A DNA stretch of 63,485 nucleotides, the filler included, from Octopus bimaculoides (Eukaryota), in the NCBI RefSeq assembly GCF_001194135.2. It is 8 parts of 8 records of this genome, joined end to end, with 100 filler letters (N's around TTAATTAATTAA, not from the genome) between each part and the next. Parts side by side here need not be neighbours in the genome. Positions count along the whole stretch, not along the records: positions 41,160 to 47,310 come from NC_068986.1; positions 47,411 to 58,389 come from NC_068984.1; 6 more parts are not named here. One strand, written 5' to 3'. Shown in pieces: positions 1-63,485 of the stretch (within the stretch, counting starts at the first letter, position 1; the number at the start of each line of letters is the position of its first letter). Below the pieces are notes generated by a model that worked only from the letters and a program-made list of their open reading frames with translations, did not search any database and was not told the origin of the DNA. The translations under genes were made by a program, and so were the position numbers.

Positions 1-24
1 GTGTGTATGTGTGTACACAAACAA

Positions 25-142
25 GCTTCTAGTTTCCGCCTACCAAATCCACTCACAAGGAGGCTATAGTAGAAGTCATTTGGTGCGACGCAATGAGACC
101 AAACTTAGGGCCACGTGGTTGCTAATCAAACTTCTGACCACA
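25..142 (-). mobile_element. CORE-type SINE 5' fragment (family B)
   Basis: gtttccgcctaccaaatccactcacaagg...gaccacacagc matches the better copies at 37143 and 49762. Confidence 0.6.
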
Positions 143-338
143 CAGCTACATCTGCGCCTATGTATGTATGTATGTATGTATGTATGTATGTATGTATGTA
201 TGTAGGTATGTATGTGTAATTCCTTAAGTATTCGAGTAATATGCTTTTATTAAAGCTGCAAAGTCTTACATATATATATATATGTATATATATCGTTGGA
301 ATTAGAATCTTTACTCTGTATTATCTATCGCATTGCAG

Positions 339-743
339 ATTTTTAAAAGAATCTCTCCGGTGGCTTTTTGTGAACAATCGTTTGGATCGTGCAAAAGAGA
401 TTATACGACATGCAACGAAAATGAACAAAATAGAATTTGATCCGATTTGGCATAAACATGTTGAAATTGCCGGGGAAGAATGCGTCAGGTGCGATATCCT
501 CAATGATAAAACAACTACCATTCCTCTCATGTCGTCGAATAATGACAAAGATTCTGAACTTGATAAGAGTAGTTCCATAAATTCTCTGTTTACAATTGAG
601 CCACCGCCGATCACCATTGAGAATACAACCGAATATAATGTAACACCAGAAGAACCTCTAAGTAGCAAAGATAATCCTAGTTCTTTGACGCTGTTTACAG
701 ACCCGGCATTACGAAGTATCATGCTCATACAGATATACTGCTG
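339..743 (+). CDS. SLC22/organic cation transporter-like, internal exon (large cytoplasmic loop to start of TM7); upstream exons lie outside the window
   Basis: cattgcag| acceptor, tg|gtaagt donor (phase 2/2); encodes FLKESLRWLFVNNRLDRAKEII...LFTDPALRSIMLIQIYCW, matching SLC22 ESPRWL...LF..P.LR motifs. Confidence 0.9.
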
Positions 744-782
744 GTAAGTGTTTCATATATATATACATACATACATACATAT

Positions 783-845
<63 letters not shown>

Positions 846-849
<4 letters not shown>

Positions 850-2117
850 GCCATCTCGTAGATAATGTGGTTTTTTATATTTTTATTTTTCAAAATTAAG
901 ATGAACAGTTCTTTTTTAATCTAAAATATACTCTCCTTCATTTTCTACAATGCTCTTCCATCTATCTGGTAGACTTGCAAGGCCTCTCTTCCAAAATTCA
1001 CTTGTCCGTGACGAAAAGTACTCCTTCAATATTGTTCTTACCTCAATTCATATTTTTACCGTCCAAATGATTTTGAAGACTGCTGAATAAATGGTAATCA
1101 GATGAGGTAATGTCCGGCAAATATGGTGGGTACGGCATCGTTTCCCATTCAAACTGATCCAGCCATTAGAATGTCATCCTCGCTGTTTGTGGCCGAGCAT
1201 TATCATGATGGAAGAACATCTTTCGTCTTAAAACCAAAGATGGACGTTTTTCTTCTAGCGCTGACTTATGCCGCTCAAGCTGCTCGCAGTAGATCTCCTT
1301 TGTTATCGTTTTGTTTGGGTTTAAAAGTTCAAAGTGGACTAAATCTTTCATATCCCACCAAACAAAGAACAACGCCGTACGTGGGTGAAGACCTTCTTTA
1401 GCCCGGGGTGCCGATGTTTCTCATTTCCTTACCCACTGACTTCGGTGCTTCATATTTTTGTAGAGAACTCATTTCTCGTCATTAGTCACTATTCGGTCCA
1501 AAAACGGTTCATTTGTGAGACGTGACAGCAAAGAAGAGCACGCATTCACTCCCTTGCGCGCGGTTAGACCCGGAAAGTTTGTGAGGAACTCATTGACCCA
1601 ATTTACTGACTTTCCCGATAGCACGCAGGTGTCGATGAATGATTGAATGATCAAATCCAAGCTATTCCGCTAGTTCCTCAACAGTTACGATGGGATTTTG
1701 TTCCACCAGGGCTTGCAGGACATCTTCGCCGAGCTCTGTAGATATTCCAGGACGAGGCTCGTATTCTAGGCTGTAGTTTCCGGCTCGGAATTTCTGGAAC
1801 CACTGTTCACACTGGCTTACGCTTATTGTCCGACCCCCATATATTACATTAATATTCCTCGCACTTTCCGTTGCATTGTTGCCTTTATTGAACTCATAAA
1901 GCAAAATATGTCGAATATGCTCCTTTGTTACTTCCATTATAGTTTTGAAAAAAATAACTGTTAAAATCGAACTGCACTCTTCAAAAATTGCACTAAGAAT
2001 AAGCACAAGGTACATTTACTACTTGCTATTATATCAATTTGATGCAGGTAGTGTATTCCGTCCCCATCCGACTTTTCATGCAATTGAAAAAAACGCATTA
2101 TTTATGGGATGACCCAA
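846..2117 (-). mobile_element. full-length degenerate mariner transposon (1272 bp)
   Basis: 30-bp imperfect TIRs 846-875 / 2088-2117 (24/30) with TA on both sides; transposase from ATG at 1937 (MEVTKEHIRHILLYEF HTH, RIVTNDEK, HHDNARP, YPPYLPDITSSDYHLF) broken by stops and frameshifts. Confidence 0.92.
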
Positions 2118-2482
2118 TATATACATGTTATACAGGCTTGCCTAACCATTGTGTTACTAGAGCTACGAAACTCATTGTAGCTCGCATTTAAACATTGTGT
2201 ATATTGAATGATATTTATCTCTCACAGGATGGAGTTGATCCCACTAATAATGGAACAGTGCATATATACACATACATACATATATATAGACACCCCCACA
2301 CATATACATTATGTATGTATGTATCTATGCATGTATGTATGTATGTATGTATGTATGTATGTATGTATGTATGTATGTATGTATGTGTGTGTGTGTGCAT
2401 TAGAAAAGGTAATGCCAGATTTGAGACTCATGAAAGGAGCTTGTAATATTTATTTTCTTCAAATTTTATGTTTATAATGTGC

Positions 2483-2580
<98 letters not shown>

Positions 2581-2672
2581 TTAACAATACTCTAGTGTGT
2601 TAGTGTATGTGTGTGTGTGTGTGTGCGTTTAGGTTTAGAAATGCAAGCTAGAAGATTCCTCAAATTCTGTAA

Positions 2673-2870
2673 CCCTTTAAGCATTCAAATTACTCCGTCA
2701 AATGTAGTGCTTATTTATTGACATTGTTTTGAATTTATCACGTATTATCTTCGAAGCTTTGAGATTTTGATGATGCAATCTTTATTTTTAGAATGACATT
2801 GTAGGGTCGGTTTGAACATAAAACAGATAGAATATTTTGGCTTAACCCGGTCTGTTTAAACGTTAACAGG
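2673..2870. mobile_element. piggyBac-type MITE (degenerate)
   Basis: (g)TAA|CCCTTT...AACAGG|TTAA termini around ~200 bp of non-coding sequence. Confidence 0.5.
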
Positions 2871-4342
2871 TTAAAGTTCTCGTCCTGAAAAATCATCCAC
2901 ACCAGTTAGCAATTTATTGTAATAGTGTGGGAGATACATTGTTTATCTTTATAATCACAAATAGTGAGGTATATGAATATTTTCATAGAGACATTGCAAT
3001 AGTTTAACAAAACAAGTGAGCACATTTGGGAAAGAAGAAAAAGATCAGATATTTCACACGTTCATTTTTTCCTGTAGCGAAATGAGTTTTTGTGCAATGT
3101 CTAAGATAATTGTAACTGCACATGTGCACTAAGTAGTAATCTTTTTTGCAAATTGCTATGATCTACTGGGATTGGTGCTTACCTCGTGCCCATAGCAATA
3201 AAGAAATGCATAACATTTTCTCTCAGTGATGTTATAAAGTCGGTTAATCGCAGATCAGCCACGGCTGAACACGGCTGATCAGCCACGGCTGCTCAAAGGC
3301 GTTTCGCTAATGACTATTCTGTATTCCCGAATAAGGTAAAACGCAAGGGGGAGAAGACAGAAAAGGCACATATGAAGGGCTCTGATGAGTTAGTAACTAA
3401 TCTGAGAATTGAAAACATGTTTAAGAAAATGTAAGTTCTGTATATTTTATAGAAGTCACTAGATACTGTATTAAGTAATTTAAGGAACGAGAAAAATCTA
3501 GTGAAGATTCTTAATTCTGGTGGCTTAAAAAAAAAATAGATTGGCCATATTAGTGACGTATGTGAATTCCAGTAACTTTGGTTCTAATCAATTATATAAT
3601 TTCACGTACTTGGAAATCTTTATCATAATTACAGTTTCTTCATTATTGAGAAACCATCTGATAGCGTCCGCAATTTACAGTCGGAAACAGGAAATGATCA
3701 TTAAAGCCGAGTAGCAAAAACTCATTGTTGCCATTTCGATGCCCTTACAACGAGTTAATGTCATCACAGGAAATAAGTGTGACACTTGGTAATTAAATGT
3801 TTCGACCTTATACTCACTACTGAAGGAGTTTCTTCTCTCTAACTCAAGGCTCTGAGGAAAACAAAACTAAAGGAACATTTATTAGTCATTATGTTTCCCC
3901 ATTGCTTTCTTGCAAGCATTGTAGAGGAATCCAGGAATCGGATTTTGCGATGTGATTTCCATTCTCCACTGAGCTATTTCAGTTCCCTTGCTTCTTTGTG
4001 CATTCCTATTTTCCAGGTGAATTTTATATTGAAAGCGGATTGGGTCCTCCTACATTAGTACTCAGTCAGTATGAAAACGAACCTTTTGACGGAGACCATG
4101 TGATTCAGTGAGGATTATATAATGTTTACAAAATTCAGTTCTCACAGCATTAAGTCTATATTTATATCCAGGTAAACAGAACGAGAGAGAAGATTGGTCA
4201 AAGCCATGGAACACATGGTAGTGCTCGTAAGGGAGGTATTCGAACTGTTGATTTTTTCTTTGATATATTTGTTGCTCTATCGATTCAGCTACGTTATTTA
4301 CTTATTTAAATGAACCTTTACTTTGTTTATTCCTATTTACAG

Positions 4343-4477
4343 GGCGATCAATTCAATGTCCTACTACGGTATCTACTTAGCAGTGACGTCATTGAGTGGT
4401 AACAAATATTTCAACTTCCTTGTAACAGCAGCATGTGAGTTGGTTACTATGAGTTCCGTGTGGAAAGCCTTTATGTG
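4343..4477 (+). CDS. SLC22-like exon (TM7-TM8)
   Basis: tttacag| acceptor, tg|gtgcgt donor; (W)AINSMSYYGIYLAVTSLSGNKYFNFLVTAACELVTMSSVWKAFM; in phase with the previous exon. Confidence 0.9.
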
Positions 4478-4612
4478 GTGCGTAGAAATATAAATCTAAT
4501 TTCCTTCACAAGTCGTTAACATATACTTGCTTCGTGGTGACTAAGAATGTTGCCTAAACTGTGTCATAATGTAGTCATTATTGTCTATATATTTATGTTA
4601 TATCTCGGTTTA

Positions 4613-4700
4613 AGGAAGTCAGCTAGCAGAATCGTTAGCATGCCGGACAAAATGCTAAGCAGTATTTCGTCCGTCGTTACGTTCTGATTTCAAATACCGA
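4613..4700 (+). mobile_element. tRNA-derived SINE family A, 5' fragment
   Basis: agctagcagaatcgttagcatgccggacaaaatgctaagcagtatttcgtcc head shared with the 22619 copy. Confidence 0.7.
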
Positions 4701-4930
4701 TTACATTATCTATGAGCAGAGCCATAGTATTGAGAAGTCTATTTCAAAATCATATTCTGGCTGGTTCTATCCTGCTGCGCGACACTATGAGCAAGCATCC
4801 TCTACATTAGCTTGGGATCGACTCAGACACGCACGCGCACACGCACGCGCACGCACACACACACACACACTTTACTAAATGCTTTAACACCTTCATGTTT
4901 CTTAGTTTTATTATCTCTCTTTTCCGGAAG

Positions 4931-5016
4931 GTTTGGAAGGAAAAAAGCCCTCATTGGATATTTACTAATCGGATCGTTGTCCCAGTTTGCAGCAATATTC
5001 ATAAATCTTTATATCG
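4931..5016 (+). CDS. SLC22-like exon (GRK loop motif, TM9)
   Basis: pyrimidine tract + ggaag| acceptor (AAG, less common), g|gtaggt donor; (W)FGRKKALIGYLLIGSLSQFAAIFINLYI; phase 2 in, phase 1 out. Confidence 0.85.
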
Positions 5017-5053
5017 GTAGGTTTCATGATTCCTGATTCTCATTTGCCATCTG

Positions 5054-5093
<40 letters not shown>

Positions 5094-5098
5094 TCTCG

Positions 5099-5142
<44 letters not shown>

Positions 5143-5176
5143 GTCATCATCATCATCATCATCATTGTCATCATTC

Positions 5177-5208
<32 letters not shown>

Positions 5209-5311
5209 GTCATCATCATCATCATCATCATCATCATCGTCATCATCATCATCATCATCATCATTAGCAGCAGCAGCAGCAGCATCATCATCATCATCAT
5301 CATCATCATTC

Positions 5312-5349
<38 letters not shown>

Positions 5350-5389
5350 GTCATCATCATTGTCATCATCATCATCGTCATCATCATTG

Positions 5390-5440
<51 letters not shown>

Positions 5441-5453
5441 GCATCATCATCAA
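5054..5453. repeat. (ATC)n imperfect microsatellite
   Basis: direct inspection. Confidence 0.95.
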
Positions 5454-5658
5454 TGCTGCCCTGCTTACACTGATGAAGTCTTTAATTCAATGTTCCTAAC
5501 TTATTTGTAGGTGGGTCAAATAAAATGCTAAGCGGTTAATTTAATCTAGCAAATGTGTATCCGCTTGTTAGCGAAGCGATCCGAACCCCTGTTTACCCAG
5601 TTCAGTTCTTTATTTCGTCAAACATCATCTGCTCTTTAAATTGTTACCATATCTTCTA

Positions 5659-5715
5659 ATCTTATATTATAAAAGAGAAGTGGATCTCTGTCTGTCTGTC
5701 CGTCACAACACCTAT
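5659..5715 (+). mobile_element. possible Helitron/HINE 5' end
   Basis: atcttatattataaaagagaag followed by a (TCTG)n tract, the layout recalled for HINE/Lep1-type ends. Confidence 0.3.
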
Positions 5716-6020
5716 TAAATGGAATGAAGAAGAGGAAGAATCAAAAGAGGAGATAATCTCTGTCACAACGTATATTTTGGAGAAGGGGAGGAGAAAAAAA
5801 TTGTTGTTGAGATAGAAATACAGTAAGAGAGTGAGTGTGTGTGTGTGTGAAATATAGATAGATAGGTACTATTGTTACCATAGTAACTAAACAATTTTGA
5901 TTAAAAACGCTGGAATTTTATGCGCAAGTCAGTCAATAGAACACAGCACACACCTAAAAAGATTGTATTTATACATAATGCATTTATACATAATGCATAA
6001 TGTTGTTTGTGCATATGTGT

Positions 6021-6090
<70 letters not shown>

Positions 6091-6857
6091 AAGAGAGCGT
6101 GAAAGACAGATAGAAAGAAAATATTATAATCAGTAATTAACAAGTTTTGATAAAAAGCGCAAGAATTTTAAAGTGCAAGTCTGTCAACACAACGCAACNN
6201 NNNNNNNNNNNNNNNNNNNNNNNNNNNNNNNNNNNNNNNNNNNNNNNNNNNNNNNNNNNNNNNNNNNNNNNNNNNNNNNNNNNNNNNNNNNNNNNNNNNN
6301 NNNNNNNNNNNNNNNNNNNNNNNNNNNNNNNNNNNNNNNNNNNNNNNNNNNNNNNNNNNNNNNNNNNNNNNNNNNNNNNNNNNNNNNNNNNNNNNNNNNN
6401 NNNNNNNNNNNNNNNNNNNNNNNNNNNNNNNNNNACTGGAGATTATCTTGTAATCCAATGACTTTACATGCTAAATATATTAATAATCTATCGCTCTCTC
6501 CCTCTCCCTCTACCTAGCTATCTTTCTTTCCATCTGTCCATCTCATTTTCGATATCTATATGTGTGTGTGGTGGGAGGGGTGCAGGTGATTATACTTTTC
6601 TATTTGACTCATACACACAATCGCTCTCTCTCCCTCCCTGAATTTCCCACCAGCCAATCTTGCTCAGATCAATCATCGCTGAATATTTACAAATTAATCA
6701 CCTCCCAATAGTTCAAGGCGTAAATAAATCTCTATCAATGAAACGTTTACTGGATTCGAGTAACTAAAACTGAACGAGAGAGAAATCCAAGAATGTGTTA
6801 AAATAATCACGCTGCATTATCATCATAAACCTACTACTACTACTACTGCTACTACTG

Positions 6858-6949
<92 letters not shown>

Positions 6950-7100
6950 CCTTTCTACTAAAGGCGCAAGGCCTGAAATTTTGTGGGGACGAGACTAGTT
7001 GATTATATCGACACCAGTATTTCACTGGTACTTAATTTATCGACCCCGAAAGGATAAAAACAACGTCGACCTCGGCGGAATTTGATCTCAGAGCTTAAAA
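6950..7100 (-). mobile_element. SINE family A (tail variant 1), head truncated
   Basis: core gtcgacctcggcggaatttga plus tail cctttctactaaaggcgcaaggcct next to (AAT)n. Confidence 0.8.
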
Positions 7101-7104
7101 ACGG

Positions 7105-7159
<55 letters not shown>

Positions 7160-7226
7160 TAATAGTAGTAATAATAATAATAATGATAATAATAATGATG
7201 ATAAAAATAACAACAACAACAATAAC

Positions 7227-7261
<35 letters not shown>

Positions 7262-7458
7262 GGGTTTCAAATTTTTCCACAAGGGGAGACATTTTGGAGG
7301 GAGTGGATAAGTTGATTACATCAGCCCCAACTGGTACCTAATTTATCAACTCCGAAAGGATGAAAGCAAAGTCGACCTCGGCGGAATTTGAACTCAGAAC
7401 ATAGCGACGGACGAAATACCAACCCAGCGTGCTAACGATTCTGCCAGCTCGCTACCTT
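7262..7458 (-). mobile_element. SINE family A (tail variant 2)
   Basis: head, core and gggtttcaaatttttccacaaggg tail all present. Confidence 0.85.
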
Positions 7459-7466
7459 AATAATAA

Positions 7467-7534
<68 letters not shown>

Positions 7535-7546
7535 ATGATAATAATA

Positions 7547-8095
7547 ATGCAGGCAGTGGCCTTCATGGCTTCTCATTTTAACTGATTGCAAGTGTACATT
7601 GTTTTGTCTTGGTATAAAAGATGGGCTACAGCAAATATTCTGCTCAATACCACAGATTTACTTGTCAGTTGTTTGACCTTAACCAGTTGATCATGTCTCT
7701 GAGTGGCTGACGATATGTGCATCTCTGATCACGAGTAGAAATAGTGGGGGGAGCATCATAGCCATGTGTTGAGAGGAATTCTTTGGGGTTTGAACAATTC
7801 ACCTTTGGAAGCATAGGTGTTTTTTCAACATCTTTATACAACACTTACAGGGAATTTTTTAAAAACAACAGGGAATTTTTAAGCAGGATGGGCTACTCGA
7901 CCTGAAGAAAATTCTAACTGGGCTCCACCTGCAACGTCATGCGCTGTTAATCTTGATATGAGATCACTATGTCGCGCACATATGGTTGTGATGCATGTGC
8001 CTGGTGTACCCTTATCAGACGAGTAGTCATGATGGGTATAATGGGCTTCGTATATTTTACCCCAGTGTCGTATATTTTACCCCACTGCTCTCTCA

Positions 8096-8100
<5 letters not shown>
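7547..8100 (+). mobile_element. ~550-bp interspersed repeat with (AAT)n tail, probably a non-LTR 3' end
   Basis: colinear with the reverse complement of 24180-24626; followed by (AAT)n. Confidence 0.65.
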
Positions 8101-8167
<67 letters not shown>

Positions 8168-9010
8168 CATATGGCGCTGAAGGAAATCTAAGGGGTGACA
8201 GGATAGGTAAAGTCTTTGGTTCGAAGCTTTGGGAATGAATTACAATAGGAATGATGAGAAGAAATGAGTATATCGTATAGACTTGGAGTTTCTAAGTACT
8301 TAATTTGTTAAATCAGATGTGTAGAAGGAGGAAAAACCGACAAAAGAAACAACACATTTGTGGGCCAGTTATTATAGCGCATTGGTGAGTGTGTCTAGCA
8401 ATGAGATCAATAGCCTTTTACCCTGCACAATCTAGAATGTTGATATGTCTTGCATCAACATTGTCCTCGACATGTAAACAATTCTCTAATGCGGATATTA
8501 ATTGAAGTTTGTGTGGACCAGTAACTAACCAGAATTACTTTCTGTAAGGAGGGGATGCGTAATTTTAGGATGTAGATTTGATCCTTCCATAAAGTTCTTT
8601 AATATCCGCTTACAAAGCCTGGCAAACCAGCATGAGATGGATGTGTCTTCAAAATAAAACTGGTTTTCCTATCAAGAGTTTTTGATGAACCTACCTCGCG
8701 GCAAGAAACGCAAATGAGGGTAGTAACTTCAAACTCCTTCATTCATCAAATGCCCCATAGCAAAGCTAAAAGCGGTGCCCCAGTATGGTCACAGCTCTCA
8801 AGCTGAAACTAGTAAAGAAAAGTGTGATTGTAAAGCCACCATGGAAAGGTTATCAGTGAAGGTGACGTTTAGCAACTCGTACTAGTTTTTCTATTTCTTT
8901 AAGGACAATGACTGATTTTGAATTAAGAAACATACCTCACTGAACAAGATTGTGAACGACACAAGTCATCTCACTCATTCATCTTTTATTTTTCTTCCAA
9001 AATATTTCAG

Positions 9011-9131
9011 ATAAAAATTCAAAGTACATTTTTCTGGAAATAGTGGCTTCTACCCTAGGAATGTTTGGTGTTTCAGGTGCTTTTTCAGCTATTTGGGGTT
9101 ATCTACCCGAACTCATTCCAACGAATTACCG
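9011..9131 (+). CDS. SLC22-like exon (TM10, ELxPT motif)
   Basis: atttcag| acceptor, cg|gtaagt donor; (D)KNSKYIFLEIVASTLGMFGVSGAFSAIWGYLPELIPTNYR. Confidence 0.92.
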
Positions 9132-9558
9132 GTAAGTTACTTATGATCATATCACTTGTTTCTACCTTATGAAAATGTCCCTTCTCTAGTTAAACAAGAA
9201 CTACTCTTAGCTCACATCTTTTAGGATGAAACGAAATTATATATCCCCGAATCCCCCCATTGAGACCCTGAGGAATGCGAAGTTTCAGGTTCAGGTTCTA
9301 CTCACATTATTGTCTAAACGAATGGGGGTAACTGATGTATTTTAAGTTCAGTATTTTATTTATATTTCTTTTGTTCAGCTACCTTCTATAACCACTTTTA
9401 TGCAACCACCGCAAAAACCATCGAGTATTTACCATATCAACATTCACACATATGAAACTGCGAGCTTAAGTTGTTATTTACCTAGATTTCTAAACCATTT
9501 CGGTCTTTGACTTCAACATTTTATACTAATTATATAACCACTATTAATTATTTTCCAG

Positions 9559-9631
9559 GAACAGTGCCGTTGGTTTTTCATCGTGTGCAGCACGGGTTGG
9601 AAGTGCAGTTTCTCCATTTACGCTACTTGTG
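9559..9631 (+). CDS. SLC22-like exon (TM11)
   Basis: ttttccag| acceptor, gtg|gtacgg donor; (R)NSAVGFSSCAARVGSAVSPFTLLV, matching the R..G.G..S..AR.G...SP motif. Confidence 0.9.
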
Positions 9632-10012
9632 GTACGGAATTACAAAATATGCCGCAATAAAATTCTCTCTCACTCTCTCTCACTCTCTCTCTCTCTCTCT
9701 CTCTCTCTCCTCACCACCCCTCTCTCTTTCCTCATACTCTGTCTCCACATTACGACCACTCTTTCCTCCCATCTCCCTTTATTCTCTACTCCCCTATAAT
9801 CTTCCCTTCACCTAATCTTTTCTTTCCCCACATTGCCCTATCACTCTCACTCTTTTCACTTCACTCCATCTCCTCCACTCAACATCTATAACTTCTTGCT
9901 CCTTTACACTCCCACCTTCTCTCAATCTCTCTTTTTGTTTCTTAAAGTGTTTCCATTTCTAATTCAATATACATACGTACACACACACATACACACACAC
10001 ACACGCACACAC

Positions 10013-10058
<46 letters not shown>

Positions 10059-10510
10059 NNNNNNNNNNNNNNNNNNNNNNNNNNNNNNNNNNNNNNNNNN
10101 NNNNNNNNNNNNNNNNNNNNNNNNNNNNNNNNNNNNNNNNNNNNNNNNNNNNNNNNNNNNNNNNNNNNNNNNNNNNNNNNNNNNNNNNNNNNNNNNNNNN
10201 NNNNNNNNNNNNNNNNNNNNNNNNNNNNNNNNNNNNNNNNNNNNNNNNNNNNATATAGATATATAGTTCATAGATTCTCTCTCTCCCCCCCTCTCTCTCT
10301 CTCTCTGTGTAAAGGTGAGATCCAAGGATCAAGATATAGGAAGTTAGTAAGCTTCGAGCAGTCCGTAAAAGGCATAGAAGACTACTTTCAGGAATAGTAG
10401 TGGTTTATTGTCGTTGAAGGTTTTAATTTTTATGGACTTTTGATAAGCTGAAACAATTTATTTCGTACCTTATGATTATCAGCTTGGGATTGCTGAGTAC
10501 GCGAATAAAA

Positions 10511-10915
10511 ATCCAAAATTAAACAATGGAGTAGATAAAATCCAGACAACGTATGTTTCATAGCTAGCAGGACCTCGGAAATAGGAACTGCCCAAACGAG
10601 GGATAATTCCCTAGCTACTCGTCGGGCCAAAGATACCTTAATTAGATGAAGTTTTCATTGTCGATCGTCACGGGATCTCATGTTGACTCGCAGGAGATCC
10701 AATCGTTAAGGTGTGTAAAGCATTCGATTGGATCTCTTGCGAGTGAACGTGGGATCCGTTGACGATAATGTAAACTTCATTTCATTAAGGTACCTTTGGC
10801 CCAACGTGTAGCTAGCGGATTACCCCTCGTTTGAGCAATTACTACTTCTGAGGTTCTGCTAGCTATGAAACATATGTATCCTGGATTTTATCTACTCCAT
10901 TACCTCATTTTGGAT
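10511..10915. repeat. ~405-bp imperfect palindrome (Penelope pLTR-like) carrying a hammerhead-like motif
   Basis: arms 10511-10705 and 10725-10915 roughly 80% complementary by eye, 19-nt loop. Confidence 0.9.
10545..10628 (-). ncRNA. candidate type-I hammerhead variant (CCGACGA core)
   Basis: minus strand: GGC-CCGACGA-GTAGCTAG...CTAGCTAT-GAAAC-ATAC-GTT-GTC; stem I only 3 bp. Confidence 0.5.
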
Positions 10916-10954
10916 CTCGATCTCTCTCTCTTTCTCTTTTTTTCTCTCTCTCTC

Positions 10955-11021
<67 letters not shown>

Positions 11022-11451
11022 CAAACAAAAATACAATTGCAGAAAAATAAAAATTAAATTAAATTAAAATAAGAAAAAGTACATACAAAAGTACCAGCAA
11101 GTGCCAGCCAAAAGGTTCTTGATTTCTATCATTCATGACTGCATGATAAAGAACTTAACTTTGCAACCGTAGATTGATAAATATAAATGAAGATCAATAA
11201 AGATTTTACGGTTCAATTCATGCTACAAATGTTTCAATGGCATAGTTATTTATTTGCATGCAATGTATTACGACATCCTTATTTCATATGCTAGATTACT
11301 TGCTATTTCATCACGCATATGTGAACTATCGTGTAACAAAAACCAATCAATATTTATACATATATATGTGTGTGTGTGTGTATTTGTGTGTATGTGTCTT
11401 ATATATTCTCTGTATATTATATATTCTAACGAACTGCTCCTTTTTAAACAG

Positions 11452-11613
11452 GTGTCAATCATCCCCTGGGTTCCGCCGGCAGTATTCTCGGGTGGACTCT
11501 TCCTCGCAGGTGTATTGGTGCTACTTTTACCAGAGACACGCGGTAGACAGATGCCTCAATGTATTGATGATGTGCGAGCATGGTCATGTAAAAAGAAATC
11601 TGAAGATCAATGA
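11452..11613 (+). CDS. SLC22-like terminal exon (TM12, LPET motif, stop)
   Basis: tttttaaacag| acceptor, phase 0; VSIIPWVPPAVFSGGLFLAGVLVLLLPETRGRQMPQCIDDVRAWSCKKKSEDQ*. Confidence 0.92.
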   Translation: MSIIPWVPPAVFSGGLFLAGVLVLLLPETRGRQMPQCIDDVRAWSCKKKSEDQ

Positions 11614-11835
11614 AGTTCCTTCTGTCTCAATCCAACCTACCTTGTTGTTTTCTTATCGTTATTTTTATTGTTGTTATAATTGTTGTTATTGTTGTTGTCG
11701 TTGATGTTATTGTTGATGCTGTTGTTGTATTGCTGTTGCTACGAGGTTGAGACCTAATCGAGCAGTAATAAGAATCAACAGTATATATGATCTGTAATCT
11801 GCTGCAAAGAAAATATTGTATTTCCTACTTGCTGT

Positions 11836-11841
11836 AATAAA
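11836..11841 (+). terminator. candidate polyadenylation signal of the SLC22-like gene
   Basis: first AATAAA seen ~220 nt after the stop, followed by T-rich sequence. Confidence 0.45.
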
Positions 11842-12041
11842 ATTAATATTGATAGAAAAATATATCTGTTCATTTCATTCATTATTTATTTCGACATGTA
11901 TGTCTGTTTTTCAGTCAGTCTATCTATCTATCTATCTATCTATTTATGTTGCTTATTTTTGGTAGTTTTTTTTACTTATTTAGTCCCTCGATAGCGTGAG
12001 GCATTAATACACAGTTAATGCCCTTTATATATAATTAAATA

Positions 12042-12089
<48 letters not shown>

Positions 12090-12090
12090 C

Positions 12091-12202
12091 GTCGGCTAGT
12101 TGTCCGTTGGGTAGTTGTCTGTCGGGAAGTTGTCCGCCAGGCAGTTGTCCATCGGGCAATTGTCCGTTGGGCAATGGCATGTCGGGCAGTTGACCTAAAA
12201 CC
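12091..12202. repeat. 15-bp minisatellite, 7 units, ending in TAAAACC
   Basis: GTCGGGCAGTTGTCC consensus at exact 15-nt spacing from 12091. Confidence 0.9.
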
Positions 12203-12292
12203 GTTTTCTATACCAATCATGGACTACTCGAAGCTTACTAACTGCCTACACCTACATCATTGGATCTTACAATTACATATCAATATATATAC

Positions 12293-12345
<53 letters not shown>

Positions 12346-12434
12346 TCACACGTATATATGTGTATGCATGTATGTGTGTGTGCATGCATATGTGTGGGGT
12401 GTGTGGTGCTGGTAATCTTTTTCAGCTTAGCAGA

Positions 12435-12552
12435 TGCAAGCAATGGGAAATTAAGCCCTTTGATCCAGGACACGGTGCACAATCCAGTCGCGGGATTGAA
12501 CCCACGATCCTACAATCGTCGCTACCACACCCTAATCATTATGCCATGTGCC
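12435..12552 (-). mobile_element. tRNA-derived CORE-like SINE head (family C)
   Basis: minus strand GGCACATGGCATAATGATTAGG (A box) ... GGGTTCAATCCC (B box) ... gtgtcctggatcaa. Confidence 0.65.
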
Positions 12553-12660
12553 TTCATTTATCTAGCATAAATTGCCAAACAAACGGTAAAATTAAAAATA
12601 TAGTAATTAATAACATCAACAAAGATAACAAATACCATACTGTACCCATTCCGTAATATA

Positions 12661-12872
12661 GATTTCAAATTTTGGCACAGGGCCAGCAACTTCGGAGGAG
12701 GGTGTAAATCGATTGCATCGACCTCAGTACTCAACTAGCACTTTTTTATCGACCCCCAAAGGATGAAAGGTAATGTAAACTTCGGCGGAATTTGAACTCA
12801 GAACGTAAAGACGGACGAAATGCCGCGAAGCATTTTGCCCAGCATGCTAACGATTCTGCCAGCTTTCGCTGC
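12661..12872 (-). mobile_element. SINE family A (tail variant 2)
   Basis: full head, core and tail homology. Confidence 0.8.
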
Positions 12873-14626
12873 TTTAAACCCATGCCATAATATTGAACTC
12901 TATTCCACCTTCCAGTACGATCTTGTCGGGCATTTTTTCTTGAAAATTATTCAAGGAAGATGAGAAAATATGACCCTTCCTTTAAACCATAATATTTATC
13001 CCTTATTTTCTAGATTTACAAAATAACAGATTCCAAGTAGCACTTGACAAATAGCATGTTTCCATTCTTATCAACAAAACCAGTGTAGATCGGCTACAGC
13101 CTACCATCACTCTTACTTGAATATACGACACAACAAACTGAAGAATAGAAAATATGACGGATTACATATAACAGCTCTATACACCATTCACAGGGCTTGT
13201 AGAGGCAAGTGAAGAAAGCAAAACATCAGAGTAATATGCAAATCGAAATGCTGAAAATCTTTGAAGGTGAAAACCAAAAGCAACATGAACAAATAAAAGT
13301 GAAAGATTATATATAAGATATATAACCAGGTAAGGTTTCGTATTATATTCATTGACGGGAAACGATCAAAAAGGTGTAATTTTCCTTAGTTTTCGAACAT
13401 TTTGGCCACTATAAATTTTCCTTCTAAAATATATAGCGATTTTTTATACGGGCATAGGTCCACATATTTTGATGAACTGGTTATCTTATACTCAATTAAA
13501 TTGATCTTGGTTATTATCAAGGACTTATTTTATTGGCTACCAAAGAATAAACGATGAAATTCAACTCCAACGTAATTTGAAATGGAAATGTAAAAACCCG
13601 CAACGAAATTCTGCAAATAAGCGTCCTTCATCTAAGGCAATCCTTATATCCAACTTAACGTGAGTGTTTTGTTAGAACCTCGAATGCTGCGGCATTCGCG
13701 TGAGAGGTTTTCTCGTATAGATGAATGAACATTAATTTGGACATAAAGATTGCCTTTTTGTATTAATACTTCTGTTGCTAATAATTTTCTTTTTCCTTTG
13801 TAAGCCCGATGGCTAATTGCGACATCAGTGCATGCAAAGTTAGAGTAATTACATTTGTCGTTAGCAGTGAGATTTCAATGCCTGAAAAGTCGCTGTAATT
13901 CTATATGTCGTTGGCAGTAAGATTTGATAGGTATGTGGCAAAGTACATTGAAATCACGGGCTCTGGCAGTTTCGGCACCTCAACTGACGATTTTCGTCTA
14001 CTAAAGATATATGTATGCGTGCGTGCGTGCGCGCGCACACGTGTGTGTTTTTATGCACCTACGTCTTTATGAGATGACCTCTCAAGCGAATACCGCAGTA
14101 CTCAGCGTTTTGAACATAACATCACCGGTAAGTTTGATATAGATATTACCTTTTGGTATTAACACTGACTTCAGCTGCTAATTATATATATATATATATN
14201 NNNNNNNNNNNNNNNNNNNNNNNNNNNNNNNNNNNNNNNNNNNNNNNNNNNNNNNNNNNNNNNNNNNNNNNNNNNNNNNNNNNNNNNNNNNNNNNNNNNN
14301 NNNNNNNNNNNNNNNNNNNNNNNNNNNNNNNNNNNNNNNNNNNNNNNNNNNNNNNNNNNNNNNNNNNNNNNNNNNNNNNNNNNNNNNNNNNNNNNNNNNN
14401 NNNNNNNNNNNNNNNNNNNNNNNNNNNNNNNNNNNNNNNNNNNNNNNNNNNNNNNNNNNNNNNNNNNNNNNNNNNNNNNNNNNNNNNNNNNNNNNNNNNN
14501 NNNNNNNNNNNNNNNNNNNNNNNNATATATATATATATATATATATATATATACTAGGCATAAGTTTCATAAACTACAAAATATAAATATCCACACTACT
14601 ACATTTGAAACGTACCTGTTATAACA

Positions 14627-14760
14627 TTCGGCGGAATTTGAACTCAGAAGGTAGCGGCAGACGAAATACCGCTAACCATTTCGGCCGGCGTGCTAACGTT
14701 TCTGCTAGCTCGCCGCCTTATTTCGCCCGGCGAGCTAACGTTTCTGCCAGCTCGTGGCCT
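14627..14760 (-). mobile_element. SINE family A head with tandemly duplicated 5' segment
   Basis: ttcggccggcgtgctaacgtttctgctagctcgcc followed by tttcgcccggcgagctaacgtttctgccagctcg. Confidence 0.75.
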
Positions 14761-14809
14761 TAGTAGAAAGGATTATTATAGTTGTTTGTACGATTAGACA
14801 GTTTAACAT

Positions 14810-15005
14810 GGCTGATTGGGTGAACGGTTAACACGCCGAGCAAAATGTTTACAAGCATTTTGTCTGTCATTCCGCTCTTAGCTCAAATTCCACCGAGGAC
14901 TACTTTACTCTTTCGATGAGATAAGTACCTGTTATGCACTGGGCTCAATATAGCCGACTAGACTTCTGCAGCTAAAATTATGGGCCCTGTTCCTGTAGTA
15001 GAAAA
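14810..15005 (+). mobile_element. old SINE family A copy
   Basis: degenerate head, core and ccctgttcctgtagtagaaaag tail. Confidence 0.55.
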
Positions 15006-15366
15006 GCTGATCAGCTTCATTCTGGCACTTAACTTTCGTCCTTTCTGATTATAGATTTATCCTCTTTGGCTTCAGGTTTATACAATTTTAGTTATCAGCA
15101 TTACAAGGACTGTAAATGTAGAAGACACCATAGAATTTCAGACAGAATGGCTACTCTATTTGATTAGGTTTCTTTATGTTATGAGTTCATGTCTCTCCGG
15201 TACAAACCTCCTCTCATTATTTCAGGGTCGATCAAATAAAGAATTAATGAAACACTCTAGCTGATTTAATCAACTACACACGCTTTCATGAATATGTGAT
15301 CCTATGATCATGCAAAAAGTTATCACTATACAACGTTGGGATTCAGGGATATATACATATATATAC

Positions 15367-15725
15367 GGAAGTGTGGGTTCAATTCCAAATCGTATTAATG
15401 CCCATTTCTTTCCGTCGAGGGCTTATATGCTCCAATGTTAGAGTATGAATACACGGTGACCGCTTATAAGCTTAAAACTTTTGATTATCATTATTTACAG
15501 AATTTTCATTCGTCACCGTTTCTTAATTTAATGCAAAATACGCACGTTTGATTGTTTGCACAACAGTATGAATTTACAGTTCCGCAATTTAACAGGAATT
15601 CGTGGGGAAGATGGTTTAATCGGTCAGCACACTTAGCGAGAAAATAAGAAGTATGGGTTCGATTCCCACGCATACTAATAAAAAATGTTTTTTTCACCGA
15701 GATCTTATATGCTCCAGTACCAGAA
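15367..15725 (+). mobile_element. two fragments of another tRNA-derived SINE
   Basis: GGGTTC(A/G)ATTCC B boxes near 15376 and 15655, each followed by cttatatgctcca. Confidence 0.5.
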
Positions 15726-16953
15726 TATTTTCTATAGTTAATATATTGTGAATGCTTATAATTATTATTTACAAAATTTTCACTCGCCACCCTTTCTTGA
15801 TTTAACTCACAGTATAGATAAACACATTAAAGGAGAAAATGTTTCAAGGTGATGAGAACTTGGAAGAAAATATTTACATTTTCCCTTTAGCAGAAATATG
15901 TTACCGGTTTCCATTGTTTAAGTCTAATTTATTGTGCAATAGGAGTAGGAAAAATAATTGAGTTACATTAAATTAATCTTTCATGACAGCAGTTTTGAAA
16001 CTTTACGTGTTTTGGTTGCCAAACTATGTAATAGAGATTAAATTATAACTTCCTCTTCGGTGCGACTATTGACGCGACTATCAAAACATCCAGAGTAAAT
16101 GTTGAACCGTGTGAAATTTTTTAAGAGAGAAAAAAGCTATTTCACTGAAATCTGATAGGAACCCGTATATAATGTTAGGGATGACATTATATAAGCGAAT
16201 TATTTTCATATACAGTTTAACTAATCTTTTTTTTTTGTTTTCGCTAGTCTTTTAAATACTAATTCTGTTTGTGGAAAATTAAAAATTAACATCAGTCGCT
16301 TCACCAGTAGAATACAAACTGGGGAAAACGGAAAACAAAAGAGACAAATAAAAAGTCAAGAAAGAAAGAAAAAAGGAACTTGAAATACGCACAAAAAATT
16401 ATAGAAACTGATAATAAAAACATCTATACAAACAGAAGTAAGATGAAAAACAACATTGTTAACATATTTAATATAAATTTATCAAGATTGCTATAAGTGC
16501 TTACAATCAAATAGATCAGCTGGGTACTTAAGAAGTGACATCTTATAAACATACGAAGCACAATTCCAGCAAAAGATTATTATATTGTTTAATTTGCTTC
16601 AAAAATTAATTTTCCTTCATAGTTCTATTTGACTTATTTTTGCTCTGCTTATATTATTTTTTTTTCCTAATTCTCCCTTTCTTTTTTTTTTTTTTTTTTA
16701 ATTNNNNNNNNNNTTTTCATTAACAGTGTGGATTTTATATCTTAGTTAGCTGAAAATATAATATATCTGATTTGCGACACTGTGTGGTGTTAGCCATATA
16801 TATATATATATATTTTTTAGTGTTTAAATTGAGTATTTTACATTAAATTCCTTTGTTCAAAATATCACCAAAATTTACATTTTGATTTTGAAACTTAGGA
16901 GATTTTACTTTCCTTTCCATTCATCTTATGTCAATAAATCGAGAACTATATAA

Positions 16954-17125
16954 GTAAACAAGAGCGCCCAGAGAGGGCAAACCTCCGCCAAGGCAACACC
17001 AACGATTAGCCAGAGATGATTTTTAAAATGAGAATATCTGAAATAAACTCGACTGCTCTCACAAACGAGAATACTAAAAATGAACCCGACCACTCTCAAA
17101 GATTAAGTATAAAAAAAACGGAAAA
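16954..17125 (+). mobile_element. interspersed repeat fragment, possibly HINE/DINE-like
   Basis: aacaagagcgcccagagagggcaaacctccgccaagg start; internal repeat gactgctctca/gaccactctca; class assignment from recall only. Confidence 0.35.
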
Positions 17126-17194
17126 ATATGTGTATGTTTTTTAAGAAAGAGGGAAAAGAGCGAGAAGAGTATACATCTTATTGCATATAATTCC

Positions 17195-17269
<75 letters not shown>

Positions 17270-17317
17270 GTAGCCGTGTATGATATCAGTACATTCTCTT
17301 TTGAAATCTTCACACGT

Positions 17318-17348
<31 letters not shown>

Positions 17349-17367
17349 GAACACGCACGCACACACA

Positions 17368-17399
<32 letters not shown>

Positions 17400-18836
17400 T
17401 ATGTGTGTGTGTATGTGTGTGTGTGTATATGTGTGTCTTTCATAGTTTTCAGGAGGGGAGTACATTGGGACATCATGATGTCTATTGTAGTCCCATCGAT
17501 TATATTTGGAGAAATATGTGTGACTGAAGCCGTTGGTTCCATTTGGGCTTTTATCTGAGCAAATAGGTTTAACCGGAATTTTGCAGTGTTGAATGTCCAA
17601 ATGCTGGCTAAAAGTGTTAACAGCTATTCGATAGAGATCAGGCATAGTTTTGAAACATTAGCTTGATAACTATCTCAGATCTTGGAAGAGGGGAATAGAG
17701 TGAAAAATCAGGTGCAACCAATTCTAGGATTTGTACAGATCTCGAAGTTTCCTTCCGGGTAAATGGGTGCCATTTTGCGAAGAAATTTTAAATTTTAATT
17801 TGCTTCCATTTTGGGCCTAATCTTTGTCTTTGAATCCCGCTTTTATTTTCTTGCCTTCTTCCTGTTGGTTGCCGTAAATTTTCTCCCCTTTGCCCCATAG
17901 GGCAGTGGTAAAAATCTGCACTGCGACTCCAGGTCAGCTGCTTCGTGGTAGCAAACCTTTTTGTCTAATTCGATTGCATTTAGTTTGGCGAGTGTCACAC
18001 TCAGAGATGATCACAGATGAGTGAAACAGATACAATATAATTTATTTCTCTCTGTTTCCAAATATACTCAAGTTTTGCTAGGCCCTTCATTTCACGCTGA
18101 TCCGGACCACACAACTGAAATGGTTTGTTTTCTAGAATGGCAACGTAGAACGGCACAAATATAGGCTCTAGTGTAATTTCGACGCAGTCACACAAGCCCT
18201 AGTAACTGAAAAGACAGTAATACACACCAATATCACTTCATCGTGTAGGTGAGACAATGAAGTTTTAGAAACATTGATGATGAAGTTTATTTTCCTAAAC
18301 CATAAGGAAAATCTGGAAACTGAAAATGTAAAATAATATATATATATATAAATGAAAATCATATAAAAATCTGGAACAAAAAACAAATAATAATAACTGA
18401 TAAAAAAAATGATTAGACTAGATTTCATTGCAAAGAATATAATATATTATTTCATGTGAAGTTTTTTCTTGAGACTTGAAATTCACACCACCGTGATCAA
18501 CACATACATACATACATACATAAATACATACATACTCAAACACAAANNNNNNNNNNTGAAAATGTAAAATAATATATATATATATAAATGAAAATCATAT
18601 AAAAATCTGGAACAAAAAACAAATAATAATAACTGATAAAAAAAATGATTAGACTAGATTTCATTGCAAAGAATATAATATATTATTTCATGTGAAGTTT
18701 TTTCTTGAGACTTGAAATTCACACCACCGTGATCAACACATACATACATACATACATAAATACATACATACTCAAACACAAATACACGCAAACACATGCA
18801 CATATACATACACACGTATATATACACACATGCACA

Positions 18837-18926
<90 letters not shown>

Positions 18927-19474
18927 CACAAATACACACACTTATATACATCCATGCATAAAACATATTAAAACACACACATACACGCAAACACACGCAC
19001 ATATACATACACATACATACACGCATGCATACATGCATACATAATACGCACATATATGCATGCACATACACACATACATACATAAATACACACATACATA
19101 CATACATACATACATACACACATACATCGTATGCAAATATTTGATATCTCAAATAAATACCCTGATTCTAATTAATAAACAAAGGAAGGAAACACCACAA
19201 GTGATTCGTCATTTCGTTCATGTAGTTGATTCATTGATTTTAGCCATTTACTGATATTGTTTTTGCTTGTTGTTGTTGTTGTTGTTGTTGTTGTTTTTGC
19301 TTGTTGTTGTTATTGTTGTTGTTGTTGTTTTTCTTATAACAGAGAAATATATTTGTCAACATATACAGATATGAAATATGGTTTATGCTATTTCATTGCG
19401 ACTTCATTTTCTCTTTTTCGTTCTTTTTTTCGCCGTTTTCTGTTTTATTTTTTTACAGCTCTTCTTGTTTCAGG

Positions 19475-19544
<70 letters not shown>

Positions 19545-19704
19545 GCTGCGTCCGCCGCCGCTGCTGCTTCTGCTGTTGTACAGAAGACAACGATGACGAA
19601 GTTGAACGTAATGCCATCTCACTGCAATCGTTGTTTGTTTTTATTATTGTCGTTGTTTCTGTGATATTGCTGATTCTGTTGTTACCATTTGAGGTCTTGT
19701 TGTC

Positions 19705-19735
<31 letters not shown>

Positions 19736-19936
19736 TGCTCAGCCATTTTGTTTGGCCTTCATTTCTATTCTTAAAACTAATAATGAAATCAAATTTCGAA
19801 ATATCCAACTGACATTCATCTCACTAAGTAAGCACTGGAATTGAAACACTAACACCAGATATTACTAACACCACCAACAACACAACAACAACAACAACAT
19901 CATCATCATCATCATCATCATCATCAACAACAATGA

Positions 19937-19969
<33 letters not shown>

Positions 19970-19984
19970 CAATAATAATAATAA

Positions 19985-20076
19985 TGATAATAATGATAAT
20001 AATGGTTTCAAATTTTGCCACAAGGGCAACCATTTTGAGGGAGGGGGATGAGTCAATTACATCGACACCATTGTCG

Positions 20077-20124
<48 letters not shown>

Positions 20125-20405
20125 GCAACATCAGCAAAAAAGAAATACCTTAGGAATGAGAACGTAGGGTTGAGTCAAAATTCTACCAGGACACCTGATG
20201 AAGGCTGGAGAATAAATCAGCCGAAACGTTGTGGTAACATCAAACAAGATGAGTACATATCCGTCCAATGTAAATAATGTAAATAAGTATTTGACTGGTA
20301 CTTTATTTTATCAACCCTGAATGGATAGGAGGTATATACGAACACGGTGTAATTTGAACTCAGAAGACGGACGCTAAGCGTTTTGCCATGATTGCTACTG
20401 GAGGC
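19985..20405 (-). mobile_element. SINE family A (tail variant 2) split by a pLTR-like insert at 20071-20285
   Basis: ...atcgacacca (20070) resumes as agtatttgactggtac (20286). Confidence 0.7.
20192..20233 (+). ncRNA. minimal type-I hammerhead ribozyme (Penelope pLTR type)
   Basis: CAC-CTGATGA-A-GGCTG...CAGCC-GAA-ACGT-T-GTG: canonical core, loopless palindromic stem III, 3-bp stem I. Confidence 0.65.
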
Positions 20406-20419
20406 ATAAAAAAAAAAAA

Positions 20420-20612
20420 TCTTTCTATTAAAGGCACAAGGTCTGAAACTTGGGGGAGGGGCATAGTGGAATACAACGACCGCAGTACTCAACTGGTATC
20501 TATTTTATCGAGTCCGGAAGGATGAAAGGCAAAGTCGACCTCGACGGAATTTCAACTCAGAACGTAAAGATGGCGGACGAAATACCGCTAAGTATTTTGC
20601 CACGCTTGCTAA
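20420..20612 (-). mobile_element. SINE family A (tail variant 1)
   Basis: core, partial head and ctttctattaaaggcacaaggtct tail. Confidence 0.8.
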
Positions 20613-20759
20613 GGGAGGCAAAAAAAAAATAGAGAAATAAAAAAAAAACAATAAAAGGCTAAAAAATAAAAAAAGATCAAAAGCAACAAGAAAAATGAGG
20701 CGAAGTTGACGATGAGGAGAATGACGATAAAAACGACGATCATCATCATGATTATAATC

Positions 20760-20795
20760 TCGATGATAACGATGATGATGACGACGATGATGATG

Positions 20796-20849
<54 letters not shown>

Positions 20850-20886
20850 AGGATGGTGATGATGATGATGATGATAGTGGTGGTGG

Positions 20887-20922
<36 letters not shown>

Positions 20923-20923
20923 C

Positions 20924-20981
<58 letters not shown>

Positions 20982-21112
20982 AGGATGGTGATGATGATGA
21001 TGATGATGATGATAGTGGTGGTGGTGATGATGATGATGATGATGATGATGNNNNNNNNNNATGATGACGACGACGATGATGATGATGATGATGATGATAG
21101 TGGTGGTGGTGG

Positions 21113-21169
<57 letters not shown>

Positions 21170-21205
21170 CGACGACGATGATGATGATGATGATGATAGT
21201 GGTGG

Positions 21206-21246
<41 letters not shown>

Positions 21247-21302
21247 GTGGTGGTGATGATGATGATGATGATGATGTTGATGATGATGGTGACGATGATG
21301 AC

Positions 21303-21356
<54 letters not shown>
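20760..21356. repeat. (GAT/GGT)n microsatellite with internal block duplication
   Basis: direct inspection. Confidence 0.95.
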
Positions 21357-21357
<1 letters not shown>

Positions 21358-21639
21358 GGAAAGAAAATATAACGAGAATAGAAGAGGAAACGTTATTTTA
21401 TTAAATAATATTAAAAAAAAAACTAAGAACAGGAATAAAAAAAAGACAACAGAAAGCAGAAATTGTTATGAACGGATATGATATTAACAAGATAATCCCA
21501 AATTTGTCATGCATGATACACAAACAATAGAAATTAAAGACCTGTTTACTAAAGGAATAACTTGGGGGTTTTGGGGACGATATCTAGCCATTCGTTATAC
21601 ATACATACATACATACATACATACATACATACATACATG

Positions 21640-21763
<124 letters not shown>

Positions 21764-22031
21764 TGTGTGTTTGTGCGCGCGAGTACGTTTGTATTTATAT
21801 ATATTATATAGGTATATGTATATATATGTGTGTGTGTGTGTATTAGTCGAATTTCTTCATATTTTATAGGAAAATTAATTTCGTATTGCACATAAACACA
21901 CAAACACATCGCTCGCGCGCCCACCCACTCCCCACTGACATATATTTGTATTTACCAAAAAGTACGCGTTTTGATTGTCAATTCGAAATTTCGACGGATG
22001 CCGACTATCCTTCATCATGTGTGTGTGTGTG

Positions 22032-22063
<32 letters not shown>

Positions 22064-22274
22064 TATACATATATATATATATATNNNNNNNNNNNNNNNN
22101 NNNNNNNNNNNNNNNNNNNNNNNNNNNNTTAATTAATTAANNNNNNNNNNNNNNNNNNNNNNNNNNNNNNNNNNNNNNNNNNNNGGTGTTGCTGCAAGGA
22201 GTGGCCGGCAGAGCGGAAGTGGCGTGACACCGGGATGTCGTCCGCCTTGCTAACGATTCAGCTATCTCGCTGCC

Positions 22275-22335
<61 letters not shown>

Positions 22336-22336
22336 G

Positions 22337-22504
22337 CGGCATTTCGTCTACCACTGTGTTCTGAGTTCAAATTCCGCTACGGTCGACTTTGCCTTTCATC
22401 CTTTCGGGGGTCGATAAATTAAATACCAGCAAAGTACTGGAATCGATATAATCGACTAGTCCCTCCCATCAAAATGGTTGCCCTTGTGGAAAAATTTGAA
22501 ACTG

Positions 22505-22505
<1 letters not shown>
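22337..22505 (+). mobile_element. SINE family A (tail variant 2)
   Basis: ctgagttcaaattccgctacggtcgactttgcctttcatcctttcgggggtcgataaa core; (TAT)n tail. Confidence 0.85.
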
Positions 22506-22596
<91 letters not shown>

Positions 22597-22618
22597 NNNN
22601 NNNNNNTGCTGTTATTAT

Positions 22619-22830
22619 GGCGGCGAGCTGGCAGAAACGTTAGCACTCCGGGCGAAATGTTTAGCGGTATTTCGTCTGTCGCTACGTTCTGAGTTCAAAT
22701 TCTTTCGCGGTTGACTTTGCCTTTTACCCTTTCAGGGTCGATAGATTAAGTATCAGTTGAGAACTAGGGTCGATGTAATCGACGTACCCACCTCTCTCCA
22801 AAACTTTGGCCTTGTAGTGATATTTGAAAT
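22619..22830 (+). mobile_element. full-length SINE family A (tRNA head; central block resembling the Meta/MESC domain)
   Basis: GGCGGCGAGCTGGCAGAA A box, GAGTTCAAATTC B box, gttgactttgccttttaccctttcagggtcgata core, (TAT)n tail; domain name from recall. Confidence 0.85.
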
Positions 22831-24179
22831 CATTATTATTATAAATGGTGTTACATCTGATTTTTCCAGCCGAAAAGTGTCAAAATGTGGACCAATTTGC
22901 AGCATATAATTTTGAACCATCCACCCCCAAGAGATGGATCAGAGATTGTGCTTATTCATTTTCTCCGTTTGTAGTGTGGTAGTCTAAATTAAATTTTTCT
23001 CATTAGCCCACTCAACTGGTAAGACAGATAAAAGAAAGTGAAGACCGAACGGTCTCCAAATACTGCAGAATATTAAGGTAAAAACCACCAATCATATTGA
23101 ATGTCACGAAAATCAAAGCGTTTACTGTTTCCGAATCTATTCAGAGCAAATTAGTTTTTCAATTTGTGTTGTCACATAGTCATCTAACCAACTTTTTTTT
23201 ATTTCTTCTGTATTACAATAAAGAAAACATAATTTCTTCTATGTTATGTTTCTGTTTGAAAAATCTGTTTCCAAAATGTTTTTAATTTTTCATTAGAATG
23301 TATCTTATCTAATTCTATGACTATGTTTCTAATATTGTTATGCATTATGCTGTGATTATTTTGGAAAGCGTAATTTTAAAAGAATTGTTCTTCACTTATA
23401 TTCTTCCGATGAAATCTATTATCTAAGTAATACATTTTATGCTTTAGTTGGCGAAGAATGGAAAAATGGTTAATATATATACACTTCACATTCATGACGT
23501 ACTGGTTTCGATTCCACTAATAGGCATCATGGGTGAGTGCTGCTTTTAATATACTCAGGTCCAACCGTATGTTGTAAGTGAAAATGCATAAATGGAAACT
23601 ATATGGAATAGCGTCCGATAATTGTAGCTGCAATTCAAAGGTCCAGATTTATCCCACAATATCACGCAGCTACTACTTCAGAATTACTTCAAGGGTAATT
23701 GGGCCTATGAAATACTCTATCAAATACATGCTAAGTTTTTCTACCTGACAGTTCACTTAATAATATAACTCAACATTTAAGGCCGAAATACTGATAGATA
23801 CCCATTTTAGGTATCACAATCTTTACAATAGAAGAGCAAAATCTGTCAAAAAGTAGATGAAGTCAGTCGAGTCAGCAGACATTTAGCGGCTGGAAGTGAG
23901 AGACTCCTAAACTCTGTTTAGTCATCTCTCTAGGACAAGGAAACTTCAAAATAGCACTAAGTTCATTGCAAAGCCGGTGATCTCGCTGTTGTGCGTTTGC
24001 AGACTACTTGGCTTTGTAGGTGAGAACTTTAACTGTTTTGTGAAAGCTATGCTTGTATTCAAATTTCAGTATAGGTATTAGTAACAGTTATTGTCTTTTG
24101 CCAGTGATGGTCGTAATCATCTAGAAGTTGGCAGCCACCATACATGTATGTATTTGGGTATGTATAAATGTATGTATGA

Positions 24180-24626
24180 GAGAGCAGTGCATGCCATCAA
24201 AGTGTCAGTGGGGTAAAATATATGAAGCCCAGTACACTAGCATGACTACCCGTCTGATAAGTGTACACCAGGAACATGCATCACAACCATATGTGCTGTG
24301 CACGAGACGTTGATTTCATATCAAGATAAACAGTGCATGACCTTGCAAGAGAGGCCTAGTTAGAATTTCCTTCAGGTTGAGTAACACATCCTGCTCAAAA
24401 GGTCCCTGAAAAAGGGTTGTCAAAGGATGTTGAACGAAGCACTCATGTTTCCAGAGGCGAATTAATTATCCAAACCCCAAACAATTCCTCTTAACACCTG
24501 GCTATGATGCTCTCCCACTACTTCTGCTCGTCATCAGAGATGCACCAAGGCATGTGTTCAACTGGTTAAGGTCAAATAATTGACAAGCAAATCTGTGGTA
24601 CTGAGCAGAATATTTGCTTTAGCCCC
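24180..24626 (-). mobile_element. second copy of the 7547-8100 repeat
   Basis: reverse-complement colinearity, e.g. cagaatatttgctttagccc vs gggctacagcaaatattctg. Confidence 0.7.
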
Positions 24627-25520
24627 TATGTATGTATGTATGTATGTATGTATGTATGTGTGTATGTATGTATGTATGTATGTATGTATGTATGTATGTA
24701 TGTATGTATGTATAAGAGACAAACTCAGAGTAGTGACAGAATAAACATACGACTATATTAAATAATTACCTTAGTCTTTTGAGTACGGTTGACTTTTTCA
24801 GATGNNNNNNNNNNNNNNNNNNNNNNNNNNNNNNNNNNNNNNNNNNNNNNNNNNNNNNNNNNNNNNNNNNNNNNNNNNNNNNNNNNNNNNNNNNNNNNNN
24901 NNNNNNNNNNNNNNNNNNNNNNNNNNNNNNNNNNNNNNNNNNNNNNNNNNNNNNNNNNNNNNNNNNNNNNNNNNNNNNNNNNNNNNNNNNNNNNNNNNNN
25001 NNNNNNNNNNNNNNNNNNNNNNNNNNNNNNNNNNNNNNNNNNNNNNNNNNNNNNNNNNNNNNNNNNNNNNNNNNNNNNNNNNNNNNNNNNNNNNNNNNNN
25101 NNNNNNNNNNNNNNNNNNNNNNNNNNNNNNNNNNNNNNNNNNNNNNNNNNNNNNNNNNNNNNNNNNNNNNNNNNNNNNNNNNNNNNNNCATATACATATA
25201 TATACGCGCATATATATATATATATAGACACATATGTGTATATATGTATAATATATGTGTGTGGCTTAATGATAGGAATCTCAAATATTATACGCAGACA
25301 AATCTAAAAGATATGACTTATATTTTAACGGTTTTTTTCGTCGTCCTTTTTTCTTCGTCTCTGACTCTCTCTGCCTCGCCTTCTCTTTCTTTCTCTCTCC
25401 CTCTCTTTCTGCCTCTCTCTATATCTATCTATCTAGCACTAACAATCATTATAGAAATGGGAGAGCGTAGAAAAATAGAGCATCATCAAAAACAACAGCA
25501 ACCACAGTAACAAACAACCA

Positions 25521-25593
25521 ATGCAACTGCTGTGGCAACTGCTAATACTACTAATAATAATGGTAATAATAATAAAAATAATAATAGCAACGG

Positions 25594-25643
<50 letters not shown>

Positions 25644-25663
25644 GTGATGGTGACGACGACGAC

Positions 25664-25710
<47 letters not shown>

Positions 25711-25830
25711 CGACGACGATGATGATGATGATGGTGATGGTGATGGTGATGGTGATGGTGATGGTGACGATGGCGATGATGATCTTGATAATAATGATGA
25801 TGATAATAATAATAATCTTACTACTAATAC
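25521..25830. repeat. (AAT)/(GAT)n microsatellite
   Basis: direct inspection. Confidence 0.9.
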
Positions 25831-26017
25831 TATTACCGCTAGTACTTACTATGGGAAGAGAAGAGACATAATGAAATGAAAGAAGCGGAAGTGGACGAAA
25901 GCGAGGTGTTATATAAACAAAGAAATATAAACATTTATGCATCATTTAATAATCCACAATATCAGATTTTGTTTGCTTTTGTGAGTCCCCCTTCTCTCTC
26001 TCACTCTCTCTTTATAG

Positions 26018-26065
<48 letters not shown>

Positions 26066-26664
26066 NNNNNNNNNNNNNNNNNNNNNNNNNNNNNNNNNNN
26101 NNNNNNNNNNNNNNNNNNNNNNNNNNNNNNNNNNNNNNNNNNNNNNNNNNNNNNNNNNNNNNNNNNNNNNNNNNNNNNNNNNNNNNNNNNNNNNNNNNNN
26201 NNNNNNNNNNNNNNNNNNNNNNNNNNNNNNNNNNNNNNNNNNNNNNNNNNNNNNNNNNNNNNNNNNNNNNNNNNNNNNNNNNNNNNNNNNNNNNNNNNNN
26301 NNNNNNNNNNNNNNNNNNNNNNNNNNNNNNNNNNNNNNNNNNNNNNNNNNNNNNNNNNNNNNNNNNNNNNNNNNNNNNNNNNNNNNNNNNNNNNNNNNNN
26401 NNNNNNNNNNNNNNNNNNNNNNNNNNNNNNNNNNNNNNNNNNNNNNNNNNNNNNNNNNNNNNNNNNNNNNNNNNNNNNNNNNNNNNNNNNNNNNNNNNNN
26501 NNNNNNNNNNNNNNNNNNNNNNNNTATATATATATATATATATTCGTCACACATATATGTGCTTATATAAATACGTGAACAAGCATATGTATGTATACAT
26601 GTATATATGTATGTAAACGTGCATGCATATAAATTCATATATATATATATGTGTGTGTGTGTGA

Positions 26665-26695
<31 letters not shown>

Positions 26696-27689
26696 TGTGT
26701 GTGTATAAATGATATCCATATTTATATCTCTATGCCCACATATACAAGCAAAGGCACATACAAATACACATATTCTTTACTAATGACTAAGAGACGAGTG
26801 TGTGTATGTTGTAGTATGTGGGGAATCAGTGAAAGCATAATTCTTTTAGCATTGAAGATGAAGCAGCTGTTCGTATAAGTGAGACCACACATATGTCTAT
26901 ATGACAGCGCTAAGCGTCCTAGAAAAGTAGCTATAAATATTTAAATACATGCATTCGCCCTCAATTACAAACATATTCGCACGCAGGTGCATAAGCCGAA
27001 TAATAACAGTGGGATAGTGGTTCAATCACTACCATTGTATCAGACGTGTTTTTATTAATGAATTGAGTTATTATATAATGTGAAAAAAAAATCCATTTCG
27101 TCAGGTGAATATGTGCACGAATTAAGCATTTTAAAAGAACATTTCAACAAATTCAAGTATGTGTCATATCCTGATTCGCTTGCGATCTTCCTGATTCCCT
27201 TGCGATTCACAACGGAATCATGAAATGCCTCATACTTGGATTCATTCGAATTCGGTATTTGTTTTCATTTTATCATCTGTATTTTTGTTAAAAGCTTGTA
27301 TGGAACGTAACGTCTCCAAAAATGAAAATGATCTAATTTCAAATAGTGATGTGCATAGCAGAGCAAGTGAGAATAATCATAGGTAAGTACGTATATACAC
27401 ACACGTACATACACGCGCGCACAGGCACACACACACATATATGTATATGTATGTTTGTGTATGCAACTGAAGCAATATCAAATTAAAATTCTAAAACAAT
27501 TTTGAGGTTAATACTGCTTCAATTTCACATACTAGATTATTTATTCACCACAACAGCAATTCGCAAAACAAGTGAATATGGTATTCGCTGGGAGTATATG
27601 TCTAATGTATAACATACATATAAACCATAATATGCATATTATTCATATCCAAAAATTTAGCTAGGTTGGGAGTGGGCAGCAGAGTTGGT

Positions 27690-28060
27690 GTGGTGTCATG
27701 CTAGAAATTTCGAAGTATCCTCCCTAATATTAAAGCGTTCATTGTAGATTAATTAATATTCAATTTTTCCGTGATACAGAATTTACATTTGTTGCCACGT
27801 CCCAATACTTATTGGCCTTATCTATGGTGATTTAATTTATATGGTGGTTGTTCATACTCCACACGTTAAGCGTCCATACCATGTTGGACAATGACGTTGT
27901 GTGCCTCTTGTTTTTTTCTCTGAATGAAGTCAGATGCTACATGTATCTCTCCTTGAAGGTATTCTCCGTCATCCCAAAGTAAGCCTGTTCTTTTTTTTTT
28001 TTAATTTCCAAACTCACACATCAATTTTACTTGCCAATTTTGTCAAGCCTGATGAAATGT
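27690..28060 (-). mobile_element. Penelope-like element GIY-YIG endonuclease remnant
   Basis: YFGMTENTFKERY (27981-27943), HLTSFR..RHTTSLSNMVWTL, then CKFCITEKLNI (27787-27755) after frameshifts. Confidence 0.75.
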
Positions 28061-28419
28061 TCTGGTTTCATGCTCTTGTAATTTAATACATTTATAAGCA
28101 AATGAATATTCATGCTATGGAACGCAGAAACACAACGTATGTGAGATTAAAATTGTAAGCAGGGTTATAGTCATAAGTTTAATAAACAAATATTCAGTCT
28201 GCATCTGAAAAGACACAGTCAACTGACAGTCTTTGTTGTCAAATGACAGGTTATTCAAAATCCAGGCAAGAACAGAATATGAACTAGTGGCGCTTTTCAG
28301 GTTATTTTTTTACCGATATCGACCGTTGCGTCCTTGTCAGAATCATCGCTAACGTCGTCGACTCGACCTTCACCATCGGCAAAGAAAATAACGAACTCAA
28401 TCGTTGTCTTCGACCAGTA

Positions 28420-28434
28420 CCGTCGTCGTCGTCG

Positions 28435-28506
<72 letters not shown>

Positions 28507-28848
28507 CCGTCATCATCATCATCACAGTCCCTACTACTAGAAACACCATAGACACCACTACCGACACAACCACTACTACCAACACCATCCTTAACACCCT
28601 CTTCATAATCATTGTCGTTGTCATGCTCATCATCATTAGTGTCATCATCAGCATCATCAGCATCATCATAATCATCGTCATCATCGTCATCATCATCATC
28701 ATCATCATCATCATCTGTGTTGTCGTCATAGTTTTTATTGTTACTTTCGTCATCGTCTTCCTCTTCGTCCTCCTTACCATCATCATCAATAAAACAATCA
28801 ACTTTACTACCATCATTAACATCGACGCCTTCATGTTCAGCATGAAAC

Positions 28849-28882
<34 letters not shown>

Positions 28883-29366
28883 TATCCTCATCATCCTCAT
28901 CATCATCACTATCATAATCTTTATCCTCATCATCATATCACATCATCCTCGTCATCGTCATCGTCATCAGCGTCGTCGTCATTATCATCATCATCATCAT
29001 CATCCTCATCATCATCATAATCATCATCATCATTGTCGTCATTATCATCATCGTCATCGTCATCATCGTCCTCCTCCTCCTCCTCCTCCTCCTCCTCCTG
29101 CTTATCATCATCATCATCTTCATCATCATCATATCGCATCATCATCATCGTCGTTGTCATCATCATCATCATCACCATCATCATGAACAGCATCATCATC
29201 ATCATCATTATCATCATCTTTATCATCATCATCGTCGTCATCGTCATTATCATCATCATCATCGTCATCGTCTTCATCATCATCATCTTCATCATCATCA
29301 TCTTCATCATCATCATCGTCATCATCATCATCATCATCATCATATCACATCATCATCATCGTCGTT
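28420..29366. repeat. (ATC)n cryptic microsatellite array
   Basis: direct inspection. Confidence 0.95.
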
Positions 29367-29764
29367 ATCATCTTTTATAGCTGAAATTTTCTTCTCTGTT
29401 TTTCTTCACTTTTTTTGTTCACTTTTATTTTTTGTTCTGCTTTGTTTTTTTTTTCTTTCTGTTTCCTCCTTTTTTGTTTTGCTTTTTTTCTTCTTCAGTA
29501 GGGCTTGCAATCATTACTTTGATTCTGTTTCATTCTGATGTTGACATGTCAAGGGAGGTCATGGAGATATTTTACAGAATTCATCTGATTGGTCGACATT
29601 TGAAATATTTTTATCTTTTTCTGTTTCTTAAATTTTTTTTTTACTGTTATTCTTATTTATCTTATTTTTCTGTTCTTTTATTGTTTTTTGCGGAGTTGTT
29701 TTTTTTTTCACGTTTCGCATGTATTTTATTTATTTATTTATTTATTTATTCATTCATTCATTCG

Positions 29765-29803
<39 letters not shown>

Positions 29804-29935
29804 TTGCTGTAGAGCTAGCAAGCATTGCGAGGAATGATGACATCTGCGTAGGTCAACTTTTAAAAACTCGTCCGAGCGTATCCTGACAATGAAGGCAGAT
29901 AGAAACTGTCATGATAGCAATTAATTCACAAAAAA

Positions 29936-29973
<38 letters not shown>

Positions 29974-29986
29974 CAACAACAGCATC

Positions 29987-30036
<50 letters not shown>

Positions 30037-30609
30037 TAATAATAAGGAATAACTTCGTAGTCGCAGCCGAGCATGTGCGAAAGAAGCGAATCTTTGCAGT
30101 GGCTATTTGCAAATTAATTCCAAGAATAACAACAACAACAGCAAGAACAACAACGACAATAACAAAAATACAACAAGCTGTTTCAACTGCTGCATTGACA
30201 TCAAGGAAAAAAAAATATCAAAAAAACATGGAGTCGACTTCACAGCAGCTCAATAATATATAGAACAACAGGAAAAACCTGGTTGTAAGAACATCCGTAG
30301 ATATTACAACAGTTTGTAGTGTTGAGTAAAATGGTTTGCAGGTGTTGTTGTTGGTGTTGTTGTTGTTGCTGCTGCTGCTGCTGTTGGTGTTGCTGCTGCT
30401 GCTGTTGTATGGTTCCGACGTCTTTCTTGTTGCAGGTCTATATTCAAACGTTTCTCTCTTAGTCCCGACGACTCACCGTTCTTCTCAAACTCAATGTGTA
30501 TTTGTATTCNNNNNNNNNNNNNNNNNNNNNNNNNNNNNNNNNNNNNNNNNNNNTTAATTAATTAANNNNNNNNNNNNNNNNNNNNNNNNNNNNNNNNNNN
30601 NNNNNNNNN

Positions 30610-31380
30610 AGGAGGGACCTTTGGTATTTTTATTTTGTATGCCCTCATACCCATGTAAATAGGTATTAAAATCACGTCCTCTGTTTCCAAAGATTTCACT
30701 GAGTGCACTTGTGCAGTTTCAATGCTATTTAAGTGTACCTCAATGGTAACGAACTTCTTCCCTCTCGCTAGATATGTAATATCCTGCCAAATGGGCTTTA
30801 AACATTTCTCAATTTTCTCTTCGTTTGCTCGCTCGATTTTTCTTTCTTTTTTACAATATACTTTGAAAATAATTCTTTTTTTTTTTTCTCTGTTAATAAA
30901 AATTCTTCTGGTGGTTGAACTTTGACAACACCGTTTTCAATTTTTAACATGTCCTTATACATTAACAGGTCACTTTTGTTCGTCGACAGCTGGCGGGTTC
31001 TTTTTTGTTTATTTTCTTCTGTTTGAAGGCTTTTCACGTCAATATTCCTCTTTGCAACAGTACACATTGATGGTTTGGGAAATTCACTTTCAGAAGAATC
31101 CGAAATATCGCCAAATATTAAACTTTCAATCTTTTTTGCATCCCTGTCGGTTGATGACTCTTCGTCAGACGAAGTTACACTTTTCGGCATCTTGCCAGCA
31201 ATTAATGTTTCCCCCACAGGGGAAAACACACGATAGTTTTCGAACGAAGACTATATCATAAATAATTATAACAGGAACAATAAATATAACAGGAAATAAC
31301 ACAAAAACAGTCAATAGAAACTTGCACTTACTATACAGACGCACTCCAATAATAATTACCAATAAATCCAAACTCACACA
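30610..31380 (-). mobile_element. Tx1-like ORF1 element E2 (5' UTR plus N-terminal ORF1, running into a gap)
   Basis: frame-shifted continuation EKIEKCLKPIWQDITYLARGKKFVTIEVHLNSIETAQVHSVKSLETEDVILIPIYMGMRAYKIKIPKVPP aligns with E1 and E3. Confidence 0.75.
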
Positions 31381-33135
31381 GACGAAATACCGCTAAGCAT
31401 TTCGCCCGGTGTGCTACTCTCTTTATTTTGGCACTAAGGCCACTACATAGAGGGGGACATTATAAGGACAGACAATTCAATACAAAACGTAGGGTACATA
31501 GAACGAATAATGAATAAAATAAATTCCTTACAATGAATTGATGAAATGGCTCACGAGCCCCCCAAAACTCGCAGTTTCATTTGACTGTTCTTTTCATACA
31601 GTTCTTATACAGTTTAAGATCTTTTTTTTTACTCTTGAATCACTATATTTGACAATATCTCTTCTGGTGTTATTACTTTTTGCAGATTATTATATCGCAC
31701 ATTTAGCCCACTTTCCACGATCTTTTCCGGGTATAACTTTTTCAGTCTGTTCACCACACTCACTTCCACCAATGCAGCTTTATCATATCTTTCGATTATC
31801 ACCGGATCCATCCTTACTCTTATCAGCCCTTTTGTTTGCGAAATCTTTTTTTCTATCTCTATATCTTTTTCATAGTACATTAACGTATGGTAATGTTTTC
31901 TTAACGGTCTCTCAAAATTCGCTGCTTCGCACAAACTATCCTCCACCTCCCACTCCCACTCTTCAATTTTCATCGCTCTTTCCCAGGTTCCTGGGTTCGA
32001 TTCTCTGTATCCTCCTCTTCCACCACTATCTTCTTTTTCCCTCTCTTTTTTGGGGAGGTTCTTTGGTGGCAACTCGGTCCGCGCTCTCTTTCTCTCAGTT
32101 GCAACTTCGTCCACATCTTCCTCCCGTTTCTCTTTTTCTTCTATCTGTTGTTCTTCTTCCACCTTATTTTCACCTTCCACCACCGCTTCTTCACTGACCT
32201 CTGTCTCTTCTACCTGTACCTCTCTGTGTCCCCTACTTCTACATTTATAGCATACGAGTGGCCTCCCCTCCACCACGACCCTCAGTCGGGTGTCATCGGG
32301 GAGCACCAACTCCTCCGCAATGTTGTGCACGTCTGGCAGGGTTATATGGTTTACAATTTCTAACCCAAGACCCCACCAATTAATCTTTTTTGATCTCTCC
32401 ACCTTTACTATCTCCACCTCGTCCTTGCAATTGTAGATCACAGCTGCTACCGGCCATTCTACGTCTATTTCGGGGGATATTCTCCCAATTCTTATTCTTG
32501 CGGCTCTTCTACCGCAGTACACCGGCAAAAGCGCCCACTTATCCGTTCTCAGAGGTACCGTGAAGTACTTCTTCGCGTCTTCTTCGCTTTTGAAATGTAC
32601 CTTCACTGTTCCATATTTTTTTTCCTCTCGAGTAGAAAATTATCTCTTCCATAATTCCACTTAAACATTCCTCAATCTCGTCGGCCTCCGCTATCTCAAT
32701 TCTTTTTGTTGTTACATTTAACGTTTTGTACATTATTATTCTCTTCTCTGCTTTTTCTATCGCTTCTTTTGGTGGACTAACCCGAAGGCAGTCTCCCTCA
32801 TTCTTCAAAATTTCGAAATGTCTCTATCTTTTTCAATTCAATTTTCACATCTTTCATCTCCATATCGTCAGCCGACCGGCTTTTGCCAGCCGCTGCCGCA
32901 TAACTAGTAGTCTGCATTACTAGGTATACAAACTATTTCACAATTTTTAACAATATAATAACAGCAGTGACTTCAACAATTTTCAACAAAATACTAACAG
33001 CAGTAAATTCAACAAACTTTCAACAACAATTTGCACAACAATATTCATCAACAATTAACTTACAATATCTCCGTTCTCAACTCCAACACAACTTCATTCG
33101 CCGGGCGTGCTAACGATTTTGCCAGCTCGCCGCCC
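31381..33135 (-). mobile_element. SINE family A head interrupted by E1 (pieces 33097-33135 and 31381-31416)
   Basis: rejoining the flanks restores gacgaaataccgctaagcatttcgcccggcgtgctaacgattttgccagctcgccgcc. Confidence 0.85.
31417..33096 (-). mobile_element. ORF1-only (HAL1-like) Tx1-type retroelement E1 with 16-bp TSD
   Basis: TSD 31401-31416 / 33097-33112 (14/16); TG-rich 5' UTR; ORF1 32917->31629 with two 1-nt homopolymer frameshifts; CYKCRSRGH knuckle; ~210-nt 3' UTR ending AATAAAGAGAG. Confidence 0.8.
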
Positions 33136-33427
33136 TTATGTACAGATAAATACTAAAAAACTGGAAGATCCCACCGCCACCGAATTGACCGGCTTTCATT
33201 TCATGATTCATTATATTTTTTCTATATTTTCTTAACCTTTTCGAAATTTTTCGCTCATTTTATAATACGATTTCATCGATTCATATCTTATAATTTAGTT
33301 ATACCAACTTTTTTCTATCCTATCATTTTTTCGTGTAAAGCATCTTCGCTTTTAAACGATATTTAAAACGATTTAGTTTTTTCTATTTATGCGGTTTATG
33401 TATATATCGATTTGTATAGCTTGTATA

Positions 33428-33718
33428 CTTCGATTTGGGAGCAAATATTTAAGAAAAAGTGGAAGTGGATTGGTAGCACAATCAGAAAGGACACACCAAA
33501 TGTAGCGAAATGTGCTTTACAGTGGAATCCGGATGGATATAGAAAGAAGGGTAGGCCTAAGAACTCGTGGCGTAGATCAACACAAAATGAACTAGAGAAA
33601 GGGGGACATTCATGGCCGAGTATAAGTACAGAAGCGAAAAATTATGCGACATGGAATTCAATTATAAGTGGCCTATACTCCGCGTTGGAGGATTAAAGGC
33701 AAGAAAGTAAATAAGAAA
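33428..33718 (+). mobile_element. 5'-truncated RTE LINE with perfect 14-bp TSD
   Basis: KWKWIGSTIRK..ALQWNPDGYRKKGRPKNSWRR C-terminus; GTATAGCTTGTATA at 33414-33427 and 33719-33732. Confidence 0.88.
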
Positions 33719-34079
33719 GTATAGCTTGTATATCATGTGGCTTTGTATTGTACCAACATTTACGACCATTTGTGAACTTTTTGTTCTATGTAAAAAAATT
33801 TTACCTTTTACCTCATATTCATTTTTACAAATTCATTTAAATTTGATATCCTTCATATTTTCATGTTCCATCACATGATCCCAGATCTTCACAATTTTAA
33901 TAATTTGTACATTTGTACTGATAATTCATTTTTATATTTTGTTTTTATTTTATTTATATTCTTTATTTCATTTTATTTATTTTACCCATCAAGATGGTAT
34001 CCTCCATTAGACATGCTTTATCTTTGTGCCGGTTCTAAACTGTTCCTCTATTTAAACTAAACCTTTGGGAGTATAATGT

Positions 34080-36309
34080 TTTTCAGAGTTGTTGTAAGTT
34101 GATTTACTGTGTTAATCTTGCTGTTATTGTTGATAAATTACCGTTAGACATTTTGTTGAGTGTTTTATAAATACTTTGTTTCTGCCTTACGGCGGTGTTG
34201 TTATCGTTTTCCTCCTTGGTTGAAGGGGGAAGCGCTGCATTTTATGATTATGTCGATATACGAAACTATAAGTTCGTCCGGCATGGAAACGTCAGAGAAG
34301 GAGCTGTTGCGTTGTCTCAGTAACATGGAGAAGGAATTATACAAGGATGAAGGTGAAAAGGCTGAAAAGTTTGATAAACAAGAGATGAATTTTGCGGCTG
34401 GTGTTTTCAAAGAGGAAATCAATCTTGAGAGGCACCATTTGCAAAAATACAAAGAGATGATGAAAAAGGAGGAGCGAAATTGCAAGGTCTATAACGATAA
34501 ATACAATTATGTGCAGAACATAAAGTTTGAAGCTGAAAAGAATCAAGGTTGCTACAAGGCAACAGGTGGAGAAAGCGTTGGAACCCATCTGGCAGTACGT
34601 TACGTACCTCGCCGGAGGGAAGAAGTTCGCTACGTTAGAGGTGCTGTAGAAAACAGAGAAGGAAGCCAGGCAGCACTCTGTAACCTCCCTGAGGACAGAC
34701 GAGGTGGTTCTTCTGTCTATCTACCTTGGAAGACGTACTTCCAGGGTAAGGGTAGAAGAAATCCCTCCGGAGGTAGATGTTGCCTGGCTTGTAGCGGCAA
34801 CGTTGTGCGGAATGGGAGAGAAGATTGTGGTCCTGCAGGGTACAAGGATACCACCGAGAAACTTTCAAGGACAAAGCTTGGAGATGGTCATAGAGGCTGC
34901 CCCGCAAGATTTGGAAAGTATAGTGGCACCACTATGGTGGAGAAATAAATAAGACTGAGGGTGATGGAAGCCCCGAAGTGTGGTCAAATAGGCCACATAA
35001 GAGTGGAATGCCCTCCTCCACCTGTAAAATGAGCAGTGGTCCTGCTAGTCAGGAAAGAGACCGCACCTCTATCTCCTGTGACAGCAGAAGCAGAAGGAGT
35101 GAATGCTAGGGAGCCATGTGCTGCAGAAAAGTTGGAAGAAGTGGTAGTACAAGAGTGGAAGACAATGACCAAAAGAAAAAGAAAAGGACTCATACCATTG
35201 GTGCTATCTCCCACCCTACCCCCACCCTACTCTCACCCTGCTCCACTCTACCTCACCCTTCCCCTGCAGACACCAACCTTCAACCTACCCCACCAGACAC
35301 TAACTCCAACCCTGTCCCTACAGATACACAAACAAGCATCCAGGAGTCCAAACTTCCCCAGCCCCTACAGTAAGAAAAAAGTTGCATTATAAAAGAAAAA
35401 CATGATGTTCCAGTGTCCGTTGGACTTGCCCCACATGTAAATTGTACTCTCATAAATGGAGAGCACTATCATGGACTTAGTGAGACGTTCGGGAAGAAGG
35501 TTTGAATATTGTCTTCAAAGGTGAGTCACATCAAAGACAACCAACCTGCCCTCCGCGTCAAAGATTGTTCTTATCTCTACATCCAAAGATTGTGGTCCTT
35601 GTTTTCTTTGTATCGTCTATCTGGATGTATCGTCTATCTGGGTGGTTAAAATGTTAGGGGTTTGGTTCAGACCTCCAGATAAAGAAGAATTGGAGCGAGG
35701 TAACGAGCAGGGTGACCCACCTAACTCAGACCTGGTCTGGGCAGTGGCTATCCCTGAAAGGATGGGCGGAGGTAGCAAATGTGTATATCGCATCTGTGAT
35801 AACCTACCACCTAACTGTCGTGCCTTTCCCCGATTCGTGACTAAGCAAGTTGTAGCGATTGCTCTTCTGCTTTTTGTGGGGAGGCAGCGGACATCTTGTA
35901 AGGCGCTCTATCTGCTGCCAACATCTGCTAAAGGGTGGGCTAGGGATGCCTTGGCTGTTGATGTGCAGCTTAATTTAATTCGTCCTTGGTCGAAAGACAC
36001 CTGCTGTTATGTCCTATTATTTGTATTTGTGTAACGTTCTCCGTTTTTTTTTCCATCCTTGTTTTCGTATATTCGCTGCTTTCTTCCAAGGAATTTAATG
36101 CTCTTAGCTTAATTTTTCCTTGGGTCTGGCAAGATTGGAGCAATCTCGAGTATAACCAGCCAAAATTGCAAAGATAATCTGGAACTCGACTGAGGAAAGA
36201 AAACTCCGAATGACCCGTCCTTGTTCTCCTTGTATCGTCTATCTGGATATTTTGCTGTCCCTTTTTGTATCACCTAACTCTCTGGATGTTTTGCGTTCTT
36301 GTCCCATTT
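34080..36309 (+). mobile_element. rearranged Tx1-like LINE E3 (ORF1, RT C-terminal fragment, 3' UTR)
   Basis: QVEKALEPIWQYVTYLAGGKKFATLEVL, knuckle CGQIGHIRVEC, RT thumb MLGVWF..KNWSEV..WLSLKGWAEVAN..FLWGG..GGLGMP (35641-35970), repetitive 3' UTR. Confidence 0.8.
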
Positions 36310-37142
36310 NNNNNNNNNNNNNNNNNNNNNNNNNNNNNNNNNNNNNNNNNNNNNNNNNNNNNNNNNNNNNNNNNNNNNNNNNNNNNNNNNNNNNNNNNNN
36401 NNNNNNNNNNNNNNNNNNNNNNNNNNNNNNNNNNNNNNNNNNNNNNNNNNNNNNNNNNNNNNNNNNNNNNNNNNNNNNNNNNNNNNNNNNNNNNNNNNNN
36501 NNNNNNNNNNNNNNNNNNNNNNNNNNNNNNNNNNNNNNNNNNNNNNNNNNNNNNNNNNNNNNNNNNNNNNNNNNNNNNNNNNNNNNNNNNNNNNNNNNNN
36601 NNNNNNNNNNNNNNNNNNNNNNNNNNNNNNNNNNNNNNNNNNNNNNNNNNNNNNNNNNNNNNNNNNNNNNNNNNNNNNNNNNNNNNNNNNNNNNNNNNNN
36701 NNNNNNNNNNNNNNNNNNNNNNNNNNNNNNNNNNNNNNNNNNNNNNNNNNNNNNNNNNNNNNNNNNNNNNNNNNNNNNNNNNNNNNNNNNNNNNNNNNNN
36801 NNNNNNNNNNNNNNNNNNNNNNNNNNNNNNNNNNNNNNNNNNNNNNNNNNNNNNNNNNNNNNNNNNNNNNNNNNNNNNNNNNNNNNNNNNNNNNNNNNNN
36901 NNNNNNNNNNNNNNNNNNNNNNNNNNNNNNNNNNNNNNNNNNNNNNNNNNNNNNNNNNNNNNNNNNNNNNNNNNNNNNNNNNNNNNNNNNNNNNNNNNNN
37001 NNNNNNNNNNNNNNNNNNNNNNNNNNNNNNNNNNNNNNNNNNNNNNNNNNNNNNNNNNNNNNNNNNNNNNNNNNNNNNNNNNNNNNNNNNNNNNNNNNNN
37101 NNNNNNNNNNNNNNNNNNNNNNNNNNNNNNNNNNNNTATATA

Positions 37143-37288
37143 CACGACGGGGTTCTTTCAGTTTCCGTCAACCAAATCCACTCACAACGCTTGGGTCGGC
37201 CTGAGGCTATACTAGAAGACACTTGCCCAAGGTGACAAGAAGTGGAACTGAACCCGGAACCATGTGGTTGGTAAACAAGCTACTTACC
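37143..37288 (-). mobile_element. CORE-SINE family B, 5' half
   Basis: acttgcccaagg CORE block plus tRNA head. Confidence 0.85.
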
Positions 37289-38013
37289 ACACAGCCGGGA
37301 AACATTTTGAATATGCAAATAAAGTTCCTATTCCGTTATGTCAATTTCAGTCTAATGATGTTGACTGGTGAGCCAGTTTTTTTTTTTGGGGGGGGGGGGG
37401 TAGCATAACGATGATCTACCCGATGCCCACAGATACTACAGACTACAGTGTAATCATCCCAGGAATACGGACTATGATCTTAAGAGACATGTGATTTGCG
37501 GAAACGCGTGTAGCGATGCATTAAAATATCAATAAATTTCATCCAAGATTGTTGTTGTTGTTGTTGTTGTTGTTATTATTATCATGTGTGTGTGTGTGTG
37601 TATAAAACTGAGAATGTGTGTCTGTCTGTATGTGTGCATCACTAAAACTCGTGAACTACCCAATCGATTTCATTTAAATTTTACACATGCCTTACTTAGG
37701 ATCCATGCTGTGTCATGGGCCAAAACAATTTTAAACTTCTTGCCTAATCCAAGCCCTGAACAATCTCTTATCTCTTATATTATTTCAGTATTACGTGTCA
37801 AAAGAGAAACAATAGCATCTCTATTGTAATGTGAGGTAATACTTTCAGTTTTCATAGTTACAGTATTAATAGTGAAACTATTATCTCATATATATACATG
37901 CATACGTATATATNNNNNNNNNNNNNNNNNNNNNNNNNNNNNNNNNNNNNNNNNNNNTTAATTAATTAANNNNNNNNNNNNNNNNNNNNNNNNNNNNNNN
38001 NNNNNNNNNNNNN

Positions 38014-39952
38014 TACAAAGGTAAAGGTGACGTTTTAGATACAAATAATTACAGAGGTATCAAACTGTTAGGTCAGTTAATGAAAGTCACGGAGAGGGTC
38101 ATAGCCCAGCTACTTAGGGAGCGAATCAATTTAGATGAGATGTAGTTTGGGTTCATGCCTGGGAAAAGCACCACTGATGCTATATTTCTGGTAAGACAGC
38201 TTCAGGAGAAATACCTAGCCAAGGATAAACCTCTGTACCTGGCTTTCGTTGACATGGAGAAAGCCTTTGACAGGGTCCCCCAATCCCTCAACTCATGGTC
38301 AATGAGGAAACTAGGGATAGAAGAATGGTTAGTGAGAGCTGTGCGAGCCATGTACAGAGATGCTGTCAGTAAGGTGAGGGCTGGCAATGAGTACAGTGAA
38401 GAATTCCGGGTAGAAGTAGGGGTCCACCAAGGTTCTGTCCTCAGCCCCCTCCTATTTATCATAGTCCTCCAGGCTATAACAGGAATTCAAGACAGGATGC
38501 CCCTGGGAGNNNNNNNNNNNNNNNNNNNNNNNNNNNNNNNNNNNNNNNNNNNNNNNNNNNNNNNNNNNNNNNNNNNNNNNNNNNNNNNNNNNNNNNNNNN
38601 NNNNNNNNNNNNNNNNNNNNNNNNNNNNNNNNNNNNNNNNNNNNNNNNNNNNNNNNNNNNNNNNNNNNNNNNNNNNNNNNNNNNNNNNNNNNNNNNNNNN
38701 NNNNNNNNNNNNNNNNNNNNNNNNNNNGTAGGTAGAAACTTTATAAGATGCACCCAGTGCAAACTATGGACACATAAGAGGTGCAGCAATATCAAAGGAA
38801 GGTTAACTAGGAAGTTAGTTTTTGTATGCAGCAGATGTTCAGGAGCTATAAACACTGTAAATGTGCAGAAAACAACTTCTGCCACATTCCTGTGAGAAAA
38901 ACTAGATGTAGTTGATAGCTTCTGCTATCTCGGTGACCAAGTTAGTAGTGGGGGAGAGTGCACTGAAAGTGTAGCTGCTAGAATAAGAATAGCCTGGGCA
39001 AAGTTCAGAGAGCTCTTACCTCTGCTGGTGACAAAGGGTCTCTCTCTCAGAGTAAAAGGCAGACTGTATGATGCATGTGTACGAACAGTCATGCTTCATG
39101 GCAGTGAAACATGGGCCGTGACTGCTGAAGATTTGCGTAGGCTCGCAAGGAATGAAGCCAGTATGCTCCGATGGATGTGTAATGTCAGTCTGCATACTAG
39201 ACAGAGTTGAACCTAAGAAGCATCAGTTGTGGTGTGCAAGAGAGACGATTGCGCTGGTATGGTCATGTGGCGAGAATGGATGAGGATAACTGTGTGAAAA
39301 AGTGCCACATCCTAGCATTTGAGGGAAACTGTAGAAGTAGGCCCAAGAAGACCTGGCATGAGGTGGTGAAGCACGACCTTCAAACATTGGGCCTCACCGA
39401 GGCGATGACTTCTTAGCGAGACCTTTGGAAACATGCTGTGCGTGAGAAGATCTGGCAAGCCAAGTGAGACCTAAATCCAAGGCCTCTGCCAGGGGTGTAG
39501 CCAGCCTACTTATAAGTACCTTTCCTTCATTGGACATTAAACTCTGCTAGCAAAGACCTGTTGAGGCATGTGAAATCGAAATCGAACTAAATTCGATGAC
39601 TGGCACCCATGCCAACATCGTCTCTTGCATTGGACACGAAACTCAGCTTGGGAAGACCTGTTGGGGCAAGCGAAAGCGAAATCGTGATGGCACCTGTGCC
39701 CAGCGTCGCCTTCCTGCAACTTGTGCCGGTGGCACGTGTAAAGGCATTCGAGCGAGATCGTTGCCAGTGCCGCCGGACTGGCTCCTGTGCAGGTGACACG
39801 TAAAAGCACCCACTACACTCTCAGAGTGGTAGGAAGGGCATCCAGCTGTAGAAACTCTGCCAAATCAGATTGGAGCCTGGTGTAGCCATCTGGTTCACCA
39901 GTCCTCAGTCAAATCGTCCAACCCATGCTAGCATGGAAAGCGGACGTTAAAC
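38014..39952 (+). mobile_element. RTE-clade LINE (RT, PHD-like insert, C-terminus, long 3' UTR)
   Basis: YKGKGD..NYRGIKLL, FGFMPGKSTTDAIF, AFVDMEKAFDRVP, GVHQGSVLSPLLF, RLRWYGHV; ends gcatggaaagcggacgttaaac. Confidence 0.92.
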
Positions 39953-40021
39953 AATATATATATGTGTGTGTGTGTATGTATATATATATATGTGTATATA
40001 TATATATATGTGTATATATAT

Positions 40022-40061
<40 letters not shown>

Positions 40062-40088
40062 GTAAGTATATGTATATATATATGTATG

Positions 40089-40149
<61 letters not shown>

Positions 40150-40338
40150 GTATATATGTGTGTATATATATGTATCCTATCGATAAAAGGCAGATTTTTT
40201 GTGTGTGTGTTAATAATTCATACATTTAAACAATTCCAAATTTCTTGAATTGAAGAATCGGAATTAATATTCTAAATACAATAAGTTAGGTCACAGCGTC
40301 ATTTTTTCAGTCAAAATAAATCCTAATTATGAATAAAA

Positions 40339-40515
40339 TTCATGAAGGAACAGTTCGACCCAAAACTTTTCATTGTGAGAGAGCGTTTCAAGTTTTGGAG
40401 TGATATGCAACAGAAGCCAGGCGAAACTCTCCAGGAGCTGGCAGCACGTATACGTCAGGGTGCGGCTACCTGTGATTTTCCATCGATCACCAACCCACAG
40501 GATGAAGCTCTGAGA
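40339..40515 (+). mobile_element. Ty3/Gypsy gag fragment
   Basis: MKEQFDPKLFIVRERFKFWSDMQQKPGETLQELAARIRQGAATCDF retrotransposon-gag signature (Q.PGE). Confidence 0.75.
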
Positions 40516-41159
40516 CATCTGGGAAGGACTTGAAATCAATGTTACCAACTGGGGACTATTTGTGTCCCAGTGATAATAAAAAGGAGGTCTGCAATGAAAT
40601 AAATTTACTCAACACTTTGCAAGTGAATCAGTGGAGGCAAAGATGCGTCTCATTTACTTGACAATTTATGCACCACATTTCAGAAATCACAATGTAAGTG
40701 TATCTGAAAGGATAGTCTTACAGTGTTGTACCGTTGAATTACAAATAATGCTCATCTGTTATGTTCGGGTGTCACTATAGCTTCCAATAGTACAACTGTA
40801 TTCATCTTTGCTTAGGAAAAATGACTAAATTGTGGGTGTGAAGTAACTTCTAAGAAGAAGAAATTTTAGAAATATCACTTTATTTGTGTGTAATATGTAT
40901 GGTTAATATTTTATAAAGATCCATTCAGTACTTTTGACGTAGTTTTGAATAAAAAAACTAATGATTAATGTGTGTGTTTGTATGCATGTGTATGTGTGTG
41001 TGTATGGGTGTATATATATATATAGATATCTGTATGCATGTATATATGTGTACATATTANNNNNNNNNNNNNNNNNNNNNNNNNNNNNNNNNNNNNNNNN
41101 NNNTTAATTAATTAANNNNNNNNNNNNNNNNNNNNNNNNNNNNNNNNNNNNNNNNNNNN

Positions 41160-41211
<52 letters not shown>

Positions 41212-42635
41212 TATATATAAATTTTACAGAAAAAAGTTTCGATGTTTGTCGAGCAACACATGGTGCCCATGTTGAGTGCATACTATCTTAAAACAAACTT
41301 TAAACCTTCTCCTATCTAGAAATATGTAGAATGTGTTTGTGTCTCTTACCGTTTCGTTTTAAAAGTAAATTTAAAATCTGCTCTTTCTTTTTGAATAACC
41401 CTGTTTATAGACATAGGTTTATGCTCATGCCATGTGTTTGTATATATTTTATATTATAATTAAAGAAAGAGACTTTGAGTAGTCTGGTGCAGTGCTATTA
41501 ACTATCTTACCAGTTCAGTTGATCCGTGGTAGAAGAGAGAGTTATTGTCTGTATTGTCAAGTCAATACCAATTAACGTCGTTCTAGATGCGATCTAGGAT
41601 GTTTCCTTGTTTAGCAGCTGCCTGCACCATGTATGCGAACTGCACATTAATTTAGGTGTTACTTTCGCACGGAAGAACGTCATTAACTGATTAGAAACTG
41701 AACTATTTTCTAAATCCGATAACAAAACATTTTGTCTTCCATTTTGTGTTAGTTTTTGTAGTTTTTATTTTTTATTCATTTTACACCGCATACAGTTTGG
41801 GGATTCGAAAAGTTGTTATGATTGCAAAAATGGTTTGGTTGGTGGCAGTATGGACGGTGAAGGAAAAACAAGCTAGGCTGCAGGCCAAGAGGTAGCATCA
41901 ATCGCTCCGTGCTGCTGCAAAGAGCAACACTATCAAAAGCTGCTGAAAGTGGTGTCATTTCCAATTGACAGAGGAATTAATCCGTGGTGCAAGCTGTATG
42001 CAAAATACACAAGGCATTTTAGGTAATTCTTTTCTTTTTAGTACTAAGTTTAATCTTTTACGTTATGTTTATGCAATATACATTGATGTGTGGAGTGTTG
42101 AAGTTGTTTAAATGTAATCTATGCGTTATATATTGTTTAAATGTAATCTATGGTACTTATATAGTATTATTTAGTCATTCGTAAGACGACAGGGAAAATT
42201 TTCATGGACGTTTGGCTACAATTTCTAGTCGATTAACCGACCAAGTAAATATTTGTTCGACGGATGAATGGATGGGAAGATGTTTAGAATATCGATTCCA
42301 TTGAGTTATTTAGTGTATCAAATGGCTTCAGACCACACATACTATCTAACTAGATGGTTTCCTGTTCATTTTACAATGAAATATAGTCCCGTTCCTATTC
42401 TCGGGAGGAGTTAACAACTCACGTGGTGGGAGAAAATGCGACGAAGAATAATGACGTAACAGTATTTTACCATGGGAGATTATTCTTTTATTCATCAATT
42501 AGTTGCAGTCATTAGACTGTGACCATATTGAATCAAGAGCAAAAGTTAAGTCGATCAGATTGACCTCATGATTTATTTCAGTCCGGTACTACTTATCTAC
42601 GTATCCTATCGACTTTTAGCTGTCAGACGGCAATA

Positions 42636-42670
<35 letters not shown>

Positions 42671-42774
42671 NNNNNNNNNNCTATAAATATATGCATATAT
42701 GCATATATTTATAGAAATGGTAAGATAACAAAAGAATGAAAGAGCCCTCGATACTATGTAAATAGAGGAATTTA

Positions 42775-42952
42775 TCAGTAAATATATGTGACAATTATTC
42801 GGTAGCCATGATAAAACTCTGAGTTTCGAATTTTCATAGCATTTGTTTGATGGCCCGATAACTGAAGAGATGCCGGCGTGGGTTTCCGCCTCGACATCCG
42901 AAACTCGGAGTTTTATCATGGCTACCGAATAATTGTCACATATATTTACAGA
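42775..42952. repeat. 178-bp inverted-repeat element (57-bp arms, 3 mismatches) flanked by TA and containing a hammerhead
   Basis: arms 42775-42831 and 42896-42952. Confidence 0.9.
42857..42917 (+). ncRNA. type-I hammerhead ribozyme, canonical core
   Basis: GATAA-CTGAAGA-GATG..GGCG..CGCC..CATCC-GAAAC-TCGGA-GTT-TTATC; 5-bp stem I, ACTC(G)GAGT stem III. Confidence 0.7.
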
Positions 42953-42969
42953 TATATATATATAGCTTC

Positions 42970-43201
42970 TTATTTTTTTATTGCCCACAAGGGGCTACAC
43001 ACAGAGGGGACAAACAAGGACAGAGAAATAGATTAAGTCGATTACATCGACCTCAGTGTGTAACTGGTACTTATTTAATCGACCCCTAAAGGATGAAAGG
43101 CAAAGTCGACCTCAGCGGCATTTGAACTCAGAACGTAGCGGCAGACAAAATACCGCTAGGCATTTCGCCCGACGTGCTAACGTTTCTGCTAGCTCGCCGC
43201 C
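42970..43201 (-). mobile_element. SINE family A with Tx1-like tail (variant 3)
   Basis: complete head and core; tail tctgtccttgtttgtcccctctgtgtgtagccccttgtgggcaataaa. Confidence 0.88.
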
Positions 43202-43897
43202 TTTTTTTTTCTTCTTTTTCTTCCTCTTTCTATTCTTTTTTTTTTCCGACTAAAATCTTTCAAGGCAGAGACAGCACCCCAGCATGGCCGCAGTCTAAAC
43301 ACTGAAATGAGAAATAGATTAAAAAAAAAAAATTTAGTTATCTTTACAGCGTATGTAGTACGCTTAATCCGAAACTGCAAAATCTTGAAAAAAAACAAAA
43401 AAAACAGAAAGAAAAAGAAATCTCGATATTTCCTCCATTCCAATGAAATAATGTAAAGTGATGCATAGAAAGAATTGCATGAATTTAGTTGTAATACTTT
43501 CTGTAGTCGCTACATCAGTCGTTCTCTGCAAACGCCAGTGTTTGTAAAACAGGGTTAAACAAATAAAAGGTTCGCTTTTGAACTTCAATTATCAAAATAG
43601 TTTTTGTCGTTACAAGACACATAATATAAACTAGTATATTTTAACAACTCGACCTACTAGCTTTAATGACATTATTACCCAAGATACATGCATACATACA
43701 TATATATATATATATAATCATAAATATACAGGGATTAGCAGGAGCTGCTTCTCCAACATACTGAGAATTCAGAAATAGCAGTCAAAGAACTACTGATTCC
43801 AAATTACAAATTTATTCTCTAACGGATGGCGATATTTATGGCACACACAGAACAAAAAAACAGAAGAGAAGAGTAAAAACAAACCTGCCTTTAGTTA

Positions 43898-43961
43898 ATT
43901 GGGTACGACGTTTCACGGTTAAGGGTATGAAGTTACCCTTTTCCGATCTTCAGCTTCAATA
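43898..43961 (-). ncRNA. type-I hammerhead-like motif in a pLTR-like repeat
   Basis: ATTGAAG-CTGAAGA-TCGG..AAGGGTA/TACCCTT..CCGT-GAAAC-GTC-GTA-CCCAAT; stem I imperfect. Confidence 0.55.
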
Positions 43962-44699
43962 TTCGAATAAATTTGCAAGTGTCTAATAACTCATGTGAAT
44001 TTTGACCATGCGACATCAAGACCACGTGAGGCAGACACTNNNNNNNNNNNNNNNNNNNNNNNNNNNNNNNNNNNNNNNNNNNNNNNNNNNNNNNNNNNNN
44101 NNNNNNNNNNNNNNNNNNNNNNNNNNNNNNNNNNNNNNNNNNNNNNNNNNNNNNNNNNNNNNNNNNNNNNNNNNNNNNNNNNNNNNNNNNNNNNNNNNNN
44201 NNNNNNNNNNNNNNNNNNNNNNNNNNNNNNNNNNNNNNNNNNNNNNNNNNNNNNNNNNNNNNNNNNNNNNNNNNNNNNNNNNNNNNNNNNNNNNNNNNNN
44301 NNNNNNNNNNNNNNNNNNNNNNNNNNNNTATAGAAAAAAGTCCCGTATGAAGGGTTGCGGTTTAACCATCCAACTTAGAGGCATCACTATAAAATATAGA
44401 TATATAGGGCAGGGAATCGTCAATTAGTAATAAAATTAATAATTAACAATTTTGCCGAGTAGCTCAGAAAGAAGCACACGCTAAAAGTTAGAGCAGTAAT
44501 TAATTATATGGCCGATTATAGTGATCAATGGCTTCGCATCCATAATATATATACACACCTACCTATGTACACTTCAACCATGCGGTTATGCACAATGTCT
44601 ATCAATGTATTTATCTATATAAAGTGTATTCTACGGAGCTCTTCGTCCCTTTGGTTCACTTATGTAACTTTACAGTGCAGGTGTGACGTATGAGATAGA

Positions 44700-44896
44700 C
44701 AGGAAGAAAATTTTGGGGAAGGGGACCAGTCGATTAGATCGACCCTAATACGCAACTGGTACTTAATTTATCGACCCCGAAAGGATAAAAGGCAGAGTCG
44801 ACCTCGGCGGAATTTGAACTCAGAACGTCAAGACAGACGAAACACCGCTCAGCATTTCGTCCGGCGAGCTAACATTTCTACCAGCTACTCGCCGCC
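44700..44896 (-). mobile_element. SINE family A
   Basis: head and core intact. Confidence 0.85.
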
Positions 44897-45253
44897 ATTG
44901 TAGGGAATGTTATTCTGCAATCACTTGCTGCTGGGTTCGTTTGCAGAGCTGTGGAAGTCTCGCGTTGACCAACATCTTCTAACAGAACATAGCATACAGA
45001 AAAGCCCATTGTATATCGAAGAATAATATTCTAAGTAGATCCGTTGATCCGACTTCGCTTTTCCTCAATTAAAATTATATGTCGTTGCTATTATGCAAAA
45101 GTGTCGTAAGTCCAAAACGTTGCTGTTTTTTTTTTTAGAAAACGAAAAAATAGTTTCACCATTCCATTTCTTTTTATATTAGCAACAGTATAGCACATAT
45201 AGCTCCTTACCACACAGCCACACCTGTCCCCACACAAAAGCAATTCGTCTTGC

Positions 45254-45325
45254 CTTCCGGGCGGGGAATCAGATCTCAGTCTCCCGCATGATAGGTGCGG
45301 ATACTTACCACTATACTACCGAGGA
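45254..45325 (-). pseudogene. tRNA-Asp-derived pseudogene
   Basis: TCCTCGGTAGTATAGTGGTAAGTATCCGCACCTATCATGCGGGAGACTGAGATCTGATTCCCCGCCCGGAAG aligns to tRNA-Asp(GTC); anticodon reads ATC, B box broken. Confidence 0.8.
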
Positions 45326-45334
45326 CTATACATA

Positions 45335-45735
45335 TATATGTTTCTATTCTTTTACTTGTTTGACTGCAGCCATGCTGGATCTCCACCTTGAAAGGTTTTA
45401 GTCGAACAAATCGACTACAGGACTTATTTTTAAAGCCAAGTACTTATTCTATCGGTCACTTTTGCCGAAGTTATGCAGATGTAAACACATTAATACCGGT
45501 TGTCGAGTGGTGATGAGGTAACAAACACACACCCAAAGACATACACACATAGAAATATGTATAGACACACACACACACATATGTGACGGGCTTCTTTCAA
45601 TTTCCGTCCACCAAGTCCACCCACAAGGCTTTGGTTGACCCGAGGCCATAGTGGAAAACACTTGCCCAAGGTGCTACGCAGTGGGACTGAACCTGAAGCC
45701 ATGTAATTGGGAAGCAAGCTTCTTACCATAAAGCC
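45335..45735 (-). mobile_element. CORE-SINE family B, near full length
   Basis: reverse complement of the 49762-50147 copy, including the internal microsatellite. Confidence 0.85.
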
Positions 45736-46691
45736 AGGCTTGCACCTATATATATATATATATNNNNNNNNNNNNNNNNNNNNNNNNNNNNNNNNNNNNN
45801 NNNNNNNNNNNNNNNNNNNNNNNNNNNNNNNNNNNNNNNNNNNNNNNNNNNNNNNNNNNNNNNNNNNNNNNNNNNNNNNNNNNNNNNNNNNNNNNNNNNN
45901 NNNNNNNNNNNNNNNNNNNNNNNNNNNNNNNNNNNNNNNNNNNNNNNNNNNNNNNNNNNNNNNNNNNNNNNNNNNNNNNNNNNNNNNNNNNNNNNNNNNN
46001 NNNNNNNNNNNNNNNNNNNNNNNNNNNNNNNNNNNNNNNNNNNNNNNNNNNNNNNNNNNNNNNNNNNNNNNNNNNNNNNNNNNNNNNNNNNNNNNNNNNN
46101 NNNNNNNNNNNNNNNNNNNNNNNNNNNNNNNNNNNNNNNNNNNNNNNNNNNNNNNNNNNNNNNNNNNNNNNNNNNNNNNNNNNNNNNNNNNNNNNNNNNN
46201 NNNNNNNNNNNNNNNNNNNNNNNNNNNNNNNNNNNNNNNNNNNNNNNNNNNNNNNNNNNNNNNNNNNNNNNNNNNNNNNNNNNNNNNNNNNNNNNNNNNN
46301 NNNNNNNNNNNNNNNNNNNNNNNNNNNNNNNNNNNNNNNNNNNNNNNNNNNNNNNNNNNNNACATAGACAGAGAAAGAGAGTGGAAGAGAGCTTGTGAAG
46401 AATAGGAAAGGAATTACTAAAAAACAGATGGTGGGTTTGTATGAGAAAAATTATCTGCAGGCGAGTCAATTCCCAAGGCCGATTCAATAACCAGGAGTTG
46501 TAAATTTATTTTCGAAAATAGAGAAAATATGTTAAGCTACACGTGATTGCTTCACAATTTCCTTTGACCACAACTAAATATTTTAAGTTGTCATTGCTGT
46601 TTAGCCCAAGGTCAGTAGCTTTTATTGAACGGACTCATTATAGTCGTTAATGCTATGACCATCTCGTTGTTTGCATGTGTGTGTGTGTGTA

Positions 46692-47185
46692 TAGTGTTTA
46701 TCGCTACTTTAACGTGCTTATTCTGTAAGAACCGACGATACTACTATTTTAATTACAGGAACACATCCCTTTCAGCTGGTTTATTCAGTGCGCCCTCGGT
46801 CTTGATATTCATTGCAAGCGGGAAAGAACTCCTACCACCAGATCACGTGATTTCAATCTTATTGGATGACTTCAGCAGTGAGGCGTGTTACTGGTCTGGC
46901 TTCGCTTACAATATACAGAAAATAGTGTCATACAATCACTGATTTTCTAACTAGCAAACTAGACCGTTAGAAAATCTCTGTTCAAGATAGAAGTAATATA
47001 CGAAGCAAAACGTAGTGTTTATCGCCACTTTAACGTGGCTGTTCTCTAAGAGCCGATGATACTGCTATTTTAACTGCAGGAAGACATCTATTTAGTGCGC
47101 TCTCGCACTCGATATTAATTGCAAGCGGGAGAGAACTCCTGCCAATCTTGCTCCGAGACCACCGAATCATGTGATTTCGATCTTG
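46692..47185 (+). repeat. diverged ~170-bp direct repeat (46692-46860 and 47013-47185)
   Basis: tagtgtttatcgc(t/c)actttaacgtg...attgcaagcggga(a/g)agaactcct in both units. Confidence 0.8.
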
Positions 47186-47205
47186 TATCATTTGAGCGCT
47201 GGGCT

Positions 47206-47252
<47 letters not shown>

Positions 47253-47274
47253 ACGCACGCACACACACACACAA

Positions 47275-47310
<36 letters not shown>

Positions 47311-47423
47311 NNNNNNNNNNNNNNNNNNNNNNNNNNNNNNNNNNNNNNNNNNNNTTAATTAATTAANNNNNNNNNNNNNNNNNNNNNNNNNNNNNNNNNN
47401 NNNNNNNNNNAATTATCACAGAG

Positions 47424-47461
47424 CTGCTACTCAGAGTTTCACGTTCCCGTTCGTCGGACAG
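47424..47461 (-). ncRNA. minimal hammerhead variant (CCGACGA core), mirror copy
   Basis: CTGT-CCGACGA-ACG-GGAA-CGT-GAAAC-TCTGA-GTA-GCAG. Confidence 0.6.
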
Positions 47462-47495
47462 TTGTGATAAATGCTGAATTCAGGATTTATTACAA

Positions 47496-47533
47496 CTGTC
47501 CGACGAATGGGAACGTGAAACTCTGAGTAACAG
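47496..47533 (+). ncRNA. minimal hammerhead variant (CCGACGA core)
   Basis: CTGT-CCGACGA-ATG-GGAA-CGT-GAAAC-TCTGA-GTA-ACAG. Confidence 0.6.
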
Positions 47534-47644
47534 CTCTGTGATAATTAAGCAGCTTTTAAAAAAATGTATATTACTCTGCCTTTGGTATTCGAGTACTATT
47601 TTTTACACTTTGTCTTGCACTTATGTGCTCATCTGTACGTAGGA

Positions 47645-47675
<31 letters not shown>

Positions 47676-47689
47676 GTGTGTGAGTTCGT

Positions 47690-47895
47690 CCACCACCTCT
47701 TGACAACTGGAGCTGGTATGTAATCTAGCGGTTCGACTAAAGAGTCTGATTAAAAAAAGTATCAGGCTTAGAAAGAAATAATAACAAGCTCTGAGGTTGA
47801 TTCGTTCGACTAAAAAACAAAACAAAAACACCTTCAAGGTGGTGCTCCAGCATGGCTCCAGTCTAATGAACGAAACAAGCAAAAGAATAAAAGAG
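47690..47895 (+). mobile_element. CORE-SINE family B, 3' half
   Basis: ggtggtgctccagcatggc...gaaacaagcaaaagaataaaagag tail. Confidence 0.7.
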
Positions 47896-47927
47896 AAATT
47901 TGCAGTAGGATTAGTAGCAGCAGCAGC

Positions 47928-47959
<32 letters not shown>

Positions 47960-48296
47960 CGACGACGACAACAAGGTTGTAAATGGCAAAATAATTCTAT
48001 CTTTGTGTGTATCAGAAATAGTCCCGTTTAGGAAAGAGACTCGTACGAATTCCTGCGGTATAACCATCCACCGTGGAGTTATTATTAAAATATAGATATG
48101 CAGGGCAGGGAATCATCAATTAGTAATAAAATTAATAATTAACAATTTCTGATACACACTGAATTGAAATTCATTAGGGCGAGAGATTTTGAACTTACTG
48201 GCCGATAAATTTCTTAACGTCTTCTTCACGTGGTATTGATGTTCACATGGTCAAAATTAACGTGAGTTATTTAGACATTAACAAATTTATTAGAAT

Positions 48297-48358
48297 ATTT
48301 GGCTGAAGATCAGAATAGAGTATTATGTACTCTTAACTGTGAAACAATTGTACTAAAT
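48297..48358 (+). ncRNA. type-I hammerhead ribozyme, pLTR type
   Basis: ATTTGG-CTGAAGA-TCAG..AGAGTA/TACTCT..CTGT-GAAAC-AATT-GTA-CTAAAT; 6-bp stem I, palindromic ACAATTGT stem III. Confidence 0.75.
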
Positions 48359-49295
48359 TAACNNNNNNNNNNNNNNNNNNNNNNNNNNNNNNNNNNNNNN
48401 NNNNNNNNNNNNNNNNNNNNNNNNNNNNNNNNNNNNNNNNNNNNNNNNNNNNNNNNNNNNNNNNNNNNNNNNNNNNNNNNNNNNNNNNNNNNNNNNNNNN
48501 NNNNNNNNNNNNNNNNNNNNNNNNNNNNNNNNNNNNNNNNNNNNNNNNNNNNNNNNNNNNNNNNNNNNNNNNNNNNNNNNNNNNNNNNNNNNNNNNNNNN
48601 NNNNNNNNNNNNNNNNNNNNNNNNNNNNNNNNNNNNNNNNNNNNNNNNNNNNNNNNNNNNNNNNNNNNNNNNNNNNNNNNNNNNNNNNNNNNNNNNNNNN
48701 NNNNNNNNNNNNNNNNNNNNNNNNNNNNNNNNNNNNNNNNNNNNNNNNNNNNNNNNNNNNNNNNNNNNNNNNNNNNNNNNNNNNNNNNNNNNNNNNNNNN
48801 NNNNNNNNNNNNNNNNNNNNNNNNNNNNNNNNNNNNNNNNNNNNNNNNNNNNNNNNNNNNNNNNNNNNNNNNNNNNNNNNNNNNNNNNNNNNNNNNNNNN
48901 NNNNNNNNNNNNNNNNNNNNNNNNNNNNNNNNNNNNNNNNNNNNNNNNNNNNNNNNNNNNNNNNNNNNNNNNNNNNNNNNNNNNNNNNNNNNNNNNNNNN
49001 NNNNNNNNNNNNNNNNNNNNNNNNNNNNNNNNNNNNNNNNNNNNNNNNNNNNTGATTAGGTCCCCCTAACTTAGTGATTTGGCAAAAGGAACTGATAGAA
49101 TAAGTACTAGGCTTAGAAGGAATAAATATATATATATATATCATCATCATCATCACCACCACGACCACCATCACCATCATCATTATCATCATCATATAAC
49201 GTCCGTTTTCTATGCTGGCAGGGGTTGCACCATTCCCTCTCACCCATACAATGGAAAGTGGATGTCAAAATGAGGATGGTGTATATATATATAGG

Positions 49296-49348
<53 letters not shown>

Positions 49349-49357
49349 TACAAGCGC

Positions 49358-50147
49358 CGTTGTGGCTGTGTGATAATAATAAATAAAAACTTGCTTCCCA
49401 ACTACATGGTTCTGGGTTCAGTCCCACTGAATGGCACCTTGGCGGTTTGGCAATAAGATTTCTTCAACTAAAATCCCTTGAAGGCGGTACTCCAGCATGG
49501 CCGCAGTTAAATGACTGAAACAAGTAAAAGGAGATAGATAGATAGATCATTTGTGTCTGTGTTTGTCATCCGCAACCGGTGTTTATGTTTACAACCCCCG
49601 TAACTTAGCAGTTCAGCGAAAGAGGGACCTAAATAATAAGTCACGGGTTTTAACAACTGTTAATCACTGGAACTCGATTTCTCCGACTAAAAACCCTTCA
49701 AGGCGGTGCACCAGCATGACGGCGGTCCAATAAGAGATAAAAAAAACAAAACAAAACAAAACGTGGTAAGTAGCTTGCTTACCAACCACATGGTCCCGGG
49801 TTCAGTCCCACTGCGTGTCATCTTGGGCAAGTGTCTTCTACTATAGCCTCGGGCCGACCAAAGCCTTGTGAGTGGATTTGTTAGACGGAAACTGAAAGAA
49901 GCCTGTCGTATATATGTATATATATATGTATATATGTGTGTGTGTTCGTATGTCTGTGTTTGTCCCCCCAACATCGCTTGACAACCGATGCTGGTGTGTC
50001 TATGTCCCCGTAACCTAGCGGTTCGGCAAAAGAGACCGATAGAATAAGTACTAGGCTTCCAAAGAATAAGTCCTGGGGTCGATTTGCTCGACTAAAGGCG
50101 GTGCTCCAGCATGGCCACAGTCAAAAGACTGAAACAAGTAAAAGAGT
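49358..50147 (+). mobile_element. cluster of three CORE-SINE family B copies (full copy 49762-50147)
   Basis: ggttcagtccc B box, cttgggcaagtgtcttct CORE block, tail ccagcatggcc(g/a)cagt repeated. Confidence 0.9.
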
Positions 50148-50329
50148 AAAAAATAGAAAACCCCAAACAAGGTCCCCCAGTAGGGGGTTGAAACCCCTAC
50201 CCGCAGTCAACAGATCACAAGAGAACCCGGGATGGCGGGGGAGGATTACGGCACGTGTTCTTCTTTTCCATACCGTAACATTATTAAGAACACATTCAGA
50301 ATTTAAAACACCACCAACACCACTGCCAC

Positions 50330-50342
50330 AACCACAACTATC

Positions 50343-50395
<53 letters not shown>

Positions 50396-52521
50396 AGAAG
50401 CGAAAAGCAGGTACAACAATAGTAACAGTAAGAATGATTGTAATAACGAAAACAATGTAAGCAACAACATCGTTCGTTGCAACCGACTTCGAGAACATTA
50501 ACCCGCACCATCAAGATTACCGCTTTTCACATTTGCCACCACCACCATCACCACTACCACTACCACTACAACCATCGCCAGCATTTTCATCTCCGCCATT
50601 GTCACCGCCCAGGCCAGTTCAACGATTTCCAACCACCACCACCACCACCATCATTACCAGCCACTTTGAATTGCCAGCCGACGCCACTAGCATCATCACA
50701 AACCACCATCAACACCACCACTTCGACCACCACCACCACCACCACCTCGATCATCACCATCACTATCATCATCATCATCGTCGTCGTCTGCTGCTGGTGC
50801 TGCCTTGTAAGAATCAAGCCCTGAATTAAACCACCACCACCACCACCACCTCTACGACCATCCTCACCCATCTACTTGCGACGCTGTCCACCACTGTCAG
50901 CATCACAATCATCATTGGCATTCCTACTGTCATCATCATCATCATCACATTCATTATCATCATCATCACCACTTTTACCACCACCACTTTTACCACCACC
51001 ACTACCACTACCACCACTATCAGCACGGCAGCCGCTACAACGCAACTGTCACCGCAACTGTAATAAGTGCAGTCAGATGTTTTTTTTTTCTTTTCCTCCT
51101 CCTCTCTTCTTCTTTTTCTTCGTCTTCTTCTTCTTCTCACCGCCGCCATCACTACCGCCACCATCATCATACAGCTTTCCAACGGCAAACATACCGCCAC
51201 ATACCACCACCACCACCACCACCACCACCACCACCANNNNNNNNNNNNNNNNNNNNNNNNNNNNNNNNNNNNNNNNNNNNNNNNNNNNNNNNNNNNNNNN
51301 NNNNNNNNNNNNNNNNNNNNNNNNNNNNNNNNNNNNNNNNNNNNNNNNNNNNNNNNNNNNNNNNNNNNNNNNNNNNNNNNNNNNNNNNNNNNNNNNNNNN
51401 NNNNNNNNNNNNNNNNNNNNNNNNNNNNNNNNNNNNNNNNNNNNNNNNNNNNNNNNNNNNNNNNNNNNNNNNNNNNNNNNNNNNNNNNNNNNNNNNNNNN
51501 NNNNNNNNNNNNNNNNNNNNNNNNNNNNNNNNNNNNNNNNNNNNNNNNNNNNNNNNNNNNNNNNNNNNNNNNNNNNNNNNNNNNNNNNNNNNNNNNNNNN
51601 NNNNNNNNNNNNNNNNNNNNNNNNNNNNNNNNNNNNNNNNNNNNNNNNNNNNNNNNNNNNNNNNNNNNNNNNNNNNNNNNNNNNNNNNNNNNNNNNNNNN
51701 NNNNNNNNNNNNNNNNNNNNNNNNNNNNNNNNNNNNNNNNNNNNNNNNNNNNNNNNNNNNNNNNNNNNNNNNNNNNNNNNNNNNNNNNNNNNNNNNNNNN
51801 NNNNNNNNNNNNNNNNNNNNNNNNNNNNNNNNNNNNNNNNNNNNNNNNNNNNNNNNNNNNNNNNNNNNNNNNTCACTGCTAACACGTTTAATACAAGCCT
51901 TCACCGTTGCTGCCGCTGCCGTATTTGCCATACACACTATCACCACCACCATCCATAGCGGTGTAAGTGCTACCACCATCACTATTACTTCACTAACATA
52001 CCAGCGCCAACACCAGCAAGCAATACCACCACCACCACCACCACTGACAATAACAACAACAGCAACAACAACAGTACAACCAACCTTCACTTCTGCCACT
52101 GTTGTTCTTGCTATCACCACCTGCACTACCACCGCCACTGCCTCATTGCCATTCAGCCATCATCGTCGTCGTCGTCGCCGTCACCTGCATCACCTCTGCC
52201 AGAACATAACGCCATTACCACAACCACCACCACCACAACCACAACCACCACCACCACAACCACAACCAGCACCACTATCTCCAACACTAACCAACATACC
52301 GTCACTATCAACACCACAACAACTACCACTACTACTAGCACTTCTACTCTTCCAACTATTACCACCCTACCTCCATCATCATCATCATCATAAACATCAT
52401 CATAAACATCATCATCATCATCATAAATATCACCACCACCACCATCTCCAACACTAACCAACACACCGTCACTATCAACACCACAACTACCTCCACTACT
52501 ACTACTACTACTACCACTACT

Positions 52522-52562
<41 letters not shown>

Positions 52563-52591
52563 TACTACTACTACCACTACTACTACCACTT

Positions 52592-52625
<34 letters not shown>

Positions 52626-53580
52626 CACTTCTACTCTTACCACTATTACCACCCTACCTCCATCATCATCGTCATCATCATCATAAACATCATCATCATC
52701 ATCATCATAGATATCCCCATCATCATCATTATCATCATCATTATTATCGTCATTAACATCATCATCATCAACATTATCACTGCTATCGCCTGCTGGAACA
52801 ATAGTATTATTTGCCAACTACAACCACTACACTACACTAACCTAACCTAACCTAACCTAAGCGCAATCGTCTAACCATTTGCAAGCACCCATACCATTTG
52901 TTAGTTACTGTCGCAGTTTCCCCATCATCTCCACCGCCACCATTGCTTCATCACATAACCACCACCACCACCACCGCGGCCGCTATCATTGCTGTGTATC
53001 TACCCCGCCACTCCAACGCCATCAGCTCCATCATTAACGTGTTCTCCGCCGTCCCCTTCGTCAGTACTACCATTGACACCACCACCACTTGCATAGCAGA
53101 CGACAACGGCTTCCGTACCAACACCGACACCACCACCGTAAGCATCATCGCCGCCACCTTCATTTCAAGCAACATCACCGCCGTCGCCACCACCGTCATA
53201 GGCAATACCACCGTCTTCAATAACCACCGCCACCATTATCACCACCGCCGCTGCCGCCACCGCTGACACGTCGAAGTAACATCATCGTCACCAGCGCCAC
53301 CACCACCACCATCAACGGTAGACAACAACGTCTTCAGCACCACCACCACTACCGCCACTACCATCACGTTAAGCTGCTGCATCTCCACCGCCGCCGTTAT
53401 CGTTTACTGTCTATTCCCCGTCCCCATCTGCATCAGCATCAGCATCAGCATCAGCATTAACTCCATCGTTACATTATCGCCACCACCACCACCATCATCA
53501 TCATCAGCACAACCTACAACACCATCGCCACCATAAACAACAACCACAACCACAACAACAATAACCATCAACAGCAGCCG
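50330..53580. repeat. cryptic (ACC/ATC/ACT)n simple-sequence field
   Basis: direct inspection; spans a gap. Confidence 0.9.
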
Positions 53581-53834
53581 ATAAAGCAAGAGGAAAAGAG
53601 AAAGAAGAAAGAAGAAAAATAATAAATCCCACTCTCTCTCTCTCTCTTTCTGTCTCTGTCTCTCTCTCGCTCGCTTGCTCATCCAATTTCTGCCACTATT
53701 CCTCCTTCGCTAAACCCATATACTCTTTCCTTCTTCCATCTTCTCATACACTCTTTCTTTCTTCTACTTACTCTCACTCTATCTTTTCCCCATCTCTTTC
53801 TCTCTCTCTCTCTTTCTTTCTCTCCAAACTATAA

Positions 53835-53935
53835 TCAGTTAAACCTAACTCTATCACTAAGGTCGGTTTGCCGTAGCTCACCACTTGGACTTAACGCTTC
53901 CTCTCTTACAGCTTAAACTTTTAAAAACGGTGAGT
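53835..53935 (+). other. candidate small exon (18-nt microexon 53912-53929, or end of a first non-coding exon)
   Basis: CTTAAC branch-like site + ctctcttacag| acceptor, acg|gtgagt donor; Inr-like TCAGTT at 53835. Confidence 0.3.
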
Positions 53936-54136
53936 GCTATATATATATATATAGATGTATATATATAAATGTGTGTGCATATACATGTATATATATAAAT
54001 GTCGCTTTCTATATATTTATTTGTTTATTTGGTTATTTATATCACTTTCTAGCTTCGGGTTTTTTTTTCTACCTTTTTCTCATTTCCTCCCTGCGCGCAC
54101 TTTCGTTAAAGATATATATAAACTATATTAGCGGTC

Positions 54137-54178
<42 letters not shown>

Positions 54179-54850
54179 GCACATCTGTAAGGGAGTCTAA
54201 ATATAATTTCTACCAATAAATATATATCAATATATATATATATATGTTGTGTATGTATATATGTATATATATAGGTGTTCTGATATATTTTGTACATATG
54301 CAATTAAGTATTATATATACACACAAGCGTAGTTATAGAATTATAAATTCATATATTTATATGAATTTATTTATTCATTGAAGTACGGAGATTACTTTGT
54401 GTTCTTCTCAACGCTTCGAAACTAAGTGATAATAACAGATGGGTATAATTTAAGCTCTTCATCAAAATAATTAATTGCATTCTACTTTTTGGTACTGAGC
54501 GGTTTTGTCTTTACTTTTTTTGTTTTTTTTTTTTTGTTTTTTTTACCTTCTTGTTTATTAAACTCAAAACCTGACACGCATCATATTAGACATACTTATA
54601 TTAACACTCGCGCGCACACTCATATATTGAGTACCTCATCTCCGTTCCGTAATTATTCCTTGGCGAGAATGACACAAAACAAAACGCACACATAGACATA
54701 TGTACACACACACTATATGTATATAGATTGGTAAATGTTTTTGTTTTTCATTCCCTTTCGAAATTATCCCTAATTTTGTGGTATAGAGTTTTTTGCTGCT
54801 CTTTCTAGCGGGTTAGATGTCCTATTATAGGCATCTCTGTATTTTAAATA

Positions 54851-54892
<42 letters not shown>

Positions 54893-55620
54893 CTNNNNNN
54901 NNNNTTCACGCGTGTGTGTGAGTGTGTCTTGTTTATTATAAATATTTCGGTTGCTCTTTCGGAACTCCGAAGTTTTCTTTAAGATAGGCTATCGTCTTAG
55001 CCAAAGTCCAACAGTGATTAAGTTCACTAATGGTCGAAGGGATTCCATATGTGGTCACCCGTTCTCACTTTGGAACATTTGCACATCTAGATTAATTACA
55101 TCATGCCGTGTTTCATCTCACGCAGTGTATGATTTGATGGAGTTTAGGCTGTTTTTTTTTTTTTTTGCTAGATGGTATATTAATTAATTAACACGTTAGA
55201 GCTGAAAAAAAAAATTTTCTAAGTTGTTGATTAACCCCAGTTCAGTCATAATAGTGTTTATCTCTGTCCAAAAAGCGTTCTAGTCATGACCATTCCATCG
55301 TGTTTTAAGCCAGAGTGATAATTCAGGGAAAACAGTTACCAGAATATGCGATTCATGGGAGATTCGACTGTTATTTCTAGCAACTACTTTATAAGTATCC
55401 TCGTTGGTTTTTGTGAGTTCTGTTTAAATTGCATCGTAGAAACTTCGCTGTCACAATTAACAACAGCAGTAACAACAACGCCACAACAAAAGACTTTAAA
55501 TATTACCTCACATGTGATCAGATATTAATGTTTGTTTTTATGTTCAGTAATAATAAAAACAATTTTACATTAATCTGGTGGGTTACTCTATACTTTTGTA
55601 GAGTGCAAATTTATTATACT

Positions 55621-55736
55621 TATACAACTATGTTGTTGGTAGTGACTTCGAAGCTTGGGCCAGCTAAGCCATCATCGTCCGATGATGGGTTGGCTCGCCA
55701 AAATTTCAAAGTCACAGTCGACAACATCCATGTATA
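55621..55736. mobile_element. palindromic MITE (Tc1/mariner-like TATACA..TGTTGT ends)
   Basis: arms fold back around tc; related shorter copy at 56936-56991. Confidence 0.65.
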
Positions 55737-55742
55737 AGAATT

Positions 55743-55779
<37 letters not shown>

Positions 55780-55880
55780 CATACATGGATATACGGTGAC
55801 ATACATCCCAAAATGTATGTATATATTGCCATGTAATACATAAATACATCGTCAAAGGTTGATAGTAATTTAAATATATG

Positions 55881-55944
<64 letters not shown>

Positions 55945-55996
55945 GCATCACTGCAAATCGAACTTGTAGGTAAACACATGGCTATATTGATATAGA

Positions 55997-56030
<34 letters not shown>

Positions 56031-56172
56031 CCCATGCATACACACATAGAATTTATATAGCGTACATATCTATTTAAACACATATATAAACACACAACAT
56101 ATGCACACACTTATAATACATAGCATTTATATATCTATGTATACATACACAAAAGCATCTATCTATCTATCT

Positions 56173-56210
<38 letters not shown>

Positions 56211-56351
56211 GTATGCACATGTTATGTACTTAGGCGAGCAATTGTGTATTCTAACACATGTATACACACATTATATTCATTTTAGTAACTAGCTTTCTAC
56301 TCACGTTCTTACATAATGTGCGTGTTACATAACACATCCACAAAATATCTA

Positions 56352-56380
<29 letters not shown>

Positions 56381-56383
<3 letters not shown>

Positions 56384-56410
56384 ATGATCGCTTTCGTGAA
56401 ACACCGAGTA
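56381..56410 (+). ncRNA. hammerhead core remnant
   Basis: CTGATGA-TCG-CTTT-CGT-GAAAC-ACCGA-GTA; stem I replaced by (CTGT)n. Confidence 0.4.
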
Positions 56411-56554
56411 AAATTTGGTGAAGTTTTTCAGCATCATTAAAACAGTATATTCTATACAGCTCTTGGTATACAGGTACAATTTTCTCCACTTTGCCCTGCA
56501 TCAATATCCTCACACGTGTCCATCTATCTGTCTGTCTATCTATCTATCTGTTTT

Positions 56555-56586
<32 letters not shown>

Positions 56587-56594
56587 TCTATTTG

Positions 56595-56627
<33 letters not shown>

Positions 56628-56880
56628 TTGTCTATCTATCTATCTATCTATCTATCTATTTGTCTATCTATCTATCTATCTATCTATCTATTTATCTATC
56701 TACCTATCCATCTATCTATCTATCTACCTACCCATCTGTCTCTTTTTCTCTCTCCCTCCATATGTATTCTTTAGTTGCTTTAGAAACTTCATTGCGGTTA
56801 TGCTGTTACATATAGAGTATCTTTTGCCTTTAACCTGTTTCAGCCATTAGACTGCAGCCATGCTGGGACACCACCTTGTG

Positions 56881-56913
<33 letters not shown>

Positions 56914-56935
56914 TATAGGGAGAGAGAGGGGGGGT

Positions 56936-56991
56936 TATACAAGAGTGTTGTTGACACAGTGACTTCGAAGTTTCAACAACATTCTTGTATA
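56936..56991. mobile_element. internally deleted copy of the 55621 MITE
   Basis: tatacaagagtgttgttga...ttcaacaacattcttgtata; shares agtgacttcgaag. Confidence 0.6.
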
Positions 56992-57842
56992 GGAATAATA
57001 AATTTGTACGCTACAAAAGTGCAGAGTATCTTAGATTAATTTGTTTTTATTATATCTGAACATAAAAACAAACTTTAATATACATACGTACACGTACGTA
57101 TGCATGTATGCATGTATGTAGTGAGTGTGTGAGTATAAGTGTGTGTATGTACGTATGTATGCGTACATGTGTGTATGTGTATATATATATATATATATAC
57201 ATATATTAATGTATGAATGCCTGTTTGTTGGTGGCGGAGGTGCGTGTCATAATAGTGCTAACGTGTAATGGGCACCAGAAAGTGTATTTTCGGACCCGAG
57301 CACGCTCCTCAAACAAATCGGAGTTTCAACACGTCCTGAAGTAAGCATCAAGTTCTGTTGACAATAACACGATCCGAGAGAAAATACCTAGAGATATTAC
57401 CGTAATACACTTGGAATACGTCCTCTTATAGGAAATAAATAAAGTTGAAAAACTTTAAATCACTTCTATCAAGTTAAAATTATTATCTATCTGAAATCTT
57501 ACCGTTCACGCGTACACGCATGCACACACAACTACAAGTGTATTAAACTTTACAAGGAAACGTTTGATAGAGATTTCGAAGTTTCGGCTTCCTTGCCGTC
57601 ATTAATAAATATGTACTCGAGTTCTTCTACGAAAAAGTACTTAGTAATCCTTTTGTTTATTAAAAACAAATACTTGTGTGTGTGTGTGTGTAAATAGATA
57701 GATAGATAGATAGATATAGATACATGTGTGTATGTAATACATATATATACACACATTGCATACATACAAATATATATATACATATACATGCATACGTATA
57801 TATATATATATACACGCACATACATATACATATATACATACA

Positions 57843-57885
<43 letters not shown>

Positions 57886-57887
<2 letters not shown>

Positions 57888-58292
57888 TTTATTTGCTTTA
57901 GTAATTAGACTGCGGCCATGCTGTGACACCACCTTCAAAAATTTTTAGTCGAATGAATCGATCCCCCAGAACATTTTTTTAAAAATTCTGGTACTTACTA
58001 TATCGATCTCTTTTGCTGAACCGGTATATTACGGGGATGTAAACACCCCCAACAACGGTTGTCAAGCTGTGATGGAGAACAAAGATGCAAAGACACACAC
58101 ACACACACACACACACATACACACACACAATAAATAAATAAATAAATATATATATATATTTACAACGAGATTCTTTCAGTTTCCACTCATAGGACTCTGG
58201 TTAACCCGAAGCCCTACTAGAATATAGGTGTCACGCAGTGGGCCTGAACCTAGAACCATGTGGTTAGGAAGCAACAAACTTTTATCACACAT
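57886..58292 (-). mobile_element. old CORE-SINE family B copy
   Basis: tail, body, microsatellite and head colinear with 49762-50147. Confidence 0.75.
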
Positions 58293-59066
58293 CCAAGCAC
58301 AGATACACGCACATCGTCAGGGAACGCATAAACAAATATCAAAGATTCCTACATATTCTTTACCAGTAGTTATAATTTCACAAGTTGTTNNNNNNNNNNN
58401 NNNNNNNNNNNNNNNNNNNNNNNNNNNNNNNNNTTAATTAATTAANNNNNNNNNNNNNNNNNNNNNNNNNNNNNNNNNNNNNNNNNNNNATGTATGTATG
58501 TATGTATACATGCATATATATATATATATGTATGCATGTATACATGCATATATATATGTATATATATGTATGTATATATGTATACACACATAGATATATA
58601 CATATATATTCATACATACATGCATACATACATACATATGTATATGAGTGAATCTACGCATCTGTCCGTATGTGCTTGTATGTATATGCCTGTGTGTAAG
58701 TGCATATACATACAAGTGTGTGCGTGTGTGCGCTTGCGCGTATGTATGTATGTGTATTTTAATAAATATATATACACACATACACATAATATACTTACAC
58801 ACACACATATATACATATATGTGCGTGTGTATATATGAGTGTGTGTGTGTGTGTTTATGTGTGGCTGTGGGTGTGTAAATAGCTGCGACAGCATAACAAT
58901 GATCATAGTGTGTATATTCACTGCTATACACACGTTGACCGATTTATTGATAAATATACATATTTAATAGTCCGAACATACACACGCTCACACGCACGAA
59001 CCAACACATGCACACACTGTCGCAAACATGCACACAATAATATATACCTATATATACGTGTGCGTG

Positions 59067-59110
<44 letters not shown>

Positions 59111-59296
59111 CCCACACACATATATATATATATGTATATATATGTATATATTCATAATTATATATAGTAAACATGCACACACATACACACACACAAACAC
59201 GCCCGCACACACATATGTGAGTGTGTGCGTGTGTGATGCAGCAAGATCCCTTACGTCACGAAATGAGAGAAAAGAAAGACGTTGTAATGTCATGCA

Positions 59297-59327
<31 letters not shown>

Positions 59328-59381
59328 AAGAAGAAGAAGAAGAAGAAGAAGAAGAAGAAGAAGAACTATAATAACAACGAC

Positions 59382-59433
<52 letters not shown>

Positions 59434-61415
59434 GATGGCGTTGTGCGAAGTTGGCTGAATCTTGAACAATCTAAAGTTATATCCGACTCTTGGTACAAAT
59501 TGGCCATTAGCAATAGAAAAGGCGAGAGGTGAATGTCAAGAGAACTCGCAGAAATGTCAAGTACTACTTTCGCTTCTAAAGTGAAGAATGGTCATCATTT
59601 GAAACTATTAACCAATAACTGAGTCAACATTTCTTCTCTGTTAGTCTTCTAATAATTCGCAGAAGTTTTATAGTATAGCAAAGGCGTTTTGTCGAAGTAT
59701 GTCTCCGACTGCATAAATGGTTATTTTGTTGTAGTTTTTTTGTAGTTGTTGTTGTTGATTCGCTTCAGGTCAGCTGTAATCATGTTGGACTGTATATAAT
59801 AATCAAAGGAGTTCTTCCCGTGACTATCACATCGAATTTGTTTTTGGTCCTCTATTGGAACTATTCTGTCTCTGAACTAACAATAGTTTAGATCCTCCAT
59901 TGAAACTACTTTACCTCAGTACCAAAAATGGTTTTGATTCATCATTGACACTACTTTACGTACGAACTGAAATCTGGTTTTAATCCGTCTCTGTATATAA
60001 AAGGCATTGCAGATTACATATTGTAAGTATTTATTGCTTATGATCTGAAACCTTGTATGCAGTTTTTAAAGAACATTCCTCTACCACAGTATCTTTTGTG
60101 TTAGGGGTTTAAGCCACGCTGAGGCCAGCTTCTAGTTCAACTTTCTGTGATTCAGAAAATCAATGCCATTAAAATACTAAAGACTTCGTCGGCTGTAGCA
60201 ATGCCACCAAATTCTAGACCTTTACTTCCGAACTAAATGTGGCTTTGTTGATACGGTAGACGAATCAATAATCATATTAGCAGAATGATAAAACTGAAAA
60301 TGTGTTGCACCTTTTTTACATACTGCTGTTTTTAACAATTGTTGTGGGTGACATTACTTCCGTCATCAAGAGAGTACGTTCCAGTTATGCAGTGGGTTCA
60401 ATTTAATTAACAATACTTCAGGTTGAACAAACATAAAGACCTTGGACATTAAAACTGGATAAGAGAATTTGTGAAATCGTTTCGTTACTCGATTGTAACC
60501 AATTCACTTCTCGTTAAGTTGTTTGTAAGTGGTATAAAACATTTACGATGGTATTGTCGCTCAACCATGAATGATAATATTTAGTGTCCAGTGTGTCCAA
60601 TGGTGGCATTGTGGTAGTCAGCAGTATTTTTTTGTCTAGACGTTCGTATCTCAATGTAACAGTATTCGACATTCATATTGCGTTACTACATTATCTTCTC
60701 ATAACTAGGAAGGTGGTGGTGGTGGTGGTGGTGGTTCTGCTGGTGGTGGTGGTGGTGGTGGTGATGTGTTGGTGGTGGTGGTGGTGGTTGTGNNNNNNNN
60801 NNNNNNNNNNNNNNNNNNNNNNNNNNNNNNNNNNNNNNNNNNNNNNNNNNNNNNNNNNNNNNNNNNNNNNNNNNNNNNNNNNNNNNNNNNNNNNNNNNNN
60901 NNNNNNNNNNNNNNNNNNNNNNNNNNNNNNNNNNNNNNNNNNNNNNNNNNNNNNNNNNNNNNNNNNNNNNNNNNNNNNNNNNNNNNNNNNNNNNNNNNNN
61001 NNNNNNNNNNNNNNNNNNNNNNNNNNNNNNNNNNNNNNNNNNNNNNNNNNNNNNNNNNNNNNNNNNNNNNNNNNNNNNNNNNNNNNNNNNNNNNNNNNNN
61101 NNNNNNNNNNNNNNNNNNNNNNNNNNNNNNNNNNNNNNNNNNNNNNNNNNNNNNNNNNNNNNNNNNNNNNNNNNNNNNNNNNNNNNNNNNNNNNNNNNNN
61201 NNNNNNNNNNNNNNNNNNNNNNNNNNNNNNNNNNNNNNNNNNNNNNNNNNNNNNNNNNNNNNNNNNNNNNNNNNNNNNNNNNNNNNNNNNNNNNNNNNNN
61301 NNNNNNNNNNNNNNNNNNNNNNNNNNNNNNNNNNNNNNNNNNNNNNNNNNNNNNNNNNNNNNNNNNNNNNNNNNNNNNNNNNNNNNNNNNNNNNNNNNNN
61401 NNNNNNNNNNNNNGA

Positions 61416-61463
<48 letters not shown>

Positions 61464-61577
61464 CAGCAGCAGCAGCAGCGAATAGCAGCAGCAGCGAATA
61501 GCAGCAGCAGCGAATAGCAGCAGCAGCGAATAGCAGCAGCAGTAGAATTAGTAAAAAAAAAGATAAATAATAATAAC

Positions 61578-61632
<55 letters not shown>

Positions 61633-62253
61633 GCAGTGACAATATTCATTACACAACTTAAAATAAAAGAGTAGAATAAAAGACAATTTTAAAAAGCAAT
61701 AATAATATAACAAATAAGNNNNNNNNNNAAATAGATTAAAATAAAAAATTAAGCAAAAAAGGAAAATCTGTGTATTTAAGAAAAAAGACCTAAAAATTAT
61801 GAAATGAAATAAAAGAATTTTTCACACGAAAAAAATAAGAAAGAAAAAAAACGAAAAAAATTTCCAAAACAGAAGCAAAAAAAAAAATGGAAAAAGAGCG
61901 AAGTGGAATGAAAGTCTGGTTTTCGTCGTGAAGAACACAGGAAGAAAGGGTGAACGATGAAACATTAGCGAGGATCAGCCAAAGGGCTTTGGAACTTCAA
62001 ACATATGGTAAGGAACTGGACAAATATAGAAGCGGAACATGCAGCGAGAGCAACGTGAGTTAGCGACCGAAACTTGCTCACACGCACTATAACGACATGT
62101 CTGCTTGTCTGTCTGTTTGGCTGTCTGTCTGTATGAATGGATGTATGTACTTTNNNNNNNNNNNNNNNNNNNNNNNNNNNNNNNNNNNNNNNNNNNNTTA
62201 ATTAATTAANNNNNNNNNNNNNNNNNNNNNNNNNNNNNNNNNNNNNNNNNNNN

Positions 62254-63410
62254 GACACATACACACTTACACACACACATTCACTCACATATACTCATAT
62301 GCACACAAATATACACATACACACACAAATACAGACATATACATTAACATGCACACACACATGCATACACACACATACGCATATACAAATGCACACAGAT
62401 ACAAGCATGCATACACAAATGCACACACAGAAACATGCAGGCACACAAACACACACACACACACATAGATACACACACAAATACACACACNNNNNNNNNN
62501 CACACACACACACACATAGATACACACACAAATACACACACAGATATACATAAATACAAATGCACATACAAATACACACACACATATACATAGACATGCA
62601 CACATACATACACACATGCACACCCAAATACACACATGGATACACACACGCACACACACACAAATGAACATACTGCCATACATACACACATACACATTCA
62701 TACACATACACATACATACATACACACTTACACATATATACATACACACTCAAATACACATACATACATACAGACATATGTACACATACATGCACATGCA
62801 TATACACACATGCACACATACTCATACTTACATATATACACACATACATCCATACATCCACACATCCACACACATNNNNNNNNNNCTTACATATATACAC
62901 ACATACATCCATACATCCACACATCCACACACATAAACATACAGACATACTCGTTCATACATACACATATACATACACACATATACATGCTTATGCACAT
63001 ACATACACATGCACATACATACATACATACATACATGTACACACACACACACACACGCACATGTGCACATACATCCGCATCCACATCCATNNNNNNNNNN
63101 CACACACACACACACGCACATGTGCACATACATCCGCATCCACATCCATACACACATATATGCATACATTCATACATACACACATCCACACACATACATA
63201 AACATACACACATACACATTTATACATACACATATACATACACACACATATACATACTTATGCACATACATGCACATACATACATACATACATACATATG
63301 TACACACACATACACACACATGCACATGTGCACATACATCCACATCCATATCCATACACACACACACACACATGTGCATACATTCATACATACACACATA
63401 CACATACACT
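62254..63410. repeat. cryptic (CA/CATA)n field
   Basis: direct inspection. Confidence 0.9.
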
Positions 63411-63485
63411 TGTTGGAGTTCAGCTGTAATACAATCCCCCATCTTTAATTATCATTTTCGAAGCTTGTGTGTGTGTGTGTGTGTG

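Follow-up and report, generated by a model that had tools for sequence, protein, structure and literature searches.

Two homologous type I hammerhead motifs with a U·U mismatch in a high-copy repeat of Octopus bimaculoides

Known PLE hammerheads and the two octopus copies

Penelope-like elements (PLEs) are retrotransposons that combine a telomerase-like reverse transcriptase with a GIY-YIG endonuclease, and a pseudo-LTR or partial tandem arrangement and a tail of 30-40 nt are also among their features. Hammerheads associated with PLEs have been described from many animals. In the Hydra clade, which the passages of PMC8557442 used here define by a reverse transcriptase with RWK and DKT, an endonuclease without CCHH and a CxCX5C linker, the hammerhead follows the ORF and sits close to the 3' end, and inverted 5'-truncated copies are described in the same passages as typical of PLEs. 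One such element, Hydra-1_Obim, comes from Octopus bimaculoides itself (PMC8557442). PLE hammerheads are most often met as solo, 5'-truncated and opposite-strand copies (PMC4209133), and an Anolis PLE could insert in vitro even without its hammerhead (PMC11167929). The axolotl retrozyme motif HHR_Amex2 (about 60,000 motifs) has a U·U mismatch at positions 10.1 and 11.1 yet cleaves, 22% as a monomer and more as a dimer (PMC7229834), and the part of Perreault et al. 2011 consulted reports natural U10.1-U11.1 hammerheads, with this the best tolerated mispair there (PMC3088659).

Two motifs of this kind, copies A and B, were found in the window (the whole stretch of O. bimaculoides DNA analysed, 63,485 nucleotides with filler):

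48297 to 48358, plus strand: copy B type I hammerhead motif, with a 6-bp stem I, core CTGAAGA, U10.1·U11.1, two-part stem II and palindromic stem III ACAATTGT
43898 to 43961, minus strand: copy A type I hammerhead motif, with core CTGAAGA from 43953, U·U, stem III ACGTCGT and a weak stem I

Copy B has every feature of a type I hammerhead, namely the CUGANGA, GAAA and UH cores, three stems, all of them intact, and an open stem I. In this copy 48297-48302 pairs with 48353-48358 over 6 bp with a single G·U (48301·48354), C3 is 48303, U10.1 is 48310, and U11.1 is 48340, followed by GAAA. Its stem II consists of CAG/CTG (3 bp), a 3x3 internal loop AAT/TAA and AGAGTA/TACTCT (6 bp). Copy A (C3, 43953; U10.1, 43946; U11.1, 43915) has the type I core and a broken stem I of one G-C pair, a 2x1 loop and 4 bp; its stem II comprises 3 bp (CGG/CCG), a 2x2 loop and 7 bp that include AGGGTA/TACCCT, and its stem III is an odd palindrome. 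Cleavage is predicted after A43904 (N17) in copy A and after 48352 in copy B (N17, A48352), and the latter agrees with the site proposed in the first-pass annotation. Calculated energies for stem III are -6.4 kcal/mol as a self-duplex vs +2.4 as a monomer hairpin in copy B and -4.7 vs +3.7 in copy A, and the hammerhead folds lie 4.6 (B) and 6.9 kcal/mol (A) above the respective minimum-energy folds.

Hydra-clade PLE hammerheads (PMC8557442; e.g., Hydra-1_aJap, Hydra-2_aJap, Hydra-1_cRog and Penelope-1 to -9_HM) resemble copies A and B in their type I topology, in a U after A9 that faces a U before GAAA, in a palindromic stem III (of odd length in 19 of the 25 families by our count on File S2), in having GUA among the cleavage triplets, in a short stem I and in inverted 5' copies. 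They differ in stem II, which is long and in two parts in A and B (3 bp, internal loop, 6-7 bp) and a plain stem of 3-5 bp in the tabulated U·U Hydra members, none of which has the internal loop. The published Hydra-1_Obim hammerhead has a different sequence and lacks U·U, and Hydra-clade PLEs include an ORF, whereas A and B are known here without a linked one. The minimal hammerheads of metazoan PLE pseudo-LTRs (Cervera and de la Pena 2014, PMC4209133) share with A and B a long helix II, a short helix I, a palindromic helix III suited to dimers (unstable in A and B by the energies above) and occurrence mostly as solo copies with some opposite-strand pairs. Their consensus has an extra base after A9 and then G10.1-C11.1, in contrast to U·U in A and B; Hydra-type rows depart from it likewise, and the Hydra magnipapillata example (Fig. 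S3 of PMC4209133) reads U...U, as in our copies. HHR_Amex2 (Cervera and de la Pena 2020, PMC7229834) is likewise type I, with U·U at the base of helix II and a very high copy number, and a further likeness is its 2-bp helix III with a tetraloop and better cleavage as a dimer; unlike A and B, for which no tandem was seen, it lies in 350-bp tandem repeats, with circular RNA and loop 1-loop 2 contacts.

The first-pass annotation had singled out U·U in place of the usual G-C. The mismatch is indeed present in both copies, but it is neither new nor unusual among Hydra-clade PLE hammerheads, where it occurs in 14 of 25 families (our count on File S2, PMC8557442), which makes the A/B pair an ordinary new case; no remark on the mismatch appears in the passages of Craig et al. 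2021 drawn on here (PMC8557442). The reading of this U as the usual extra base after A9 was rejected, as a second U stands before GAAA and C-G is the pair that follows. The one feature of A and B that looks unusual is their two-part stem II. Neither this family nor a two-part stem II with U·U is described in the portions of the PLE hammerhead literature that we consulted. Lunse et al. 2017 reportedly deal with PLE hammerhead variants and may cover two-part stem II forms.

A high-copy repeat and the layout of its copies

Sequence alignment confirmed copies A and B as homologous hammerhead motifs, as the first-pass annotation had claimed: 43894-44036 aligns with 48362-48219 at about 79.5% identity over 146 nt (E 6e-27), and 44331-44452 with 48029-48148 at 82% over 122 nt (E 4e-29). 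Both copies belong to a high-copy dispersed repeat. In two DNA runs, 1253 and 1402 contigs align to 373 bases of it, with single contigs at a depth of 890-4146 beside others at 23-59, and the contigs show varied loose ends, a dispersed high-copy character like that of PLE minimal hammerheads. The variant table holds 26 rows with a share of at least 3%, three of them within 48297-48358 and none in the core, stem II or stem III. One of the three, at 48301, replaces the G·U of stem I by A-U and accounts for 416012 of 418887 summed depth in X1, copy B thus carrying the minority G·U; the remaining two sit in loop 2. The stem II letters of copy A are absent from the table, probably because contigs were clipped. 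In X1 the depth climbs toward the hammerhead, from about 1.2e5 (48055-48080) to 4.3e5 (48302-48314), although summed depth is a poor measure. Contigs over the hammerhead also occur in two runs guessed to be RNA, which has no bearing on expression either way. Viral contigs gave five loci with a loose pattern, none with hammerhead stems or flank, and no match to the flank pattern; two pattern scans of metagenome contigs gave 0 and 0 matches, and prokaryote genomes gave 0.

The segments that make up the two copies are as follows:

43887 to 44039, minus strand: hammerhead-bearing segment of copy A; family contigs match at least to 43887
44329 to 44467, minus strand: likely upstream part of copy A, beyond a 289-N gap (44040-44328)
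48145 to 48362, plus strand: hammerhead-sense segment of copy B and likely 3' UTR, followed directly by 690 N of assembly gap (48363-49052)
48005 to 48148, plus strand: inverted 5' segment of copy B, which on the minus strand equals the sequence preceding 48145 in other copies

In the contigs the block at 44331-44452 is read on the opposite strand and leads from there into the hammerhead segment, and 44453-44467 agrees at 15 of 15 positions with the family continuation past that block. This opposite-strand continuity suggests that copy A is likely a single colinear minus-strand copy and copy B a rearranged, 5'-inverted one, in which 48005-48148 runs opposite to the orientation that contigs of all four runs (4/4) show, and 48005-48022 repeats 48142-48159 in inverted form (17 of 18 bases alike). 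The related plus-strand block noted in the first pass is real, but the statement that it faces away from copy A is unsupported, and the block as a separate divergent copy was rejected. The gap in copy A is given as 289 N vs about 80 bases expected from colinearity. Hydra-clade PLEs are characterized by insertion into (TA)n. A (TA)n run at 43700-43716 lies 187 nt 3' of the copy A cut site, and the 3' end of this copy may lie near it; the 5' flank of copy B is not (TA)n, and its 3' side falls in the assembly gap.

Element class and predicted activity

None of 146 translated stretches (six near the copies and 140 of the 249 filtered frames) matched a PLE reverse transcriptase or GIY-YIG domain in Pfam, and no host gene was identified near the copies; the one reverse transcriptase match in the window, at 38146, is RTE-like by eye. 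A scan of the window for 10 short Hydra-type protein motifs gave low-complexity matches only. Read in six frames, the two copies and the region upstream of A showed no clear GIY-YIG end and no ORF nearby. With no such reverse transcriptase or endonuclease found in the window, membership in the clade is unproven. A flank motif of the family has 0 matches in File S2 of PMC8557442, no tRNA was found in the window, and the best 150 of 201 Rfam matches across it comprise nothing but miRNA and snoRNA matches driven by microsatellites. Where the contigs run loose past 48148, one frame resembles the Hydra-1_Amil C terminus over about 7 residues by eye, a likeness too weak to use.

A and B are type I hammerhead motifs in two diverged members of a dispersed high-copy repeat. 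We consider it likely that these members are 5'-truncated 3' ends of a Hydra-clade PLE or of a non-coding derivative, with a ribozyme predicted to be weak alone and better as a dimer. The parent element would have been copied by its own or a helper reverse transcriptase and GIY-YIG nuclease, starting just 3' of the hammerhead; most copies would have stopped early, and copy B would have acquired, on insertion, an inverted 5' piece that overlaps by 16-18 nt. The monomer hairpin being unstable, cleavage is predicted to proceed through a helix III formed between two copies (8 bp in B, 6 bp in A), and the U·U likely lowers activity without abolishing it.

It is possible, though in our judgment unlikely, that the family is instead a stand-alone, non-coding retrozyme-like element, whose short one-hammerhead units would be transcribed in tandem, cut to monomers, circularized and reinserted by a borrowed reverse transcriptase. 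The high copy number and the lack of an ORF near either copy fit such an element, and the axolotl (PMC7229834) provides a U·U retrozyme family, so the mismatch is not diagnostic. No head-to-tail copy occurs, however, in the window or among the six listed contig joints, although the 690-N gap after copy B could hide a tandem; the depth rise toward the hammerhead is what 5' truncation would give, poor measure as summed depth is; and a stem II of this length is closer to PLE motifs than to the canonical type I helix II of 4 bp (PMC4209133). A preprint argues that animal retrozymes derive from PLEs (10.64898/2026.07.22.740005), so the two explanations shade into each other. A bolder proposal, which we hold to be doubtful, is that the copies represent an undescribed, very abundant Hydra-type PLE lineage in which U·U is a selected brake, released when copies pair or an element protein binds, and the conserved stem II loop is a docking or protein-binding site.

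Covariation, chance and the meaning of the mismatch

The first-pass annotation also described coordinated stem II differences around an unchanged core, and both descriptions hold. The A-U pair 48312-48338 of copy B corresponds to G-C at 43944-43917 in copy A, and A-U at 48319-48331 to G-C at 43937-43924, while 15 core bases are unchanged, which is expected with a probability of 0.04-0.13 at such divergence. The tenth stem II pair is A-U in copy A and U·U in copy B (48316·48334), leaving one change uncompensated. Covariation had further been called the strongest evidence of selected RNA structure in the window; the differences do respect the stem, but this ranking is overstated, because there are two events (P 0.001-0.027 by simulation, with the structure read from the same two copies) and the structure was chosen after viewing both copies. 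We therefore regard the covariation between A and B as suggestive only of RNA structure. We think it likely that the compensatory changes date from two parent subfamilies in which the ribozyme was selected, and that stem I of copy A has decayed since then; the selection that shaped the stems was most probably exerted on the parent retroelement lineages and not at the A and B loci.

A relaxed hammerhead descriptor found five motifs in the window vs a shuffle mean of 0.12 (0 of 200 shuffles reach five), and a strict one found two vs 0.02 (1 of 200 reaches two), each demanding three unbroken stem I pairs, which copy A lacks. Folding z-scores of the two motifs (-1.27 and -0.75) are unremarkable. 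Rfam hammerhead models gave no match to either copy at an E of at most 10 in 42600-48400, which says only that the curated models miss this hammerhead shape; U·U with a palindromic stem III is usable as a tag for Hydra-type remnants that such models miss.

Template-switch repair of hairpins can yield paired changes. That the pairs in stem II reflect chance, or correction of a quasi-palindrome at the DNA level, instead of selection on an RNA fold would agree with such repair, with the small number of compensatory events (two, upper P 0.027, one further pair broken) and with the weak z-scores. We nevertheless find it very unlikely, given the full core, cleavage triplet and three stems, the relaxed descriptor counts above shuffles, stem III letters that differ (AATT vs GTC) and are palindromic in both copies, a family variant at 48301 that improves stem I, and an anatomy that matches published PLE hammerheads position by position (PMC8557442). 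That the host keeps the A and B loci as regulatory ribozymes, e.g., in an intron or long RNA, is most improbable despite the three intact stems of copy B, as these are two among very many copies, carry the minority G·U at 48301 (B) and a weakened stem I (A) as drifting copies do, and have no identified host gene nearby.

On the best reading little is at stake, as PLE hammerheads number in the thousands in animal genomes and the U·U form has already been tabulated for the Hydra clade (PMC8557442) and assayed in axolotl (PMC7229834). Natural variants of the A/B family could be used to probe the role of PLE hammerheads (slow, dimeric, protein assisted and, in one in vitro system, dispensable).

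A third motif was said in the first pass to share the U·U:

56381 to 56410, plus strand: decayed hammerhead of another family, with U·U, a short stem II and no stem I

The mismatch is there, but the motif was rejected as an A/B family member, its downstream flank being homologous to a motif at 47500, which has A-U at that position, and not to the A/B pair. Together with the natural A-U, G·U and G-C forms of the 10.1-11.1 pair and a U4C core also present in the window, these motifs could offer a ready series for asking why PLEs keep slow ribozymes.

The hammerhead pair and its covariation

The hammerhead observation is real and goes beyond chance. Both motifs of the first-pass annotation were found where it had placed them, and their anatomy reads as follows:

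48297-48358, plus strand: copy B; 6-bp stem I; core CTGAAGA from 48303; U48310 opposite U48340; stem II CAG/CTG, 3x3 internal loop, AGAGTA/TACTCT, then GAAA; stem III ACAATTGT; A17 at 48352
43898-43961, minus strand: copy A; core from 43953; U43946 opposite U43915; stem II CGG/CCG plus AGGGTA/TACCCT; stem III ACGTCGT; A17 at 43904

The reported U·U mismatch at 10.1-11.1, the base of stem II, is thus present in both copies. Scanning the window with a relaxed descriptor gave five motifs, whereas 200 local dinucleotide shuffles averaged 0.12 and never reached five; with a strict descriptor there were two motifs against an average of 0.02, and one shuffle of the 200 reached two. Neither descriptor can count copy A, because its stem I consists of a single G-C pair, a 2x1 loop and four further pairs.

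Copies A and B are 79.5% alike over a 146-nt alignment (E 6e-27), in line with the alignable flanks claimed earlier. A block at 44331-44452 is 82% like 48029-48148 near copy B (E 4e-29). Two stem II pairs are A-U in B and G-C in A, so the compensatory changes proposed earlier do exist, but they are not the strongest evidence of selected structure. In simulations of neutral change (at 20% or at the rate of the flanks, 10/79 columns; 50-80% transitions), at least two such changes arose with P 0.001-0.027, scored on a structure read from the copies themselves, and the 15-base core stayed unchanged with P 0.13 or 0.035. Since there are only two events on a self-derived structure, a tenth pair is U·U in B and A-U in A, the core values are as above, folding z-scores are weak (-1.27 and -0.75 for the two copies), the hammerhead folds lie 4.6 (B) and 6.9 (A) kcal/mol above the minimum-energy fold, and an Rfam search gave no hammerhead match on either copy, the covariation is suggestive support for a selected RNA structure, and the case leans more on the full anatomy.

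Layout and the repeat family in public contigs

The stretch, whole or in part, occurs in 20 listed public runs (one organism, eight studies). Contigs from four of 24 listed runs (X1, X4, X5 and X17) were compared with 47990-48362 at 80% likeness, and 1253 and 1402 contigs of two DNA runs match these 373 bases. Single contigs reach depths of 890-4146 alongside others at 23-59; a copy number of hundreds to thousands is a fair inference, summed depth itself being no copy number.

Beyond 48148, 30 X1 and 29 X5 contigs continue with sequence other than that of copy B, and the first 15 bases of this continuation match 44453-44467 exactly. Among the joints listed for X4 and X17, at least four connect 48145-48160 with the opposite strand of 48005-48030, and loose ends of X1 and X5 contigs agree with this joint (22/23 and 19/19 matches). 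Together, these continuations and joints indicate, among the contig pieces listed, a common form in which the block is on the other strand than in B and runs on into the segment with the hammerhead. This is the layout of copy A, and the earlier view that the block faces away from the minus copy is not supported. Copy A is thus likely to be one minus-strand copy running from about 44467 through a gap to at least 43887, and copy B is likely to be the odd arrangement, with its 5' part inverted. The edges of B repeat 16-18 nt (48005-48022 and 48142-48159). The size of the gap speaks against this reading: it holds 289 N, where a colinear copy A would need about 80 bases.

Three of the 26 variant rows fall inside the hammerhead, the other 23 upstream of it. 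The three are a nearly universal 48301 G>A, which turns the stem I wobble of copy B into A-U, and two changes in loop 2. A-type stem letters are absent from the variant table. Loose contig ends at 48299, 48311 and 48345, the last matching copy A at 22/23, suggest that contigs with A-type stems were clipped. Summed depth at 48094-48145 reaches 3-4 times the level seen elsewhere in the repeat, and X1 contigs enter (TA)n before 48090 (26) and before 48102 (22); the excess may reflect either a more abundant subfamily ending there without the hammerhead or subfamilies with internal TA expansion.

Comparison with published hammerheads and possible origin

According to Cervera and de la Pena (2014, PMC4209133), hammerheads of Penelope-like elements (PLEs) combine a long helix II with a short helix I and a palindromic helix III, and are mostly solo, weak and dimeric. 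In the Hydra-clade table of Craig et al. 2021 (PMC8557442), counted without eight Chlamys/PLE-X rows and one repeated row, 14 of 25 families have U·U at 10.1-11.1, two of them with identical sequence, and 19 of 25 have an odd-length stem III. The natural U10.1-U11.1 has been cited as the best tolerated mispair (Perreault 2011, PMC3088659), and the axolotl is reported to carry about 60,000 U·U motifs, with 22% cleaved in one hour as a monomer and more as a dimer (Cervera and de la Pena 2020, PMC7229834). The A/B hammerheads are therefore ordinary, a new example of an established type with an already known U·U. The internal loop in their long stem II is the sole trait not found among the tabulated U·U hammerheads, and they are unlike the hammerhead that Craig et al. 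list for Hydra-1_Obim from Octopus bimaculoides.

Copies A and B are most likely what remains of the 3' end of a Hydra-type PLE or a non-coding derivative of one. Frame reading near the copies and domain and motif scans in the window found no linked reverse transcriptase or endonuclease; clade membership is putative, and the motif is predicted to work like a Hydra-clade PLE hammerhead. Copying of the element would have started 3' of the hammerhead and left 5'-truncated copies, with B inverted during insertion; inverted 5'-truncated copies are called typical (PMC8557442). The ribozyme was probably under selection in the parent lineages, copy A probably decaying later. Cleavage is predicted to be dimeric or protein-assisted. 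The computed stem III hairpin is unstable (+2.4 kcal/mol in B, +3.7 in A) and the stem III self-duplex stable (-6.4 and -4.7 kcal/mol); a protein-assisted hammerhead is described for an Anolis PLE, where it is unnecessary for in vitro insertion (PMC11167929).

Other hammerhead-like motifs and genomic setting

The motif at 56381 does have the U·U attributed to it, but it is without stem I and belongs to a separate family: its downstream flank aligns not with A/B but with that of the motif at 47500 (69% over 108 nt, E 6e-5), which has A-U at 10.1-11.1. Because 56381 represents a second family, U·U recurs across families in the window, as it does in the published Hydra-clade table (PMC8557442).

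Further motifs were observed. A near-perfect inverted repeat (47411-47546, 94%) carries two outward-facing hammerheads, 47500 (plus) and 47457 (minus), with core CCGACGA (U4C), A10.1-U11.1, a short stem II, stem III ACTCTGAGT and a 4-bp stem I. In viroids, U4C is a natural variant with slower activity, as cited in PMC3088659. A further inverted repeat (10511-10915, 81%) holds 10625 (minus), in which the core is again CCGACGA, G10.1·U11.1 is present and stem II is very long; this is a second family with U4C, apparently unrelated to the first. The hammerhead 42862 (plus), in an inverted repeat at 42770-42957 (73%), has the look of a Hydra-type one: its stem I is 5 bp long, its stem III is ACTCGGAGT, and GAAA is preceded by an extra C. 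At 20190-20240, directly after an (AAT)n run, lies a classic minimal PLE hammerhead, 20195 (plus), with an extra A after A9, G10.1-C11.1 and GAAACGTT. The first of two direct duplicates (46692-46881 and 47013-47190, 77% over 146 nt) ends in a decayed minus-strand hammerhead-like motif with palindromic ATCACGTGAT (Rfam HH9, 17.5 bits, E 1.7).

The window is AT-rich DNA of animal type, with many microsatellites, 36 N-gaps and two coding remnants:

1169-2015, minus strand: mariner-type transposase remnant (HTH_48 and Transposase_1)
38146-39416: LINE reverse transcriptase, RTE-like by eye, interrupted by stops and an N-gap (Pfam RVT_1, E 1.4e-14)

Paired 44-N runs 12 bases apart occur six times, as at 47355-47366, where the 12-base TTAATTAATTAA between them is likely an assembly linker and not biology. 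SINE-like repeats occur in several copies (44750-44880, 45350-45740, 43030-43180 and 20280-20600) and resemble octopus SINEs.
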